The notes under the pieces were generated by a model. The model had not been told where the DNA came from, did not search any database, and saw nothing but the letters and a program-made list of their open reading frames with translations. Shown in pieces: positions 1 through 64,000 of a stretch of DNA of 64,000 nucleotides. The stretch is from Macrostomum lignano (Eukaryota), in assembly GCA_002269645.1 (NCBI GenBank), contig NIVC01000732.1, positions 124,001 to 188,000 on the forward strand, read 5' to 3'. The position numbers and the translations under genes are program-made. How positions within the stretch are numbered: position 1 is the first letter of the stretch; the number at the start of each line of letters is the position of its first letter.

Positions 1-87
1 CTCGAAGAGGTCGATGTGCTGCTTCTTGACTCGCAGTTCAAGCCAGCAGGTTGGATGATGTCAAATCGCGAGAACCCTTTGGTGTAA
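1..87 (+). CDS. possible C-terminal exon fragment of an upstream gene (LEEVDVLLLDSQFKPAGWMMSNRENPLV*)
   Basis: Open frame 1 from the window edge to TAA at 85-87, with coding-like composition. The LEEVD motif is loosely like MFS sugar-transporter C-termini but is too short to identify. Confidence 0.25.
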   Translation, partial: LEEVDVLLLDSQFKPAGWMMSNRENPLV

Positions 88-2607
88 GAGATCGATCTGC
101 ACTCTGATAGCTCGAATGTTTTACAGATGTATATTTAACCGTCGATGTGTATACCAGATTCGTCTTAGCTTCGTATTTGCTGGATTCACTTCCGGGTCGG
201 CCCGGCCCCATACCGCGCGAACATTGATGTAGAAATATTGCGATCGAATTAATTTGTGATTCGGCCTACTATAATTTTGAAAGCCGTTGTGAAGAAGAGC
301 CTTTGGTAAATCATAAATGATCGCAAAGCTTGCATTTTCAACCAAACAGGCCTTCATAAAAATTGCACTAACGATTGGGAGTGCAAGGATTGAGCTTCGT
401 AAAAAATAAAGGATTGATGTACATGTAGATGCGCACACATGGGAGCAAAAAAATCTGTTTCTATATATTTTCACAAACTATCTTCAAATTTTTGACAACC
501 TGTTGATTTGAAAAGTTCTGTTTGTACTTTTAGACACAGGCGCACCTGTACACAATAATAGCTCCCGCGTCACTTAATTGCTTGTAAGAAATGCAAATTC
601 GGAAAACGGTCCAATTTTCAAGGATAAACAGACAGTTTTATCCAGCAAGTCAAACATTGGTAACCCCTATAAATGTAAAAGCTTTGAACTACAAATAAAA
701 TAACTTTGGCACCGTAACTTCTGTGCCAAATTGGTTGATGCTTGTATAACTTGTAAATAAACACGCTATTTGTTTAAATTAACTTCAGATTGTCTTTCAC
801 TTCGTTTCGCTTCATACTGGACTTGAAACATTTTAATAAATTAAACACGATTAAGGGGTCGAATATCCAGAAGTTTTAACAACATAAACCAATTTAAAAT
901 AAACAATTTTAATTAAGGAGTTTGCTTGGACCCTCTGCCGTTGAATATATTAAAGCACATGGCCAAATTTTATTTTATTATACTGCAACATTGTGAAATT
1001 TTTTCCAGCGCAATTGAACACGGGTTAGAATTTTACGGATTAGTAATCATATACTCAATTGAAGGTTATGCGAAATTGCCAAAAAATTATTAAGAATTAA
1101 TTAAGAATTGCGAACAGACCTGCACGAGCAGAATTAGCACTAGTTAGCAAATCAGATTGTTCCTTGTGGCATATTTAACAAATTTTGATTCGTTGTAATT
1201 TTACTGAAAATATCCAATAGTTGCGGGCTTACTTTATTTGGTACTTTGAACTGTGGCACGTAAAATTATTTAAACTGATTGATTGGCAAGGGAATATCTC
1301 AGCGCAAAATGATTGATTAATTTGTTGAAAAAATGATTAGAAATGAAATGCTTCTAAATGACTGGATGGCTTTGATATTTGTAGCAGTAAAAACACCTCA
1401 AATCAACCCCTTCCTAATTAAACTGGAGTCGCTAAACAGAGAAATAGCTTCATGGTAACCCTTACAGATTGTCTGAATATTTGAGGATTGCAAATTAAGT
1501 AGGGTGCTGTAGATGGGACTAATAAGTAAGCAGTGGATTAGCAAGTTAGTAGTATTCTCAGCCTATGACACACTATAGGCACCATCTATAGACAACATTC
1601 CTTTTATAAACACAACTTGATAATAAACTAAGCAAATGGACGAAGTCTGGCAAACCTATAGATTCGATACCAACAAAAAATTTAAACAAAATTTGAGTAT
1701 ATAGTTCCTGCAGCAACTAATCCTATTATTATAAATAGTATAGAAATATAAATTCGAATATTGGAAAACGCAAAATAGCAAATCTGACTGACAAATAGTG
1801 TTTACCAAATACTACAGATTCCAATCAAACTGCCAATCAGTGAGCAGGTCATAAACTACTTGTTAATTTAGTAGCTGATGCGCATATTGCGGAAAACTTT
1901 AAATTAAAAAAAATGTTTTTCATTGACTCAATTCTGAGTGGCTAATCTTAGGGATTATCGATAATATTTGGTGTTTACAAGGTCAGTAGCAGATTAACTT
2001 TTGTTCTGAATATATGCACGCAGAAAAATAGCACTTTATATTTAATCAAACAGGCAACAGTTCTTGCTTACTTGATCCGAAATCAAAATTGTAAGGAAAA
2101 AACGGATTGAATCATTTTTCGAAAAAAATATTTGCATATCATACGCACAAGCTACTTATTTAGTAGTGTGTGATTATTTTACAATATAAAAATCTGCAAA
2201 ATTGTAAATACTGGCATAGAAGACGGAGTAGATAGAATAGATAGCACAACTATTTGCAAGTGGAGTTAACACAATGATTTTACTAAGAACTGGTCGAACT
2301 GAAGCGCCATTAGCCATTTTTAGTGTTTGTTTAATTTTAAAACCTAAAAAGTAAACGGCGAAAGTAATTCTACCCAGATGCCTCGTCATCTTATTAGTTA
2401 AATTGTATTAATCAGCAAATGGCACCCAACTTAATTCTAAATTAGCCAGTAAAATCTTACAAAACGGCACAGATTAAATGAAAGGTAGAATGGGCAATCT
2501 ACACAAAAACTGGGATATTTACGACACAAATATTCGTATATAGATGTGCATAGCTCGTATATGCATAAAAAGAGAGCTCAGGCAAATGAAGCATTGGAGA
2601 AACGAAT

Positions 2608-2838
2608 TCAAAGCAACTGACATCGGAACTTGCTGCTGCTGGCTCTGCCCGATTCTTTGCGTCCGTCATTTTTCAATTTGTTTCCAGCGCCCGCGCCGGC
2701 GCCATTAGCGCCGCCGCCGTCGGTCTTTCGATCTAGTTTAACTTTAATATCGCGGGCCATAGCTAAGAATGCTTCTTCAACGTTAATGCCGGATTTGGCT
2801 GAGGTCTCCATGAACCGAAGCTGATGCTCGTTGGCCAA
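2608..2838 (-). CDS. Rab8: Rab8 GTPase, coding exon 4 (last)
   Basis: Follows acceptor taacag. Encodes [15 protein letters not shown] (G5 motif) ... KFRCQLL*, ending in a CaaL prenylation box typical of Rab8. Confidence 0.95.
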
Positions 2839-3045
2839 CTGTTACAATTAGAGCAAATTTTTTTGGTTGCATCATTACGAATTCCCTTATTACTACTTAC
2901 ATGCTACTTATGAGTAGAAAATAGCGAATATGTACAGTAGTCGTCATTAATAGCTTCACAATACATGAACAGTATAATTAAGCTAATTCTGATGACATGA
3001 CGCCACAACTAGTACACCTGATGATATCTACATTGGCACGTCTGC

Positions 3046-3468
3046 ACACACCTGCAGGCAGCGGGCAGCAACTATTAGCACACACCTGCACACACTATTA
3101 GCACACACCTGCAGGCAGCGGGCAGCTACTATTAGCACACACCTGCACACTTAGCACACACCTGCAGACACTATTAGCACTCACCTGCACACACTATTAG
3201 CACTCACCTGCAGACACTATTAGCACTCACCTGCAGACACTATTAGCACTCACCTGCAGACACTATTAGCATACACCTGCAGACACTATTAGCACTCACC
3301 TGCAGACACTATTAGCACTCACCTGCAGACACTATTAGCATACACCTGCAGACACTATTAGCACTCACCTGCAGACACTATTAGCACACACCTGCAGACA
3401 CTATTAGCACACACCTGCACACACTGTTAGCACACACCTGCACACACTATTAGTACACACCTGCACAC
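3046..3468. repeat. 23-bp minisatellite (actattagcacacacctgcagac) in Rab8 intron 3
   Basis: Tandem units directly visible; each carries CACCTG. Confidence 0.9.
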
Positions 3469-3493
3469 CTGATGCCATCTAACCGCAGCTTAC

Positions 3494-3722
3494 CCTCTCG
3501 CCCATCTCTTTGGCAATCATTCGCCGATCGTTCATGTCGCACTTATTAGCCAATAGCATTTTCTCAACGTCAGGATTAGCGTGCTGATTAATATTGCCAA
3601 TCCAGGTGCGAATATTGTCGAACGATTTCGCATTAGTGACGTCATAGACTAGCAAAATGCCCATTGCGCCGCGATAGTAAGCAGTCGTGATGGTACGGAA
3701 TCGTTCTTGGCCGGCTGTGTCC
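3494..3722 (-). CDS. Rab8: Rab8 coding exon 3
   Basis: (W)[34 protein letters not shown]...ANKCD...MGER. Acceptor ttacag, donor gtaagc; 229 nt, phases fit both neighbours. Confidence 0.95.
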
Positions 3723-3807
3723 CTGTAAATTGGATCACATTACAATTGAGTAGGACTATGAAGGCTTGTATGAAGCATTTCTTTTCCTAGTAAGACAGTT
3801 TACTCAC

Positions 3808-3868
3808 CAGATTTGCAGCTTGACTTTCTTGCCATCCAGTTCAATTGTTCGAATTTTAAAGTCGATGC
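3808..3868 (-). CDS. Rab8: Rab8 coding exon 2
   Basis: (G)[19 protein letters not shown](W). Acceptor ttgtag, donor gtgagt; 61 nt. Confidence 0.95.
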
Positions 3869-4135
3869 CTACAAATAGAACATAAATAACAAATTCTATT
3901 TTATTTAAATGGAATAACAACTTTTGTTCTAGAACAGTAAAAGTACATGTACCATTAAGTGCATTGAAATAACTGAAATATTTGATGTCTACACATTTCA
4001 CATTTTATTGAGCTTCATAATAACAGTTCGTGTCATCTTTGAATCTTTCAGTTATTGTCAAATTTTGTTTTAAAAGTCAAATTTGTCAAAAAAGTTGTTA
4101 ATTGTTCAACTGATCCTTGGTCTATTATAATTTAC

Positions 4136-7100
4136 ATTGGCTAGATCACTACGGCACCGCCCTCCGAAAAGCCCAAGACCTGGCTACTTGGCAGACTCCG
4201 AACGGTCGCGAGAAGAAGAGGATGTCGGCTGTGCAGGCGCCAATGGCCAGTCCGACAGCCACTCGTCAGTAAGCGACGCTGAGTGCGGAGGTTTCGTGGA
4301 CACCTCCCCAAATAAAAAAATCCATGCGCGTGAGGCCGATCCATACGTCACAGGTCGAGTAGCGAGTCGTGAAGTCCCTTTCTTGCTAGACAGCGGCAGC
4401 CGGAAAAACTTTCTTGGTTCGTCAACCTGGGCCGTTATTAGACGTCGGATGCCTCATATTATATCGCGTGCTATTCCCGATTGTGTAACTACATTTGTAT
4501 GTACGATAGGACTCAGCTCCCTCTTGCTTGTAAGGTGACCATCCCGGTGGAGTTTGGTGATGTCGTCGCGGAAACCGAATTCCTCGTCACGGTTTCCGAT
4601 TGTGAAAACTTGCTTGGCGTATCGTTTATGCGAGAGCACTGCCAGAACTTGGACTTCGCTCAAGGAATGTTGAAGTTCAACAATGGCGCATGCATCCCTG
4701 TTCGCTATTCGCGTCGTGAGCTTCAGACTTGCCGAGTGTACACCTTCGAGAAGTGCACCCTGCCGCGTAGAAGTTCAGCGCTGCTTGCCGTCAGATTGGA
4801 TGACGGCCACCCTGAGAATCGAGGATCGCCATCAATTGTCGAGCTGGTTAAGTCGAGGCTGCATCCCAGCTGCAACGCTCTAGAAGCAGCGCCTGCTCTG
4901 ATGACGATGCCTGAAGGTCGCGGCTACACTGAGGTCGTCAACACCGCCGACAGCGAGGTGTTCTTGCAAGCCGGCATCCGTGTTGGTGTTGCGATGCCAC
5001 TCCGAACTGCCGACCTGATGTACCTGAGTGAGACGCCTGAACCCGAAGTGCGACATCTCCCAAAGAACTCTGAAGAGTCCAGTGCAGCATGGCTAGATGA
5101 AGTCGAGATCAACAGCGAACTGTCAAAAGAGCAACATCAGCGAGTGCGAGATCTCTTAGTCGAATGTCAAGCGGCCTTCTCCAAGCACCTGCTAGACGCC
5201 GGCCTGACACACCTAAGTCCTTGAGGAGTCCTTGCCGGCCTAAGTCCTTGAGACCACCGCCGAAGCAGACCTCCTTGACAACGCCCAAGACTACAGGTCT
5301 CGGAATCTGGAGACGCCCATGGACCAAGATTTAAAGGCCACCGCGCCAGCAGCCCTTCTGATGACGGCCCACAACGCAACTCCAGGACAGCAACTTAAGT
5401 ACAACCCTTCTGAGCCTTTCGTTGAGATCTCTCGCCATGTTGACAGGGGCCAGAATCTCGCGCCAGCTGCAAGGTCGAAGCTCTGTCCCCCGGGCCGACA
5501 GACAGCTGCTCATCGCCTGGTCGGAAAGTCGAATCCCCTTTGCGACACCGCCCAGTGCAGAAGACTCACCCAGTTTTGACGACGACTGAGCCGACGGCTA
5601 CGGCTGCCTGCGACTAGGCGTGCTTCACGTGTTGCGTCTCGCCCTACAGCCAAGAGTCGCCTGGGCTAGTTAGTGGAGGCATGCGCCCTGCTCCATCTGC
5701 GAAATTTTCTGTCAAGAGAGCGACGATGATCAACGGACGTACGCCGACGTTGTGAGACAAAGTCCCTCCGTGCCCACTGATTTTCTGAAGCTGCCGATGA
5801 CTCGCCTACAGTTCGTTGACGCCCAGCGCGCTGACCGAGCCATCAGCTATGTGCTTAACTTGGTCGAGAATGAAGCCCCAAAGCCGGAGTTCGACGCCCG
5901 GTTGCGACTGACGAAGGAGCAGCGGAACCTGCTCGGATACTACGAAAACCTGCAGGACAACGGCCTGCTGCTGATTAACCTGTCCGATGGCCAGCAGCCG
6001 CCAAAGGTTGTCCTGTCTGAGGCCCTTGACGCCCAGGTGCTCCAGGAGCTCCACAGTTCGCCACTGTGTGGACACCTCGGCGAGACGAAGACGTTACTGC
6101 GGCTACGAGAACGGTTCTGGAGACACGGATTAGCCCGTGCTACCAAGACCTTCATCAGTAAGTGCCGCACCTACCTTGAAAGTAAATCGCGACGGCGAGA
6201 GAGAGTTCCGGTCCAGAGTTTCCCAGTCTGCGAAGTTCTGGGTAGAATCCACTGTGATGTAGTAGGACCAATTGCGCAGAAGAGCAAGAGCGACAACCAC
6301 TACATCCTGACCTTGTGCAATGCGACGTCGAAGTGCCCATTCGCTTACCCGATGAGAAACCAGAAAGCCAAGACAGTCATCAAGCTTCTGCAGGAGCGCT
6401 TTATCCCTGAGTTCAGTGTACCATGCTGGATCCACCGACCAAGGCACCAACTTCACCAGATCAGCCTTTAAGAAGTTCTGCGACTTTTTTGACATCCGGC
6501 ATACAACACCATACAATCCAGCTTCTAACGGGCACACAAAATGAAATGCATTTCAGCGCAGAAATGCACTTGCACCAAAGCAATGGCACTGAGCGCTCCC
6601 CATCAGTGGAGAGCCATCACCGCCACACTCGCCATCAAGCTGACCTTGGCCCACCGATTGGAGTGGATGGAGGCCAGTTTGAATCAGGTGAATGCTGGGG
6701 GTGTCGCACATCCCTCCTTGGCTTAGGCTCAGCATCCGCTCACCCAACCAACCAGCCTTGCCACTGCTAGCAGAGTGGCGCCGGACTTCAAGACCACATA
6801 GACGGCAGCAACCAGGGCACAACCAGACTGCCAATGCCCAGGGATCCCCTCTTTCTTAGCCACAATTCTGCTGCTTGAACTCTCTTGCTTGAACTCCTAC
6901 ATCCCACCATATTTAGGCACTTTAAGCTTATGAGAGGGCTGGTGCCCCCTTCATTAATTTTTTTGGGCAATATTATGGCCTTTGCCTAGCCATGCGTTTT
7001 ACAGTCCATGGCGACTTTTCTCTTTCTTTAGCCTTTGTCCCATTCAGCTGACTTAGGCAACCCCTTTCTCCACGGGCTCTGCAAATATTTAAGTACCCCA

Positions 7101-7735
7101 GCATTTAGGCGCTGCATTCTGGCAGGCAAGTGCCCCGGCCCCCCGCAACTACTTTTTGGGTTTTAATCATAGGCCTGACCCAGCCAATTTATGCAACAAC
7201 TTGCCAAAGTGTGTACCACCTTTTGCCAATCAAAATTTATTTTGCAGTTTACCTTTTTAAATAAAGGCGCACTCTGCCTTCACTCCATCTTTTTAGTTGA
7301 ACAGGGAGAGTGTAGTGAGCCACTAGTTTAATGTTAGATGTCCCCCTTTGTCAGCAGTTTCCTCGCCCTCTCCCTCAACCTAGGTTGCTGTCTGTTGCTG
7401 GTCAGATCCTAGCCCTTCTTGTCTGTCTGTTTGTTGCCCTTTTTCTTGCTCTGCTTGTTTCTTGTGCCTCTGTTCTTAGCCCTCGGCCTCTGCTGTGTGT
7501 GGGCTGTCTCTGTTTTGTTCCCATCTTGGCTTCCTCTGTCATATGAGCAAGTCACATGACAGATCTTGCATTCTTGGAGTCTTAAAGTGCAATAAACATG
7601 TTAACTGCACTTGCTAGTCCTGTTTACAAGGAGAATCATATGCCTAAGGCCCTTTCTTTCTCTAAGGAGAGGAGTGACTCATGTTGCTAAAAATAGGTGG
7701 GATTCAAAGACTTACCCAGCCACCTTGAGACAACC
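4136..7735 (+). mobile_element. degenerate, 5'-truncated Ty3/Gypsy LTR retrotransposon in Rab8 intron 1 (antisense to the host)
   Basis: Aspartic protease motif FLLDSGS (about 4380) followed by a frameshift. Start of RT (LSKEQ..VRDLL..FS...GLTHL, about 5120-5220) but no YxDD/RNase H core seen. Integrase H-H zinc region and core (IHCDVVGP, frameshifted DQG.NF, TTPYNP.SNG) at 5752-6550. Purine tract aacagggagag at 7300-7310 precedes the LTR. Confidence 0.9.
7311..7735 (+). repeat. 3' LTR of the decayed Gypsy element (3' end approximate)
   Basis: Begins TGTAGT immediately after the polypurine tract; AATAAA at about 7591; candidate CA end near 7733. Confidence 0.65.
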
Positions 7736-8559
7736 CCAAGACAACCCTAAGCTTCAATATCATATTTTCATATAATTCAATATAAAAAATTAGGCCTATA
7801 GTTAACCTAAAACTTTTGCCAACAATTTTTTACATACACCTATCACTTTTTAGGACATTAAAAATTATACAATGAAAAACTAGAAAAAGTGTCATCAAGG
7901 TTAACTTTTAGTAAGACGTAGGTAAACAATTATTTAAGTATTTTTGAAAGGCCTATTTTTTTCTTTATCTGTATGCAAAACTATTTTTCTATGCCATTTT
8001 AAATCTGCACATTTCTAGGAAAAACTTTTTGTTTAAATATTAATATTTCTCAAAATTTTTGCTTTTTTGTTTTAAACTAAATGTTCTTTAAACTTTTTGT
8101 TTAAATAGGCTATGTTTTGACTACTATTTTATTAGCTATCTATCTGTTATGCTTTTTTAGCCACCTTAGCTGTCATCTTGCTACATTTTTGTTTTAAATT
8201 TCAGCATAAATAGATGCAATTTTGGACAAGGAGAAGACAACTCAACTTATTTTGAGCTTTGAATCAGCCTTTAGCCTTTACTGGTTAGTTGCAAAAATCA
8301 ATTGAGAGTTCTGAACAAATATTTGTAAAGTGATTCCAACTTAGTACAAGAGATGTACAAAAGTTCTGGCAACTAACTCATAACTTTTTAAATAAACATT
8401 TAAATGCAACCATTTTTATCTCATAAATGTGAGTTTATTTTGTGTTTGTTTTTTGTTCCCTGGAGCATTTTGCCTAAGGTGCAGTCTTATTTTCAGGCTT
8501 TAAATAGAAAATAACACTGCTAATTAATGGAGATTTTATGTTTTCATATAATTCTAGTT

Positions 8560-9480
8560 CAGAGAAAACACTACCAAAATTCATGCCAAGCTAGTCCAAG
8601 TTGTAACAAATCACGCCCATTCATACCACACTGTCGCCTATTGGATTTAATTGATCAATGCTAGTTGACATTCCATGACCCATAGCCCTTTTTCTAAGAG
8701 GCCAATAATATCTAAGACCAAGCAGAACATTACTGCTGTGCGATAGCTAGTGGACAAAGATTGCAATATCATTTTTGCTCTACTTAACCAGACAATTGGC
8801 ATTTCTGATAGTAGTGTCTAAACTATCCTACATGACCATCTTGGCCTCCACAAGTTCATGGCCCATTGGGTGCCTTATTCACTACAGAGCAGAAGCAAGA
8901 GAAGGTTTCATATAGCCAAGAATTTCTGCAATGCTTTAGCAAAAGTGGCACTTAGCAATTTACTAATGTTGTAACTGGTGACAAGAAGTGGTTTTACTAC
9001 TTCCAAGTGGCTCAAAAGAACTAAAAAAAGGTTTGGATTTTTTTTAATAGACTATCCAACTGTTCTGTTCCCTGGGTTTTGCTCATAAAAGCAGACATTT
9101 ATTTGTCTTTTTTAGTATCATGGGCCAGACCAGAGACAGTTGTTATGGTGCCAAATGGATAAAATATTAATGCCATGATCTATATTGGCAAGGTTTTGCT
9201 AAAAGTTGTGGCTTTAGTCATGGAAAAACAGCCAACCCACCTCCAAAATGACAGAATTCTCTTCTACCACAACAATATCTCCAGCCATCCTGCAGCCATG
9301 ACAATGAGCTTTTTGGCCAATAACAAGCTCAAGATGATTATGCATTCTCTATATAGTCCTGACTTGGCACCCCATAACTTCTAGGCCTTTATAAAGCTGA
9401 CTGAACATATGGCTAGATACCATTTTCAGTAATAGTCTTAGTCTTGCAATAGTCTTAGTATTTGCAGTTGAGGGTTATAA
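8560..9480 (+). pseudogene. mariner (DD34D-type) transposase pseudogene
   Basis: Degenerate motifs AHWVPYSL (WVPHEL), VVTGDKKW (TGDEKW), HNN...H (HDNA..H) and YSPDLAP, with several stops and frameshifts. Boundaries approximate. Confidence 0.85.
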
Positions 9481-9559
9481 AAGACAAGGGACAGGGGAAT
9501 AGCCCTATCATAACTTTGGTGATAATGGTGTTATTATTAAAGTAGACGAGAAAAAAATC

Positions 9560-9870
9560 TTTGAAATTTTTTTTTAAAAAGTTGCATTATACAGTGCAAA
9601 GAAACTTTTTTAATAGTGAATAATAGTTTTGGCACACGGTACAAGCAAACTTTTTTGATAATGAATAATAGTTCTGGCACACAGCTCAAGCAAATTTTTT
9701 TGATAATGAATAATAGTTCTGGCACACAGTGCAAGCTAACTTTTGATAATGAATAATAGTTCTAGCACACAGTGCAAGCTAACTTTTTTGATAATGAATA
9801 ATTGTTCTGGCACATAGTGCAAGCAAAATTTTTTGATAGGATTTGTTCTGGCACAGCGCATTCAAACTTT
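9560..9870. repeat. about 44-bp minisatellite (ttttgataatgaataatagttctggcacacagtgcaagc..)
   Basis: About 7 degenerate tandem units visible. Confidence 0.8.
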
Positions 9871-10099
9871 TTGATTATCAAAATTTGATAGGATTCATTC
9901 TAGTGTAGGCATGCTTTGATCCTGACTAAAAGCCATAGTCCGGATCATGCTAGGTACACGCCTGAACAAAAATTGAAAAATTATAAATGCATGCCAAAAA
10001 AATGTTGTGCATGCCCATTTCAAAAATACATCAATATTGCGACAATAAATGACCTTTTTTACATTGTGACAATAAAATACCTTTTTTAAACTGTGTAAT

Positions 10100-11626
10100 G
10101 GGATAGCGACATTTGCCTGCAGGACATTTGCCAGCCGATGTTTGCCTGCGAGACGTTTGCCAGCCGACATTTGCCAGCCAATGTTTGCCAGTGGGATGTT
10201 TGCCAGCCAAAGTTTGCCTGCCAGACGTTTGCCAGCCAATGTTTGCCTGCGGGACATTTGCCAGCTGACATTTGCCAGCCAAAGTTTGCCTGCTGGACGT
10301 TTGCCTGCAGGACGTTTGCCAGCTGACGTTTGCCAGCCAACGTTTGCCTGCTACAAGTTTGCCAGCCAAAATTTGCTAGCCAATTTAAAGCGAGTCAATG
10401 AAAAATTTGATACTGAAATATTCGCAGTTTAGCGGTTTGACAAAAACCGTTTTTACTCCAACTTTTTGACGGTTACTTGCATATATACAAGTTTGAAAGC
10501 AAAATATATAAATTATGCAGTTCATCAGTCTAACGTCTAATATGTAGTTTAACAACGATTTTGGCACAATATATCAAAAGATGAACATTGGGTTTGCCTC
10601 GTATAAAAGCAATAACAATTGTTGTGCTGAAAAGATGAAAACTTCCTATCTCCCTATGGCCTTCAAAACATTTTTCATAGATTTCGAATGCTGCGTACTT
10701 CTACTTTAGTAGTCCTTGGCGTGACTAAGCTTTGCATATATAGTGTCTAGTGCTTGCTTTCCTACTAGCTTGCTATTGGCGGCTTGTCTAGCTATTCAGC
10801 TATATAGCTTACTATAAAAACATACCGCATTCGACTCGTCTACACATGTACGTTGAGATCGTGGTTTCCTGGCTTACTTGAGTAGTAATACAATAGAATT
10901 GGAATCAATTTGCTTACTTTTGGATCTCCCAATGAACTGAGAAATATATGAGCCAGAATTAATGCTCAGCAGCTCTTTTTGTTTGCCTCATAACTTAATC
11001 GCTGGAGATTCCTGTTGTAATCTGCGCGTCTTCTTTTGCACATCAAAAATCAAACATCTCAAACTAGGAAAAACGATACACAATTGTCAAAAGTAAACAA
11101 TATTTTCACATTCAAAGAAAATCGTTGTTAAGCTGGATATTAGATGTAAATCTATATAAATTGCATAATTTATATAGATTTTGCATAAATTGCATAATTT
11201 ATATATTTTGCTTTCAAACTTGTATATATGCGAATAACTGTCAAAAAGTTGGAGTAAAAATGGTTTTTGTCAAACCGCTAAACTGCGAATGTTTCAGTAT
11301 CAAATTTTTTTTACTGACTGGCTTTATATTGGCTAGCAAATTTTGGCTGGCAAACTTCCGGAAGGCAAATGTCGGCTGGCAAATGTCCAGCAGGCAAACA
11401 TCCCACTGGCAAACGTCGGCTGGCAAATGTCGGCTGGCAAATGTTGGCTGGCAAACATTGGCTGGCAAACATCCCACAGGCAAACGTCCAGCAGGCAAAC
11501 TTTGGCTGGCAAACGTCCCGCTGGCAAACGTCAGCTGGCAAACGTCGGCTGGCAAATGTCAGTTGGCAAGCGTCCCGTAGGCAAACATTGGCTAGCAAAC
11601 GTCCTGCAGGCAAATGTCGTAGACTC
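10100..11626. mobile_element. non-autonomous MULE/Mutator-like foldback element with about 470-bp inverted arms
   Basis: 10100-10560 is the reverse complement of about 11105-11626. Arms are built from tttgccagc/tttgcctgc subrepeats plus unique sequence. G...C termini; 9-bp TSD ctgtgtaat (10091-10099) / ttgtgtaat (11627-11635). Confidence 0.85.
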
Positions 11627-12405
11627 TTGTGTAATAGACCCTTATTACCAGATAATTTGGTTGCTTTTTATGCTTTTTCGGCAATACTATTTATAGCAGA
11701 AAATGTATACAGGCAAAGATTTGTTTGATGCTCTTTTACAAGCTTGAAAAAACTAGAAAGCTTGAAATTTGCATTTAAAATGAACTTTTTTCATCTTTTT
11801 TCTACTTTACAATAACTCTTGCACATGATTCTATAAAGTGCACATGCACACTAAGTATATACGCATACTATTTTCTACGCCAACTGTGCATGCCTAATTT
11901 TGGTGTGCAAGGCCAATGCATGCTTGAGTTTTTGGGCATATACTACATGATACAGAGTGTGGACTAAAGGGCATTAGATAGTTTTTTATAGGGTCTATAT
12001 CTTAGACAGACACTTATAGATTTAATCACATTTTAGAAAAAGTCACACAAATCTTTTATCGGCTTTGTATTTTAAAATGAATATGATAAAGTACCGGCAG
12101 CTTTACTTTTGTTTCTAGTTTAACACTTGTTTTTATTCTATTTAATTCATAATTACATTGCAAAGTTAAGCCTATTAATTGGCAAAAAAAACTATACTCC
12201 ATTCAAATTTGCCTTTCATTTGTATATTGGCAATTCCTAGGCCTATAGGCAGGGCCTAACCCTTACTCAAGTCTAGCTAGGCATACTTTGATGTAGAAAA
12301 AAACATCTAAACATCTATAAACATCTTTCTTAGATCAATTGCTAAAAGTTAGTCATCTATTGTTGCATTGATGTTAAAATATTTTTTATTTAATTTTTTA
12401 CTCAC

Positions 12406-12529
12406 CAATTGTTGAAATAAATGTAGGAGAGAAGCTATCTTCAGCAAATCTAATTAATACACTGGTTTTTCCAACTCCACTGTCACCAATCAACAAAAGC
12501 TTGAAAAGATAATCATATGCTTTTGCCAT
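12406..12529 (-). CDS. Rab8: Rab8 coding exon 1
   Basis: [41 protein letters not shown](G), with the P-loop. Donor gtgagt; the phase-1 junction completes Gly with exon 2. This exon is not in the ORF track. Confidence 0.95.
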
Positions 12530-13418
12530 AGTTTAGCCACGCACTTGAAACAAAGTGCAGATAGCTTAAACTAAAAGGAACTGGATGACTTCCTAATAGG
12601 CAAATACAGTGCAGATTGGCGAACTAATATAAACAAATGAATTTAAGCTCACTCAATTACTGAATACTGATTCAGTTTCGTTTCGACGTCTCGTAGGATG
12701 TAGGCTAGTGTACCACTGTTGTACCTTAATTAAGATTAAGAAGTTATAGTACAGGTATAGGTCCTACTTATTGGCCTAACTAATAATCAAATACAAAAAC
12801 AGTTGGCCTAACTATAAAAAGGAACAACTTGAGATTAAGACTAGGCCTAGGCACAGTTTTATTAAATAAAAAAGTGCCTACTATCTAGTATAGTGCATGC
12901 AATCAAAATTATACTCGTATGCAATCTTAGAAAGCTTGTTAAAATAAATACATCTTTTATATATGAAAAAAGAGCCCTGTATTAGTAAATGTATATTTTT
13001 TATTCTTGGATAAAGTTGGTTTCTAATATTTTGATAAAACGAACTGCATGTTTAAAAATATACTTTCAAAGAAAAATAAACTCTTAACTTCGAGATGTGT
13101 GAGCGCACCACACACACACCACCAAGTAAGTATATGCTAAATGCACGACTATGTAGTTAAAATTGAATTGGTTGACTAGATTAGTTAATATGAGTAATAA
13201 GTAAATGGTAGTTGTTATTGTTACAATGACCATATAAATAGCGAAACGGTTATTTTACACTACAGCCAACACAGAAAACAAAACTTGCAGTGCAAATAAT
13301 CCAATATACTAAAAATTATTAATTAAGAGGCTGCCAGGCTGGTAAATTTAAAAAATAAGGAAATATGTAAATTAATACGTTGATACAATGGTAACTTCTA
13401 TTGTTTATTGTCACCGAC

Positions 13419-13744
13419 CTGGGTTTTTTTGGGCCATATAGGATTTTTTGGCCCCCTGAAAATCTCATTGGCAACTGGATTTTTGGCATCAGAGGCCAAT
13501 CTGGCAACTTCATTTTCCCAATGCCAGTTGCCAATTTCAAAAATTGTTTTTGTAAGTGTAACAAAAACAGAACAGTCTCATTCCCTGCAATTATACAGTG
13601 CATACATGTTTAATGAGCCTTGGAAATATTCATCCTCAAGAATTTGGCTAGTTGCCAATGCGCAACCAAAAATAGCCAATGGCAACTGGATTTTGAGCCC
13701 CAAGGGCCAGCTGGCAACTGGTTTTCCAACTTAAAAAAACCCAG
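13419..13744. mobile_element. MITE with 8-bp TSD (hAT/P-like)
   Basis: TIR ctgggttttttt / aaaaaaacccag; flanks tcaccgac (13411-13418) / tcaccaac (13745-13752); internal ggcaactgg / ccagttgcc repeats. Confidence 0.7.
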
Positions 13745-14049
13745 TCACCAACTCTAGTTAGCTTACTGCTTAGGCTACTTAATGTATTGTTAACTAGGCC
13801 TGCCTAATTAATGACAATGTGTTTTGTAATATTCTCCATGCTAGTAAAAACAGCAATCTGTCTTCTTACATATGGTGACTGTAAAAATAACAGTTGTGCT
13901 ATTTATATAGTTACGTAAAGTTATACCTTAAGCCAGATAGTAGGCCTATGAGCATATTTGTCTTGCAGCCTCTTGCTTGGCAAAAAGGTTTTATAAATAT
14001 TGCATACTATAGCAACCATGCTTGGGTGCAACCTAGGGATTCACCTAGC

Positions 14050-14135
14050 CATTTCTATTGGCAACACACACATGTAAGTCGCTATTGGATGGAAAAGTAA
14101 TCACGTGACTCAGTGACTGCTCTCAGCCAATAGCA
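14050..14135. promoter_or_regulatory. cluster of CCAAT boxes plus a TCACGTGA E-box
   Basis: ATTGG at 14057 and 14084, CCAAT at 14127, TCACGTGA at 14101-14108. Motif match only. Confidence 0.3.
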
Positions 14136-14157
14136 CCTTACATGTGTGTTTTGCCAA

Positions 14158-16073
14158 CCCGCCTGGCCCAATCATCCAGCAATATCTCCGGGCACAATTC
14201 CGAATTTTCATCCCGCTCGTAATATAAAATTCCCATTTAAAATACCGGACGAAAGCCGGAGAAATTGTTAACATTCCAGATGAGAGTGTGAATTTTGAGT
14301 ACTTTCATCCGGGTCTACATCCGGGGGTTTATCCGGAAGAATCTCCGGTTTCCCTCCGGTTTTTAGCGGATGTAAATGCGGACGACAAACCGGATCAAAT
14401 CCGGATCAGCAGTGCAGGATGAAATACCGGGTGAATTTCCGGATAAAAACCGGACCAACGCGACTGGGTTCCTTAGTGGATGAAACGCCGGGTGAATTTC
14501 CGGATAAAAAGCCGGATCTCGATAGACGCGGAGATAGATTTGGCAGCATAAATTTGATTACTAAGAGAAGAAAAAATGGGAAACATGTAACACAGTCTGG
14601 AGCAATTATTCCGGCTTCAAAATTCACGCCTGGCGAAATACTTCCATTCCTTGCACTCCATCAATACATTCCGTATATTTTTTTCAAATTCAAATAGACA
14701 TCAGCGATTTACAGAGGGCCAGTGCCAGTTCCCTCTCACGTCACCACCTACAATGTCACCATCGTCTACTCTCTCAAGCACCTAAACCATCTCACCCTCT
14801 ACTCTCTCAGTCTCTCTACTCTCACCATCCCTCTAATCTCCCACCTCCCCTCTACTCGATCACATTCCTTACTGTCACCCTCCGTCACAGGACAAACCAC
14901 CATGGATCGCTATAACAGTAGACATTGGGGGCTCCACCACAGATTAAGAAATATATTAAGCACTATATAGACTAACTACAGATTAAGGGCTCTACCTCGG
15001 ATGCCAAAGGGGACCACAAAATTTTATTTTTTAGTTATTGGGTTGTTAGGAAAGTTCTGTCCGTTTTTATACTTTTCTATGCAGAGGATAATGAAGCTGT
15101 GTTGGATGCCAGCTGGCATCCAAAGTCTGCCCTCTCGTTGGCAGAGGGTCATCGATTGCAGTGATGGCAATTATTTTACTGAGTAACACTGCTGCATTCC
15201 TATGAAAACTTGCTCCAACCTATTTCAGCCAAAACGGACGGAAGTTTCCTAACAGTCGAACTTAAAATTCTTCTGCTACTAATTGCGAACTATTAGGTTC
15301 AGCATGTCGTCACTCCCGTCCAGCTGCGATATGTCGACAACATGTCCGAGTACGCCAGAGTCGGACAGCTGGGTGGTGGACGGCTTGGTGGTTCCCGGTT
15401 TTGTGGCACCCGGCTTGGTTCTGACACGCTTCGGGTACCCCAGCTTCTCGCGAGCTGTTTCACCGCAACGGGTGAATGCTCAGTGGAGTTCGGCTGGAGT
15501 GTAAACAACAGATGCATTCGCCAGCCACATTTTGGCTACGGCCAATTTTCCAGGGTTTGCAGCTGCTGACCTGTAGCCAGACGACTTTCTGGACAACAAA
15601 AATCGTGTCCTAAAGGGTTTAAAGTTGGACCAAAAGTAAATTTCGTGTTAATTTCTATCCGAAATCGAACCAACAGCTTGCAAAATGTCAGAGTTGCGTC
15701 CCAGCGGGATTTAATCCGGTATTTGATCCGTTTAGATCCGTCTCGAACAGTGGAGAAACGAGTGGAAGAAATACCGGATCAATTTCCGGACGAAAAAACT
15801 ACTCTCGTCCGGAGGTCATCCGGATTATGCTCCGGGTTTTGTCCAATTTTTGTTAGAAAATCGACCGGATAAATTTCCAGGTGAAAAACCGGACGTAAGA
15901 CGTTTGCAAAAAACTTTTTATCCGGTTTTGGTCCGGAGGATCCTCCGAATTTTGATCCGGACTGTACAACCGGATAAAATCCGGATGAAATTTAGCTTGA
16001 TCCGGAAAAACCGCTAAAACCGGACAATTCTGGACCAAATCCGGACAAAAACCGGGTGTTTGGGCCAGGCGGG
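14158..16073. mobile_element. non-autonomous EnSpm/CACTA (CMC)-type DNA transposon
   Basis: 12-bp TIR cccgcctggccc / gggccaggcggg, 2-bp TSD AA/AA, dense subterminal CCGGAT/ATCCGG arrays at about 14180-14520 and 15700-16050; no transposase ORF. Confidence 0.7.
15038..15260 (+). mobile_element. internally deleted mariner element nested in the CMC element
   Basis: About 30-bp imperfect TIRs (ttgggttgttaggaaagttctgtccgtttt / aaaacggacggaagtttcctaacagtcgaa) and TA on the left flank. Retains the transposase C-terminus GIQSLPSRWQRVIDCSDGNYFTE*. Confidence 0.8.
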
Positions 16074-16086
16074 AATAGAAACGGCC

Positions 16087-19055
16087 CACGCCTATGCAGA
16101 AGCTGAAAATGGGAAAAGAAAATTCCCTAAGAAACTGATGCTTTTCCCAGCCCCAATGACCTATGCAGATTTTAAAAACAGTGTCAGACAAATCTAATCG
16201 CCTTGTCCAAAAAAAATAGAATGGAAAATTGAAATTATGTGTTCTCAGCTGCATGTTCAGTATTAGATTTGTCAGTTGCGCCATTGCAAGTAGTGAAAAC
16301 AATTGCGTAACAAGAGCAGGCATCAATTGCAAAGTTTAGAGCATAAATTTAAGGGCGTCATAAAATGCTGTACATTATTAGATAGAAATTTTGGCAGACA
16401 ACTCAAATGTACATATTTATTGAGATCTATTGTGATTAAGGGATTGAGAAACAATGAACAGACTATGTACATTCATAAAGTAGAACATGCCTCTTATCAC
16501 AAGTTTGCTAACATGCAGACTTCCTTTGAAAATGAAGTTGCAGTCAATTGAAAAAATTACCCTCAGTACTCAAATCAGTTCTCTGGCCTCGCGATGCCAA
16601 ACTTTCGACGCACACATGAAAAGAATCGTATCTGGTGCTGCATCTTCTGCTTCCGCAAAGCCGATTGCGTTATTTCAGCTGCTCAGGCAGAACTCATCGA
16701 GCAATTTATCCTGCCAGAATTCTGTCATGCCTACATCCGTAATACTCTGCCAGGAGGCATGTGCAGCTGCTGCAGCAAGAAATTGCAGTCACAGACGTCA
16801 CCTGTACCGCAAGAACTGCCTGCTCGACTGCCATACCTTCAAATTGTTGCAGATTTGGAGGTTTTGCCACAACTCACACGTGAGCATCCGCACTGCTCCT
16901 GCTGTATCTGCCAGGTAGTTTCCAGCCCATCAAACAAGCGGGTGGCGGTCTGGCACCCATACATGTCTGACAGCAGCCGGGCCAACCATAAATTGCCCCA
17001 AGGACGACCTGCAGAAACAACTCGAAGCCAGGACAGAGACTCGGAGAAGCGCTGCACTAGGTGCCACTCACTTGTGGGCAAAGGCCTGAGGCACGAGTGC
17101 AGCGTCTCCAGCAAGCTGCAGTACCTGCGCACGCTCAGCCCTACATCAAAAGAGCACATCGCTCATGACGTGATGCGTGAAAAGCTAAGAGCAGCAGCAG
17201 CATCAGGACATGGATCAACGGCTTCTATTTCCAGCGCCACCGGTGGCCCACCAATGCAGCTGAGGCATGCAAGTGATTCAAATGAGCAGAGAGCGCTGAG
17301 GACCGAGACACTAGTAACGTTAAAGACATCTCTCAATCTGAGTGACCGGCAGACAAACATGGCAGCCACAATTATCAGGCAGGCAGAGGGCAGTCGTAAG
17401 GCCGTGCAACCCAGACTGCGGGCAGCTCTGGCAGCCGCAGGCAGCATCGCGGAGAGTTTTTTTGAAATGCAGCAGCTCAAATTCACTCAAAAGTCCTCAG
17501 GTGGCAGCTTTACTGATACCACAAGATGTTCCATCATATGCCCCGATCTGCAGGGCCTGCTGAGCTTCATTTGCTCAAAGCGAGGATTTAGTGAGTTCGA
17601 TGTGAGATTGAAGCTGGGGATGGACGGAGGTGGTGGCCTGCTGAAAATCTGTCTTATTGTCGCCCCAGTACTGCCTACCAAACCACAGGCAGAGTCCACA
17701 CCTAAAAAGCTGAGCAGGGAGTCGCGAATAAGCAACTTTGGCGTAAAAAAACTGTTTATCATCGCGATTGTTGAGGATGTCCAGGAGAACTATGCAAATG
17801 TGCGAGCACTTCTGGATGAGCTAGACTTGACATTGATTAAGTTCACAGTCGCTTGCGACTTCAAGCTAGCCAACATCCTGTGTGGCCTTCAAAGTCATGC
17901 CGCAGCTCATCCTTGTCTCTACTGTGAGGGGCAGGCGCCGTGGCAAGTTGCCGGTTCCATAAGAACCCTTGGATCCATTCGTCGGATGGCCACAGCATTC
18001 GAGGCTGCTGGTAGCTGCCAGCGACTGGCAAGAAACTACGCGAGCTGTGTCAGACAGCCTCTTCTCCCTGGGGCTGATTCTATGCCAATGCTGGACCTCG
18101 TGCCACCACCAGAGCTGCACATCATGCTTGGTGTGACCAACAAACTGCTCAATCAGCTGAACTCAGCTTGGGGCGACGACAAGGCATACAAGTGGGCGCA
18201 TTCAGCTGGAATCTGTCGCGAGCAGTACCACGGCGGGTGTCTGGAAGGCCCTGCGTGTGTCAGATTGCTGCTTAAATCTCAAGAGCTCAAGAGCAACCTG
18301 CCATCAAGGCTCCAGGGCTATGTGTCTGCTCTCATGGCATTCGATGCTGTTCGCCAAGCATGCTTTGGGCAACAGCTGATGAGCGACTTTTGCCAGAAGA
18401 TTGCCCAGCTGGAATCCTGCTGCGCTGAACTGAAGCTGGTGCCGACACCTAAGATGCACGCCCTTTTCCACCATGTTCCGGAGTTCTGCAAGCGATTCAA
18501 CTCAGGCCTTGGGACCTTCAGTGAGCAGGCAGTCGAGTCTGCACACAGCGACTTTCGTTCGACGTGGCAGCGGTTTCGCAGGCCTCTGGGGCATATGCAG
18601 TATGCAGAATGCCTGCTGCGCGCAGTTGTTAGCTACAATTCCAGCCATATTTGATGTCAAGCATTTTCATGCCTGCAAAGATTTCTAGGATTTAGCTTGT
18701 GTACTTAATATCCATGCGCACTTTATTCCATACGGACATTAGCAATAATAAGTGCATGGTTCTCATTTTATAATATTAATACTAATACAGTTGCACGTTC
18801 CTTTAATGATTAATAATAATATTATAACTATGACCTTATATTAACATTAATATTATCGATGGGTTTCGCCTTAAAAACCTATCATATTACATGTAATTTG
18901 CATAAAATATAAAAAATTCATATTACCATTTTTGACAAGGCAATTAGATTTGTCTGACACTGTTTTTGAAATCTGCATAGGTCATTGGGGCTGGGAAAAG
19001 CATCAGTTTCTTTGGGAATTTTCTTTCCCCATTTCTCAGCTTCTGCATAGGCGTG
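16087..19055 (+). mobile_element. full-length Chapaev-like (CMC, RAG1/Transib-related) DNA transposon
   Basis: About 121-bp TIRs (16087-16207 / 18934-19055, only a few mismatches), termini CAC...GTG, single 686-aa ORF. Confidence 0.88.
16594..18654 (+). CDS. Chapaev-type DDE transposase with Cys/His-rich N-terminal domain, 686 aa
   Basis: N-terminal H...CxxC / CxxC / CxCxxC clusters. Core motifs KLGMDGGGG, ACDFKLANILCG..H..HPCLYC, PPPELHIMLG, TPKMHALFHH and SEQAVESAH, in the RAG1/Transib-like order D, D-CxxC, HxxxxH, E. Uninterrupted ORF. Confidence 0.88.
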   Translation: MPNFRRTHEKNRIWCCIFCFRKADCVISAAQAELIEQFILPEFCHAYIRNTLPGGMCSCCSKKLQSQTSPVPQELPARLPYLQIVADLEVLPQLTREHPHCSCCICQVVSSPSNKRVAVWHPYMSDSSRANHKLPQGRPAETTRSQDRDSEKRCTRCHSLVGKGLRHECSVSSKLQYLRTLSPTSKEHIAHDVMREKLRAAAASGHGSTASISSATGGPPMQLRHASDSNEQRALRTETLVTLKTSLNLSDRQTNMAATIIRQAEGSRKAVQPRLRAALAAAGSIAESFFEMQQLKFTQKSSGGSFTDTTRCSIICPDLQGLLSFICSKRGFSEFDVRLKLGMDGGGGLLKICLIVAPVLPTKPQAESTPKKLSRESRISNFGVKKLFIIAIVEDVQENYANVRALLDELDLTLIKFTVACDFKLANILCGLQSHAAAHPCLYCEGQAPWQVAGSIRTLGSIRRMATAFEAAGSCQRLARNYASCVRQPLLPGADSMPMLDLVPPPELHIMLGVTNKLLNQLNSAWGDDKAYKWAHSAGICREQYHGGCLEGPACVRLLLKSQELKSNLPSRLQGYVSALMAFDAVRQACFGQQLMSDFCQKIAQLESCCAELKLVPTPKMHALFHHVPEFCKRFNSGLGTFSEQAVESAHSDFRSTWQRFRRPLGHMQYAECLLRAVVSYNSSHI

Positions 19056-21192
19056 TTCCGAAATATTTCCCAAGGTTGCCTATGTATAATAGCAACTCTT
19101 TGTTTACTGCCAAACTTTAAATTAATAGTAGGCTTAGATGTAAGGGCTAAGGCTGCTAAGGACTGAAAAAAATATAGAAATTTGATCTTTATTGTGTTTT
19201 ATGATAAACTGTAATGATTATAGTCATTACAGTGACTAGATATTTCAATGACAATTGTTTTAGTGACTAGAAAAACCTTCTTCATGACAACCATTGTAGT
19301 TTCAAGAAGAAAATTATCTTGTCAATTTTAAGTGATATGAAACCTAAAAATTCAAAGGTTTTTTACTATAGTAGTTAAAGTGTTGTTTCATTTTTAGGTT
19401 TATTTACTATCAATAGAGTTGCAATCTTGGCAATCCTTTGGTTTCCTGCTCTAAATTATTTAAACCCCTTTTTGAACTTTTCAGAGTCCAACAAGCTCAT
19501 AGAGCTTTTGCAAGAGTTCACAGAGTTCTACCTAAGATAGTAGGGTATAATCTAGTAGAAAATATTGCCAAAGTACTATTGGGAGAAAGCTTGGTGCCAT
19601 ATAAACTCTTGCAGGTATGTTTTGAACAAATTTTCACTGGTTCCAAACTTAGTATATAGCTCCAAACTTGGTTTTGCAGTTGCCCCGCATTCCCTCTATA
19701 GTATTTGTGTTAACTGCTAGGTTGTTGATATCCCGGAAATGCAGCAAATGGTTGACCATTAGATGATTGGCCAAAGTGTTATAGGCAGCCCATTGGTCCA
19801 GGGTTTAAATAATTTGGAATAGGAAACTGAAGGATTGCCACAATCTTTTGTTATGGGCCTATATTTGTACATTTTTCTTTTTTGATAAATATTTCTCCAC
19901 CATGCTTTTCTCAATGAGCATTTCATAAGAAGGATCCTATATGTTTGATTGGATCCTCTATCCTCATTCCTCTATGATCAAAAGTTACTAGTAATCAAAA
20001 GCTTCTAGCAGTCAAAAGTCATTGGCAAACAAAAGTTGCTAGCAAACAAAAGTTATCAGTAAACAAAAGTCTGGCAGCAAAAGTCCTGAAGTCAAATTGT
20101 GGCAATCAAAGGTTGGTAGCAACCTTTCATTACCTTTCATTACCCTCTTTACCCCTTTATTTTATCATTTTTACCATCAATCTATCATTTTTACCTTCAC
20201 TTTATCCTCTTTATCCTCATTCTACCTTGATCTCTCTTGCTGATTTAATTAGGAGCTGCAATGATATTTTAAGTTTTTTTTTCAATTCTTAATTATCAAG
20301 TAGCCAATATTATTTAATATAAGAACTATATATTATAAATGTGTAATATAAATATATTAAATATGTAAGTATATGATAAATATCTATTATATGCATTTTA
20401 TGTAAGGTTTTTTAATTTTGATAGGGGCCTATAGTTTTTTCCATCTTCAATATTTGTATTGCACTTTTATACATTGTTTTAATGTTTCTATGTCTTGTAT
20501 AATGTTTCTAGGGAATTTTTGTAGTTGATGTTTTTCAAACTTATTCTAATAAAGCACAGTAGTTATCCACCAAGGACCTCAGTGTTTATTATGATTCTGC
20601 ACCAAGTGTCCAAAGTTTCCATGACATATGCCACCTTCTTGACTATATGGTCATAGCCTAGGCTAGGTGCCTATTGATGTTTTTGCAATTGCAGTCAGAT
20701 GATCCTAAAACTTAAAATCATATTAAATTATGAGTTATGGTTATAGTAAGATCATAGATGAAATTGTATATCCTTTTTTATAAAAGAAAAATCCAGACTT
20801 TTGCTCTCTTCTCAAAGTCAAACATCTATTATCAAAGCTAAACTATATATTGCCTTTTGTTTTTAGCTTGACGCTATGAAAGGGTCTTGAAGTCTAATTA
20901 ATAATATCTTGTCCCAATCAATAGTAAGTAAAATAAACCTAGATCATTTGCTATGAGACAGAGTTGTCTTAACACTAATTGTGGGGCATTGTTAGAAAAA
21001 GTGTTTCACTAGGGTGCCCACAGCCCTCATTGGATATACATTTGTACCATTTTAAGATAATTATGTGTGCATAATAGCTAATAATAGCTATTTTGTAATC
21101 CTAAGATTTCAATCCTTAAGTATGTTAAAAATTTGCATAATTGCATGAGTATCGATTGATACACTATATACAGTGCGATAAGCAACTTATAA

Positions 21193-21462
21193 ATGGCAAG
21201 CACAAACACGAACGATCGTGCAGCAATGGACGAGTTTCTTTCCTCAGCTCGGTCTGGCAGACGCTTCGCCATTGTTGGCCCAGGCGGCAGCAATGGCTTT
21301 GGCAGTAACAGCGCCATTGTTGTGGAGTCTGGCAGTAGGAATTCCGACGGTAGTGGAGGCGCTGGTGGCGGCAGCGGGGGTCCAGTCTTTTTTAAGGAGG
21401 TGTCAAGTAGAATGGCTAATTTGTCATCTGCCACTAGTCAGAGACGCCAGTCAAAGACCTAA
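21193..21462 (+). CDS. cAMP-dependent protein kinase inhibitor (PKI)-like microprotein, 89 aa
   Basis: EFLSSARSGRRFAI matches the PKI pseudosubstrate consensus (human PKIA DFIASGRTGRRNAI). Good ATG context (taaATGg), acceptor tacag at 21168-21172, AATAAA at 21845. Confidence 0.75.
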   Translation: MASTNTNDRAAMDEFLSSARSGRRFAIVGPGGSNGFGSNSAIVVESGSRNSDGSGGAGGGSGGPVFFKEVSSRMANLSSATSQRRQSKT

Positions 21463-22384
21463 GAGGCTCTTCGTTCCTGTGTTCCTCTGGTGCCTAAATG
21501 AGCTGTGAAAAAATCTTTGTGTCACACCTTAATTACACTGGAAACAGTGAATCTTGTTGATTATTTGATTAGAAAGGTAGAGTACTGATCTATGTGTGTG
21601 AAATCAATATTTTACTTGCTGTACATGAGTGATTTTCCCGCACGCTCCATCGATAATGACATTTCTAAGAAAATCCTTGACTATAAAGTCGATATCGAAT
21701 GTACATTAATAGGGATTCCCCATCCACTCAATCGATATTGGATGTACATTATTCGAGATTTCCCACCCGCTCAAACGGTATCACATATAGATAAGTAGAG
21801 AAGAGAGATTTCCTTAACTGTTAAAACGATTTTTCGATGCGCATAATAAAGGAATTTTCCATATTGCACCTAAAACTCCGACAGAACTTGAGAATTAGTC
21901 TGTATTGTATAGATTTTAAGCCCAAGCTTTGCCTATAACCGTGACGTGTTGTGAGTAATCGTTTAACTAGGCTGTGTTTTGTGATTGCCATTTATCAGCT
22001 TTCTCTCTGTCGTGCTTTTTTAGCGACCTTAGCTGTCGTCTTGCTACATTTTTAAAAGTTTTTTTTCTACAGCTCAAAATTTTTACAATCGTCTCAAATT
22101 CAGCTTAGTATATCATATGTAATATACTTCAGTATATGGTTTAACCTGCTTTGTTTGCTTGGGATATATATTGTTCATTTTAATGTTTCAATACTGTATT
22201 AGTATGTTTTTTAATCAAGTTTTACTTATTTTTTCAACACTTATATTTAGAATAATTTGAAATAGATAGTTTTGCCAGAGAAGTAATAGAAAAATAGTTC
22301 TTTACCTTTCTCTGGTAGTTTATGATGGAGTGTTGGAAAAGTCTATACGCGATTTTTAGAGTAGCTTCAGGGCAATTCTTGGGG

Positions 22385-23415
22385 TAGTTAAAGGGTGATT
22401 CTGTAGGTTGTTTAGTGGTGATTCTGTAGGTAGTTTAAGGGTTATTCTTAATGTAGGTTAAGGGTAATTCTTTAGGCAGTTTGAGGGTGAGGGTAGTTTA
22501 AGGGTTATTCTTAATGTAGGTTAAGGGTAATTCTGTAGGCAGTTTGAGGGTGATTCTTTAGACAGTTAAAGGGTGATTCTGTTGGTAGTTTAAGGGTAAT
22601 TCTGTAGGTAGTTTAAGGGTGATTCTGTAGGTAACGTAGTTTAAGGGTGATTCTTAATGTAGGTTAAGGGTGATTCTGTAGGCAGTTTAAGGGTGATTTT
22701 TTAGGTAGTTTAAGGGTGATTCTTTAGACAGTTTAAGGGTGATTCTGTAGGTAGTTTAAGGGTAATTCTTTAGGCAGTTTAAGGGTGATTCTGTAGGTAG
22801 TTTAAGGGTGATTCTGTAGGTAGTTTAAGGGTAATTCTTTAGGCAGTTTAAGGGTGATTCTGTAGGTAGTTTAAGGGTGATTCTGTAGGTAGTTTAAGGG
22901 TGATTCTGTAGGTAGTTTAAGGGTAATTCTTTAGGCAGTTTAAGGGTGATTCTGTAGGTAGTTTAAGGGTAATTCTTTAGGCAGTTTAAGGGTGATTCTG
23001 TAGGTAGTTTAAGGGTGATTCTGTAGGTAGTTTAAGGGTAATTCTTTAGGCAGTTTAAGGGTGATTCTGTAGGTAGTTTAAGGGTGATTCTGTAGGTAGT
23101 TTAAGGGTAATTCTTTAGGCAGTTTAAGGGTGATTCTGTAGGTAGTTTAAGGGTGATTCTGTAGGTAGTTTAAGGGTAATTCTGTAGGTAGTTTAAGGGT
23201 GATTCTGTAGGTAGTTTAAGGGTGATTCTGTAGGTAGTTTAAGGGTGATTCTGTAGGTAGTTTAAGGGTGATTCTGTAGGTAGTTTAAGGGTGATTCTGT
23301 AGGTAGTTTAAGGGTGATTCTGTAGGTAGTTTAAGGGTGATTCTGTAGGTAGTTTAAAAGCGATTCTCAATGTAGTTTAAGGGTGATTCTTGGGGTATTT
23401 TAAGGGCGATTCTCA
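22385..23415. repeat. 23-bp minisatellite (gtaggtagtttaagggtgattct), about 44 copies
   Basis: Tandem units directly visible, with two alternating variants. Confidence 0.92.
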
Positions 23416-23942
23416 AATGCAGTGAGTGAATAAGCTACTCTTTCTCGAGTTAAAGGTAGTAATTTTAAAATAGATTTTTTTGCGAAGCTTAGATAGAAAC
23501 AATATATATTTGTAGATGGCTATAAATTAATTTTGGGTTTGCGTTCGGTAAGATTGCATCTCACACTCTGTTCAGGCCCTCTTAATATTATCCCCTGTTG
23601 GGTTTCCTACAGCAGTTCAATTATCGCGCTCGCAACATTGCATTTATCACGCTTCAACTCCTTCATCAACAACTACTAATTGGCTGATAATTTACTTTCT
23701 TGTGCTACTGCTAGCATTGGAAATAGCCATGTGTATATTGCCTCTGGCAAGTTCGCGAACTATAATAGATAAACAGATTTCCTCATTTGGTCACGGCTGT
23801 CTTGATCGTGCGTGAATAATTGCTTCATTCTATATTTAGATCTGTCTGTATTGATCGCACTTTCTGAGTACGGACAAAACATTGAGTTCTGATTGTCCGT
23901 TCCAAGCAGCATTGCAAACAGATCAAAGTCAAAACTGAACGC

Positions 23943-24338
23943 ATGCAAACTAAATTGCAGGCCGAAGCAGCTCTGTCCCCATCTGTTGCAAACAATCACC
24001 ATCCGCAACCTGACCGGTATGGCTTCTATAGTGACACGCCCGGCAATAGTGTCGCTTCTCCCTCGTCTACCTTAGCCTCCGGCGCTACTAGCAGTAGTCG
24101 GTCCCGTTCCGAAGCTGTTGAAATTATCCGTCGACGCGAAAAGAAATGGCTAGATATGTTAAATAATTGGGCAAAGGTGATTGCTAAAGACTATCAATTA
24201 GTTAGGGAACGATGTCGCAAAGGTATTCCGGATTCTGTGCGACCTAAAGTTTGGTTTCATCTGTGCGGCGCATTTTATATTAATCGAGACGATCCGGATC
24301 TGTACAGGAAATGCATGACTAAGGTTCCCAATGAACGG
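23943..24338 (+). CDS. TBC1D10: TBC1D10/EPI64-family Rab-GAP, coding exon 1
   Basis: DRYGF...RREKKWLDMLNNW...RCRKGIPDSVRPKVW; donor gtgagc (phase 0); an in-frame stop lies upstream of this ATG. Confidence 0.9.
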
Positions 24339-24439
24339 GTGAGCAGATTTTGTCTAGTCTACTGATTTGTGGGTATTTTCAATTGCAATGTACTCTGCGC
24401 AAACTAAAGTCAATATTGTGCTGGGACCCCCCCCCCCCT

Positions 24440-24830
24440 CAATTGAAGCGAGTGGAGTGGTGGGCCTTTGCACCATCCCGCTTCAGTTAAAGCTAATGGG
24501 GTGGTGGGCCTTTGCACCACCCGCTTCAATTAAAGCTAATGGGGTGGTGGGCCGTTGCACCACCCGCTTCAATTAAAGCTAATGGGGTGGTGGGCGTTTG
24601 CACCACCCGCTTCAATTAAAGCTAATGGGGTGGTGGGCCTTTGCACCACCCGCTTCAATTAAAGCTAATGGGGTGGTGGGCCTTTGCACCACCCGCTTCA
24701 ATTTAAGCTAGTGGAGTAATGGGCCTTTATACCCCGCTTCAATTAAAGCTAGTGGGGTGGTGGGCCTTTGCACCACCCCGCCTCAATTTAAGCTCTTTTG
24801 GTGATGGGCCTTGGTACGCTTGCCCCAATT
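24440..24830. repeat. 43-bp hairpin-containing minisatellite in TBC1D10 intron 1
   Basis: Unit gcttcaattaaagctaatggggtggtgggcctttgcaccaccc, about 9 copies. Confidence 0.88.
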
Positions 24831-24857
24831 AAAGCTAGCCAATTAAAATTGATTTAG

Positions 24858-25305
24858 ACGGCCGACGAAATCGAGCGCGATCTAGAACGTCAATTTCCCC
24901 ATCACGAGCTGTTCATGCAGCCAGACGGTCACGGTCAGCAAGCCTTGCGTCGCGTACTTCGCGCCTACGCTGGCGCTTTTCCCGATGTTGGTTATTGTCA
25001 GGCGATGGCGCCTCTGGCTGGCGCCCTCCTATTGCACATGCCCGAATCTGACACCTTCTACACGGTGTACATCCTGTTTGATAAGTACATGCGCGGCTAT
25101 TTCCGACCGGGTCTAGACGCTGTACAAGTCGACGGCCAGATATTGTACGGACTGTTAAAGCGATTAAATCAACCAATTTACAAGCATTTGGTCAAGTATA
25201 AAGTTGAACCGTTGCACTTTATGGTTGATTGGTTCATGTGCCTGTACGTGAGAACTCTGCCGTGGCCTACTCTGCTACGAGTCTGGGATGTCTACTTCTG
25301 CGAGG
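24858..25305 (+). CDS. TBC1D10: TBC1D10 exon 2 (TBC catalytic domain)
   Basis: IERDLERQFP (Arg finger), GYCQ (Gln finger), WFMC...TLPW..LLRVWD..FCE; acceptor tttag, donor gtgagt. Confidence 0.93.
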
Positions 25306-25471
25306 GTGAGTAGCTCAATCCCCATCAGTATTTATCCCCATCAGCATTAAACCCTACTCATGGTTTTATTCCCATAAGTGTTAATGTTAATCCTAAAGCT
25401 AGCCGCTTCACCATTATGTTTCAATATTTATTAATTGTCATCAGTTTATCCCCAAACCGATCCCAACCCAG

Positions 25472-25752
25472 GTGTGAAAATAGTCTTTCGCGTCGCAATC
25501 GCCCTGGTCACCGCCGTGCTCGGCTCCTCTGCTCAACGCCGTCGCCTGCGCTCATTCGAAGACACCCTGGACAGCCTGCGCCGCCTGCCGGCCTCCGCCA
25601 CTCAGGCTGCTGTGCTGCTGCCGGCCGCGCTGAAGCTGCAGCTGTCCGCTGCCGACTTCGAGCGCGAGCATCAGAAGCAGTTTCGATTGTTTAATCTGCG
25701 TAAGCTTGCCCGGCAGCAGCAGGTGCAGGAGCAGCAGGAGGCTGCAGTATAG
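25472..25752 (+). CDS. TBC1D10: TBC1D10 exon 3 (last)
   Basis: (G)VKIVFRVAIALV...FEREHQKQ...AAV*; acceptor cccag; phase fits exon 2. Confidence 0.9.
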
Positions 25753-25814
25753 GCACTTGTCATTTCTGCTTGGCTGTGCCTGCGCTTGGGGTGACTTGGG
25801 TTGCTGGCCTTTAA

Positions 25815-26350
25815 AATTGCCTTAGTTGCCACCCTCCCAGATCCTCAGTTGCCAGCCTCCCCCAGATCCTCAGTTGCTAGGCGAGCCTCCCAGATCCTCA
25901 GTTGCTGGGCCAGCCTCCCAGATCCTTAGCTGGGCCAGCCTCCCAGATCCTCAGTAGCTGGGCCAGCCTCCCAGATCCTCTGTAGCTGTGCCAGCCTCCC
26001 AGATCCTCAGTAGCTGGGCCAGCCTCCCAGATCCTCAGTAGCTGGGCAGCCTCCCAGATCCTTAGCTGGGCCAGCCTCCCAGATCCTCAGTATCTGGGCC
26101 AGCCTCCCAGATCCTCAGTAGCTGGGCCAGTCTCCCAGATCCTCAGTATCTGGGCCAGCCTCCCAGATCCTCAGTAGCTGGGCCAGTCTCCCAGATCCTC
26201 AGTAGCTGGGCCAGCCTCCCAGATCCTCAGTATCTGGGCCAGCCTCCCAGATCCTCAGTAGCAGCCAGTAGCAGCCAGGCCAGCCTCCCAGATCCTCAGT
26301 TGCTGGGCCAGCCTCTCAGATCCTCAGTTGCTGGGCCAGCCTCTCAGATC
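25815..26350. repeat. 28-bp minisatellite (gctgggccagcctcccagatcctcagta), probably in the TBC1D10 3' UTR
   Basis: About 19 tandem units starting about 60 bp after the stop codon. Confidence 0.9.
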
Positions 26351-27664
26351 CCATATTTCGCAGTGCAATGAATCAAATCTCATGCTATGATTACAACTCT
26401 AAAATTATAGATCTGCTTATTATTACGTCACTGAATGGATAGAGCTTGGATTTATCTAGACTAGCCGCAGTTTTTTTAATTTATTATCATCAAAATATTT
26501 TTCTCTGTTTCGCAAATCAAAGCTACTTTCCATCTGCTGCTGCTTACTGGGGTCGTCGTTGCCTCTGGCTGGTTGCCCTGTGTTGAATTCAATCTTTTTC
26601 TACATTTTTCTGGTTGCCTATTCGCTGTATTTATCGCCTAAGCAGAGCTTGATTTTAATGATTAAGCAATGAAGATTATTATATTTTTAAAACTGCAATC
26701 TGGACCATTTAATACGTTGGTAATGCATTGCACCTTCAAAAGTATTAATTATATTATTATCTTGTTAATCAGCTTTTCCGTATTGCTTTTCAGTGCTTGT
26801 TGATTAGATTTAAAGCACTTTTGCCTTTGTGTACCTGTGTTTATGTGGGTATTTATGGGTCACACACCTGTGTTAATGCAGGTTTTCTTGTTTCACACAC
26901 CTGTGGTTATAGAGACAAATCTATTTTTTAATAGTTTTCTAGTGTGCAATCAAATATTGCGGAGTCTGCATAGTGCATGTGTATAATGGAGTTGCTGCTA
27001 GAGCCAGAATATTTTCACGTCTACACTTATTTATGAATTATAAGCAAATTATTTATAATAAAGCTGTTTATCTACCATGTACAATATTTACATCTAAGCA
27101 TATCGACGTTTTTTCTACTTACTAACCGGATTAGTAGTCATATATGCGTTCGATACTACTACTGGAAAAGATTAATCGCCTAATTTAGTGTGTTTTATTG
27201 ATTGTTATCTTGATTTTCTAAGAAACACTTTGGTTTACTCGTAGTGGGGCTTGGGGCCCATTCCTCTGGCCCCTAAGTTTCAGGGTGTATGAAACATTCT
27301 ATAATAATATTCTCTACTAACAGTAGGCTGTTGCGGACAGTTTGCCGTCTCGATCTCATTTTCAATCATGACCCCCTCGGGGCTACTGTTAATTGAATAG
27401 GGTCGTCCCCTTCAAAGATTTTTCTCCCTTAGCTCTCGATTCAAGTGTGACTTGCACCTGGGCCTTCTCACTTGTCTTGTAGTCAGAACAGCTTTTTAAT
27501 TAAACCCCCTGGGGCGCTGCATTGTTGGATTGAGCAGTATGCCTAATTAGAAGCGTATTTATATAATATCATAAGTCTTAGGGGTTGGTACATGTACTTT
27601 ATGATTTGTCTGAAAGTTAATTTAGAGCCTTGACTACCGCCTCCATCAGTGCCATTGAAAATCA

Positions 27665-28225
27665 AAATCGATATTGATTTTGGCGCCATTAGTATGGATT
27701 TTGGCGCCCATCGATACTGATTTTGGCGCCATTGGTGTTGATTTTGGCGCCCGTCGATACTGATTTTGGCGCCATCGATACTGATTTTGGCGCCACCGAT
27801 ACAGATTTTGGCGCGATTGGTACTGATTTTTGCGCTATCGGTACTCATTTTTGCGCTATCAATACTGATTTTGGCACCATCGAAACTGATTTTGGCTCCA
27901 TCGAAACTGATTTTGGCTCCATCGGTACAAATTTTGGCGCCATTGGTATTGATTTTAGCGCCAATCAATACTGATTTTGGCGCCATTGGTATTGATTTTA
28001 GCGCCAATCAATACTGATTTTGGCGCCATTGGTATTGATTTTAGCGCCAATCAATACTGATTTTGGCGCCATTGGTATTGATTTTAGCGCCAATCAATAC
28101 TGATTTTGACGCCATCGATATTGATTTTTGCGCCATCAATACTGATTTTGACGCCATCGATATTGATTTTTGCGCCATCAATACTGATTTTGGCGCCAAT
28201 CGATACTGATTTTGGCGCCATCGGA
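27665..28225. repeat. about 21-bp minisatellite (atcgatactgattttggcgcc) with a 43-bp higher-order dimer
   Basis: Tandem units visible; explains the ORFs at 27543-28402. Confidence 0.88.
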
Positions 28226-28383
28226 TTTTTTGAGAGAGACGTTTGGAAAGTTTTTGCGGCCTTCGAACCCTGTTGGACGCAGCGAAATACTTCGAAGAAC
28301 AGATTTTACAAACTTCACCTTCACTTGATTGCCGCAAAGCAAGAAGCAAAAATTTGCCTGGCCAAGCTGCCGGCACTGCGTTC

Positions 28384-28740
28384 TGTCACGGGTGGTCCCT
28401 GAGACCACCTGAGCAGTCGTTGGTCTGAGAGTCTGAGACATCTCCCGCTCTCCCTTTGCTAGATGAGAATAGACAAACTAACTTCCCCCACAACTGACCA
28501 ACGTTTAACAACTATAAATTCCATATCTTCCCCTTTCTCCTTCATCTTTTCCTGTGTCTGTCCAGAATCTCGGTCTATCTAGTCTGCCCAATTATTGCTA
28601 AGCAGAAATATATGACCTTAATAAAGTCGATTTCAAACTGTGTGCAGCTGATCTTCTGTGTTTCCAAATCGAGTGAATTCTACTATAATCTATCTATCCA
28701 AGACTCGAGCTCTTTTTCAATTTTTGACCACCCAGATTGC
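28384..28740 (+). mobile_element. possible solo LTR
   Basis: Starts TGTCAC, TATAAA at about 28514, AATAAA at about 28620, gaccaccc near 28727 complementary to the 5' gggtggtc. No clean CA end or TSD found. Confidence 0.35.
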
Positions 28741-28919
28741 TTGTAAAACTGACTGCTGCTCATTTTTCGTTTCTGTTGGTTTAGTTTGAGTCCATGTACT
28801 CTAATTTACAGCTCGTATGCGCTGAATTTTGTTTTATTAGGAGACCAACACCTGTTACTTATTATTGTTGCTTCTAGACACAACCCTAAAACCAGTATGC
28901 CTGTGCCCCAGTGTCCAAA

Positions 28920-30010
28920 TTACTGACAGAACCCTGAAACAACTAATGACAAACAGATCCCTGAAGCACACAATGACTGACAGATCCCTGAAGCACCCAA
29001 TGACTGACAGATCCCTGAAACACCCACTGACTGACAGATCCCTGAAGCACACAATGACTGACAGATCCCTGAAACACCCACTGACTGACAGATCCCTGAA
29101 GCACACAATGACTGACAGATCCCTGAAGCACACAATGACTGACAGATCCCTGAAACACCCACTGACTGACAGATCCCAGAAACACCCAATGACTGACAGA
29201 TCCCAGAAACACCCACTGACTGACAGATCCCTGAAACACCCACTGACTGACAGATCCCAAAAACACCCACTGACTGACAGATCCCAGAAACACCCAATGA
29301 CTGACAGATCCCAGAACACCCAATGACTGACAGATCCCAGAAACACCCAATGACTGACAGATCCCAGAAACACCCACTGACTGACAGATCCCTGAAACAC
29401 CCACTGACTGACAGATCCCTGAAACACCCACTGACTGACAGATCCCTGAAACACCCACTGACTGACAGATCCCTGAAACACCCACTGACTGACAGATCCC
29501 TGAAACACCCACTGACTGACAGATCCCTGAAACACCCACTGACTGACAGATCCCAGAAACACCCAATGACTGACAGATCCCTGAAACACCCACTGACTGA
29601 CAGATCCCTGAAACACCCACTGACTGACAGATCCCTGAAACACCCACTGACTGACAGATCCCTGAAACACCCACTGACTGACAGATCCCAGAAACACCCA
29701 ATGACTGACAGATCCCAGAAACACCCACTGACTGACAGATCCCTGAAACACCCACTGACTGACAGATCCCTGAAACACCCACTGACTGACAGATCCCTGA
29801 AACACCCACTGACTGACAGATCCCTGAAACACCCACTGACTGACAGATCCCAGAAACACCCACTGACTGACAGATCCCTGAAACACCCACTGACTGACAG
29901 ATCCCAGAAACACCCACTGACTGACAGATCCCAGAAACACCCACTGACTGACAGATCCCAGAAACACCCACTGACTGACAGATCCCAGAAACACCCACTG
30001 ACTGACAGAG
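28920..30010. repeat. 27-bp minisatellite (ctgacagatccctgaaacacccactga), about 40 copies
   Basis: Tandem units; source of the 250-380-aa pseudo-ORFs on both strands. Confidence 0.95.
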
Positions 30011-30584
30011 ACCTGAACCCAAAAGAAATGAACTATTTAAATAAAATCATTCATACTAGAAGTGCTGTTTATACGGGCTGACAGCTCCCTGTCATGTACC
30101 TATACTAAAAATATTTTTACTCTTAAATGAATTTCTTGCGAGTTGTAGAAAATGTTTGTGAATGTTGTGTTCAGAAAAAGTGTGACAGCTAGTACCAGTC
30201 AGGTTCCCTCAAACTGAGCCACACAAAGGCTGCCGTGTCAAATCTGAAATCCAGCGCCTCAATGCACCGTTTTGTGCGCGGTTGGTTGTGTGGATAATGG
30301 AAACTGGTTTGGTCTTTTCGCTGCTTCATGGCTTTCCATCGACACAGGAAATTTTGTTGAGAGTTCACTTCATTCGCCACCTTGCAGGGTGGGGCAGGGC
30401 TGTTGTTCCTTTCTTTCTTTCATTCAATCATTCATTCTTCGCTCACTTTTTTACTCCACTGGATTCTTCTGAATGGATTCCTTTCCAATGCGGCTGTCAA
30501 CTGGCCCGGCACACTTTTGCCCGCATCGGATTCCGCTTCCGGTTTTGGCCCAAGGACGCTTTGCAGGAGAATCTGGAGAGGAGG

Positions 30585-30955
30585 GGAGGGGAGAGAGGAA
30601 ATAGGGGAAAGAGGAGAGAAGGAGGAGGTGAGTGGAGATGAGGGGAGAGAGGAGAGTGGGGAGAGGAGGGGAGAGAGGATGGGAGAGGGGAGAGTGGGGA
30701 GAGGAGGGGAGAGAGGAGAGTGGGGAGAGTGGGGAAAGGAGGGGAGAGAGGAGAGTGGGGAGAGGAAGGGAGAGGAGAGTGGGGAAAGGAGGGGAGAGAG
30801 GAGAGTGGGGAAAGGAGGGGAGAGAGGAGAGTGTGGAGAGGAGGGGAGAGGAGGGGAGAGAGGAGAGTGGGGAGAGGAGGGGAGAGAGGAGAGTGGGGAG
30901 AGGAGGGGAGAGAGGAGAGAGAGAAGGAAGAGGGGAGAGAGCTGAGAGAAGAGAC
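30585..30955. repeat. GA-rich low-complexity polypurine tract
   Basis: Reiterations of ggagaggaggggagagaggagagtgg. Confidence 0.9.
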
Positions 30956-31879
30956 ACAAACCTTAAGCCGGCCGGATTGCTATTGTGAAGTTTCAAAGAA
31001 CCCGAGGGTCGGATAGACAGAGGCTTCGCCGGCCGGAGTTGGCCGACCCTGCAGGTTTAGAAATTAGACCCCCAGGAGAGATGGCGTATTGTCCATGCAC
31101 GATAAGTGCTGCATGTCAAGAATATTTCATTGATTTAGCTCTCACACAACCTCCGTGCGCGGATTTTCGTTCGCTTCACAGCCTGACGATTAGAAAGGCA
31201 AATGGGGTGAATGGAAAGCTTCTCTTATCAGAGTCACAGTTTGGAAACGAGTTTGGGCAATCCAGGTTCTCTGTTCAAGGCCTCCTTGACTTCGCTTTAC
31301 CTGCAACTGGAGGCAGCAAAAGAGGTGAAGGTGAAAACCCCCGGATCTCGTTTTTCCTCTTCTTCTCTTTCTCCGCTGCCTCCTACCTCTCTCCCCTTCT
31401 CTCCTCTGTTCTCTCGGAAGTGAATGAAAGGTGCCGGAGGCCCCCTCCGTTTCTCGGCAAATCAAAAAATTGAAAGGCGTCTAAACTTGTCAAAAAGCCA
31501 TCAAACTGGGCGTGTATCCATCCCCCCTTCTCTCCTCCAGTTTCCCCCATTCTCGTGATAATTTCTTTGACGCGGCGGCTCAACTCAGCACTGGCGGTGG
31601 ATCGCTTCTTTCCCTGTGATTGATGAATCCTCCCAGCCTCTGCTGCTCGCAGTGGCAGCCTAGTAGATTGATCGGATTGCATAAGGGAGGATTTATATGA
31701 AGCTACCTTATTCCTCCGAAGCCGCAGGTGCAACGGCGCACTTCAAGTTGTTTACTGAATTGTAGCCCGAGTGTCACACTGTGTCTGACTGGCTCTGGCC
31801 TCCGGGGTTTAGGCTGCTGCTGTCACATCACTGCCCCTGGTGTGAGCAGTCCAGCCTCATCACCGCTCTCCATCTTCGC

Positions 31880-32245
31880 TGTCTTCTCAGTCTTCACACT
31901 CTCATCTCACTCTCTTCTCACTCTCTTCTCTCACTCTCTTCTCTTCTCTCACACACTCTTCTCACTGGCGTCTCACTCTCTTCTCCCACTCTCACTCTCT
32001 TCTCTTCTCTCACACACTCTTCTCACTGGCGTCTCACTCTCTTCTCCCACTCTCACTCTCCTCTCTCACTCTCCTCTCTTCTCACTGGCGTCTCACTCTC
32101 TTCTCTCATTCTCAGTCTCTCTTCTCACTGGCGTCTCACTCTCTTCTCTCATTCTCACTCTTCTCTCACTTCAATCTCTTCTCACTCTTATCTCTCACTC
32201 TTCTCTATCTCATCTCACTCCCTTCCCTCACTCGCTCTCCTCTTA
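31880..32245. repeat. CT-rich low-complexity polypyrimidine tract
   Basis: Reiterations of ctctcactctcttctcac. Confidence 0.88.
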
Positions 32246-32879
32246 TCAAAAATTGCACCGTCTCCAATATTTCAGCATTCCATTTTTGAAAGCAACAGCT
32301 ACTGTAGGTCGTTCAAACGAAAAACAATACACAATATGATCTCTACACGTAAGCCAAGCCCTAGTTTTTCTAGTGAGTAATCATGAGGGAATTCTCTAGA
32401 GATTGTAGAGTTATTGTGTCAGCAAGATGTGCCCTCAGGGTGGGGAGGGAGAGAACAGCCGGATACAGAAGGCTCCAAGAAAGAAATCCAAGGAAATCCC
32501 ACTTTACGATCAGTGCGCAAGCGTCACCTTTATACTCATTCACTACACAGCTATTCGAATGTCAGAGCTATGCTCATATTTTTAATTGTCTCAGTCTGGT
32601 AATGAGGCGCCCAACCTCGCATGGTGGTCAGCGGAGCCCCTCTGCCACCCCTTCAAACCCAATTAGTGGACAAAAAACCGCCTCTTCTTTCGCTTCCCCT
32701 CGATTCGCTTTGGCGGAAGTGGCTGGGTATTGAGCTGCTCGTGTCGTCTCAACAGCCCTGCAACTCAACCTCTCAACCCTCTGCTGCAAAATTTGGAATT
32801 CGCTGCATGCATTTTTCCCGAGTTGTTGCTGGCTTTCTTTCTGTTAGTTCTCCTCTGCGTCTGACTGACCCCTGTCTGT

Positions 32880-34160
32880 GTCAGAAGTCAGATGGTCAAT
32901 GTCTGATGGTTGTGACTGATGGCTGGGGCTAATGTCTGTGTCAGATGGCTGGGGCTAATGTCTGTGTCAGATGGCTGGGGCGAATGTCTGTGTCAGATGG
33001 CTGGGGCGAATGTCTGTGTCAGATGGCTGGGGCTAATGTCTGTGCCAGATGGCTGGGGCTAATGTCTGTGTCAGATGGCTGGGGCTAATGTCTGTGTCAG
33101 ATGGCTGGGGCTAATGTCTGTGTCAGATGGCTGGGGCTAATGTCTGTGTCAGATGGCTGGGGCTAATGTCTGTGTCAGATGGCTGGGGCGAATGTGTGGG
33201 TCAGATGGTGAGGCCAATGTCTGTGTCAGATGGCTGGGGCTAATGTCTGTGACTGATGGCTGCGGCGAATGTGTGGGTCAGATGGTGAGGCCAATGTCTG
33301 TGTCAGATGGCTGGGGCTAATGTCTGTGTCAGATGGCTGGGGCTAATGTCTGTGTCAGATGGCTGGGGCGAATGTGTGGGTCAGATGGTGAGGCCAATGT
33401 CTGTGTCAGATGGCTGGGACGAATGTCTGTGTCAGATGGCTGAGGCGAATGTCTGTGTCAGATGGCTGGGGCGAATGTCTGTGTCAGATGGCTGGGGCGA
33501 ATGTCTGTGTCAGATGGCTGGGGTTAATGTCTGTGTCAGATGGCTGGGGTTAATGTCTGTGTCAGATGGCTGGGGCTAATGTCTGTGACTGATGGCTGGG
33601 GCGAATGTCTGTGTCAGATGGCTGGGGCGAATGTCTGTGTCAGATGGCTGGGGCGAATGTGTGGGTCAGATGGTGAGGCCAATGTCTGTGTCAGATGGCT
33701 GGGACGAATGTCTGTGTCAGATGGCTGGGGCGAATGTCTGTGTCAGATGGCTGGGGCGAATGTCTGTGTCAGATGGCTGGGGCGAATGTCTGTGTCAGAT
33801 GGCTGGGGTTAATGTCTGTGTCAGATGGCTGGGGCCAATGTCTGTGTCAGATTGCTGGGGCTAATGTCTGTGTCAGATGGCTGGGGCCAATGTCTGTGTC
33901 AGATGGCTGGGGCGAATGTCTGTGTCAGATGGCTGGGGCCAATGTCTGTGTCAGATGGTGAGGCGAATGTGTGGGTCAAATGGCTGGGGCGAATGTGTGG
34001 GTCAGATGATGAGGCCAATGTCTGTGTCAGATGGCTGGGGCTAATGTCTGTGTCAGATGGCTGGGGCCAATGTCTGTCAGATGGCTGGGGCGAATGTCTG
34101 TGTCAGATGGTGAGGCGAATGTGTGGGTCAGATGGTGAGGCCAATATCTGTGTCAGATTG
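32880..34160. repeat. 26-bp minisatellite (gtcagatggctggggctaatgtctgt), about 48 copies
   Basis: Tandem units visible; a related array lies in the opposite orientation at about 54620-54900. Confidence 0.95.
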
Positions 34161-34566
34161 TGTGGCTGGTGTCTGTTGGGCATACGAGACAACTATGGTC
34201 AACATGGACTCAACACTGCCGTACGGCAGTTTACATCAGCCATAAATCATTCCTCTACAATTAGAAACGAACTCTTATTTGGCATCGCAATTGTTCGCAT
34301 ACCTCTGCCTGAACTCGGGCTGAGCACACTTTCTCTGCTTTGAGTTTCCAGCCAGGCCACTGCAGCAATTGGCCCCTTATTGTTTCTAAACTGCACAGTT
34401 GTCGTTATTCATTACCTGGAATTTCATTTAAGAAGCGAACTCCATGCATCTGTCTGACCAATTCGATGCTCAGCCCGAGTAAGACGCTTAGGCGCCAAAA
34501 AGAGACACAGAGACCGAGGACCGCAATACGGGATAATTAAATATAATGGGCGGGCACCACTTGTCT

Positions 34567-34570
<4 letters not shown>

Positions 34571-34642
<72 letters not shown>
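34571..34642. repeat. (TC)n microsatellite
   Basis: Perfect dinucleotide run. Confidence 0.97.
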
Positions 34643-34650
<8 letters not shown>

Positions 34651-35124
34651 TGCAGCTTAAAATCGCTGAAACGGTTAGCCAGACTGTTATCTCTTGAGCA
34701 GATCTCTGTCTCTCCCTCGTTCTCTCGACTCTGCTCTGCTTTACTCATCAGTCTGTAGCATATAGGCCATTGTAGCTGGCCTTTCTCTTTTCTAGGAATC
34801 TCTCTAGCTGCGAGTAGAGACTGTGTTTCACTGCTTTAACTTCTTGTCTGCATTTAGAGCTGCTCAAGTTTTTCAGTCTCTCCCAGTGGCCAGTATGGCG
34901 CTTTTTATTGTGAGCAGTTATAGGCTTTTTACCTGTTGGCGGGCTGCCCGTCTCTTCTAACCTTACCGTACGGGTACGGTGACACAGGTGCTAAATACAG
35001 AACATTGGAATTATACTTATAACTCAGACAGACACATCGCCTGTTTCTCAAATGGGCAGCTAATGACTTGTGTGGCAGCTGCGTTATACAGTGATGTAGC
35101 CAGTGACTTCATTTGGGGCTACAA

Positions 35125-35960
35125 GCACCATTTCATCATTCTATAAGCGCCATTTCATCATTCTATAGTCGCCATTTCATCATTCTATAAGCGCCATTTC
35201 ATCATTCTATAAGCGCCATTTCATCATTCTATAAGAGCCATTTCATCAGTCTATAAGCGCCATTTCATCATTCTATAAGCGCCATTTCATCATTCTATAA
35301 GCGCCATTTCATCATTCTATAAGCGCCATTTCATCATTCTATAGTCGGCAGTTCATTATTCTATAAGCGCCATTTCATCATTCTATAAGCGCCATTTCAT
35401 CAGTCTATAAGCGCCATTTTATCAGTCTAAGGTGCTATCAGTCTATTTTATCAGTCTTTAAGCGCCATTTCATCATTCTATAAGCGCCATTTCATCATTC
35501 TATAAGCGCCATTTCATCAGTCTATAAGCGCCATTTTATCAGTCTAAGGTGCTATCAGTCTATTTTATCAGTCTTTAAGCGCCATTTCATCATTCTATAA
35601 GCGCCATTTCATCATTCTATAAGCGCCATTTCATCATTCTATAAGCGCCATTTCATCAGTCTATAAGCGCCATTTTATCAGTCTAAGGTGCTATCAGTCT
35701 ATTTTATCAGTCTTTAAGCGCCATTTCATCATTCTATAAGCGCCATTTCATCATTCTATAAGCGCCATTTCATCATTCTATAAGCGCCATTTCATCATTC
35801 TATAAGCGCCATTTCATCATTCTATAAGCGCCATTTCATCATTCTATAAGCGCCATTTCATCATTCTATAGTCGGCAGTTCATTATTCTATAAGCGCCAT
35901 TTCATCAGTCTATAAGCGCCATTTTATCAGTCTATAAGCGCCATTTCATTACTCTATAAC
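35125..35960. repeat. 22-bp minisatellite (tataagcgccatttcatcattc)
   Basis: Tandem units with a recurring longer variant block. Confidence 0.93.
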
Positions 35961-36649
35961 AGATCACTGTTAAACCATGAGGCATGAGAGTTGGTTGCAG
36001 GCAAGAAAATATTGCTTAATTTCATGTTCAAAGCGAAGCACGCGGAAGTGGTGAAAAAATGAATTTGAGACGCCGCGCCCATTACAAAGGCCGCGGTCGG
36101 TCTGCATGGGAGGAGCGACTGACAATCAATGTGGTTGCAGGTGCAGAGCAGCAGGCGGAAGCGATGGTAAGAATGGCAATTCTTATACACATTCTCTGAT
36201 CTCTGAGCGATGAAGCTAAAATCTCCTTTCAGAATGCTCTTCTGGTGGGCGGTACAACCGAAAATTCCCCTTAAATACCCCACAGTCTCTACACAAAAAG
36301 GAGCAAGGGACAGACTGCATCGGCTTCCAAAAAAACAGGGCTTGGTGCACAATGCCAGTTAACAACAACGGGCTTATGAAAAAGTGTTTTGAGTTGTCTG
36401 CGGCACCGCGCTGGAGCTCTTTCTGAGATCTCGTTTGGTGGGAGGGGGTGTCCGGCGTCTTCATCCTGAGTTCCTGGGGACTTGACTGAACTGTTAGGAG
36501 TAGAAATAGGTGGGGAAAAATGAATTGCCACTTTTTCTGCACTCAATCGCTGGATAGATTGAACCTGCTTTATGTGTATAACTTGATTAGCTAGTAGTGA
36601 TCTCCATCGTGCTAGTCTGGTGGGAGAGAAAAAGAGGAAAAGAAAGGTA

Positions 36650-37020
36650 GAGTGGGAGATAGGAGACGGGGTGAGAGGGAGATAGGAGACGGGTGAGAGG
36701 GCGATAGGAGACGGGTGAGAGGGAGATGGGAGACGGCGGTGAGAGGGAGATGGGAGACGGCGGTAAGAGGGAGATGGGAGACGGCAGTGCGAGGGAGATA
36801 GGAGACGGCGGTGAGAGGGAGATGGGAGACGGCGGTGAGAGGGAGATGGGAGACGGCGGTGAGAGGGAGATGGGAGACGGCAGTGCGAGGGAGATAGGAG
36901 ACGGCGGTGAGAGGGAGATGGGAGACGGCGGTGAGAGGGAGATGGGAGACGGCGGTGAGAGGGAGATGGGAGACGGCGGTAAGAGGAAGATGGGAGTGAT
37001 GGGAATGAGACGGGAAGAAA
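36650..37020. repeat. 24-bp purine-rich minisatellite (gggagatgggagacggcggtgaga)
   Basis: Tandem units visible. Confidence 0.9.
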
Positions 37021-37279
37021 GGTTATAGAGAGGTGCCTGGACTCTCAGAGAGCAATATGTTTTGCATTGATCAGTTTAACAGAGTCAGGCTGGCTGGTCT
37101 GACACAATCTCTCAATCTATGGAACCACCGATGCGTGGAGATTTTTTAAACGCAGAACTTGAGTAAAGAAATGCACCTGCTGTAGATTAACAGAAACCAA
37201 CCTTGAGTTTGTATAGTGTCCAGTGATTTTGCCTCTAGCTTTAAATTTCCTTCACAGAGTCATTTACGACTCGTATGCT

Positions 37280-37830
37280 ATCGCCCTTGAGTCTCTCACC
37301 CGTCATCAAGTCGCCCCTGAGTCTCTCACCCGTCATCAAGTCACCCCTGAGTCTCTCACCTGTCATCAAATCACCCCTGAGTCTATCAACTGTCATCAAA
37401 TCACCCCTGAGTCTCTCACCTGTCATCAAATCCCACCTGAGTCTCCCAACTGTCATCAACTCGCCCCTGAGTCTCTCACCTGTCTTCAAATCACACCTGA
37501 ATCTCTCACCTGTCATCAAATCACCCCTGAGTCTCTCACCTGTCATCAAATCACCCCTGAGTCTCTCACCTGTCATCAAATCACCCCTGAGTCTCTCACC
37601 TGTCATCAAATCACCCCTGAGTCTCTCACCTGTCATCAAATCACCCCTGAGTCTCTCACCTGTCATCAAATCACCCCTGAGTCTCTCACCTGTCATCAAA
37701 TCACCCCTGAGTCTCTCACCTGTCAATAAATCGCCCCTGAGTCTCTCACCTGTCTTCAAATCGCCCCCCTGAGTCTCTAATCTGTCATCAAATCGCCCCT
37801 GAGTCTCTCACCTGTCAATAAATCGTCCCG
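37280..37830. repeat. 30-bp minisatellite (cccctgagtctctcacctgtcatcaaatca)
   Basis: About 18 tandem units. Confidence 0.93.
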
Positions 37831-39194
37831 GAGTTTTACCTACCCTACGAAAATCAATCAGTCTTTAAGAAACCATGCATTAAGGGATTTAATAAAAAGA
37901 CTAACAATTTTGCAATAAGTGAAATTTATTAGCAACACTCCATTAAACTGGCAGGTTCATTTTTAGCATATTTACAATCTAGGCAAGCTTATATATAGAT
38001 CGCTTTATGGCAGAAAAAAATCTCAAAGCCTTTTTCGTCTTTTCTTTGGACGTAGTTCTCTAATATGGTAGAATTTAGATATTACTGGTGCAACAAGTAC
38101 AACCTTATTTAGTACTCGCTCTTCAGAGCATTGCAGATTATTAAATATCAAACGCATACCATTTGTAAGTTACAGTAAAGTACAGCAAGGTAAAGTTTTC
38201 TTGCCTTGTTAAAAGAAGGGCTTGCAAAAAAGCAATTGAATTTCAATTATTAAAGACAGAGAAAAACTGAATTGACTAATTAAAAACCAAAGCAAAGGCA
38301 GGTGAAAACAATGAGGGCTTCAAAGGAATGACGCTATGAGGAAATCGGGGACTCGATCGACATCAACTCGAGTCCCATTCGTCGGTTAAAACAAACAAAA
38401 AATGTTAATTAAACAGCAGCAGTAAACACCTGCAAGATGCTCTCGTGTTAATGATGCTCAAATTGTCAATTCCGACTTCCATATTTGGTAGCTGATAGCG
38501 GCGTGTTTATCAACAGCCGATTTCTTAATTATAGATACGATCTCAAGCAGGTAATATGGTCAATTAAGCGTCTAGCAGGTGTTTTAAGTGAATGGCTAAT
38601 TGTTGTAATTATATTGGATCAAATGAATAGTTAAATTTAGGCCCAATTATAATTAGCCAATAAACACTGGAACGCTAAGATAAAGTTACAAAGTTATTAA
38701 TAGCCACATCTGCGCACTCCGAAACCGCTCAGAACGGCAAAGATAAAATATTTTCATCGATTACAAAAACACGTAAGGTGGCTGTGTGTACACTGCTTAA
38801 AAAATGACATCAGAGAAAAAAGTAAAATACGATTGGCTTTTTAAAAGATGGAAACAAAAAATTCTAACCATTAATAAATTTATGCAAATAGAATTTCGGA
38901 ATCATGCATAGGCATTTTGCTTGGCGCCGCTGGCGATAAAATATTCAGCGCAGTAGAAGCTACGCGCTGTATGTAACTCAATAAAATAGGTTTGCGTGCA
39001 CTCTCAGCAGTCGCCAGGTGCAATAAAAAACATTGAAGTAGTTGAGGAATCAAGGCGGTGTCAGGTGCTTTAATTTTCCGATTTCAGGTTAGATTTCACG
39101 GGTTTGAAAAGGTGAGTTATTGATTTGTTCAATTTTAGCCGATTTCCGATTCCATAAAGTGCAGCCTTGGACGTCTTAGAGTGCCATTTTTATT

Positions 39195-39505
39195 TCAGAA
39201 GTGCCACTTCGGGTTTAAGAAGTGCCACTTCGGGTTTTTGTTTTTAAACCATTTCGGGTTTAAGAAGTGCCATTTCGGGCTTAAAAAGTGCCATTTCGGG
39301 TTTATCAAGTTCCATTTCGGGTTTATCAAGTTCCATTACGAGTTTTTGAAGTGTCATTTCGGGTTTAGGAAGTGTCATTTCGGGTCTATGAAGTTCCATT
39401 TCGGGTTTTTGAAGTGTCATTTCGGGTCTATGAAGTTTCATTTCGGGTTTTTGAAGTGTCATTTCGGGTTTAGGAAGTGCCGTTTCGGGCTTGAGATGTG
39501 CCATT
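39195..39505. repeat. 21-bp minisatellite (tttcgggtttttgaagtgtca), likely within the Blimp-1 3' UTR
   Basis: Tandem units between the stop (39607) and a minus-strand AATAAA at about 39189-39194. Confidence 0.85.
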
Positions 39506-39606
39506 TCATAGTTAAATTTTGTTAGTAAAAATTGAAAAAACATCTGAACAATTCTAGTAAACAACAGGCACAATTTGACCTCCCAGAAAACCAGTCTATC
39601 CATCTG

Positions 39607-40823
39607 CTACGACTCCATCGTCGCGGTGTCCTCGGCATCCTGAGGCGGGCTGTCTCCGCCCCCCACGATGGCTGCCAGCTCCTCGGCGAAGCCGGCGCCG
39701 AATCCAACGATGCAGCCGCCAGTGCGCCAGTGCGACCGCAGACCGCCGGCGTTCGAGTATTTTTTGCGGCACTTCGGACACTCAAACGGCTGCTCGGTGG
39801 TGTGCAGCCGCTTGTGCAGCTTGAGGTGCACGAACTGGGTGAACTTAGCTGAGCACAGCTTGCAGTTGAACGGCTTTTCGCCGCTGTGCAGCCGCATGTG
39901 GGTCTTCAGGTTGCTGGTGCTGCTGAACCGCTTGTGGCAGACGTAGCACGAGTGCGGCTTCTCGCCCGTGTGCACCAGGTTGTGCTTCTGCAGGTGCGCC
40001 AGCTGGGTGAAGCCTTTGTCGCACAGTTCGCAACGGAACGGCCGTTCGCCCGTGTGCGTCCGCAGGTGCACCTTCAGGTTGGACAGCTGGCCGAAACTCT
40101 TCAAACAGACGTGGCAGTCGTATTGCATCTTGCCGTCTTTCTTCTGCGGGGACGGATAAGGGGCCTGCTGAGGCTGCTGAGGCTGCTGATGCGACTGCTG
40201 AGCTGTTGAGTCGTCTGACAATGATGAAGACGATGGCGGATGCGCGCGCTTAGGCTGCTGAGGCGGCGGCTGCTGCTGCTGTTGCTGGAGGTGGCGGTGC
40301 TGGTGATGTTGAGATTGCAGAGGCGGCCGAGTGGCCTGCGGTCGGGCCACAGTCGGCAGAGTCGATGCCGCTCCAGCTGAAGCTTTGGGTGCGGCGGCTG
40401 CGGCTGCAGCGGCGGCGGTGGCGGCGGCGGCGGCAGCTAGGAACGGCGATGGCAGCTGGTTGAGCAGGCGGGAAGCTGTCGAGGTGCAGCCGGGGTACAG
40501 GTGAGAGCCCGGCAGTGGCGGTGGAAGGTTCAGCGACGATGGAGGAGGAGGCGGCGGCTGGGTGTGACGCAGCATCGAAGCTGCCGCGGCCGCTGCTGAG
40601 CTGAGAAACGGAGGTGGAAGCGGCGGCGGCGGAGGAGGAATTCGACTGCCCGGATGCCAGCCAATTGAAGCCAGGTTTTGCAGAATCTGCTGCTGATGAT
40701 GGTGCAGCAGGTTTTGCTGCTGCTGCTGCTGTTGCTGTTTTGGTGTCAGCTGAGTCAGGCGCTCAATGGAGAACGGCAAGGCGGCTGCAGGTGTTTTCCG
40801 TTTTGGACTGGGCGTTTCCAGCG
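39607..40823 (-). CDS. PRDM1: Blimp-1/PRDM1 exon 4: Q/P/A-rich region and five zinc fingers
   Basis: [23 protein letters not shown]...[11 protein letters not shown]...[11 protein letters not shown]...[11 protein letters not shown], plus a C2HC fifth finger, near-identical to Blimp-1 fingers. Acceptor ttttag. Confidence 0.96.
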
Positions 40824-40855
40824 CTAAAAGGTCAAGATGAAACTGTTTTAGCGAC

Positions 40856-41161
40856 TAATAATAATAATAATGATACTCAAAGTAATAATAATAATTGATT
40901 ACACCTGCCCCGATTGGGCCAGATGTGCAACCGGCAGCTCAGCCGCAGCTATTGCGTGGCGCATTTGAAGGCTGCGTACGGCTGTTCAGTCCAAGGACTG
41001 GGGGGTCGCCACACACAGCCTCAATTACCCCAGCTAATGCTGGCACCCATTTTACAGCTGGGTGAACTGAAGCAATGCAGAGTTAAGTGTCTTGCTCAAG
41101 GACACAAACTGTTCCAGTGGGATCGGCAGAAAAAAACCACTGACCACTAGGCTGCAGCCCC
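40856..41161 (-). mobile_element. tRNA-derived CORE-type SINE in Blimp-1 intron 3
   Basis: Minus-strand head ggggctgcagcctagtggtcag (A box) and a degenerate B box. Central 41046-41106 resembles the MIR CORE domain. (ATT)n tail. Confidence 0.7.
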
Positions 41162-41342
41162 TTACCGACTGACTTTGATTAATTTCTATGTCAAAACGCG
41201 TTAGCAAGGTAGAGATTCAGGGGTTAAGCGGCCGCTTCAGGCTTTATACGACATTATCTCATGCTCAAAGTTTTGTTTTGAAATTTTTGAAATATTGTAA
41301 ATTGCAGCAGTACCATTTGACATTAAGTGCGTTGAGCCTCAC

Positions 41343-41562
41343 CTTTGAGCTCCATGCGCTGCAGCATCTCTGGCGCGTACCAGGCTACCAATTCACTGCC
41401 TCTGCCGATGGTGTCAGTCGTGTAAAAGTACAGCTGGCCCTGGTGCTCCGCCACCGCCAGATTGTGCCGCCCGTCGGGGCTCTGGCGCACGGCTCCCAGC
41501 CAGTTGCTGCGCCTAAGGCAGGTCACGTCGCAGTATTGACAGACTCCGCCAGGTGTCACAAC
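41343..41562 (-). CDS. PRDM1: Blimp-1 exon 3 (PR/SET domain, C-terminal half)
   Basis: RSNWLGAV...HNL...[21 protein letters not shown]; acceptor ccacag, donor gtgagg; 220 nt. Confidence 0.9.
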
Positions 41563-41587
41563 CTGTGGTATGCAGGGCGGCGGCGGG

Positions 41588-41688
41588 GTGAGGGCACTGG
41601 ACTGTAGCAGACAGACAGACAGACAGACACTAAGACAGACAAACAGACAGACAATAAAACAGACAAACAGACAGACAGACAGACACTA

Positions 41689-41749
<61 letters not shown>

Positions 41750-42025
41750 CACACAGACAGACAGACACACAGACAGACAGACAGACAGACACACAGACAG
41801 ACAGACACACAGACAGACAGACACACAGACACTAAGACACTAAGACAGACAGACAGACACTAAGACAGACACACAGACAGGCAATAAAAAATACAGACAG
41901 ACAGACACTAAGAAAGACACTAAGACAGACAGACAGACAAACCGACAGACAGACACTTAGACAGACAGACACTTAGACAGACAGACACTTAGACAGACAG
42001 ACACTTAGACAGACAGACAAACAGA
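41588..42025. repeat. (GACA)n-type microsatellite in Blimp-1 intron 2
   Basis: Imperfect tetranucleotide run. Confidence 0.95.
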
Positions 42026-42053
42026 TAAACGGCCACCAGAGCATTGAGCTCAC

Positions 42054-42152
42054 CTTCCAGCACTTCTCAGTCGCGGTGCTGCACAGCCGCCCCTTCAACG
42101 GTCCAAACCTGGTGCCCCTGGGTATGGCGTCATTGCTCCAAACTGACTGGCT
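42054..42152 (-). CDS. PRDM1: Blimp-1 exon 2 (PR domain, N-terminal part)
   Basis: SQSVWSNDAIPRGTRFGPLKG...CWK; acceptor ttgcag, donor gtgagc; 99 nt. Confidence 0.9.
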
Positions 42153-42814
42153 CTGCAATAGGAATCGGAGTATCCAAATGAATTATTTTAATTTTCCAAT
42201 TAAAAATGTCTGAATAAAATTTCTATCGCGATGGAGCATGGAAAAGAAGAGAACACTCGACACGATTTGCAATCTCGGAGATTCGAGATACAAGAAGGGG
42301 ATGGGTGAGAACAGATACAGAACTGAGAACAGTACTCATTGCCAGGCTGAATCCTCTGCTGAAGCAGAGATGTTTCATTAGAATGATGATAATATTGCAG
42401 TTTTGATTTCCCGTTTTCAAAAGCTTGCGAAGCCCCCTTTCACCTGGCGCACTTGGATAGCTATATACTGATTGATTGGATGAAAGCAAGGCTGTGACAC
42501 TAACACCTCAAGTGTCTGTTACTTTTCCCTTCCCCCTACTTCCCTCATGAGATCCATATCACTCCATGTGTTCTATTCGCTCTCTCTTTTCCAGTTTCTG
42601 TGACAAAGCAATAACTAACATCTGCTTTTACCTGCTCTTTTCTATTCTTTTCAAAAAGGTAGAGAGTCATCTTTTCTAGTTTTCCTCTCTTTATTGCGGT
42701 ATTATGAGTGTTTGCAATGGTCTGTTAGGGGCCACATTCCGGTTAGTGTATTGCCTTAGTTGGAGAGTTTCATAAAGGTGGAACGATGTTCAGGGATATA
42801 GGAGAAAGTGGGGA

Positions 42815-43405
42815 ATGAGATGACGAGAGACAGGGAGAGAAACATGGAGATATAGGGAGAGACACGGAGAGATACAGGGAGAGAGACAGGGAGAGACACA
42901 GGGAGAGAGACAGGGAGAGACAGAGAGAGAGACAGGGAGAGAAAGGGAGAGAGACAGGGAGAGAGACAGGGAGAGACAGGGAGAGAGACAGGGAGAGAGA
43001 TATGGAGAGACAGGGAGAGACAGGGAGAGAGACAGGGAGAGACAGGGAGAGGGACAGGGAGAGACAGGGAGAGAGACAGGGAAAGAGACAGGGAGAGACA
43101 GGGAGAGAGACAGGGAGAGGGACAGGGAGAGACAGGGAGAGGGACAGGGAGAGACAGGGAGAGAGACAGGGAAAGAGACAGGGAGAGACAGGGAGAGAGA
43201 CAGGGAGAGGGACAGGGAGAGACAGAGAGAGAGACAGGGAGAGACAGGGAGAGAGACAGGGAGAGACAGGGAGAGAGACAGGGAGAGACAGGGAGAGAGA
43301 CAGGGAGAGACAGGGAGAGAGACAGGGAGAGACAGGGAGAGAGACAGGGAGAGACAGGGAGAGAGACAGGGAGAGACAGGGAGAGACACAGGGAGAGAGA
43401 CAGGA
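42815..43405. repeat. purine-rich (gagagacagg)n repeat
   Basis: Tandem 10/12-bp units. Confidence 0.92.
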
Positions 43406-43864
43406 AGAGGGACTGCATCTGTTGCCTTCAACATATCTACCGATATGTTGCGTAGTAGGTTTGACGGCGACTAGTTCCCAATAAAAGAAGTCCCAATACA
43501 GAAAACTGCAAGCATTTATCCATATTAATGACATTAGGAAATAGGATCAGTCCCATCCTGCACCGCAATATCTAAGTTTAAATTTTGATATTGAAACAAG
43601 GAAATGATTCCAGTCCGGAACCAAAAATTTTATCGCCTAAAGCGGAAAAGCAGTTCTGCTGAGCGGCATCGGGTATCTCAGTCTCAATTGCTTCTGCTCA
43701 AATTTGCTCAAAACTGCCCGTGATTCATAAGAGTCTTTGTTTGGATTTAAAATAATGAGGCCTTCCAGAAGATTTTATAGGACCGTCTAGACAGAAATTG
43801 TGTCTCTTTTTAATAATCATAAATCAAACTACACGAAGTTGTCTAGATGATACTGCGAGTTCTG

Positions 43865-44835
43865 CTGCTAATGATCATTAATGATACTGCTCATGATCAT
43901 AAATCGCACTGCTCATGATCATTAATGACACTGCTAATGATCATTAATGACACTGCTAATGATCATTAATGACACTGCTAATGATCATTAATGACACTGC
44001 TCATGATCATTAATGACACTGCTAATGATCATTAATGACACTGCTCATGATCATTAATGACACTGCTCATGATCGTTAATGACACTGCTCATGATCATTA
44101 ATGACACTGCTCATGATCATTAATGACACTGCTCATGATCATTAATGACACTGCTCATGATCATTAATGACACTGCTCATGATCATTAATGACACTGCTC
44201 ATGATCATTAATGATACTGCTCATGATCATAAATCGCACTGCTCATGATCATTAATGACACTGCTCATGATCATTAATGACACTGCTCATGATCATTAAT
44301 GACACTGCTCATGATCATTAATGACACTGCTCATGATCATTAATCGCACTGCTCATGATCATTAATGACACTGCTCATGATCATAAATCGCACTGCTCAT
44401 GATCATTAATGACACTGCTCATGATTATTAATGACACTGCTAATGATTATTAATGACACTGCTCATGATCATTAATGACACTGCTAATGATCATTAATGA
44501 CACTGCTCATGATCATTAATGACACTGCTCATGATCATTAATGACACTGCTAATGATCATTAATCGCACTGCTCATGATCATTAATGACACTGCTCATGA
44601 TCATAAATCGCACTGCTCATGATCATTAATGACACTGCTCATGATCATTAATGACACTGCTAATGATTATTAATGACACTGCTCATGATCATTAATGACA
44701 CTGCTCATGATCATTAATGACACTGCTCTTGATCATTAATCGCACTGCTCATGATCATTAATGACACTGCTCATGATTATTAATGACACTGCTAATGATT
44801 ATTAATGACACTGCTCATGATCATTAATGACACGG
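43865..44835. repeat. 22-bp palindrome-rich minisatellite (ctcatgatcattaatgacactg), about 44 copies
   Basis: Tandem units in Blimp-1 intron 1. Confidence 0.95.
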
Positions 44836-46289
44836 CTCATCACGATGCTCACATATTAGGAAAATAATGAATATTATAATGTTAAACTAAGCTAGAAAAT
44901 TATCAGGCTAACAATTTCTTGGAGAAAATTACGAATTATTAAGACTTCTCACAGTCAAACAAAAGCGATACCGGGCATCGCAGTATGCATTGAAACCAAT
45001 TTTGTTTCATGAGAATTTTTTAGAAAGAAGAAAAATTGTCACACGCCTACAAAAGGCTGCCGTTGACGCTTTCCATTACTTAGAAAAATAAGCTACAGCA
45101 TCAATAGCCTCATATATCCATCTCTCAGATGCGCTCAAAACACATGGGAGGCTTGTCAAGTTGTCAAGTTGTCAAAACGATAGCTATATGCCCAACGCTT
45201 GACGCGAAGTTGCTCAATAACACAATTATTTTTACTCTTCGTGCACAAATTCTCGCATGGGAAACTGACTGACCCGAAACTAAATGGTTGAGTTGCTTTG
45301 ACTTCTGCGTCTCATAACTTAGCCGTCTGAAGGCGCCATCACTGCATGCATGCGGCAATGGTCATTTCTGTCTGTGTCTGTCTGCCTGTCTGTCTGTCCA
45401 TCTCTAGCACAAGCGGCAGCCGCTTAGTTCGAGCTGATGAAATGAAAACGGTAAAAAACCGGCGGACCGGGGAGCACAATGGAGCGCAGGGTTGCGCACT
45501 AGACCCTCTTATAGAGAGTTGCAGAAAATGGAAAATTGAAGACATGAAGAAAAAGCGAGTTGGTCAATGGCAGTTAGAAGCAGCACCCTGCCTCTATATG
45601 TTGCTTGTTGTGTGCAACTACACTGTATAATAAACAGGAGCATGCACTACCCATGCACCGATCTCAGTTATCGTGTGTAGGGACTGAGACCAAGTCTGTG
45701 TTCATCTAAAGCAGAATTTATAATAATAACTTTAGTAAACTCTTTAGAAGACGGGGGAAAAAAGAAAAACAGCCAGATAAAAATTATATATATTTTTTTA
45801 CTCTAAATTCTCATATTAAAGCCTTCGATGCACGAAAATTTATCAAGTTAGAGAGTTTAAATATTACATTATCCGCAAATTAACCCTGCAATTTTGTATA
45901 TGTTATATTTTTTCTTAACCCCATCGTGCCATATGTTACTGTGCTCATAAATTCATGGCAGTTTCTTTCTTCTCTTTGGTCTCACTGTTTCAGTTTCTGT
46001 CTCGTCTCTTATCGTTTGTGTAAAAAAAACGCAACACGACCCCGTTTCATTTTATAGCTTTTTCCTCTATTGTGCTCACTGTGAGGCGGCGGTGCAGCAG
46101 GACAGCACGACTCAACCGAGTGAGAACTTTACAGTGGATGCACAGACTCTGAATGCCTTCATACAACTTCTGCGTGGCATTTTGTTTCTTTTGAAAAACG
46201 TATGAAAATTTTACAAGCAATTATAAACTTTGAAAACTTGTGGGCGTTGGAGAAGTTCGAGTCTTGCGAAGTTCCGGATTTTTTAAGCT

Positions 46290-46875
46290 TGGAGTTTGTG
46301 AAGCTTTTCATGGGGTTTGTGAAGCTGGGGGTTTGTGAAACTTAAGAATTTTGATTAAATTTGGGGTTTGTGAAGCTAATTAGTGTTTGTGAAGCTTGGG
46401 GTTTGTGAAGCTAATTGGTGTTTGTGAAGCTAATTGGTGTTTGTGAAGCTTGGGGTTTGTCAAACTAATTGGTGTTTGTGAAGCTTTGGGTTTGTGAAGC
46501 TGGGGGTTTGTCAAACTAATTGGTGTTTGTGAAGCTTTGGGTTTGTGAAGCTAATTGGTGTTTGTGAAGCTTGGGGTTTGTGAAGCTAATTAGTGTTTGT
46601 GAAGCTTGGTTTTTGTGAAGCTTGGGGTTTGTGAAGCTGGGGGTTTGTCAAACTAATTGGTGTTTGTGAAGCTTTGGGTTTGTGAAGCTAATTGGTGTTT
46701 GTGAAGCTTGGGGTTTGTGAAGCTAATTAGTGTTTGTGAAGCTTGGTTTTTGTGAAGCTTGGGGTTTGTGAAGCTTGGGGTTTGTGAAGCTTGGTTTTTG
46801 TGAAGCTTGGTGTTTGTGAAGCTTGGGGCTTGTGAAGCTTAGTGTTTATGGAGCTATGGTGTTTGTGAAGCTTGA
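46290..46875. repeat. ttggggtttgtgaagc-type repeat on one side of Blimp-1 coding exon 1
   Basis: 16-19-bp tandem units; a sister array lies at 47280-47490. Confidence 0.9.
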
Positions 46876-46940
46876 ATTTTCAAAAGAAGTTTTGGTCTCA
46901 ATTCATTTTTAAAGAACTGCACTCCATATCAGAAACTCAC

Positions 46941-47213
46941 CGCCCGACCACTGCTTGCCGCCGACTCTGTCGCTGCAGTGGCGCTTCGACGAACTGTGAG
47001 ATTCCTTGGCAGGCCGGAGCAACCGTCAGTTGCATCCTCAGCGCCTTCAGCTGCCTCATCCCGATTCGGCACAATGTAAGTGGCAGATTGTTGCAGATAG
47101 CTTGAATCGGCAGTATTATTGCTGCCGAAATTGGTAAAATCAGCTGTGATCTCTGGCGGCTGCTGCTGCTGCTGCTGAGGACGCCACAAAGACGCTTGAG
47201 AACTGATCAGCAT
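46941..47213 (-). CDS. PRDM1: Blimp-1 coding exon 1
   Basis: MLISSQ...SATYIVPN...SGLPRNLTVR matches PRDM1 CTYIV...SLPRNL. Acceptor ttgcag at 47245-47250, donor gtgagt. Total CDS about 602 aa. Confidence 0.8.
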
Positions 47214-47279
47214 TTGAGTTACTATTAGTAGCTCTGTTTTCAATCTGCAACGAAAATAATCAATATTTTTACTCCATAG

Positions 47280-47490
47280 GGTTTGTGAAGATTGTGTTTT
47301 GTGAAGATTATGGTTTGTGAAGATTGGGGTTTGTAAAGATTATGGTTTGTGAAGATTGGGGTTTGTGAAGATTAGGGTTTGTGAAGATTGGGGTTTGTGA
47401 AGCTTAGGGTTTGTGAAGATTGGAGCCTGTGAAGATTGGTGTTTGTGAAGATTGGAGACTGTGAAGATTGGGGTTTGGGGTTTGTGAATC
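47280..47490. repeat. ttggggtttgtgaaga-type repeat on the other side of Blimp-1 coding exon 1
   Basis: Tandem 16-bp units. Confidence 0.88.
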
Positions 47491-47644
47491 ACTTGATGGC
47501 ATACAGACTATAAAAAGCCACAGTGAAAGTTCGCATAAAGGACTGTAGGAAAAGCGCAACTAAAGCGCTGCTTTAAATCCCTGAGAACTTTCTATCTTGC
47601 CAGTGCTTCCTTTCTGCTTGAAAGCAATTAAGTGAGCAACTTAC

Positions 47645-47880
47645 CAATCAGCTTGAGATGGCCTGACGGTCTGTAGGATTCGGTGACTAGCAGTTTCAGT
47701 TAAATTATAGTTTGTCACTAGCTATATAGGCTTTGGAGACTTTGAAGAGGGGGCGGTAAGTCTGTGAGATTGAGCAGTTCTCTCATTGGTCATTGGCCCC
47801 TGTTGTGGAAATGAGCTAAGCGAAAGGCGTGGGCCGCCTCCTGTCCTCCTGAAACTGCGGACGCCTCTCATTGGCTGCAG
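47645..47880 (-). promoter_or_regulatory. candidate Blimp-1 core promoter and 5' UTR exon
   Basis: On the minus strand: three CCAAT boxes (47785, 47792, 47870), a GC box (about 47750), a TATA-like motif (47701-47709), then a perfect donor G|GTAAGT at 47645. Confidence 0.45.
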
Positions 47881-48018
47881 GTCGGGCCGCAAAACTGGGG
47901 GCTGGGAGAAGAAACCACCCCCCCCCCTGTGCAAGTTAAAACTTTTTCAACAGACACAAGGAAAGCAATACAATGGGAAGAGGGACTCAAGTGTCCACTG
48001 CGATGCATGATCATTGAT

Positions 48019-49633
48019 ACCGCCCCTGTGCAACTAAATCCGCCCCTGTGCAACTAAATCCGCCCCTGTGCAACTAAATCCGCCCCTGTGCAACTAAATC
48101 CGCCCCTGTGCAACTAAATCCGCCCCTGTGCAACTAAATCCGCCCCTGTGCAACTAAATCCGCCCCTGTGCAACTAAATCCGCCCCTGTGCAACTAAATC
48201 CGCCCCTGTGCAACTAAAGTCCGCCCCTGTGCAACTAAATCCGCGACTGTGCAACTAAATCCGCCCCTGTGCAACTAAATCCGCCCCTGTGCAACTAAAT
48301 CCGCCCCTGTGCAACTAAAGTCCGCCCCTGTGCAACTAAATCCGCGACTGTGCAACTAAATCCGCCCCTGTGCAACTAAATCCGCCCCTGTGCAACTAAA
48401 TCCGTCCCTGTGCGCCTGAATCCGCCTTTGTCCGACTAAATCCGTCCTTGTGCGCCTGAATCCGCCCCTGTGCGACTAAATCCGCCCCTATGAAACTAAA
48501 TCCGCCCCTATGAAACTAAATCCGCCCCTGTGCAACTAAATCCGCTTCTGTGCAACAGAAGCCGCCCCTGTGCAACTAAATCCGCCTCTGTGCAACTAAA
48601 TCCGCTTCTGTGCAACAGAAGCCACCCCTGTGCAACTAAATCCGCCTCTGTGCAACTAAATCCGCCCCTGTGCAACTAAATCCGTCGCTGTGCGCCTGAA
48701 TCCGCCCCTGTGCGACAAAATCCGCCCCTATGAAACTAAATCCGCCCCTGTGCAACTAAATCCGCCCCTGTGCAACTAAGTCCGCCTCTGTGCAACTAAA
48801 TCCGCCCCTGTGCGACTAAATCCGCCCCTGTGCAACAGAAGCCGCCCCTATGAAACTAAATCCGCCCCTGTGCAACTAAATCCGCCTCTGTGCAACAGAA
48901 GCCGCCCCTGTGCAACTAAATCCGCCTCTGTGCAACTAAATCCGCCCCTGTGCAACTAAATCCGCCCCTGTGCAACTAAATCCGCCCCTGTGCAACTAAG
49001 TCCGCCCCTGTGCAACTAAATCCGCCCCTGTGCAACAGAAGCCGCCCCTATGAAACTAAATCCGCCCCTGTGCAACTAAATCCGCCTCTGTGCAACAGAA
49101 GCCGCCCCTGTGCAACTAAATCCGCCTCTGTGCAACTAAATCCGCCCCTGTGCAACTAAATCCGCCCCTGTGCAACTAAGTCCGCCCCTGTGCAACTAAA
49201 TCCGCCCCTGTGCAACTAAATCCGCCCCTGTGCGACTAAATCCGCCCCTGTGCAACTAAATCCGCCTCTGTGCAACTAAATCCGCCCCTGTGCAACTAAA
49301 TCCGCCCCTGTGCAACTAAATCCGCCCCTGTGCAACTAAATCCGCCCCTGTGCAACTAAGTCCGCCCCTGTGCGCCTGAATCCGCCTTTGTGCGACTAAA
49401 TCCGCCCCTGTGCAACTAAATCCGTCCCTGTGCGCCTGAATCAGCCCCTGTGCGACTAAATCCGCCCCTGTGCAACAGAAGCCGCCCCTGTGCAACTAAA
49501 TCCGCCCCTGTGCAACTAAATCCGCCCCTGTGCAACTAAATCCGCCCCTGTGCGCCTGAATCCGCCCCTGTGCGACTAAATCCGCCCCTGTGAAACTAAA
49601 TCCGCCCCTGTGCAACTAAAGCCGCCCCTATGA
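48019..49633. repeat. 20-bp minisatellite (ccgcccctgtgcaactaaat), about 80 copies
   Basis: Tandem units visible directly upstream of the candidate Blimp-1 promoter. Confidence 0.96.
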
Positions 49634-50019
49634 AAGGTAGAGGAATTGCTGACAACAGGCACAACGAGGCACAAAATTGCAGCCTTGGTGTTTTCAGACA
49701 CGCAGAGCACGACGGCCTGTTGACGATCAGGCCGACACTCGCCGCAACAGCAGCCTGCAGCTTGTCCAGTCGCTGGGCGCCCTAAACAGAGATCGTTGGC
49801 TCAGTCGTCGACCCACGCGTCGCCGCAGCAGAAAGCCGTTGAAGTTGGTATAGGAACGAACAGGAACGGCGCGAACGTAAACTCTCTGAAGCGCTTCAGA
49901 GGATGTCTCGATAAAGTCATGTTGTATGCGTAGATCACTTTTGGGAGCACGCGGACCTATTGACCCAGTCGAACAACCATGAATCTTCACCCTCGGTGCT
50001 CCTCTTGCCTTATGCGTGC

Positions 50020-51006
50020 CCGGTGTTAGGGTTTCTGCTCTCCGGAGTTAAGGATCTCCGGCCCGGCGATCCAACCAAAAAAATTACGCGATTTTACAAT
50101 CGCCCTCACGGATATCAGGAACCATGACATAAGATAAGGTTACAGATCGCCGCCATGCTAGACTCTCCGGAGTATTATTATCTTAGAAAATTGGAAGATA
50201 AGAGATAAATTACGTTTCTCTGATTCTAGAAAGCCCAGCTCGTGAGCAGCCTATAGCTTGCGCAACTTTTTTTATGAGTTCATCCATCTAGTGCATCGTA
50301 CATTTGCATGCCCTGTGAGGGCTAAATTTAGGGTTGGCCAGACTTGTGCATCATTTTTCGTCTCTGTGCATTTGTCGAGGGATTTGATTGTCATATATAA
50401 GCAGTGAAATAAAACATATTGTGAGTAATTGTCTTTCTACTTTCTACTTGTCAAAGGGCTACTTTGAATCAAATATTCTTTTATGTACTGAACAATGACT
50501 GCGCACAAATTCCTGTCGACTTGAACTCGAGAGAGAAAAGCAATTTGAAGAGGCGCATCAGGGAAAAGAGCAGAAATTTTAGCATTCACGGATCGTACGG
50601 AATGTAAAATGTCTTGAAATGGAAAAAATGACTGACATTGTTAGCGATTTTTACTACCTTTTATGCTTCGATGAAAATTGTTAAACGGTTAAGAGAAGGA
50701 AACTACAACAACACTCGTTGCACGATTACGATTTCGGACTTTATAAAAATGGGGAAATCGGTAACCGGAGATCCTAAACCAAACCTTAGTTTTTGCACTC
50801 GTGACGGAGATCGGCAAACGGTGTAGAATCTCCGAGGGGATAACAGAATCTGGTTTTGGATCTCCGGATAGGGAGACCTGACCATGCCCCGGAGATCCCA
50901 CAACGGTTACGGATCTCCGATCGTGGAGATCCCTAACCGTTTGTATTCTCCGAAGGAGATCCTAAACCCTTTAAGAAGCCCCGGAGTTTCTAAACCGTAA
51001 TACCGG
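50020..51006. mobile_element. putative non-autonomous DNA transposon with subterminal GGAGATCC/CTCCGG repeats
   Basis: Imperfect TIR ccggtgttagggttt versus (reverse complement) ccggtattacggttt; inverted clusters of ggatctcc/ggagatcc; no TSD found. Confidence 0.4.
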
Positions 51007-51789
51007 CTTTAGTTTGCAAGGAATAGCGGCGTTGTTCTCTGTGGTCCATTCGTCGATCGGGTGCCTCCGCTTTTGGTCACTCTGGCGACCTCGCTGTCCG
51101 AGAAGCCTACTAGACCCCGCCGTACTCAGGTGAACTTCATTGCAGCTACGATAATTGATGATTAATTAGCCTCAAAAAGTTAATTGTTTCATAAAAAATG
51201 ATAATTCTGTTTTTCGCAACAGTTTTATTAAAAATTTGATTGCCACTGCTGGATATTAGCCAGCATTTAATGTAGAGACCATGCAGATGGACTCACCCTA
51301 TACGCTGCAATGCGTGTAAATTCCGTTAATTACATAAACTCAACCACGGTGCGTAAGTCTCTTTATTAATCAACGAAATTCTGAGCAACAGACTTTGCTG
51401 CCGCCGCCCGCCGGCCGCCGCTGCCGCCACTGAGTCTCGACTACAGGAGAGGGGGGCCCTGCAGACCGTGACAGCCCCGCTCTCGCGTCAACCGGTCCCT
51501 GGATAAATGATGCTTGTAATGAGTAATAAAAACTAGCTTTCATATTAGAGATAAATTTATTAGGATCTGAGGAAGGAGGGGGTTGCTGGGATGACCACAC
51601 CGATGGCTGCAGAGACAAATTTGCTTTCTATATGCGTAGTTTTTTAATGACCAAAAAGTAAGTGTGGGATAAAACTGACTGCCCGTATAGCCGCGCGGTC
51701 CCCGCGCTCTCATTCAGGGACTGCTGAATGAGCAGCAAGGATTCAACTGGATTGGAAACTATGAATTGAAATTTAGTTTCGAAGCAACC

Positions 51790-52175
51790 AGTATGGTGCC
51801 ACTATAGACATCATGACATCACATCTATGGTGTCTAATTACCATGCAGTATAGATACCAATGTGGCGCCACTATAGACACCAGTATGGCGCCAATATATA
51901 CACCAATGTGGCGCCACTATAGACACCAGTATGGCGCCACTATAGGCACCAATGTGGCGCCACTATAGACACCAGTATGGCGCCACTCTATACATCAATG
52001 TGGCGCCACTATAGACACCAGTATGGCGCCATTAGACACCAGTATGGCGCCACTCTATACAACAATGTGGCGCCACTATATACACCAAAATGGCGCCACT
52101 ATAGACACCAGTATAGCGCCACTATATACACCAATTTGGCGCCACTATAGACACCAGTATGGCGCGGTGGCGCCA
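51790..52175. repeat. 23-bp minisatellite (tggcgccactatagacaccagta)
   Basis: Tandem units visible. Confidence 0.88.
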
Positions 52176-54189
52176 CTATCGAAACCAATGTCTTTTGGGT
52201 CTGGGCTTGACGCTCAAGAATCTCAGGACAAGCTTCAATCCATGAGGTTCCCTATTTCCCAGTCCAGATCGCTTATCAACAATAATAGCAGTCCTTGTGC
52301 CGCATCCAGCATCAAAGGTAAGTGAAGCTTCTAGAATCAAATGCAGATAGCGGCAACCGCCTGGGGTTGGTTGACGATACCTGTCTGAAATAAAAGTGTG
52401 CTGTCCCATAGTCTCCAAGCGGTCTGGGACGCCCGCGGGTGCCTTATCATCACGTTATAAGCTCTCCCCACCTGTACACTGAGTCCCGCTTAATTACTGA
52501 AAATGGATTACTAATCCATGCTTCATAGCGCCGGTAGCTAGCAAAAAATTATTTAAAAATATGATAAGAGCAGTCAAATTCAGCTATCCTGATCCAGCGT
52601 TTTGGGAAGTGCTATTAGACAGTAAATTTTCCTCTGATTTCTTTGACAGTCTTCAGAATGAAGGCAACGGAGACTGGAGACATCTGTGATGAATAAATGA
52701 TCTTGCGTCCTCGGCTGAAGGGGTGCTTCGCTGAAGGAGGGTAGCGCCGCAGAGTATGGGCGGCCATCCTCATCACTCTGCAGTTCACATTTCCTGCATC
52801 AATGAAACAGATTGCACAGTGGGACCTGTACAGGTATAGTTAAGCTTGGCCACAACACCTTCAGATTGGTTTAATAGCCCATGCAGGGTGACCAACTCAT
52901 AAACGGATTATTAATTATGATTATTATCAGACCAGACCCACACCCTATAATGCCCCCACACTGTATAAAAGATAACCGCTGTTCATCAGCGCTCTGATGA
53001 AAGGCAAGGCTGTGTGACTCTTCTCTTTCATCTGGTTTCCAACCACCGCCTCGAGCCTTCCCGCATCTGCCCACATGTTGCTCGCAGTTTTAGCTCAACT
53101 GCTCACTGCTCACCCCCCCCCCCATACCACCGAGTTTTGCTGCTGGTTCAAAAACTTTTCAAAGAGTCAAAGTGGTGCTCTGTCCCCCCCCCCAACCCCT
53201 CCATAACCCGCGCCTCCATCGACACCAAATTAAATTGAAATCCCTCACCACTCACACACACAATGATGGAATTCCCTCGCTTACTGACTGATAAATGCCT
53301 CAGATGCTGCTGGACTGCAGGCCCGCAGAAAAATAAATATTATAGGTAGGGTAGATACGGACCACTTTCAGTCTGCCTGTTGGTTAGCTCATGGAGCTCC
53401 AGTAGTTTCATCTGGATTGGGAGCAAGGATTTTTTGCTTGACTTGGAAACTGCATGAACCCGGGCCAGGCAGGGTGATCTTGCTTGGGCCACTTTAACTT
53501 TCTACATATTTTTACACAGTTAAAATTTAAAAGTCTAAGGTAAAAATAGACTTCCTCGATGGAGTCTCACCCACTCCAGGTACTGTTAGTTGCTGTCCAT
53601 GACAAAGCTGACTCTATATTGGAGAAACGATGATTATTCACAAGCCTCCGGGAGACCGGTAGGGTGGGCCGGACCCTCAGCTTCGGGAAGGGGGGGGGTG
53701 CAGTTAGCGCGGCACAGGTGTCTGGGTGTGAGCAGTGGTGACTAAAGCAATGATGCATTTTCTGCTGGCGCGGGCAGCATCAGCAAACTAAAAATGGATT
53801 ATGGAGGCTGACTGACCGGACTCCCACACCATATAATTATCACTGTTTCAAGTGTTGCTTGCACAGATCAAATCTAATATTAGAAATCGTGCCTACATTA
53901 TCTTTCAGTTCTAATGCAGCTCAACAAGAGACAGAGAGACAGACTAAATGACTAAAATACTCGTAATTCATACAACCCAAGTGGGTGGCAAATATATTAT
54001 GAAGACAAAGCGACCCCGTAGATGTGGTCATTTCTGTTTTAATCAGGGCCCCATCAGTATCATTTTGTAATTAGCGTTGAAAAGCTAACAAATAAAATTG
54101 ATTGCTTAGCAAAGTCTCATCAATAATTCTCTGCTAAAACTGCCGTATTGCAGCAGAGTGACCGTCTTTCAGGTCAGCTAATGCCGCAG

Positions 54190-54900
54190 TGTCTGACACA
54201 GTGCCGCTACCCCCTGACACCAAATCTGACACAGTGCCGCTACCCCCTGACACCAAATCTGACTCAGTGCCGCTACCCCCTGACACCAAATCTGACACAG
54301 TGCCGCTACCCCCCTGACACCAAATCTGACACAGTGCCGCTACCCCCCTGACACCAAATCTGACACAGTGCCGCTACCCCCCTGACACCAAATCTGACAC
54401 AGTGCCGCTACCCCCCTGACACCAAATCTGACACAGTGCCGCTACCCCTGACACCAAATCTGACGCAGTGCCGCTACCCCCCTGACACCAAATCTGACAC
54501 AGTGCCGCTACCCCCCTGACACCAAATCTGACACAGTGCCGCTACCCCCTGTCACTATCTGACACAGTGCCGCTACCCCCCTGACACCAAATCTGACACA
54601 GTGCCGCTACCCCTCTGACAGCGTCTGACACAAACGTTGGCCCCAACCATCTGACACAGACATGAGCCCCAACCATATGACACAGGCATTAGCCCAACCA
54701 TCTGACACAGCCATTGGCCCCACCATCTGACACCCATTGGCCCCACCATCTGACACAGCCATTGGCCCCACCATCTGACACCCATTGGCCCCACCATCTG
54801 ACACAGCCATTGGCCCCACCATCTGACACCCATTGGCCCCACCATCTGACACAGCCATTGGCCCAAAGATATCACACAGATGGGGCCACCATCTGACTGA
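54190..54900. repeat. compound minisatellite: about 33-bp unit followed by a 22-26-bp unit related to the 32880-34160 array (inverted)
   Basis: ctgacacagtgccgctaccccctgacaccaaat units, then ccatctgacacagccattggcccca units. Confidence 0.9.
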
Positions 54901-55389
54901 CCAAATATTTTCTTTGGATACAGAAACCCTAAGCCATTTTTTTAAGGTAACTCGCTTTGCTGTAAATGAAGATACGCTATAGTTTTTTATCGAAAAGCTA
55001 CATAATTTATTCTACAGGACAAATGACACTACTTCAAGTAGTTCGTATTCAATTCAGTATTTAGTGTTAAGAAAAGCTTCTGAAAAAATTGTCTATGGAT
55101 AAAGTTATCAACCGATTCAAGTCTAGTCTAGGCATTGTAGAATTTCAGCGATAGAAGGCGCACGGAAGCATCACTAATCTGTCTGAGAAACCAACAAAAT
55201 TAAAAAGAACATTCCAATAATTTTCGACAACGCACCAACCTGGAATCATGAGTCCAACTAGCGGTCCAGATGTCATTAATGGTTGGAAAATTGTCACAAC
55301 AGAAGAGACTGTTGTTGAGTCCTACTCTTTAGAGGTAGGGTATGATTAAATTATGATTCGTTTATTAATAGAATTCAGACAGAATTCCA

Positions 55390-55800
55390 GGATGTCAGGA
55401 TGTCAGAATGTCAAAATCTCAGAATGTCAGGATGTCAGAAGTTCCGGATGTCCGGATGTCCGGATGTTCGGATGTTCGGATGTTCGGATTTCCAGATGTC
55501 AGGATGTCAAAATGTCAGGATATCAGGATTTCAGAATGTCAGGATGTCAGGATGTCCGGATGTCAGAAGTTCCGGATGTCCGGATGTCCGGATGTCCGGA
55601 TGTTCGGATGTTTGGATGTCCAGATGTCAGGATGTCAAAATGTCAGGATATCAGGATTTCAGAATGTCAGGATGTCAGGATGTCAGGATGTCAGAAGTTC
55701 CGGATGTCCGGATGTCCGGATGTTCGGATGTTCGGATGTCTAGATGTCAGGATGTCAGGATGTCAGGATGTCAGGATGTCAGGATGTCAGGATGTCAGAG
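55390..55800. repeat. 8-bp repeat (gatgtcag/gatgtccg)
   Basis: Tandem units visible. Confidence 0.92.
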
Positions 55801-56023
55801 ACGTCATTTGGGGAGTGGTCGAAGGAAGCTCGAAGTTTCCTAGGCTCAATACTTCACAACTTTGAGTTAGTGTAATTTCGAGCTTGTGAAAGCGACACGG
55901 TTCGATTTGTGTTCGATTTTGTTGATAAAACAAAATATTTGAAGCTTCAACCCCCCCCCCTCGCCTCGCCGCAAACGCAATATGGTTGTATTTTTCGACA
56001 CCCCCCTGTCACTGCAGACGACA

Positions 56024-56592
56024 ATGACAGTCACCACAGAGTACAGCGACGGGACCAAAACTCAGAGTAAGACGTGCACAACAACAAAGAAAGACAGTTC
56101 AGTTGTCACCGGTCTCACCACAAAGCAGGTCCACTCAGTGTATGGCCAGGACATCAGCTGCATCTCCAAGCAGCTCAATCTTATGCTCAAAGACAACTCA
56201 TTGGCTGCCGATTACCTGCCAGTGGATGAGGTCAGCCTGTACACCGGCATGCTGGATGGCATCCTGCTCTGCGCCATGGTCAACCTGCTCCAGCCGGACA
56301 CCATCGACCTCAGCGCCGTGACCAGACGTTCCGACCTGAATAATTGTCCACCTGAGAATGCAGAGCAGCTGAAGATTCAGAATCGAAATTTAGGATTCTG
56401 TTTGTTAAAACCGTTGGGCGTGTCCATTGATAGCTTGAAAGTTCAAGAGATGCTGGAAAAGGGCTGTGTATTCGCTCTGACCAGCATACTTATTCAAGTG
56501 CTGCGATTAACTACGATTGGTAGAATGAATTTCAAGGAACACGAAGTGTTGGTGTACCTGTTCGATGGGTGGTCGAATCCCGAGGAAGCCAG
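56024..56592 (+). CDS. plastin/fimbrin-like protein, exon with CH1 (start codon uncertain; acceptor at 56017)
   Basis: HS...LN..L..D..LP....L...DGILLCAMVNLLQPDTID...NL aligns by eye to plastin ABD1; donor ag|gtgtga (phase 2). Confidence 0.8.
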
Positions 56593-56639
56593 GTGTGAAT
56601 TATTTACTTGGAGTTCAGTATCTTTTCGTGGTGGTTTCA

Positions 56640-57265
56640 AACTGTGTCTCAACCTGTCTCTCAATCTATGTCTCGATCTGCGTCTCAATCTGTCTCAGTC
56701 TGTCTCAATCTGTGTCTCAGTCTGTGTCTCAGTCTGTGTCTCAATCTGGGTCTCAGTCTGTGTCTCAGTCTGTGTCTCAGTCTGTGTCTCAATCTGTGTC
56801 TCAATCTGTCTCAGTCTGTCTCAATCTGTGTCTCAGTCTGTCTCAGTCTGTGTCTCAGTCTGTGTCTCAATCTGGGTCTCAGTCTGTGTCTCAACCTGTG
56901 TCTCAGTCTGTGTCTCAGTCTGTGTCTCAGTCTGTGTCTCAATCTGTGTCTCAGTCTGTCTCAATCTGTGTCTCGATCTGTGTCTCAATCTGTCTCAGTC
57001 TGTCTCAATCTGTGTCTCAATCTGTGTCTCAGTCTGTGTCTTAATCTGTGTCTCAGTCTGTGTCTCAATCTGTGTCTCAGTCTGTATCTCGATCTGTGTC
57101 TCAGTCTGTGTCTCAATCTGTGTCTTAATCTGTGTCTCGATCTGTGTCTCAGTCTGTGTCTTAATCTGTGTCTCGATCTGTGTCTCAGTCTCATTCTGTC
57201 TCAATCTGTGTCTCGATCTGTGTCTCAGTCTGTGTCTCAGTCCGTGTCTGAGTCTGTGTCTTAAT
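56640..57265. repeat. (tctgtgtctcag/aatc)n 12-bp-type repeat in the plastin-like intron
   Basis: Low-complexity tandem; extends the 449-aa ORF spuriously. Confidence 0.93.
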
Positions 57266-57276
57266 TCTTGTTTTTT

Positions 57277-57335
57277 ATTACCTGCCCTAATGGCCAAATG
57301 TCGAACCGACAGCTCAGCCGCAGCTATCTGAAGGC
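57277..57335 (-). mobile_element. 3' fragment of the same SINE family as 40856-41161
   Basis: acctgccctaatggccaaatgtcgaaccgacagctcagccgcagctat versus acctgccccgattgggccagatgtgcaaccggcagctcagccgcagctat. Confidence 0.65.
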
Positions 57336-57498
57336 TTCCACTAGTAGGCTACAACCCCTTTTCCGTGATGGATGATCTGTAAGCTTAAGCTCAGTGAGTA
57401 AGCAAAGTTCTTCTTGAAGTTCTCTTGCTAGCCAACTGGGAATGTTTCACAAAATCATAACAAATGGAGAGTTGAAATTTTTTTCGCATCATCCGCAG

Positions 57499-58081
57499 AG
57501 AGATTCTTGCCACCGGCCGTGAAGAGATGCTACTCCGCTGGGTGAACTACCAGATGAAACAGGCAGGAACCGATCTCGAGGTGAAAGAGGTCGGCAAGAG
57601 CTTAGCAGACTGCAGCATCTACGCCAACCTGCTCTGGGCAGTCTGTCCTATCGCCAAGCGGGGCGCCCTCATGCCCATTGGCGACGTCTTGAAGCCGGAC
57701 AGTTTCGTCACCCGGGCGGAACGCGTGATTTCTAACGCCAGCAAGTTGAACATCGCTGACGTAATCACGCCGCAGCACATCGCCCACGCTGGCGAAGAGA
57801 CGGACACGATAGCTGGTCTGCACCGAGTCTCTCTGAATGCCGCCTTTCTCTACAACATATTCTCCAGCTATCCCAATATTAAGGTGCCGAAAATGAAGAC
57901 ACCAACGCCGTCAACGGACGCCGATGCTGTAGTAGACGAATCGCTCAGAGAGCAGCTGAGATCCTGGTGCAAACGCGGCGCCTCCGAGGAGACTCTGATC
58001 CGCTGGCTGAACTCGTTCGGACCCTCGGATCCTGTGCAGTCGATTGAATCCGATCTGTGCAACGGCAGCGTCCTGCTCCAG
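57499..58081 (+). CDS. plastin-like exon (CH2 and start of CH3)
   Basis: EEMLLRWVNYQM...DCSIYANLL...RAE.VI.NA.KL...EETLIRWLNS; acceptor ccgcag, donor gtgaga. Confidence 0.85.
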
Positions 58082-58152
58082 GTGAGAACCGATCGATTAG
58101 CTAATCGATCAATCAAGGGATTTTTATCAATTAACTTACTGCTTTAATCCAG

Positions 58153-58530
58153 GTGTGGGAAGCCATGATCCCCGGCTCAGTCGCGTGGTCCAAGGTAAAT
58201 CTCAAAGTCTACAGCTCGACGGTAGTGCAGAATACCAAGCGCAAATTCCAATGGATGTGCAACTGCGAAGAGGTGCTCAACTGCGCCATCAAGGCGGGCA
58301 TCCCCAGGAACTGCTGCAGCCCGGCCGAACTAGCGAGCGGCCACGCAAAGAACACCATGTCGCTGGTGTTTCAAATGATGCGCCTGCACGCGCAGCTGTC
58401 GCGCAAGTGCACAATCAGCGGAGTCGGCAGAGGAAAAAAAGTAGCCGACCTCGACGACGCCGAACTGGTGAAATGGTTTAACACCAAGATTTCTGCTTTT
58501 GGTTCCGATTTTCAACTGACGAATCTAGGA
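58153..58530 (+). CDS. plastin-like exon (rest of CH3, start of CH4)
   Basis: V.WSKVN...NC...L...SLVFQMMR...DAELVKWFN; acceptor tccag, donor gtgagt. Confidence 0.85.
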
Positions 58531-58704
58531 GTGAGTGAAAACTTTCAGTGACTTTGTTAATCAAAGTTTTTAGCGGAGTAGTAAAGCGTCCGACTCTCCC
58601 GCCAAAGGCTCCTGAGTTTGATTCTATGCACGTATCATTGGGCTCGTGCATCAAATAAAATAGTCAGCTTTAGGCACCAAGGTGGCTCCAAAGCATAATC
58701 AAAC

Positions 58705-59035
58705 CTCCAAGGGGATGATCTAATCTGCATGGGGATGATCCAACCTCCATGGGGGATGATCCTACCTCCATGGGGGATGATCCAACCTCCATGGGGGATG
58801 ATCCAACCTCCATGGGGGATGATCCAACCTCCAAGGGATAATCTAATCTGCAAGGGGATGATCCAACCTCCATGAAGATAATCCAATCTCTATGGAGATG
58901 ATCCAACCTCCTCCATGGGGATAATACAACCTCTATGGGAATGATCTACTCTCCATGGAGATGATCCAACCTCTATGGGCATGATCTAATCTCCATGGAG
59001 ATGAGCCAACCTCCACGGGAATGATCCAACCTTCA
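58705..59035. repeat. 21-bp minisatellite (atccaacctccatgggggatg)
   Basis: Tandem units visible. Confidence 0.88.
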
Positions 59036-59194
59036 AGGCGTAGACCAAACCCCTATTTAAACTGCTGCCTTGATTTGACGGTTAGGGGGCTCCCAAATCC
59101 GTCAAGTAGTCCGTCACTAAGTACGCTCGTAGTTTTAGCTTGATTCTTATCGAATTATCTCTGAATCAAAGAAGTAAAATAAACACGCACACAG

Positions 59195-60211
59195 GATTTG
59201 CGACTGAAGAACACCAACGTTATTGGATATTTTGGCGAGAGACTTCTCGTAGAGATTGGTCTATGCTTCCGATTCACTGAGCACTCTCATCAGAAGCAGA
59301 GTGGAGAAACTCCAGCACTGCCACCGCCGTCTCCGCTGCCGGCACTACCGGCGCCACCGCCGCCGCCGCCGCCGCCTCCACCGCCTCCTCCACCGCCACC
59401 GCCGTCACCACCACCTCAGTCTCCGCCGCCGCCACCACCGCCACCACCACCGCCACCTCCGCAGGAAACCCAGCTAGTTTTGAAGCCACCGCAGCAGGTG
59501 GTGCCACAAAAGACTCCGACGCCACCGCCGCCGCCGACGCCGCCGCCGCCACCTCCACAGTCTCCAAAGAATTCGCCGCAACAGAAACCTTCGTTGCCAG
59601 GGGCTGGTAGCAAAGCGTCTGAACAGCCGAAACTTTTGAAAGACAGCGGCTCAGGAACTAGCAAATCGTCTAACCAAATGAGCACCCTTGCCGTACCGCA
59701 GAAGCAACCGCAAAACTCAGGCGGAAAAGGCAATTCGTCGAGTGGAAAGACGGCCGGCAATTCGTCGAGCGGGAAGACGTCCGGCAATTCGACGAGCGGG
59801 AAACCTTCCGGCAACCGATCGTATACCAGCTTCACCAGTACGTCTTCAAAATCGTCGAAGAGCTACAGCAAAACGACATCATCTTCTAGCTACTCCAAGT
59901 GGTCGTATGGCAACCGGAACGCAGCTGATGAAGATCAGGAAAATGCGATTGAGGAGGCTGAAACTCAGGGGACGCCCGATCTGCAGGATCTCGAGAGTGC
60001 TAACAACGATCCCAACGACGGCGACTGGATATTCGAGAAGGTGTCGCCTGTTTCCGGCGAAGCGTTGACGCAGTTCTCTGTCGCCGCGATTCTGATGTTC
60101 AACAAGGCTGGCATCGTTGTGTACGCCAGTCACCTGGGTCCTGACACCGATTCTGCTGTGTACCGCAGCATTCTGATGGAGCTCAACGCGCTGTCCTTGA
60201 AGAAGGCCTAA
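59195..60211 (+). CDS. probable last exon of the plastin-like gene: polyproline, Ser/Gly/Lys-rich and short C-terminal domain
   Basis: Acceptor cacag|GAT is in phase 0 with the previous exon; 338-codon open frame with mixed Pro codons; AATAAA at about 60387. The join to the CH exons is inferred. Confidence 0.65.
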   Translation, partial: DLRLKNTNVIGYFGERLLVEIGLCFRFTEHSHQKQSGETPALPPPSPLPALPAPPPPPPPPPPPPPPPPPSPPPQSPPPPPPPPPPPPPQETQLVLKPPQQVVPQKTPTPPPPPTPPPPPPQSPKNSPQQKPSLPGAGSKASEQPKLLKDSGSGTSKSSNQMSTLAVPQKQPQNSGGKGNSSSGKTAGNSSSGKTSGNSTSGKPSGNRSYTSFTSTSSKSSKSYSKTTSSSSYSKWSYGNRNAADEDQENAIEEAETQGTPDLQDLESANNDPNDGDWIFEKVSPVSGEALTQFSVAAILMFNKAGIVVYASHLGPDTDSAVYRSILMELNALSLKKA

Positions 60212-60521
60212 AAAGGCTTTTGATTGATTTTGAAATTTATTTATACGCTGGCGTTGTCTTCTGTTTTCTCAGTTTGGCTTGAAGTAACTGCGACCAAAAG
60301 CATTAAACAGCTATACATGTAGAAAAAGTGCAAAACACCTTCATTAAAAGTGCCCAATCCGAAACGCCAACCAAACCAAAGCTTATTAATAAAACTTCAA
60401 TGCCGTAATGAAGTGCAAGTCTATTCTAGCATCGATTATCACAAATTTTGTTTGTTTTTGCATTTCGAATTTTCTATTGTGCTTCGATGAAGGATTCCTA
60501 CTGAAAGTGTGAAACTAGTGA

Positions 60522-62154
<1,633 letters not shown>

Positions 62155-62350
62155 TGTAGTCTGGCTTGTTGGTGCGCGTGCACTTAGATGTGCACGTCTG
62201 GCTGGTTTGGGGGTTGGGGTTTAGTGCTGCGGCGGGTGCGTGCTTAGGGTGGTTACACCCACCCCAACTTTGGCATTAAATATATTGGCGTGAGCCAGTG
62301 AGGTCTCCTCACGTTTTGTTATTCACTGCAACTCAACCCACGGTCTTACA
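62155..62350 (+). repeat. 5' LTR (196 bp), TGTA...TACA
   Basis: Inverted terminal tetranucleotides, followed after 1 nt by the PBS. Confidence 0.85.
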
Positions 62351-62351
62351 C

Positions 62352-62364
62352 TGGTGGCAGCGGT
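62352..62364 (+). promoter_or_regulatory. primer-binding site complementary to the tRNA-Leu 3' end
   Basis: TGGTGGCAGCGGT is complementary to ...ACCGCUGCCACCA of eukaryotic tRNA-Leu(AAG/UAG), as recalled. Confidence 0.8.
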
Positions 62365-62370
62365 CTCAGT

Positions 62371-63165
62371 ATGGCCAAATCAGAGCAAGCCAGTTTATTG
62401 CCTCCAAAGTTCAGCGGCGACTCCAACGTGAGAATGTGGCTAAGCACGTGTGAGGACTTCGCCGACGACTGCGAATGGGACGACAAGAAGAAGGCAAAGA
62501 AGCTGAGACTGCTGGTGACAGGAGAAGCGCAAATCTTCGTCTGGGAGCAGCCGGCAGACGTGTCAGCCAGCTATGAAAGGCTGAAGGAGAAGCTGATCGA
62601 GTGCTTCGGCAACAGTCTGAGCTGCTACAGAGCAATGGAGGAGTTTGAAGAGCGAAAGCGACAGTCCAACGAGTCGCTGAGGGAGCTCGCCTACAGCCTG
62701 AAGCTTCTCCACCTTCGGGCCCGCCCGGACGACTCCGTGGCGGCTCGGGAAAAGGACGTGAAGTTTCGCCTGATGCGCCTCCTGCCATCTGCCGTGAGAG
62801 ATGCGCTGTTGAAGGACCAGGACGCGGACTCGTGTTCGCTGGCCGCCATCGTCGACAGAGCTGCGCAGCTTGAGCTGGTGAGCCACGCAACTACAGCCTC
62901 ATCAGCCGCGGTGTCGGTAGAAGACAGACGGCTGAGCCAGCTGGAGCAGCAGGTGCAGCAGCTGACAGCCAGCGTGCGAACGGGACCACCCGGAAGAGAC
63001 AGGCGTCAGAAGGGACCCATTAAGTGCTTCAGCTGCGGCGAGCCGGGTCACATTGCTAGGCGGTGCCCAAAGACGATCGGCAGCCGCTGCAGCCGGTGCT
63101 CAGGCAAGGGTCACTCCGCCGCGGTGTGCCCGACACCAACTGGTCAGCCGCAGGGAAACTTCTGA
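62371..63165 (+). CDS. gag: Gag with two CCHC zinc knuckles, 264 aa
   Basis: PPKFSG..W..., CFSCGEPGHIARRC and CSRCSGKGHSAAVC. Confidence 0.93.
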   Translation: MAKSEQASLLPPKFSGDSNVRMWLSTCEDFADDCEWDDKKKAKKLRLLVTGEAQIFVWEQPADVSASYERLKEKLIECFGNSLSCYRAMEEFEERKRQSNESLRELAYSLKLLHLRARPDDSVAAREKDVKFRLMRLLPSAVRDALLKDQDADSCSLAAIVDRAAQLELVSHATTASSAAVSVEDRRLSQLEQQVQQLTASVRTGPPGRDRRQKGPIKCFSCGEPGHIARRCPKTIGSRCSRCSGKGHSAAVCPTPTGQPQGNF

Positions 63166-64000
63166 GGGTCGGCAGCCTGGGGCCAGCACCGACCCGCTCA
63201 AAAGGGGCCCTCAGATCAGCGCCTTCAGTCTTCGTGAAGGTGCACTTTGGCAGCGTGTCAGCGCCTGCTCTGCTCGACACCGGCGCGCAAGTTTCGTTGA
63301 TGGACAAGTCACTGTTCGACAGATTGCTGTGCAAGATCGACTCCACCGACATCGGTGCGCTGCCGACGGCTGTCGACGGATCCCGGCTGCGCTGCCTTGG
63401 CCTGTCAGCAGCGGATGTTTCGATCGGCCAGACCATCCGCGTGCGCCATCGCTTCACAGTCGTGGACGGCATCCAGCCCAGCCTGATCATCGGCATGGAC
63501 TTCATTGGCGAGGTGTCGCAGGCGATGACCATTGACATTAAAGAAGGCGTCGTCAGGTTCGACGGCACAGCTGTGCCTTTTAGCAGCGAGCCGGCTCGAG
63601 CAGACTGTCGCCTGGTGCCGAGTGTCCTGGTGGCGCGTGTGGCGGCAACTACGGAGCTGTTCGCCCGCAGCGAGAAGCTGGTGTGGCTCAAGGTGGATTC
63701 CAGCGGCGAGCAGGGAGTCTTTGAGCCGTCTGAGGACTTCGTGAAGTCCACTGCCGTCCTGCCGGCCCGCGTGCTGGCGGTCTCGGACGACTGCCGCATC
63801 CCGGTGAAAATGTGCAACCTGGCAGAGGAGCCCGTGCTGCTGTACGCCAACAAGGCGGTCGGCACGTTCGAAGGCGCGATGACAGACGGGGACGGTCGCC
63901 AGGAGGCGGCCCAGGAGAACCCCGTCGGTTGGAACATCAACGCGGAGCTGCCCGAACCGGATGCTGCGAGGCTGCGACAGCTGCTGGAGAGCAACGAGGA
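63153..64000 (+). CDS. pol: Pol (protease onward) in the -1 frame, entered via the GGGAAAC slippery site; partial
   Basis: Open frame GKLLRVG...ALLDTGAQVSLM...LIIGMDF...LRQLLES to the window end. Absent from the ORF track because there is no stop within the window. Confidence 0.9.

What the first reader, a model, noticed from the sequence alone, without database searches (positions are those of the whole stretch)
56018..60211. Unusual plastin/fimbrin derivative: CH1-CH2-CH3, truncated CH4, then formin/WASP-like polyproline tracts
Seen: three exons encode recognisable plastin CH domains, but homology stops about 30 residues into CH4. The next in-phase exon encodes long Pro runs (up to 14 consecutive), a Ser/Gly/Lys-rich stretch and an acidic segment. 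No EF-hand exon was recognised upstream. Established: canonical plastins are EF-EF-CH1-CH2-CH3-CH4 bundlers with no proline-rich domain, and long polyproline tracts bind profilin, SH3 and EVH1 domains in actin-assembly factors. Inference: a possibly lineage-specific protein coupling F-actin binding to profilin-actin recruitment, apparently without the Ca2+-sensing headpiece.
Basis: partly seen in the sequence, partly recalled or inferred. Interest (0 to 1): 0.7.

Follow-up and report, generated by a model that had tools for sequence, protein, structure and literature searches.

The report
EF-hand-less flatworm plastin with split CH4
This is a real five-exon gene for a very divergent flatworm (Macrostomum-type) relative of the actin-bundling protein plastin that has no calcium-sensing head, and whose fourth actin-binding module is most likely not cut short but interrupted by a 250-residue floppy loop that in this species has expanded into long proline runs.

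Summary
A five-exon GT-AG gene (55248-60211, + strand, 879 aa) encodes a plastin/fimbrin-like core. The proline runs are 17 and 13 residues, not 14.

No EF-hand coding potential exists anywhere in the window, and the relatives also lack EF-hands.

The only relatives found are Macrostomum lignano 'CH domain-containing' hypothetical proteins (about 47% identity), which sit in a tandem array. They show that the proline-rich stretch lies inside one conserved last exon. It is flanked by two conserved blocks: LKNTNxxGYFGERxLVE, and a 63-residue C-terminus that is the best-conserved part of the protein (65% identity).

That C-terminus aligns, in order and with the right spacing, to helices D-G of plastin CH4. 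Directed tests give P about 0.002-0.03. An AlphaFold model of the loop-trimmed ABD2 has pLDDT about 78-89 there and matches whole fimbrin/plastin ABD2 structures.

So CH4 is probably split by a disordered loop, not truncated. The loop is about 55, 115 and 251 residues in different paralogues. Long polyproline occurs only here, on a CCG-type repeat. Profilin or SH3 recruitment is possible but neither conserved nor tested.

Verdict: a new variant of a known kind, of moderate interest.

The parts
55248..55334 (+). Exon 1: start codon and residues 1-29, carrying the N-terminal motif xINGxxxT shared with M. lignano relatives. There is no EF-hand.
   Evidence: GT donor at 55335 and phase 0 into exon 2. 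An in-frame TAA lies 9 codons upstream of the ATG. The motif aligns with the P0001 N-terminus; P0007 shows the same FING motif in its sequence.
56018..56592 (+). Exon 2: Thr/Ser-rich N-terminal stretch plus CH1 (residues 30-221), including the fimbrin hallmark DGILLCxxVNLLQPDTID.
   Evidence: Pfam CH hit of 25 bits on residues about 102-176. phmmer alignment to fimbrin 1pxy/1rt8 starts at residue 78-81. tblastn of P0001 gives 42% identity.
57499..58081 (+). Exon 3: CH2, the inter-ABD linker and the start of CH3 (residues 221-415).
   Evidence: Pfam CH hit of 28 bits. 49-52% identity to M. lignano P0001/P0002. AG acceptor and GTGAG donor.
58153..58530 (+). Exon 4: the rest of CH3, plus helix A of CH4 (DLDDAELVKWFNTKISAFG) (residues 416-541).
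   Evidence: Pfam CH hit of 52 bits on residues 383-494. A plastin-CH4 HMM hits residues 513-551 at 12.3 bits.
59195..59266 (+). Exon 5, first part: CH4 helices B-C (DLRLKNTNVIGYFGERLLVEIGLC, residues 542-565).
   Evidence: The exon starts at the same codon as the last exon of three M. lignano paralogues, and this block is 63-68% identical to them. hhalign carries the alignment through this block onto plastin CH4. pLDDT is 88-96 in the model.
59267..60019 (+). Exon 5, middle: a 251-residue low-complexity insertion (residues 566-816) in the loop between CH4 helices C and D. It has three blocks: Pro-rich 59303-59575 (62% Pro, runs of 17 and 13); Ser/Gly/Lys/Thr-rich 59576-59905 (net +13); acidic 59906-60019 (net -11).
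   Evidence: Composition. Only this frame is open. TRF finds a period-3 CCG-type array at 59348-59462 and a 27-nt repeat (3.2 copies) at 59729-59814. The equivalent loop is about 55 residues in M. lignano copies 1/2 and about 115 in P0001, with no long polyPro.
60020..60211 (+). Exon 5, end: conserved 63-residue C-terminal module (GDWIFEKV...FSVAAILMFNKAGIVVYASHLGPDTDSAVYRSILMELNALSLKKA) plus the TAA stop. It is interpreted as CH4 helices D-G.
   Evidence: 65% identity to P0001, the highest of any region. The best hhalign hit of this module on a full-length plastin profile falls in CH4, on KYAISMARKIGAPVYAL. MAFFT places it on plastin CH4 helices E-G, at 25% identity compared with 27% for CH3. 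Shuffle tests give P = 0.02 and 0.002. pLDDT is 78-89.
60388..60393 (+). AATAAA, a candidate polyadenylation signal 177 nt after the stop codon.
   Evidence: Pattern search. This is consensus only, not evidence of use.

Best explanation
The locus encodes a member of a Macrostomum-lineage family of plastin/fimbrin-derived proteins. Members keep the four-CH-domain actin cross-linking core (ABD1 = CH1-CH2, ABD2 = CH3-CH4) but have no EF-hand headpiece.

In this family CH4 is interrupted, between helices C and D, by an intrinsically disordered loop with a basic/Pro-rich first half and an acidic second half. The conserved C-terminal 63 residues fold back to complete CH4. The loop varies greatly in length between paralogues. 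In this gene it has grown to 251 residues, largely by expansion of CCG-type codon repeats into polyproline runs of 17 and 13, and of a 27-nt Ser/Gly/Lys repeat.

Inferred mechanism: a calcium-independent F-actin cross-linker. CH4 is the type-2, regulatory-type CH domain of ABD2, and I infer that it tolerates a long surface loop. The loop probably acts as a spacer or regulatory/interaction region. Here its polyproline could additionally dock profilin, SH3 or WW proteins.

Shown: the gene model, the homology, the absence of EF-hands, the collinearity and the loop variability. Inferred: the completion of CH4, actin binding, and any partner binding.
For: - **Gene model:** five in-phase GT-AG exons.
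- **Homology to the fimbrin/plastin core:** 1pxy 8e-30, 1rt8, 7r94; CH Pfam hits.
- **Relatives:** full-length collinear M. lignano relative P0001 (693 aa, 99% coverage of the loop-deleted query) and paralogues, none with EF-hand Pfam hits. They form a tandem array at the M. lignano locus.
- **Last exon:** it starts at the same codon in all copies and holds both conserved blocks with a variable loop between them.
- **No EF-hand** in six frames of the window, and no other CH4-like exon in the window.
- **C-terminal module matches the CH4 C-half:**
  - hhalign best hit lies in CH4 of a full-length plastin profile (7 of 150 shuffles reach the score).
  - Anchored hhalign gives Prob 90.7%, E 1.3e-6, and extends to ...NKAGIVVYAS / RKIGAPVYAL. 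No local score among 120 C-half shuffles reaches the real one, and 3 of 120 global scores do.
  - Two MAFFT runs give the same register.
  - Identity to plastins is 24.9% for the C-half against 26.8% for CH3.
  - Directed BLOSUM62 shuffle tests give 98/5000 and 9/5000.
- **Structure:** the AF2 model of loop-trimmed ABD2 has mean pLDDT 81, with 78-89 over most of the C-terminal module and helices where E and G are expected. Foldseek aligns 261-279 of 275 columns to fimbrin/plastin ABD2 structures, and 140-143 columns to the isolated 124-residue plastin CH4.
- **Conservation:** the C-terminal module is the most conserved region (65%).
- **Repeat origin of the polyPro tract:**
Against: - Generic searches do not recognise the C-terminal module as CH. 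Pfam CH gives no hit on the module or on loop-deleted CH4, phmmer against PDB finds none, and a plastin-CH4 HMM scores it at -0.8 bits.
- AF2 with only the four family rows and the native loop left CH4 below pLDDT 50.
- The confident model used plastin rows already aligned to the module, so it is biased towards the CH fold.
- Foldseek TM-scores are moderate (0.5-0.65, rmsd 4.5-7 Å).
- The statistical support is P of about 0.002-0.05, not overwhelming, and the register was first seen by eye.
- No transcript evidence is available for this organism. Actin binding has not been tested for any member of the family.
Confidence: 0.6

Rival explanations
1. CH4 really is truncated after about 50 residues. 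The Pro-rich region is a functional FH1/WASP-like profilin- or SH3-recruiting tail. The conserved C-terminal 63 residues are a separate, new small domain unrelated to CH4.
For: Pfam and PDB sequence searches stop at residue about 545-551 and do not recognise the C-terminus. Family-only AF2 did not place it. Runs of 17 and 13 prolines are long enough, by established knowledge, to bind profilin. The Pro codons are a mixture (34 CCG, 21 CCA, 8 CCT, 2 CCC in the loop) with few non-Pro interruptions, so the tract is not a young pure repeat.
Against: The N-terminal third of a CH domain cannot fold alone, yet it is conserved in every paralogue together with the C-terminal module. The module aligns collinearly to CH4 helices D-G with the right spacing, and at the same identity level as CH3. 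The model and Foldseek agree. Long polyPro is absent from all M. lignano paralogues. No FH2, WH2 or VCA domain is present.
Confidence: 0.2
2. The architecture is as in the best explanation, but the polyproline and Ser/Gly/Lys tracts are functionally neutral. They would be replication-slippage expansions tolerated in a surface loop of a repeat-prone genome, with no partner binding of biological importance.
For: TRF detects period-3 (CCG-type) and 27-nt arrays exactly under these tracts. Every intron and flank of the gene is filled with mini- or microsatellites. Loop length and sequence are not conserved among paralogues.
Against: Within residues 592-631 the codons are 17 CCG, 12 CCA and 5 CCT, against 6 non-Pro codons. 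That is more synonymous than non-synonymous variation, a weak hint that proline identity is maintained. The basic-then-acidic polarity of the loop is shared with M. lignano.
Confidence: 0.15
3. Annotation artefact or pseudogene. The exons do not form one functional mRNA; for example, the last exon may belong to another transcript, or the gene may be decaying.
For: There is no transcript evidence. M. lignano models P0002-P0005 end exactly at the exon 4/5 boundary. Read-through of the 58530 donor stops after 6 codons, and an AATAAA lies at 58654.
Against: All five exons are open and in phase with canonical splice sites. The exon 4/5 join reproduces the contiguous sequence of the independent M. 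lignano protein P0001, and the same intron position is seen in three paralogues. The C-terminus is 65% conserved. Only the coding frame is open across the 753-nt loop.
Confidence: 0.05

Closest known systems
Macrostomum lignano 'Calponin-homology (CH) domain-containing' hypothetical proteins (e.g. BOX15_Mlig006537g3, P0001; paralogues P0002-P0007)
   Same: The domain order is the same from the N-terminal xING motif to the C-terminal FSVxAILMFxKAGxxVYASxLGPxTDxxVYRSxLMELNxLS block. There is no EF-hand. The last-exon boundary is the same, and a disordered loop sits at the same point of CH4. Identity is about 47% overall and 65% in the C-terminal module.
   Different: Their loop is about 55 or 115 residues, is Pro/Ala/Lys-rich then acidic, and has no run longer than PPP. 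Here it is 251 residues with P17 and P13 runs and a Ser/Gly/Lys repeat block. They sit in a tandem array; only one copy lies in this window. None has been studied (no papers found).
Canonical plastins/fimbrins (PLS1-3, Sac6/Fim1, AtFIM1; structures 1pxy, 1rt8, 7r94)
   Same: These are the best sequence and fold matches. They share the four tandem CH domains in the same order and hallmark motifs such as DGxxLCxxxNxxxPDTID (CH1) and RxWxNSxG...DLxNGxxLLQ (CH3).
   Different: There is no EF-hand headpiece, which is present in the vast majority of fimbrins/plastins (PMC10533516). Identity is only 22-27%. CH4 is interrupted by a long disordered loop. There is a short Thr/Ser-rich N-terminus instead of the headpiece. 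Trematode and cestode plastins in the library keep EF-hands and an intact CH4.
Calcium-insensitive fimbrins (yeast, plant, Tetrahymena)
   Same: They set a precedent for fimbrin cores that bundle actin without Ca2+ control (PMC10533516, citing Shirayama & Numata 2003). That is the behaviour predicted here.
   Different: Those studied by NMR in that paper (yeast and plant) keep a non-binding EF-hand headpiece; here no headpiece is present at all. None is known to me to have a split CH4.
FH1 domains of formins / proline-rich regions of WASP and Ena/VASP
   Same: Long uninterrupted polyproline tracts inside a disordered region of an actin-associated protein. Such tracts bind profilin and SH3 domains (established knowledge).
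   Different: There is no FH2, WH2/VCA or EVH1/EVH2 domain. The tract lies inside a CH domain loop and is not conserved in the nearest relatives.

Membership tests
Plastin/fimbrin | Closest relatives by sequence are fimbrins/plastins rather than other tandem-CH proteins | tested here: met
   phmmer against PDB gives 1pxy 8e-30, 1rt8 1.5e-28 and 7r94 1e-23, but alpha-actinin only 0.07. The exhaustive HMMER search returns plastins after the Macrostomum family.
Plastin/fimbrin | CH1, CH2 and CH3 present in order | tested here: met
   Pfam PF00307 hits of 25, 28 and 52 bits on the three segments, giving 91.7 bits for the whole protein. A collinear alignment to the fimbrin cores covers residues 78-545.
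Plastin/fimbrin | Complete CH4 forming ABD2 with CH3 | tested here: inconclusive
   The N-half is recognised. The C-half is supported by anchored hhalign (Prob 90.7%), shuffle tests with P about 0.002-0.03, MAFFT register, an AF2 model with pLDDT 78-89, and Foldseek full-ABD2 alignments. It is not recognised by Pfam or phmmer or by family-only AF2.
Plastin/fimbrin | N-terminal EF-hand headpiece (Ca2+ regulation) | tested here: not met
   No EF-hand Pfam hit on the protein. A plastin-headpiece HMM against six frames of all 64 kb gives best E = 2.8. An in-frame stop lies upstream of the ATG. The relatives carry only PF00307.
Plastin/fimbrin | Binds and bundles F-actin | not testable with these tools
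   This needs co-sedimentation and bundling assays.
Formin FH1 / WASP-type proline-rich actin-assembly factor | Polyproline tracts long enough for profilin/SH3 binding | tested here: met
   Runs of 17, 13, 6 and 5 prolines.
Formin FH1 / WASP-type proline-rich actin-assembly factor | Adjacent catalytic/assembly module (FH2, WH2/VCA, EVH2) | tested here: not met
   Only CH-type Pfam families are reported at E <= 10.
Formin FH1 / WASP-type proline-rich actin-assembly factor | Proline tracts conserved among relatives | tested here: not met
   The loops of M. lignano P0001, P0006 and copies 1-3 of L001 have at most PPP.
Formin FH1 / WASP-type proline-rich actin-assembly factor | Binds profilin-actin | not testable with these tools
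   This needs pull-down or polymerisation assays.
Macrostomum EF-less split-CH4 plastin-like family (undescribed) | Collinear similarity over the full length, including the N-terminal xING motif and the C-terminal module | tested here: met
   P0001 covers 99% of the loop-deleted query at E = 3.5e-158.
Macrostomum EF-less split-CH4 plastin-like family (undescribed) | Last exon begins at D-x-x-LK[NS]TN and holds helices B-C, a variable loop and the C-terminal module in one ORF | tested here: met
   Window 59195-60211 compared with three copies in L001.

The most novel reading that the evidence does not exclude
A plastin-derived actin cross-linker has acquired, inside a loop of its fourth CH domain, an FH1-like polyproline module that recruits profilin-actin (or SH3/WW partners) directly to bundles. 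One polypeptide would then couple filament cross-linking with monomer delivery or signalling, without calcium control. This would be a domain combination not described for any CH-domain protein.
Probability: 0.2. Interest if true: 0.65.

Novelty: new variant of a known kind. Interest (0 to 1): 0.4.

Why it matters
Plastins are among the most conserved actin bundlers, and their headpiece and four compact CH domains are nearly invariant. A lineage that has removed the Ca2+ switch and tolerates loops of 55 to 251 residues within CH4 offers three things:

- It is a natural experiment on how much a type-2 CH domain can be interrupted.
- It is a caution for domain annotation. A 'truncated' CH4 here is most likely a split one that Pfam cannot see.
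- It is a possible example of a new interaction module (polyproline) arising from codon-repeat expansion inside a folded domain.

M. lignano is a laboratory model with RNAi and transgenesis, so the family is directly testable.

Tried and rejected
- **Generic searches on loop-deleted CH4 and on the C-terminal module alone.** Pfam CH and phmmer against PDB gave no hits, so the split-CH4 idea cannot rest on them.
- **Profile search with alignment A1 in the search for homologous proteins.** It returned fewer proteins than the single sequence and no plastins, so that search was wasted.
- **The exhaustive representative search.** It used a profile that included one canonical plastin, so plastins fill the top 150 and weak family members could be hidden below them.
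- **AF2 on the native ABD2 with only four family rows.** CH3 was moderately confident, CH4 and the C-terminus were below pLDDT 50. This was inconclusive.
- **Search for another exon that could complete CH4.** A plastin-CH4 HMM against six frames of the window found only weak hits at 46-47 kb (- strand), which are translations of a tandem repeat (SFTNPKLHK...) and not a gene.
- **Search for an internal intron that would remove the loop.** No GTRAG or GTRRG donor lies inside exon 5. One genuine intron of this gene uses GTGTG, so this is not exhaustive.
- **Rfam and tRNA scans of the window.** Nothing found.
- **Look-up of the genomic locus of P0002.** Not on record.
- **Literature.** No paper on this family was found.

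Full report
**What is in the sequence**

Reading 54-64 kb and translating the candidate exons gives a five-exon gene on the + strand with canonical GT-AG borders. All exons are in phase:

| Exon | Window coordinates | Content |
|---|---|---|
| 1 | 55248-55334 | ATG, residues 1-29 |
| 2 | 56018-56592 | N-terminal stretch and CH1 |
| 3 | 57499-58081 | CH2, linker, start of CH3 |
| 4 | 58153-58530 | rest of CH3, CH4 helix A |
| 5 | 59195-60211 | rest of the protein, TAA stop |

The product is 879 residues. Exon 1 was missed. It has an in-frame stop 9 codons upstream of the ATG, and its VINGWKIVTTEETVVES motif aligns with the N-terminus of the relative P0001.

Pfam finds CH domains for CH1 (25 bits, just under the cut-off), CH2 (28 bits) and CH3 (52 bits). 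The best solved relatives are the fimbrin cores 1pxy (8e-30) and 1rt8 and plastin-3 7r94. Their alignments end at residue 542-545.

The low-complexity part holds Pro runs of 17, 13, 6 and 5 residues, a Ser/Gly/Lys/Thr block (net +13) and an acidic block (net -11).

**Relatives**

I searched with the low-complexity stretch removed. This found a 693-residue Macrostomum lignano hypothetical protein (P0001, BOX15_Mlig006537g3) covering 99% of the query at E = 3.5e-158. It also found several paralogous or fragmentary M. lignano models and one canonical plastin.

An exhaustive HMMER search of 1.84 billion representatives returned M. lignano proteins followed by plastin-like hits. The nine hits I read were canonical plastins or multi-ABD proteins, including trematode and cestode plastins with EF-hands and an intact CH4.

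The M. lignano locus carries at least three tandem copies. P0001 and P0002 are 48% identical to each other and 47% identical to this protein. This gene is therefore a further paralogue group of the same family.

The window shares non-coding repeats at 83-90% identity with the M. lignano locus. It therefore comes from Macrostomum or a very close relative. Its protein is not in the collection searched.

**The proline-rich stretch belongs to the protein**

In all three M. lignano copies the last exon starts at the same codon as here:

- M. lignano: ...ag|D-P-x-L-K-[NS]-T-N-A-L-G-Y-F-G-E-R
- This window: cag|D-L-R-L-K-N-T-N-V-I-G-Y-F-G-E-R

In each copy it runs in one ORF through a variable loop to a conserved C-terminus. 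The junction 58530/59195 reproduces the contiguous P0001 sequence.

Only the coding frame is open across the 753-nt loop. No GTRAG or GTRRG donor lies inside exon 5. No other CH4-like exon exists in the window.

RNA evidence is still missing.

**CH4 is probably split, not truncated**

The last 63 residues (GDWIFEKVSPVSGEALTQFSVAAILMFNKAGIVVYASHLGPDTDSAVYRSILMELNALSLKKA) are not low-complexity. They are the best-conserved region against M. lignano, at 65% compared with 42-49% for CH1-CH3.

They line up with plastin CH4 from the G-x-I/W-x-Y/F turn after helix C to the end. The match KAGxxVYA / KIGAxVYA is clear and the spacing to the last helix is nearly identical.

Evidence for this reading:

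1. Against a full-length 679-column plastin profile, the single best hhalign hit of the module falls in CH4, on KYAISMARKIGAPVYAL (score 19.5; 7 of 150 column shuffles reach it).
2. I joined the family's CH4 N-half and C-half and compared them with a plastin CH4 profile. hhalign gives Prob 90.7% and E 1.3e-6, and the alignment extends through helix E. With the C-half shuffled, no local score of 120 and 3 global scores of 120 reach the real values.
3. MAFFT, run locally and by the alignment tool with 44 plastins, gives the same register. In it the C-half is 24.9% identical to plastins, against 26.8% for CH3 and 18.5% for the accepted CH4 N-half.
4. Directed BLOSUM62 local scores against the plastin consensus C-half are reached by 98 of 5000 shuffles (this protein) and 9 of 5000 (P0001).
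5. An AF2 model of ABD2 with the loop trimmed to 17 residues and plastin rows in the alignment has mean pLDDT 81 and pTM 0.76. Values are 88-96 for CH4 helices A-C and 78-89 over most of the C-terminal module. Helices are predicted where E and G are expected.
6. Foldseek aligns 261-279 columns of the 275-residue model to fimbrin/plastin ABD2 structures (1pxy, 7r94_F, 1rt8, 3byh_B, 6vec). It aligns 140-143 columns to the isolated 124-residue plastin CH4 structures 1wjo and 2d85.

Evidence against:

- Pfam, phmmer and a plastin-CH4 HMM do not detect the C-half.
- AF2 with only four family rows and the native loop was uninformative for CH4.
- The confident model is biased by the aligned plastin rows.
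- Foldseek TM-scores are moderate.

I put the split-CH4 reading at about 0.75.

**The loop**

Its position is the C-D loop of CH4. Its length is about 55 residues in M. lignano copies 1 and 2, about 115 in P0001, and 251 here.

A basic/Pro-rich first part and an acidic second part are shared. Long polyproline is found only here.

The Pro tracts lie on a period-3 CCG-type array (59348-59462) and the Ser/Gly/Lys block lies on a 27-nt repeat. The gene's introns 1, 2 and 4 and its flanks are packed with mini- and microsatellites. Codon-repeat expansion in a tolerant loop is therefore the simplest origin.

The Pro codons are mixed: 17 CCG, 12 CCA and 5 CCT among residues 592-631, with 6 non-Pro codons. 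This is a weak hint that proline is being maintained rather than decaying.

**No calcium switch**

No EF-hand appears in the protein, in any frame of the 64-kb window (best E = 2.8), or in the relatives.

**Mechanism**

Most likely this is a Ca2+-independent F-actin cross-linker with two tandem-CH actin-binding domains. This is inferred from homology and from conserved CH1 and CH3 hallmark motifs.

In tandem-CH actin-binding domains the second, type-2 CH domain is mainly regulatory (established knowledge). I infer that it can carry a long surface loop. The loop may set spacing, may regulate ABD2 through its basic and acidic halves, or may dock partners.

In this species the P17 and P13 tracts could bind profilin or SH3/WW proteins. 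That step is plausible. It is not conserved in relatives and has not been tested.

**Comparison and verdict**

This is not a canonical plastin, because the headpiece was tested and is absent. It is not a formin/WASP-type factor, because it has no assembly domain and no conserved Pro tracts. It belongs to an undescribed Macrostomum family of plastin-core derivatives.

I rate it a new variant of a known kind. Interest is moderate at 0.4. The architecture is unusual and testable in a laboratory model. The most striking part of the original claim (a truncated CH4 fused to an FH1-like tail) is largely explained by a variable loop insertion and repeat expansion.

Noticed in passing
window 54192-54864, 55388-55806, 56637-57265, 58698-59032, 60522-62154: The gene is embedded in tandem repeats. 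Introns 1, 2 and 4 each consist largely of one minisatellite: an 8-mer (51 copies), a 12-mer (53 copies) and a 20-mer (16.5 copies). Two more arrays (34-mer and 25-mer units) lie just upstream. An (AGAT)408 microsatellite of 1.6 kb lies 300 nt after the stop codon.
   Followed up: partly
window 62371-64000 (+): Retroelement: a Gag-like ORF with a CCHC zinc knuckle, followed by further open reading frame to the end of the window, which I did not scan against Pfam. It lies immediately downstream of the gene.
   Followed up: partly
window 40870-41145 and 25822-26352; L001 6104-6365, 8833-9092, 14704-15124: Non-coding repeats are shared with the M. lignano plastin-like locus. A roughly 260-nt element matches at 88-90% identity and is present twice, inverted, within the M. 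lignano gene. A tandem repeat matches at 82-85%. This suggests the window comes from Macrostomum or a close relative.
   Followed up: partly
window 58531-58659: Reading through the exon-4 donor ends after 6 codons (GVSENFQ*), and an AATAAA lies at 58654. M. lignano models P0002-P0005 end exactly at this exon boundary. A short isoform lacking the loop and the CH4 C-half is conceivable.
   Followed up: no
L001 1-10532 (M. lignano NIVC01001909.1): At least three tandem copies of the plastin-like gene lie head to tail. The first is cut by the locus start, the second is called as 640 aa, and the third is P0001 (693 aa). Their CH4 loop lengths differ.
   Followed up: partly
window 39607-40779 (-), 5752-6471 (+): Other coding potential in the window: a C2H2 zinc-finger ORF with several fingers, and an ORF with an integrase H2C2 zinc-binding domain that is probably a transposable element.
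   Followed up: no
proteins P0130, P0131 (Clonorchis, Spirometra plastin-3): Parasitic flatworm plastins keep EF-hands and an intact CH4 but carry C-terminal low-complexity tails of about 250-300 residues after CH4. This is a different solution for adding a disordered region to a plastin.
   Followed up: no
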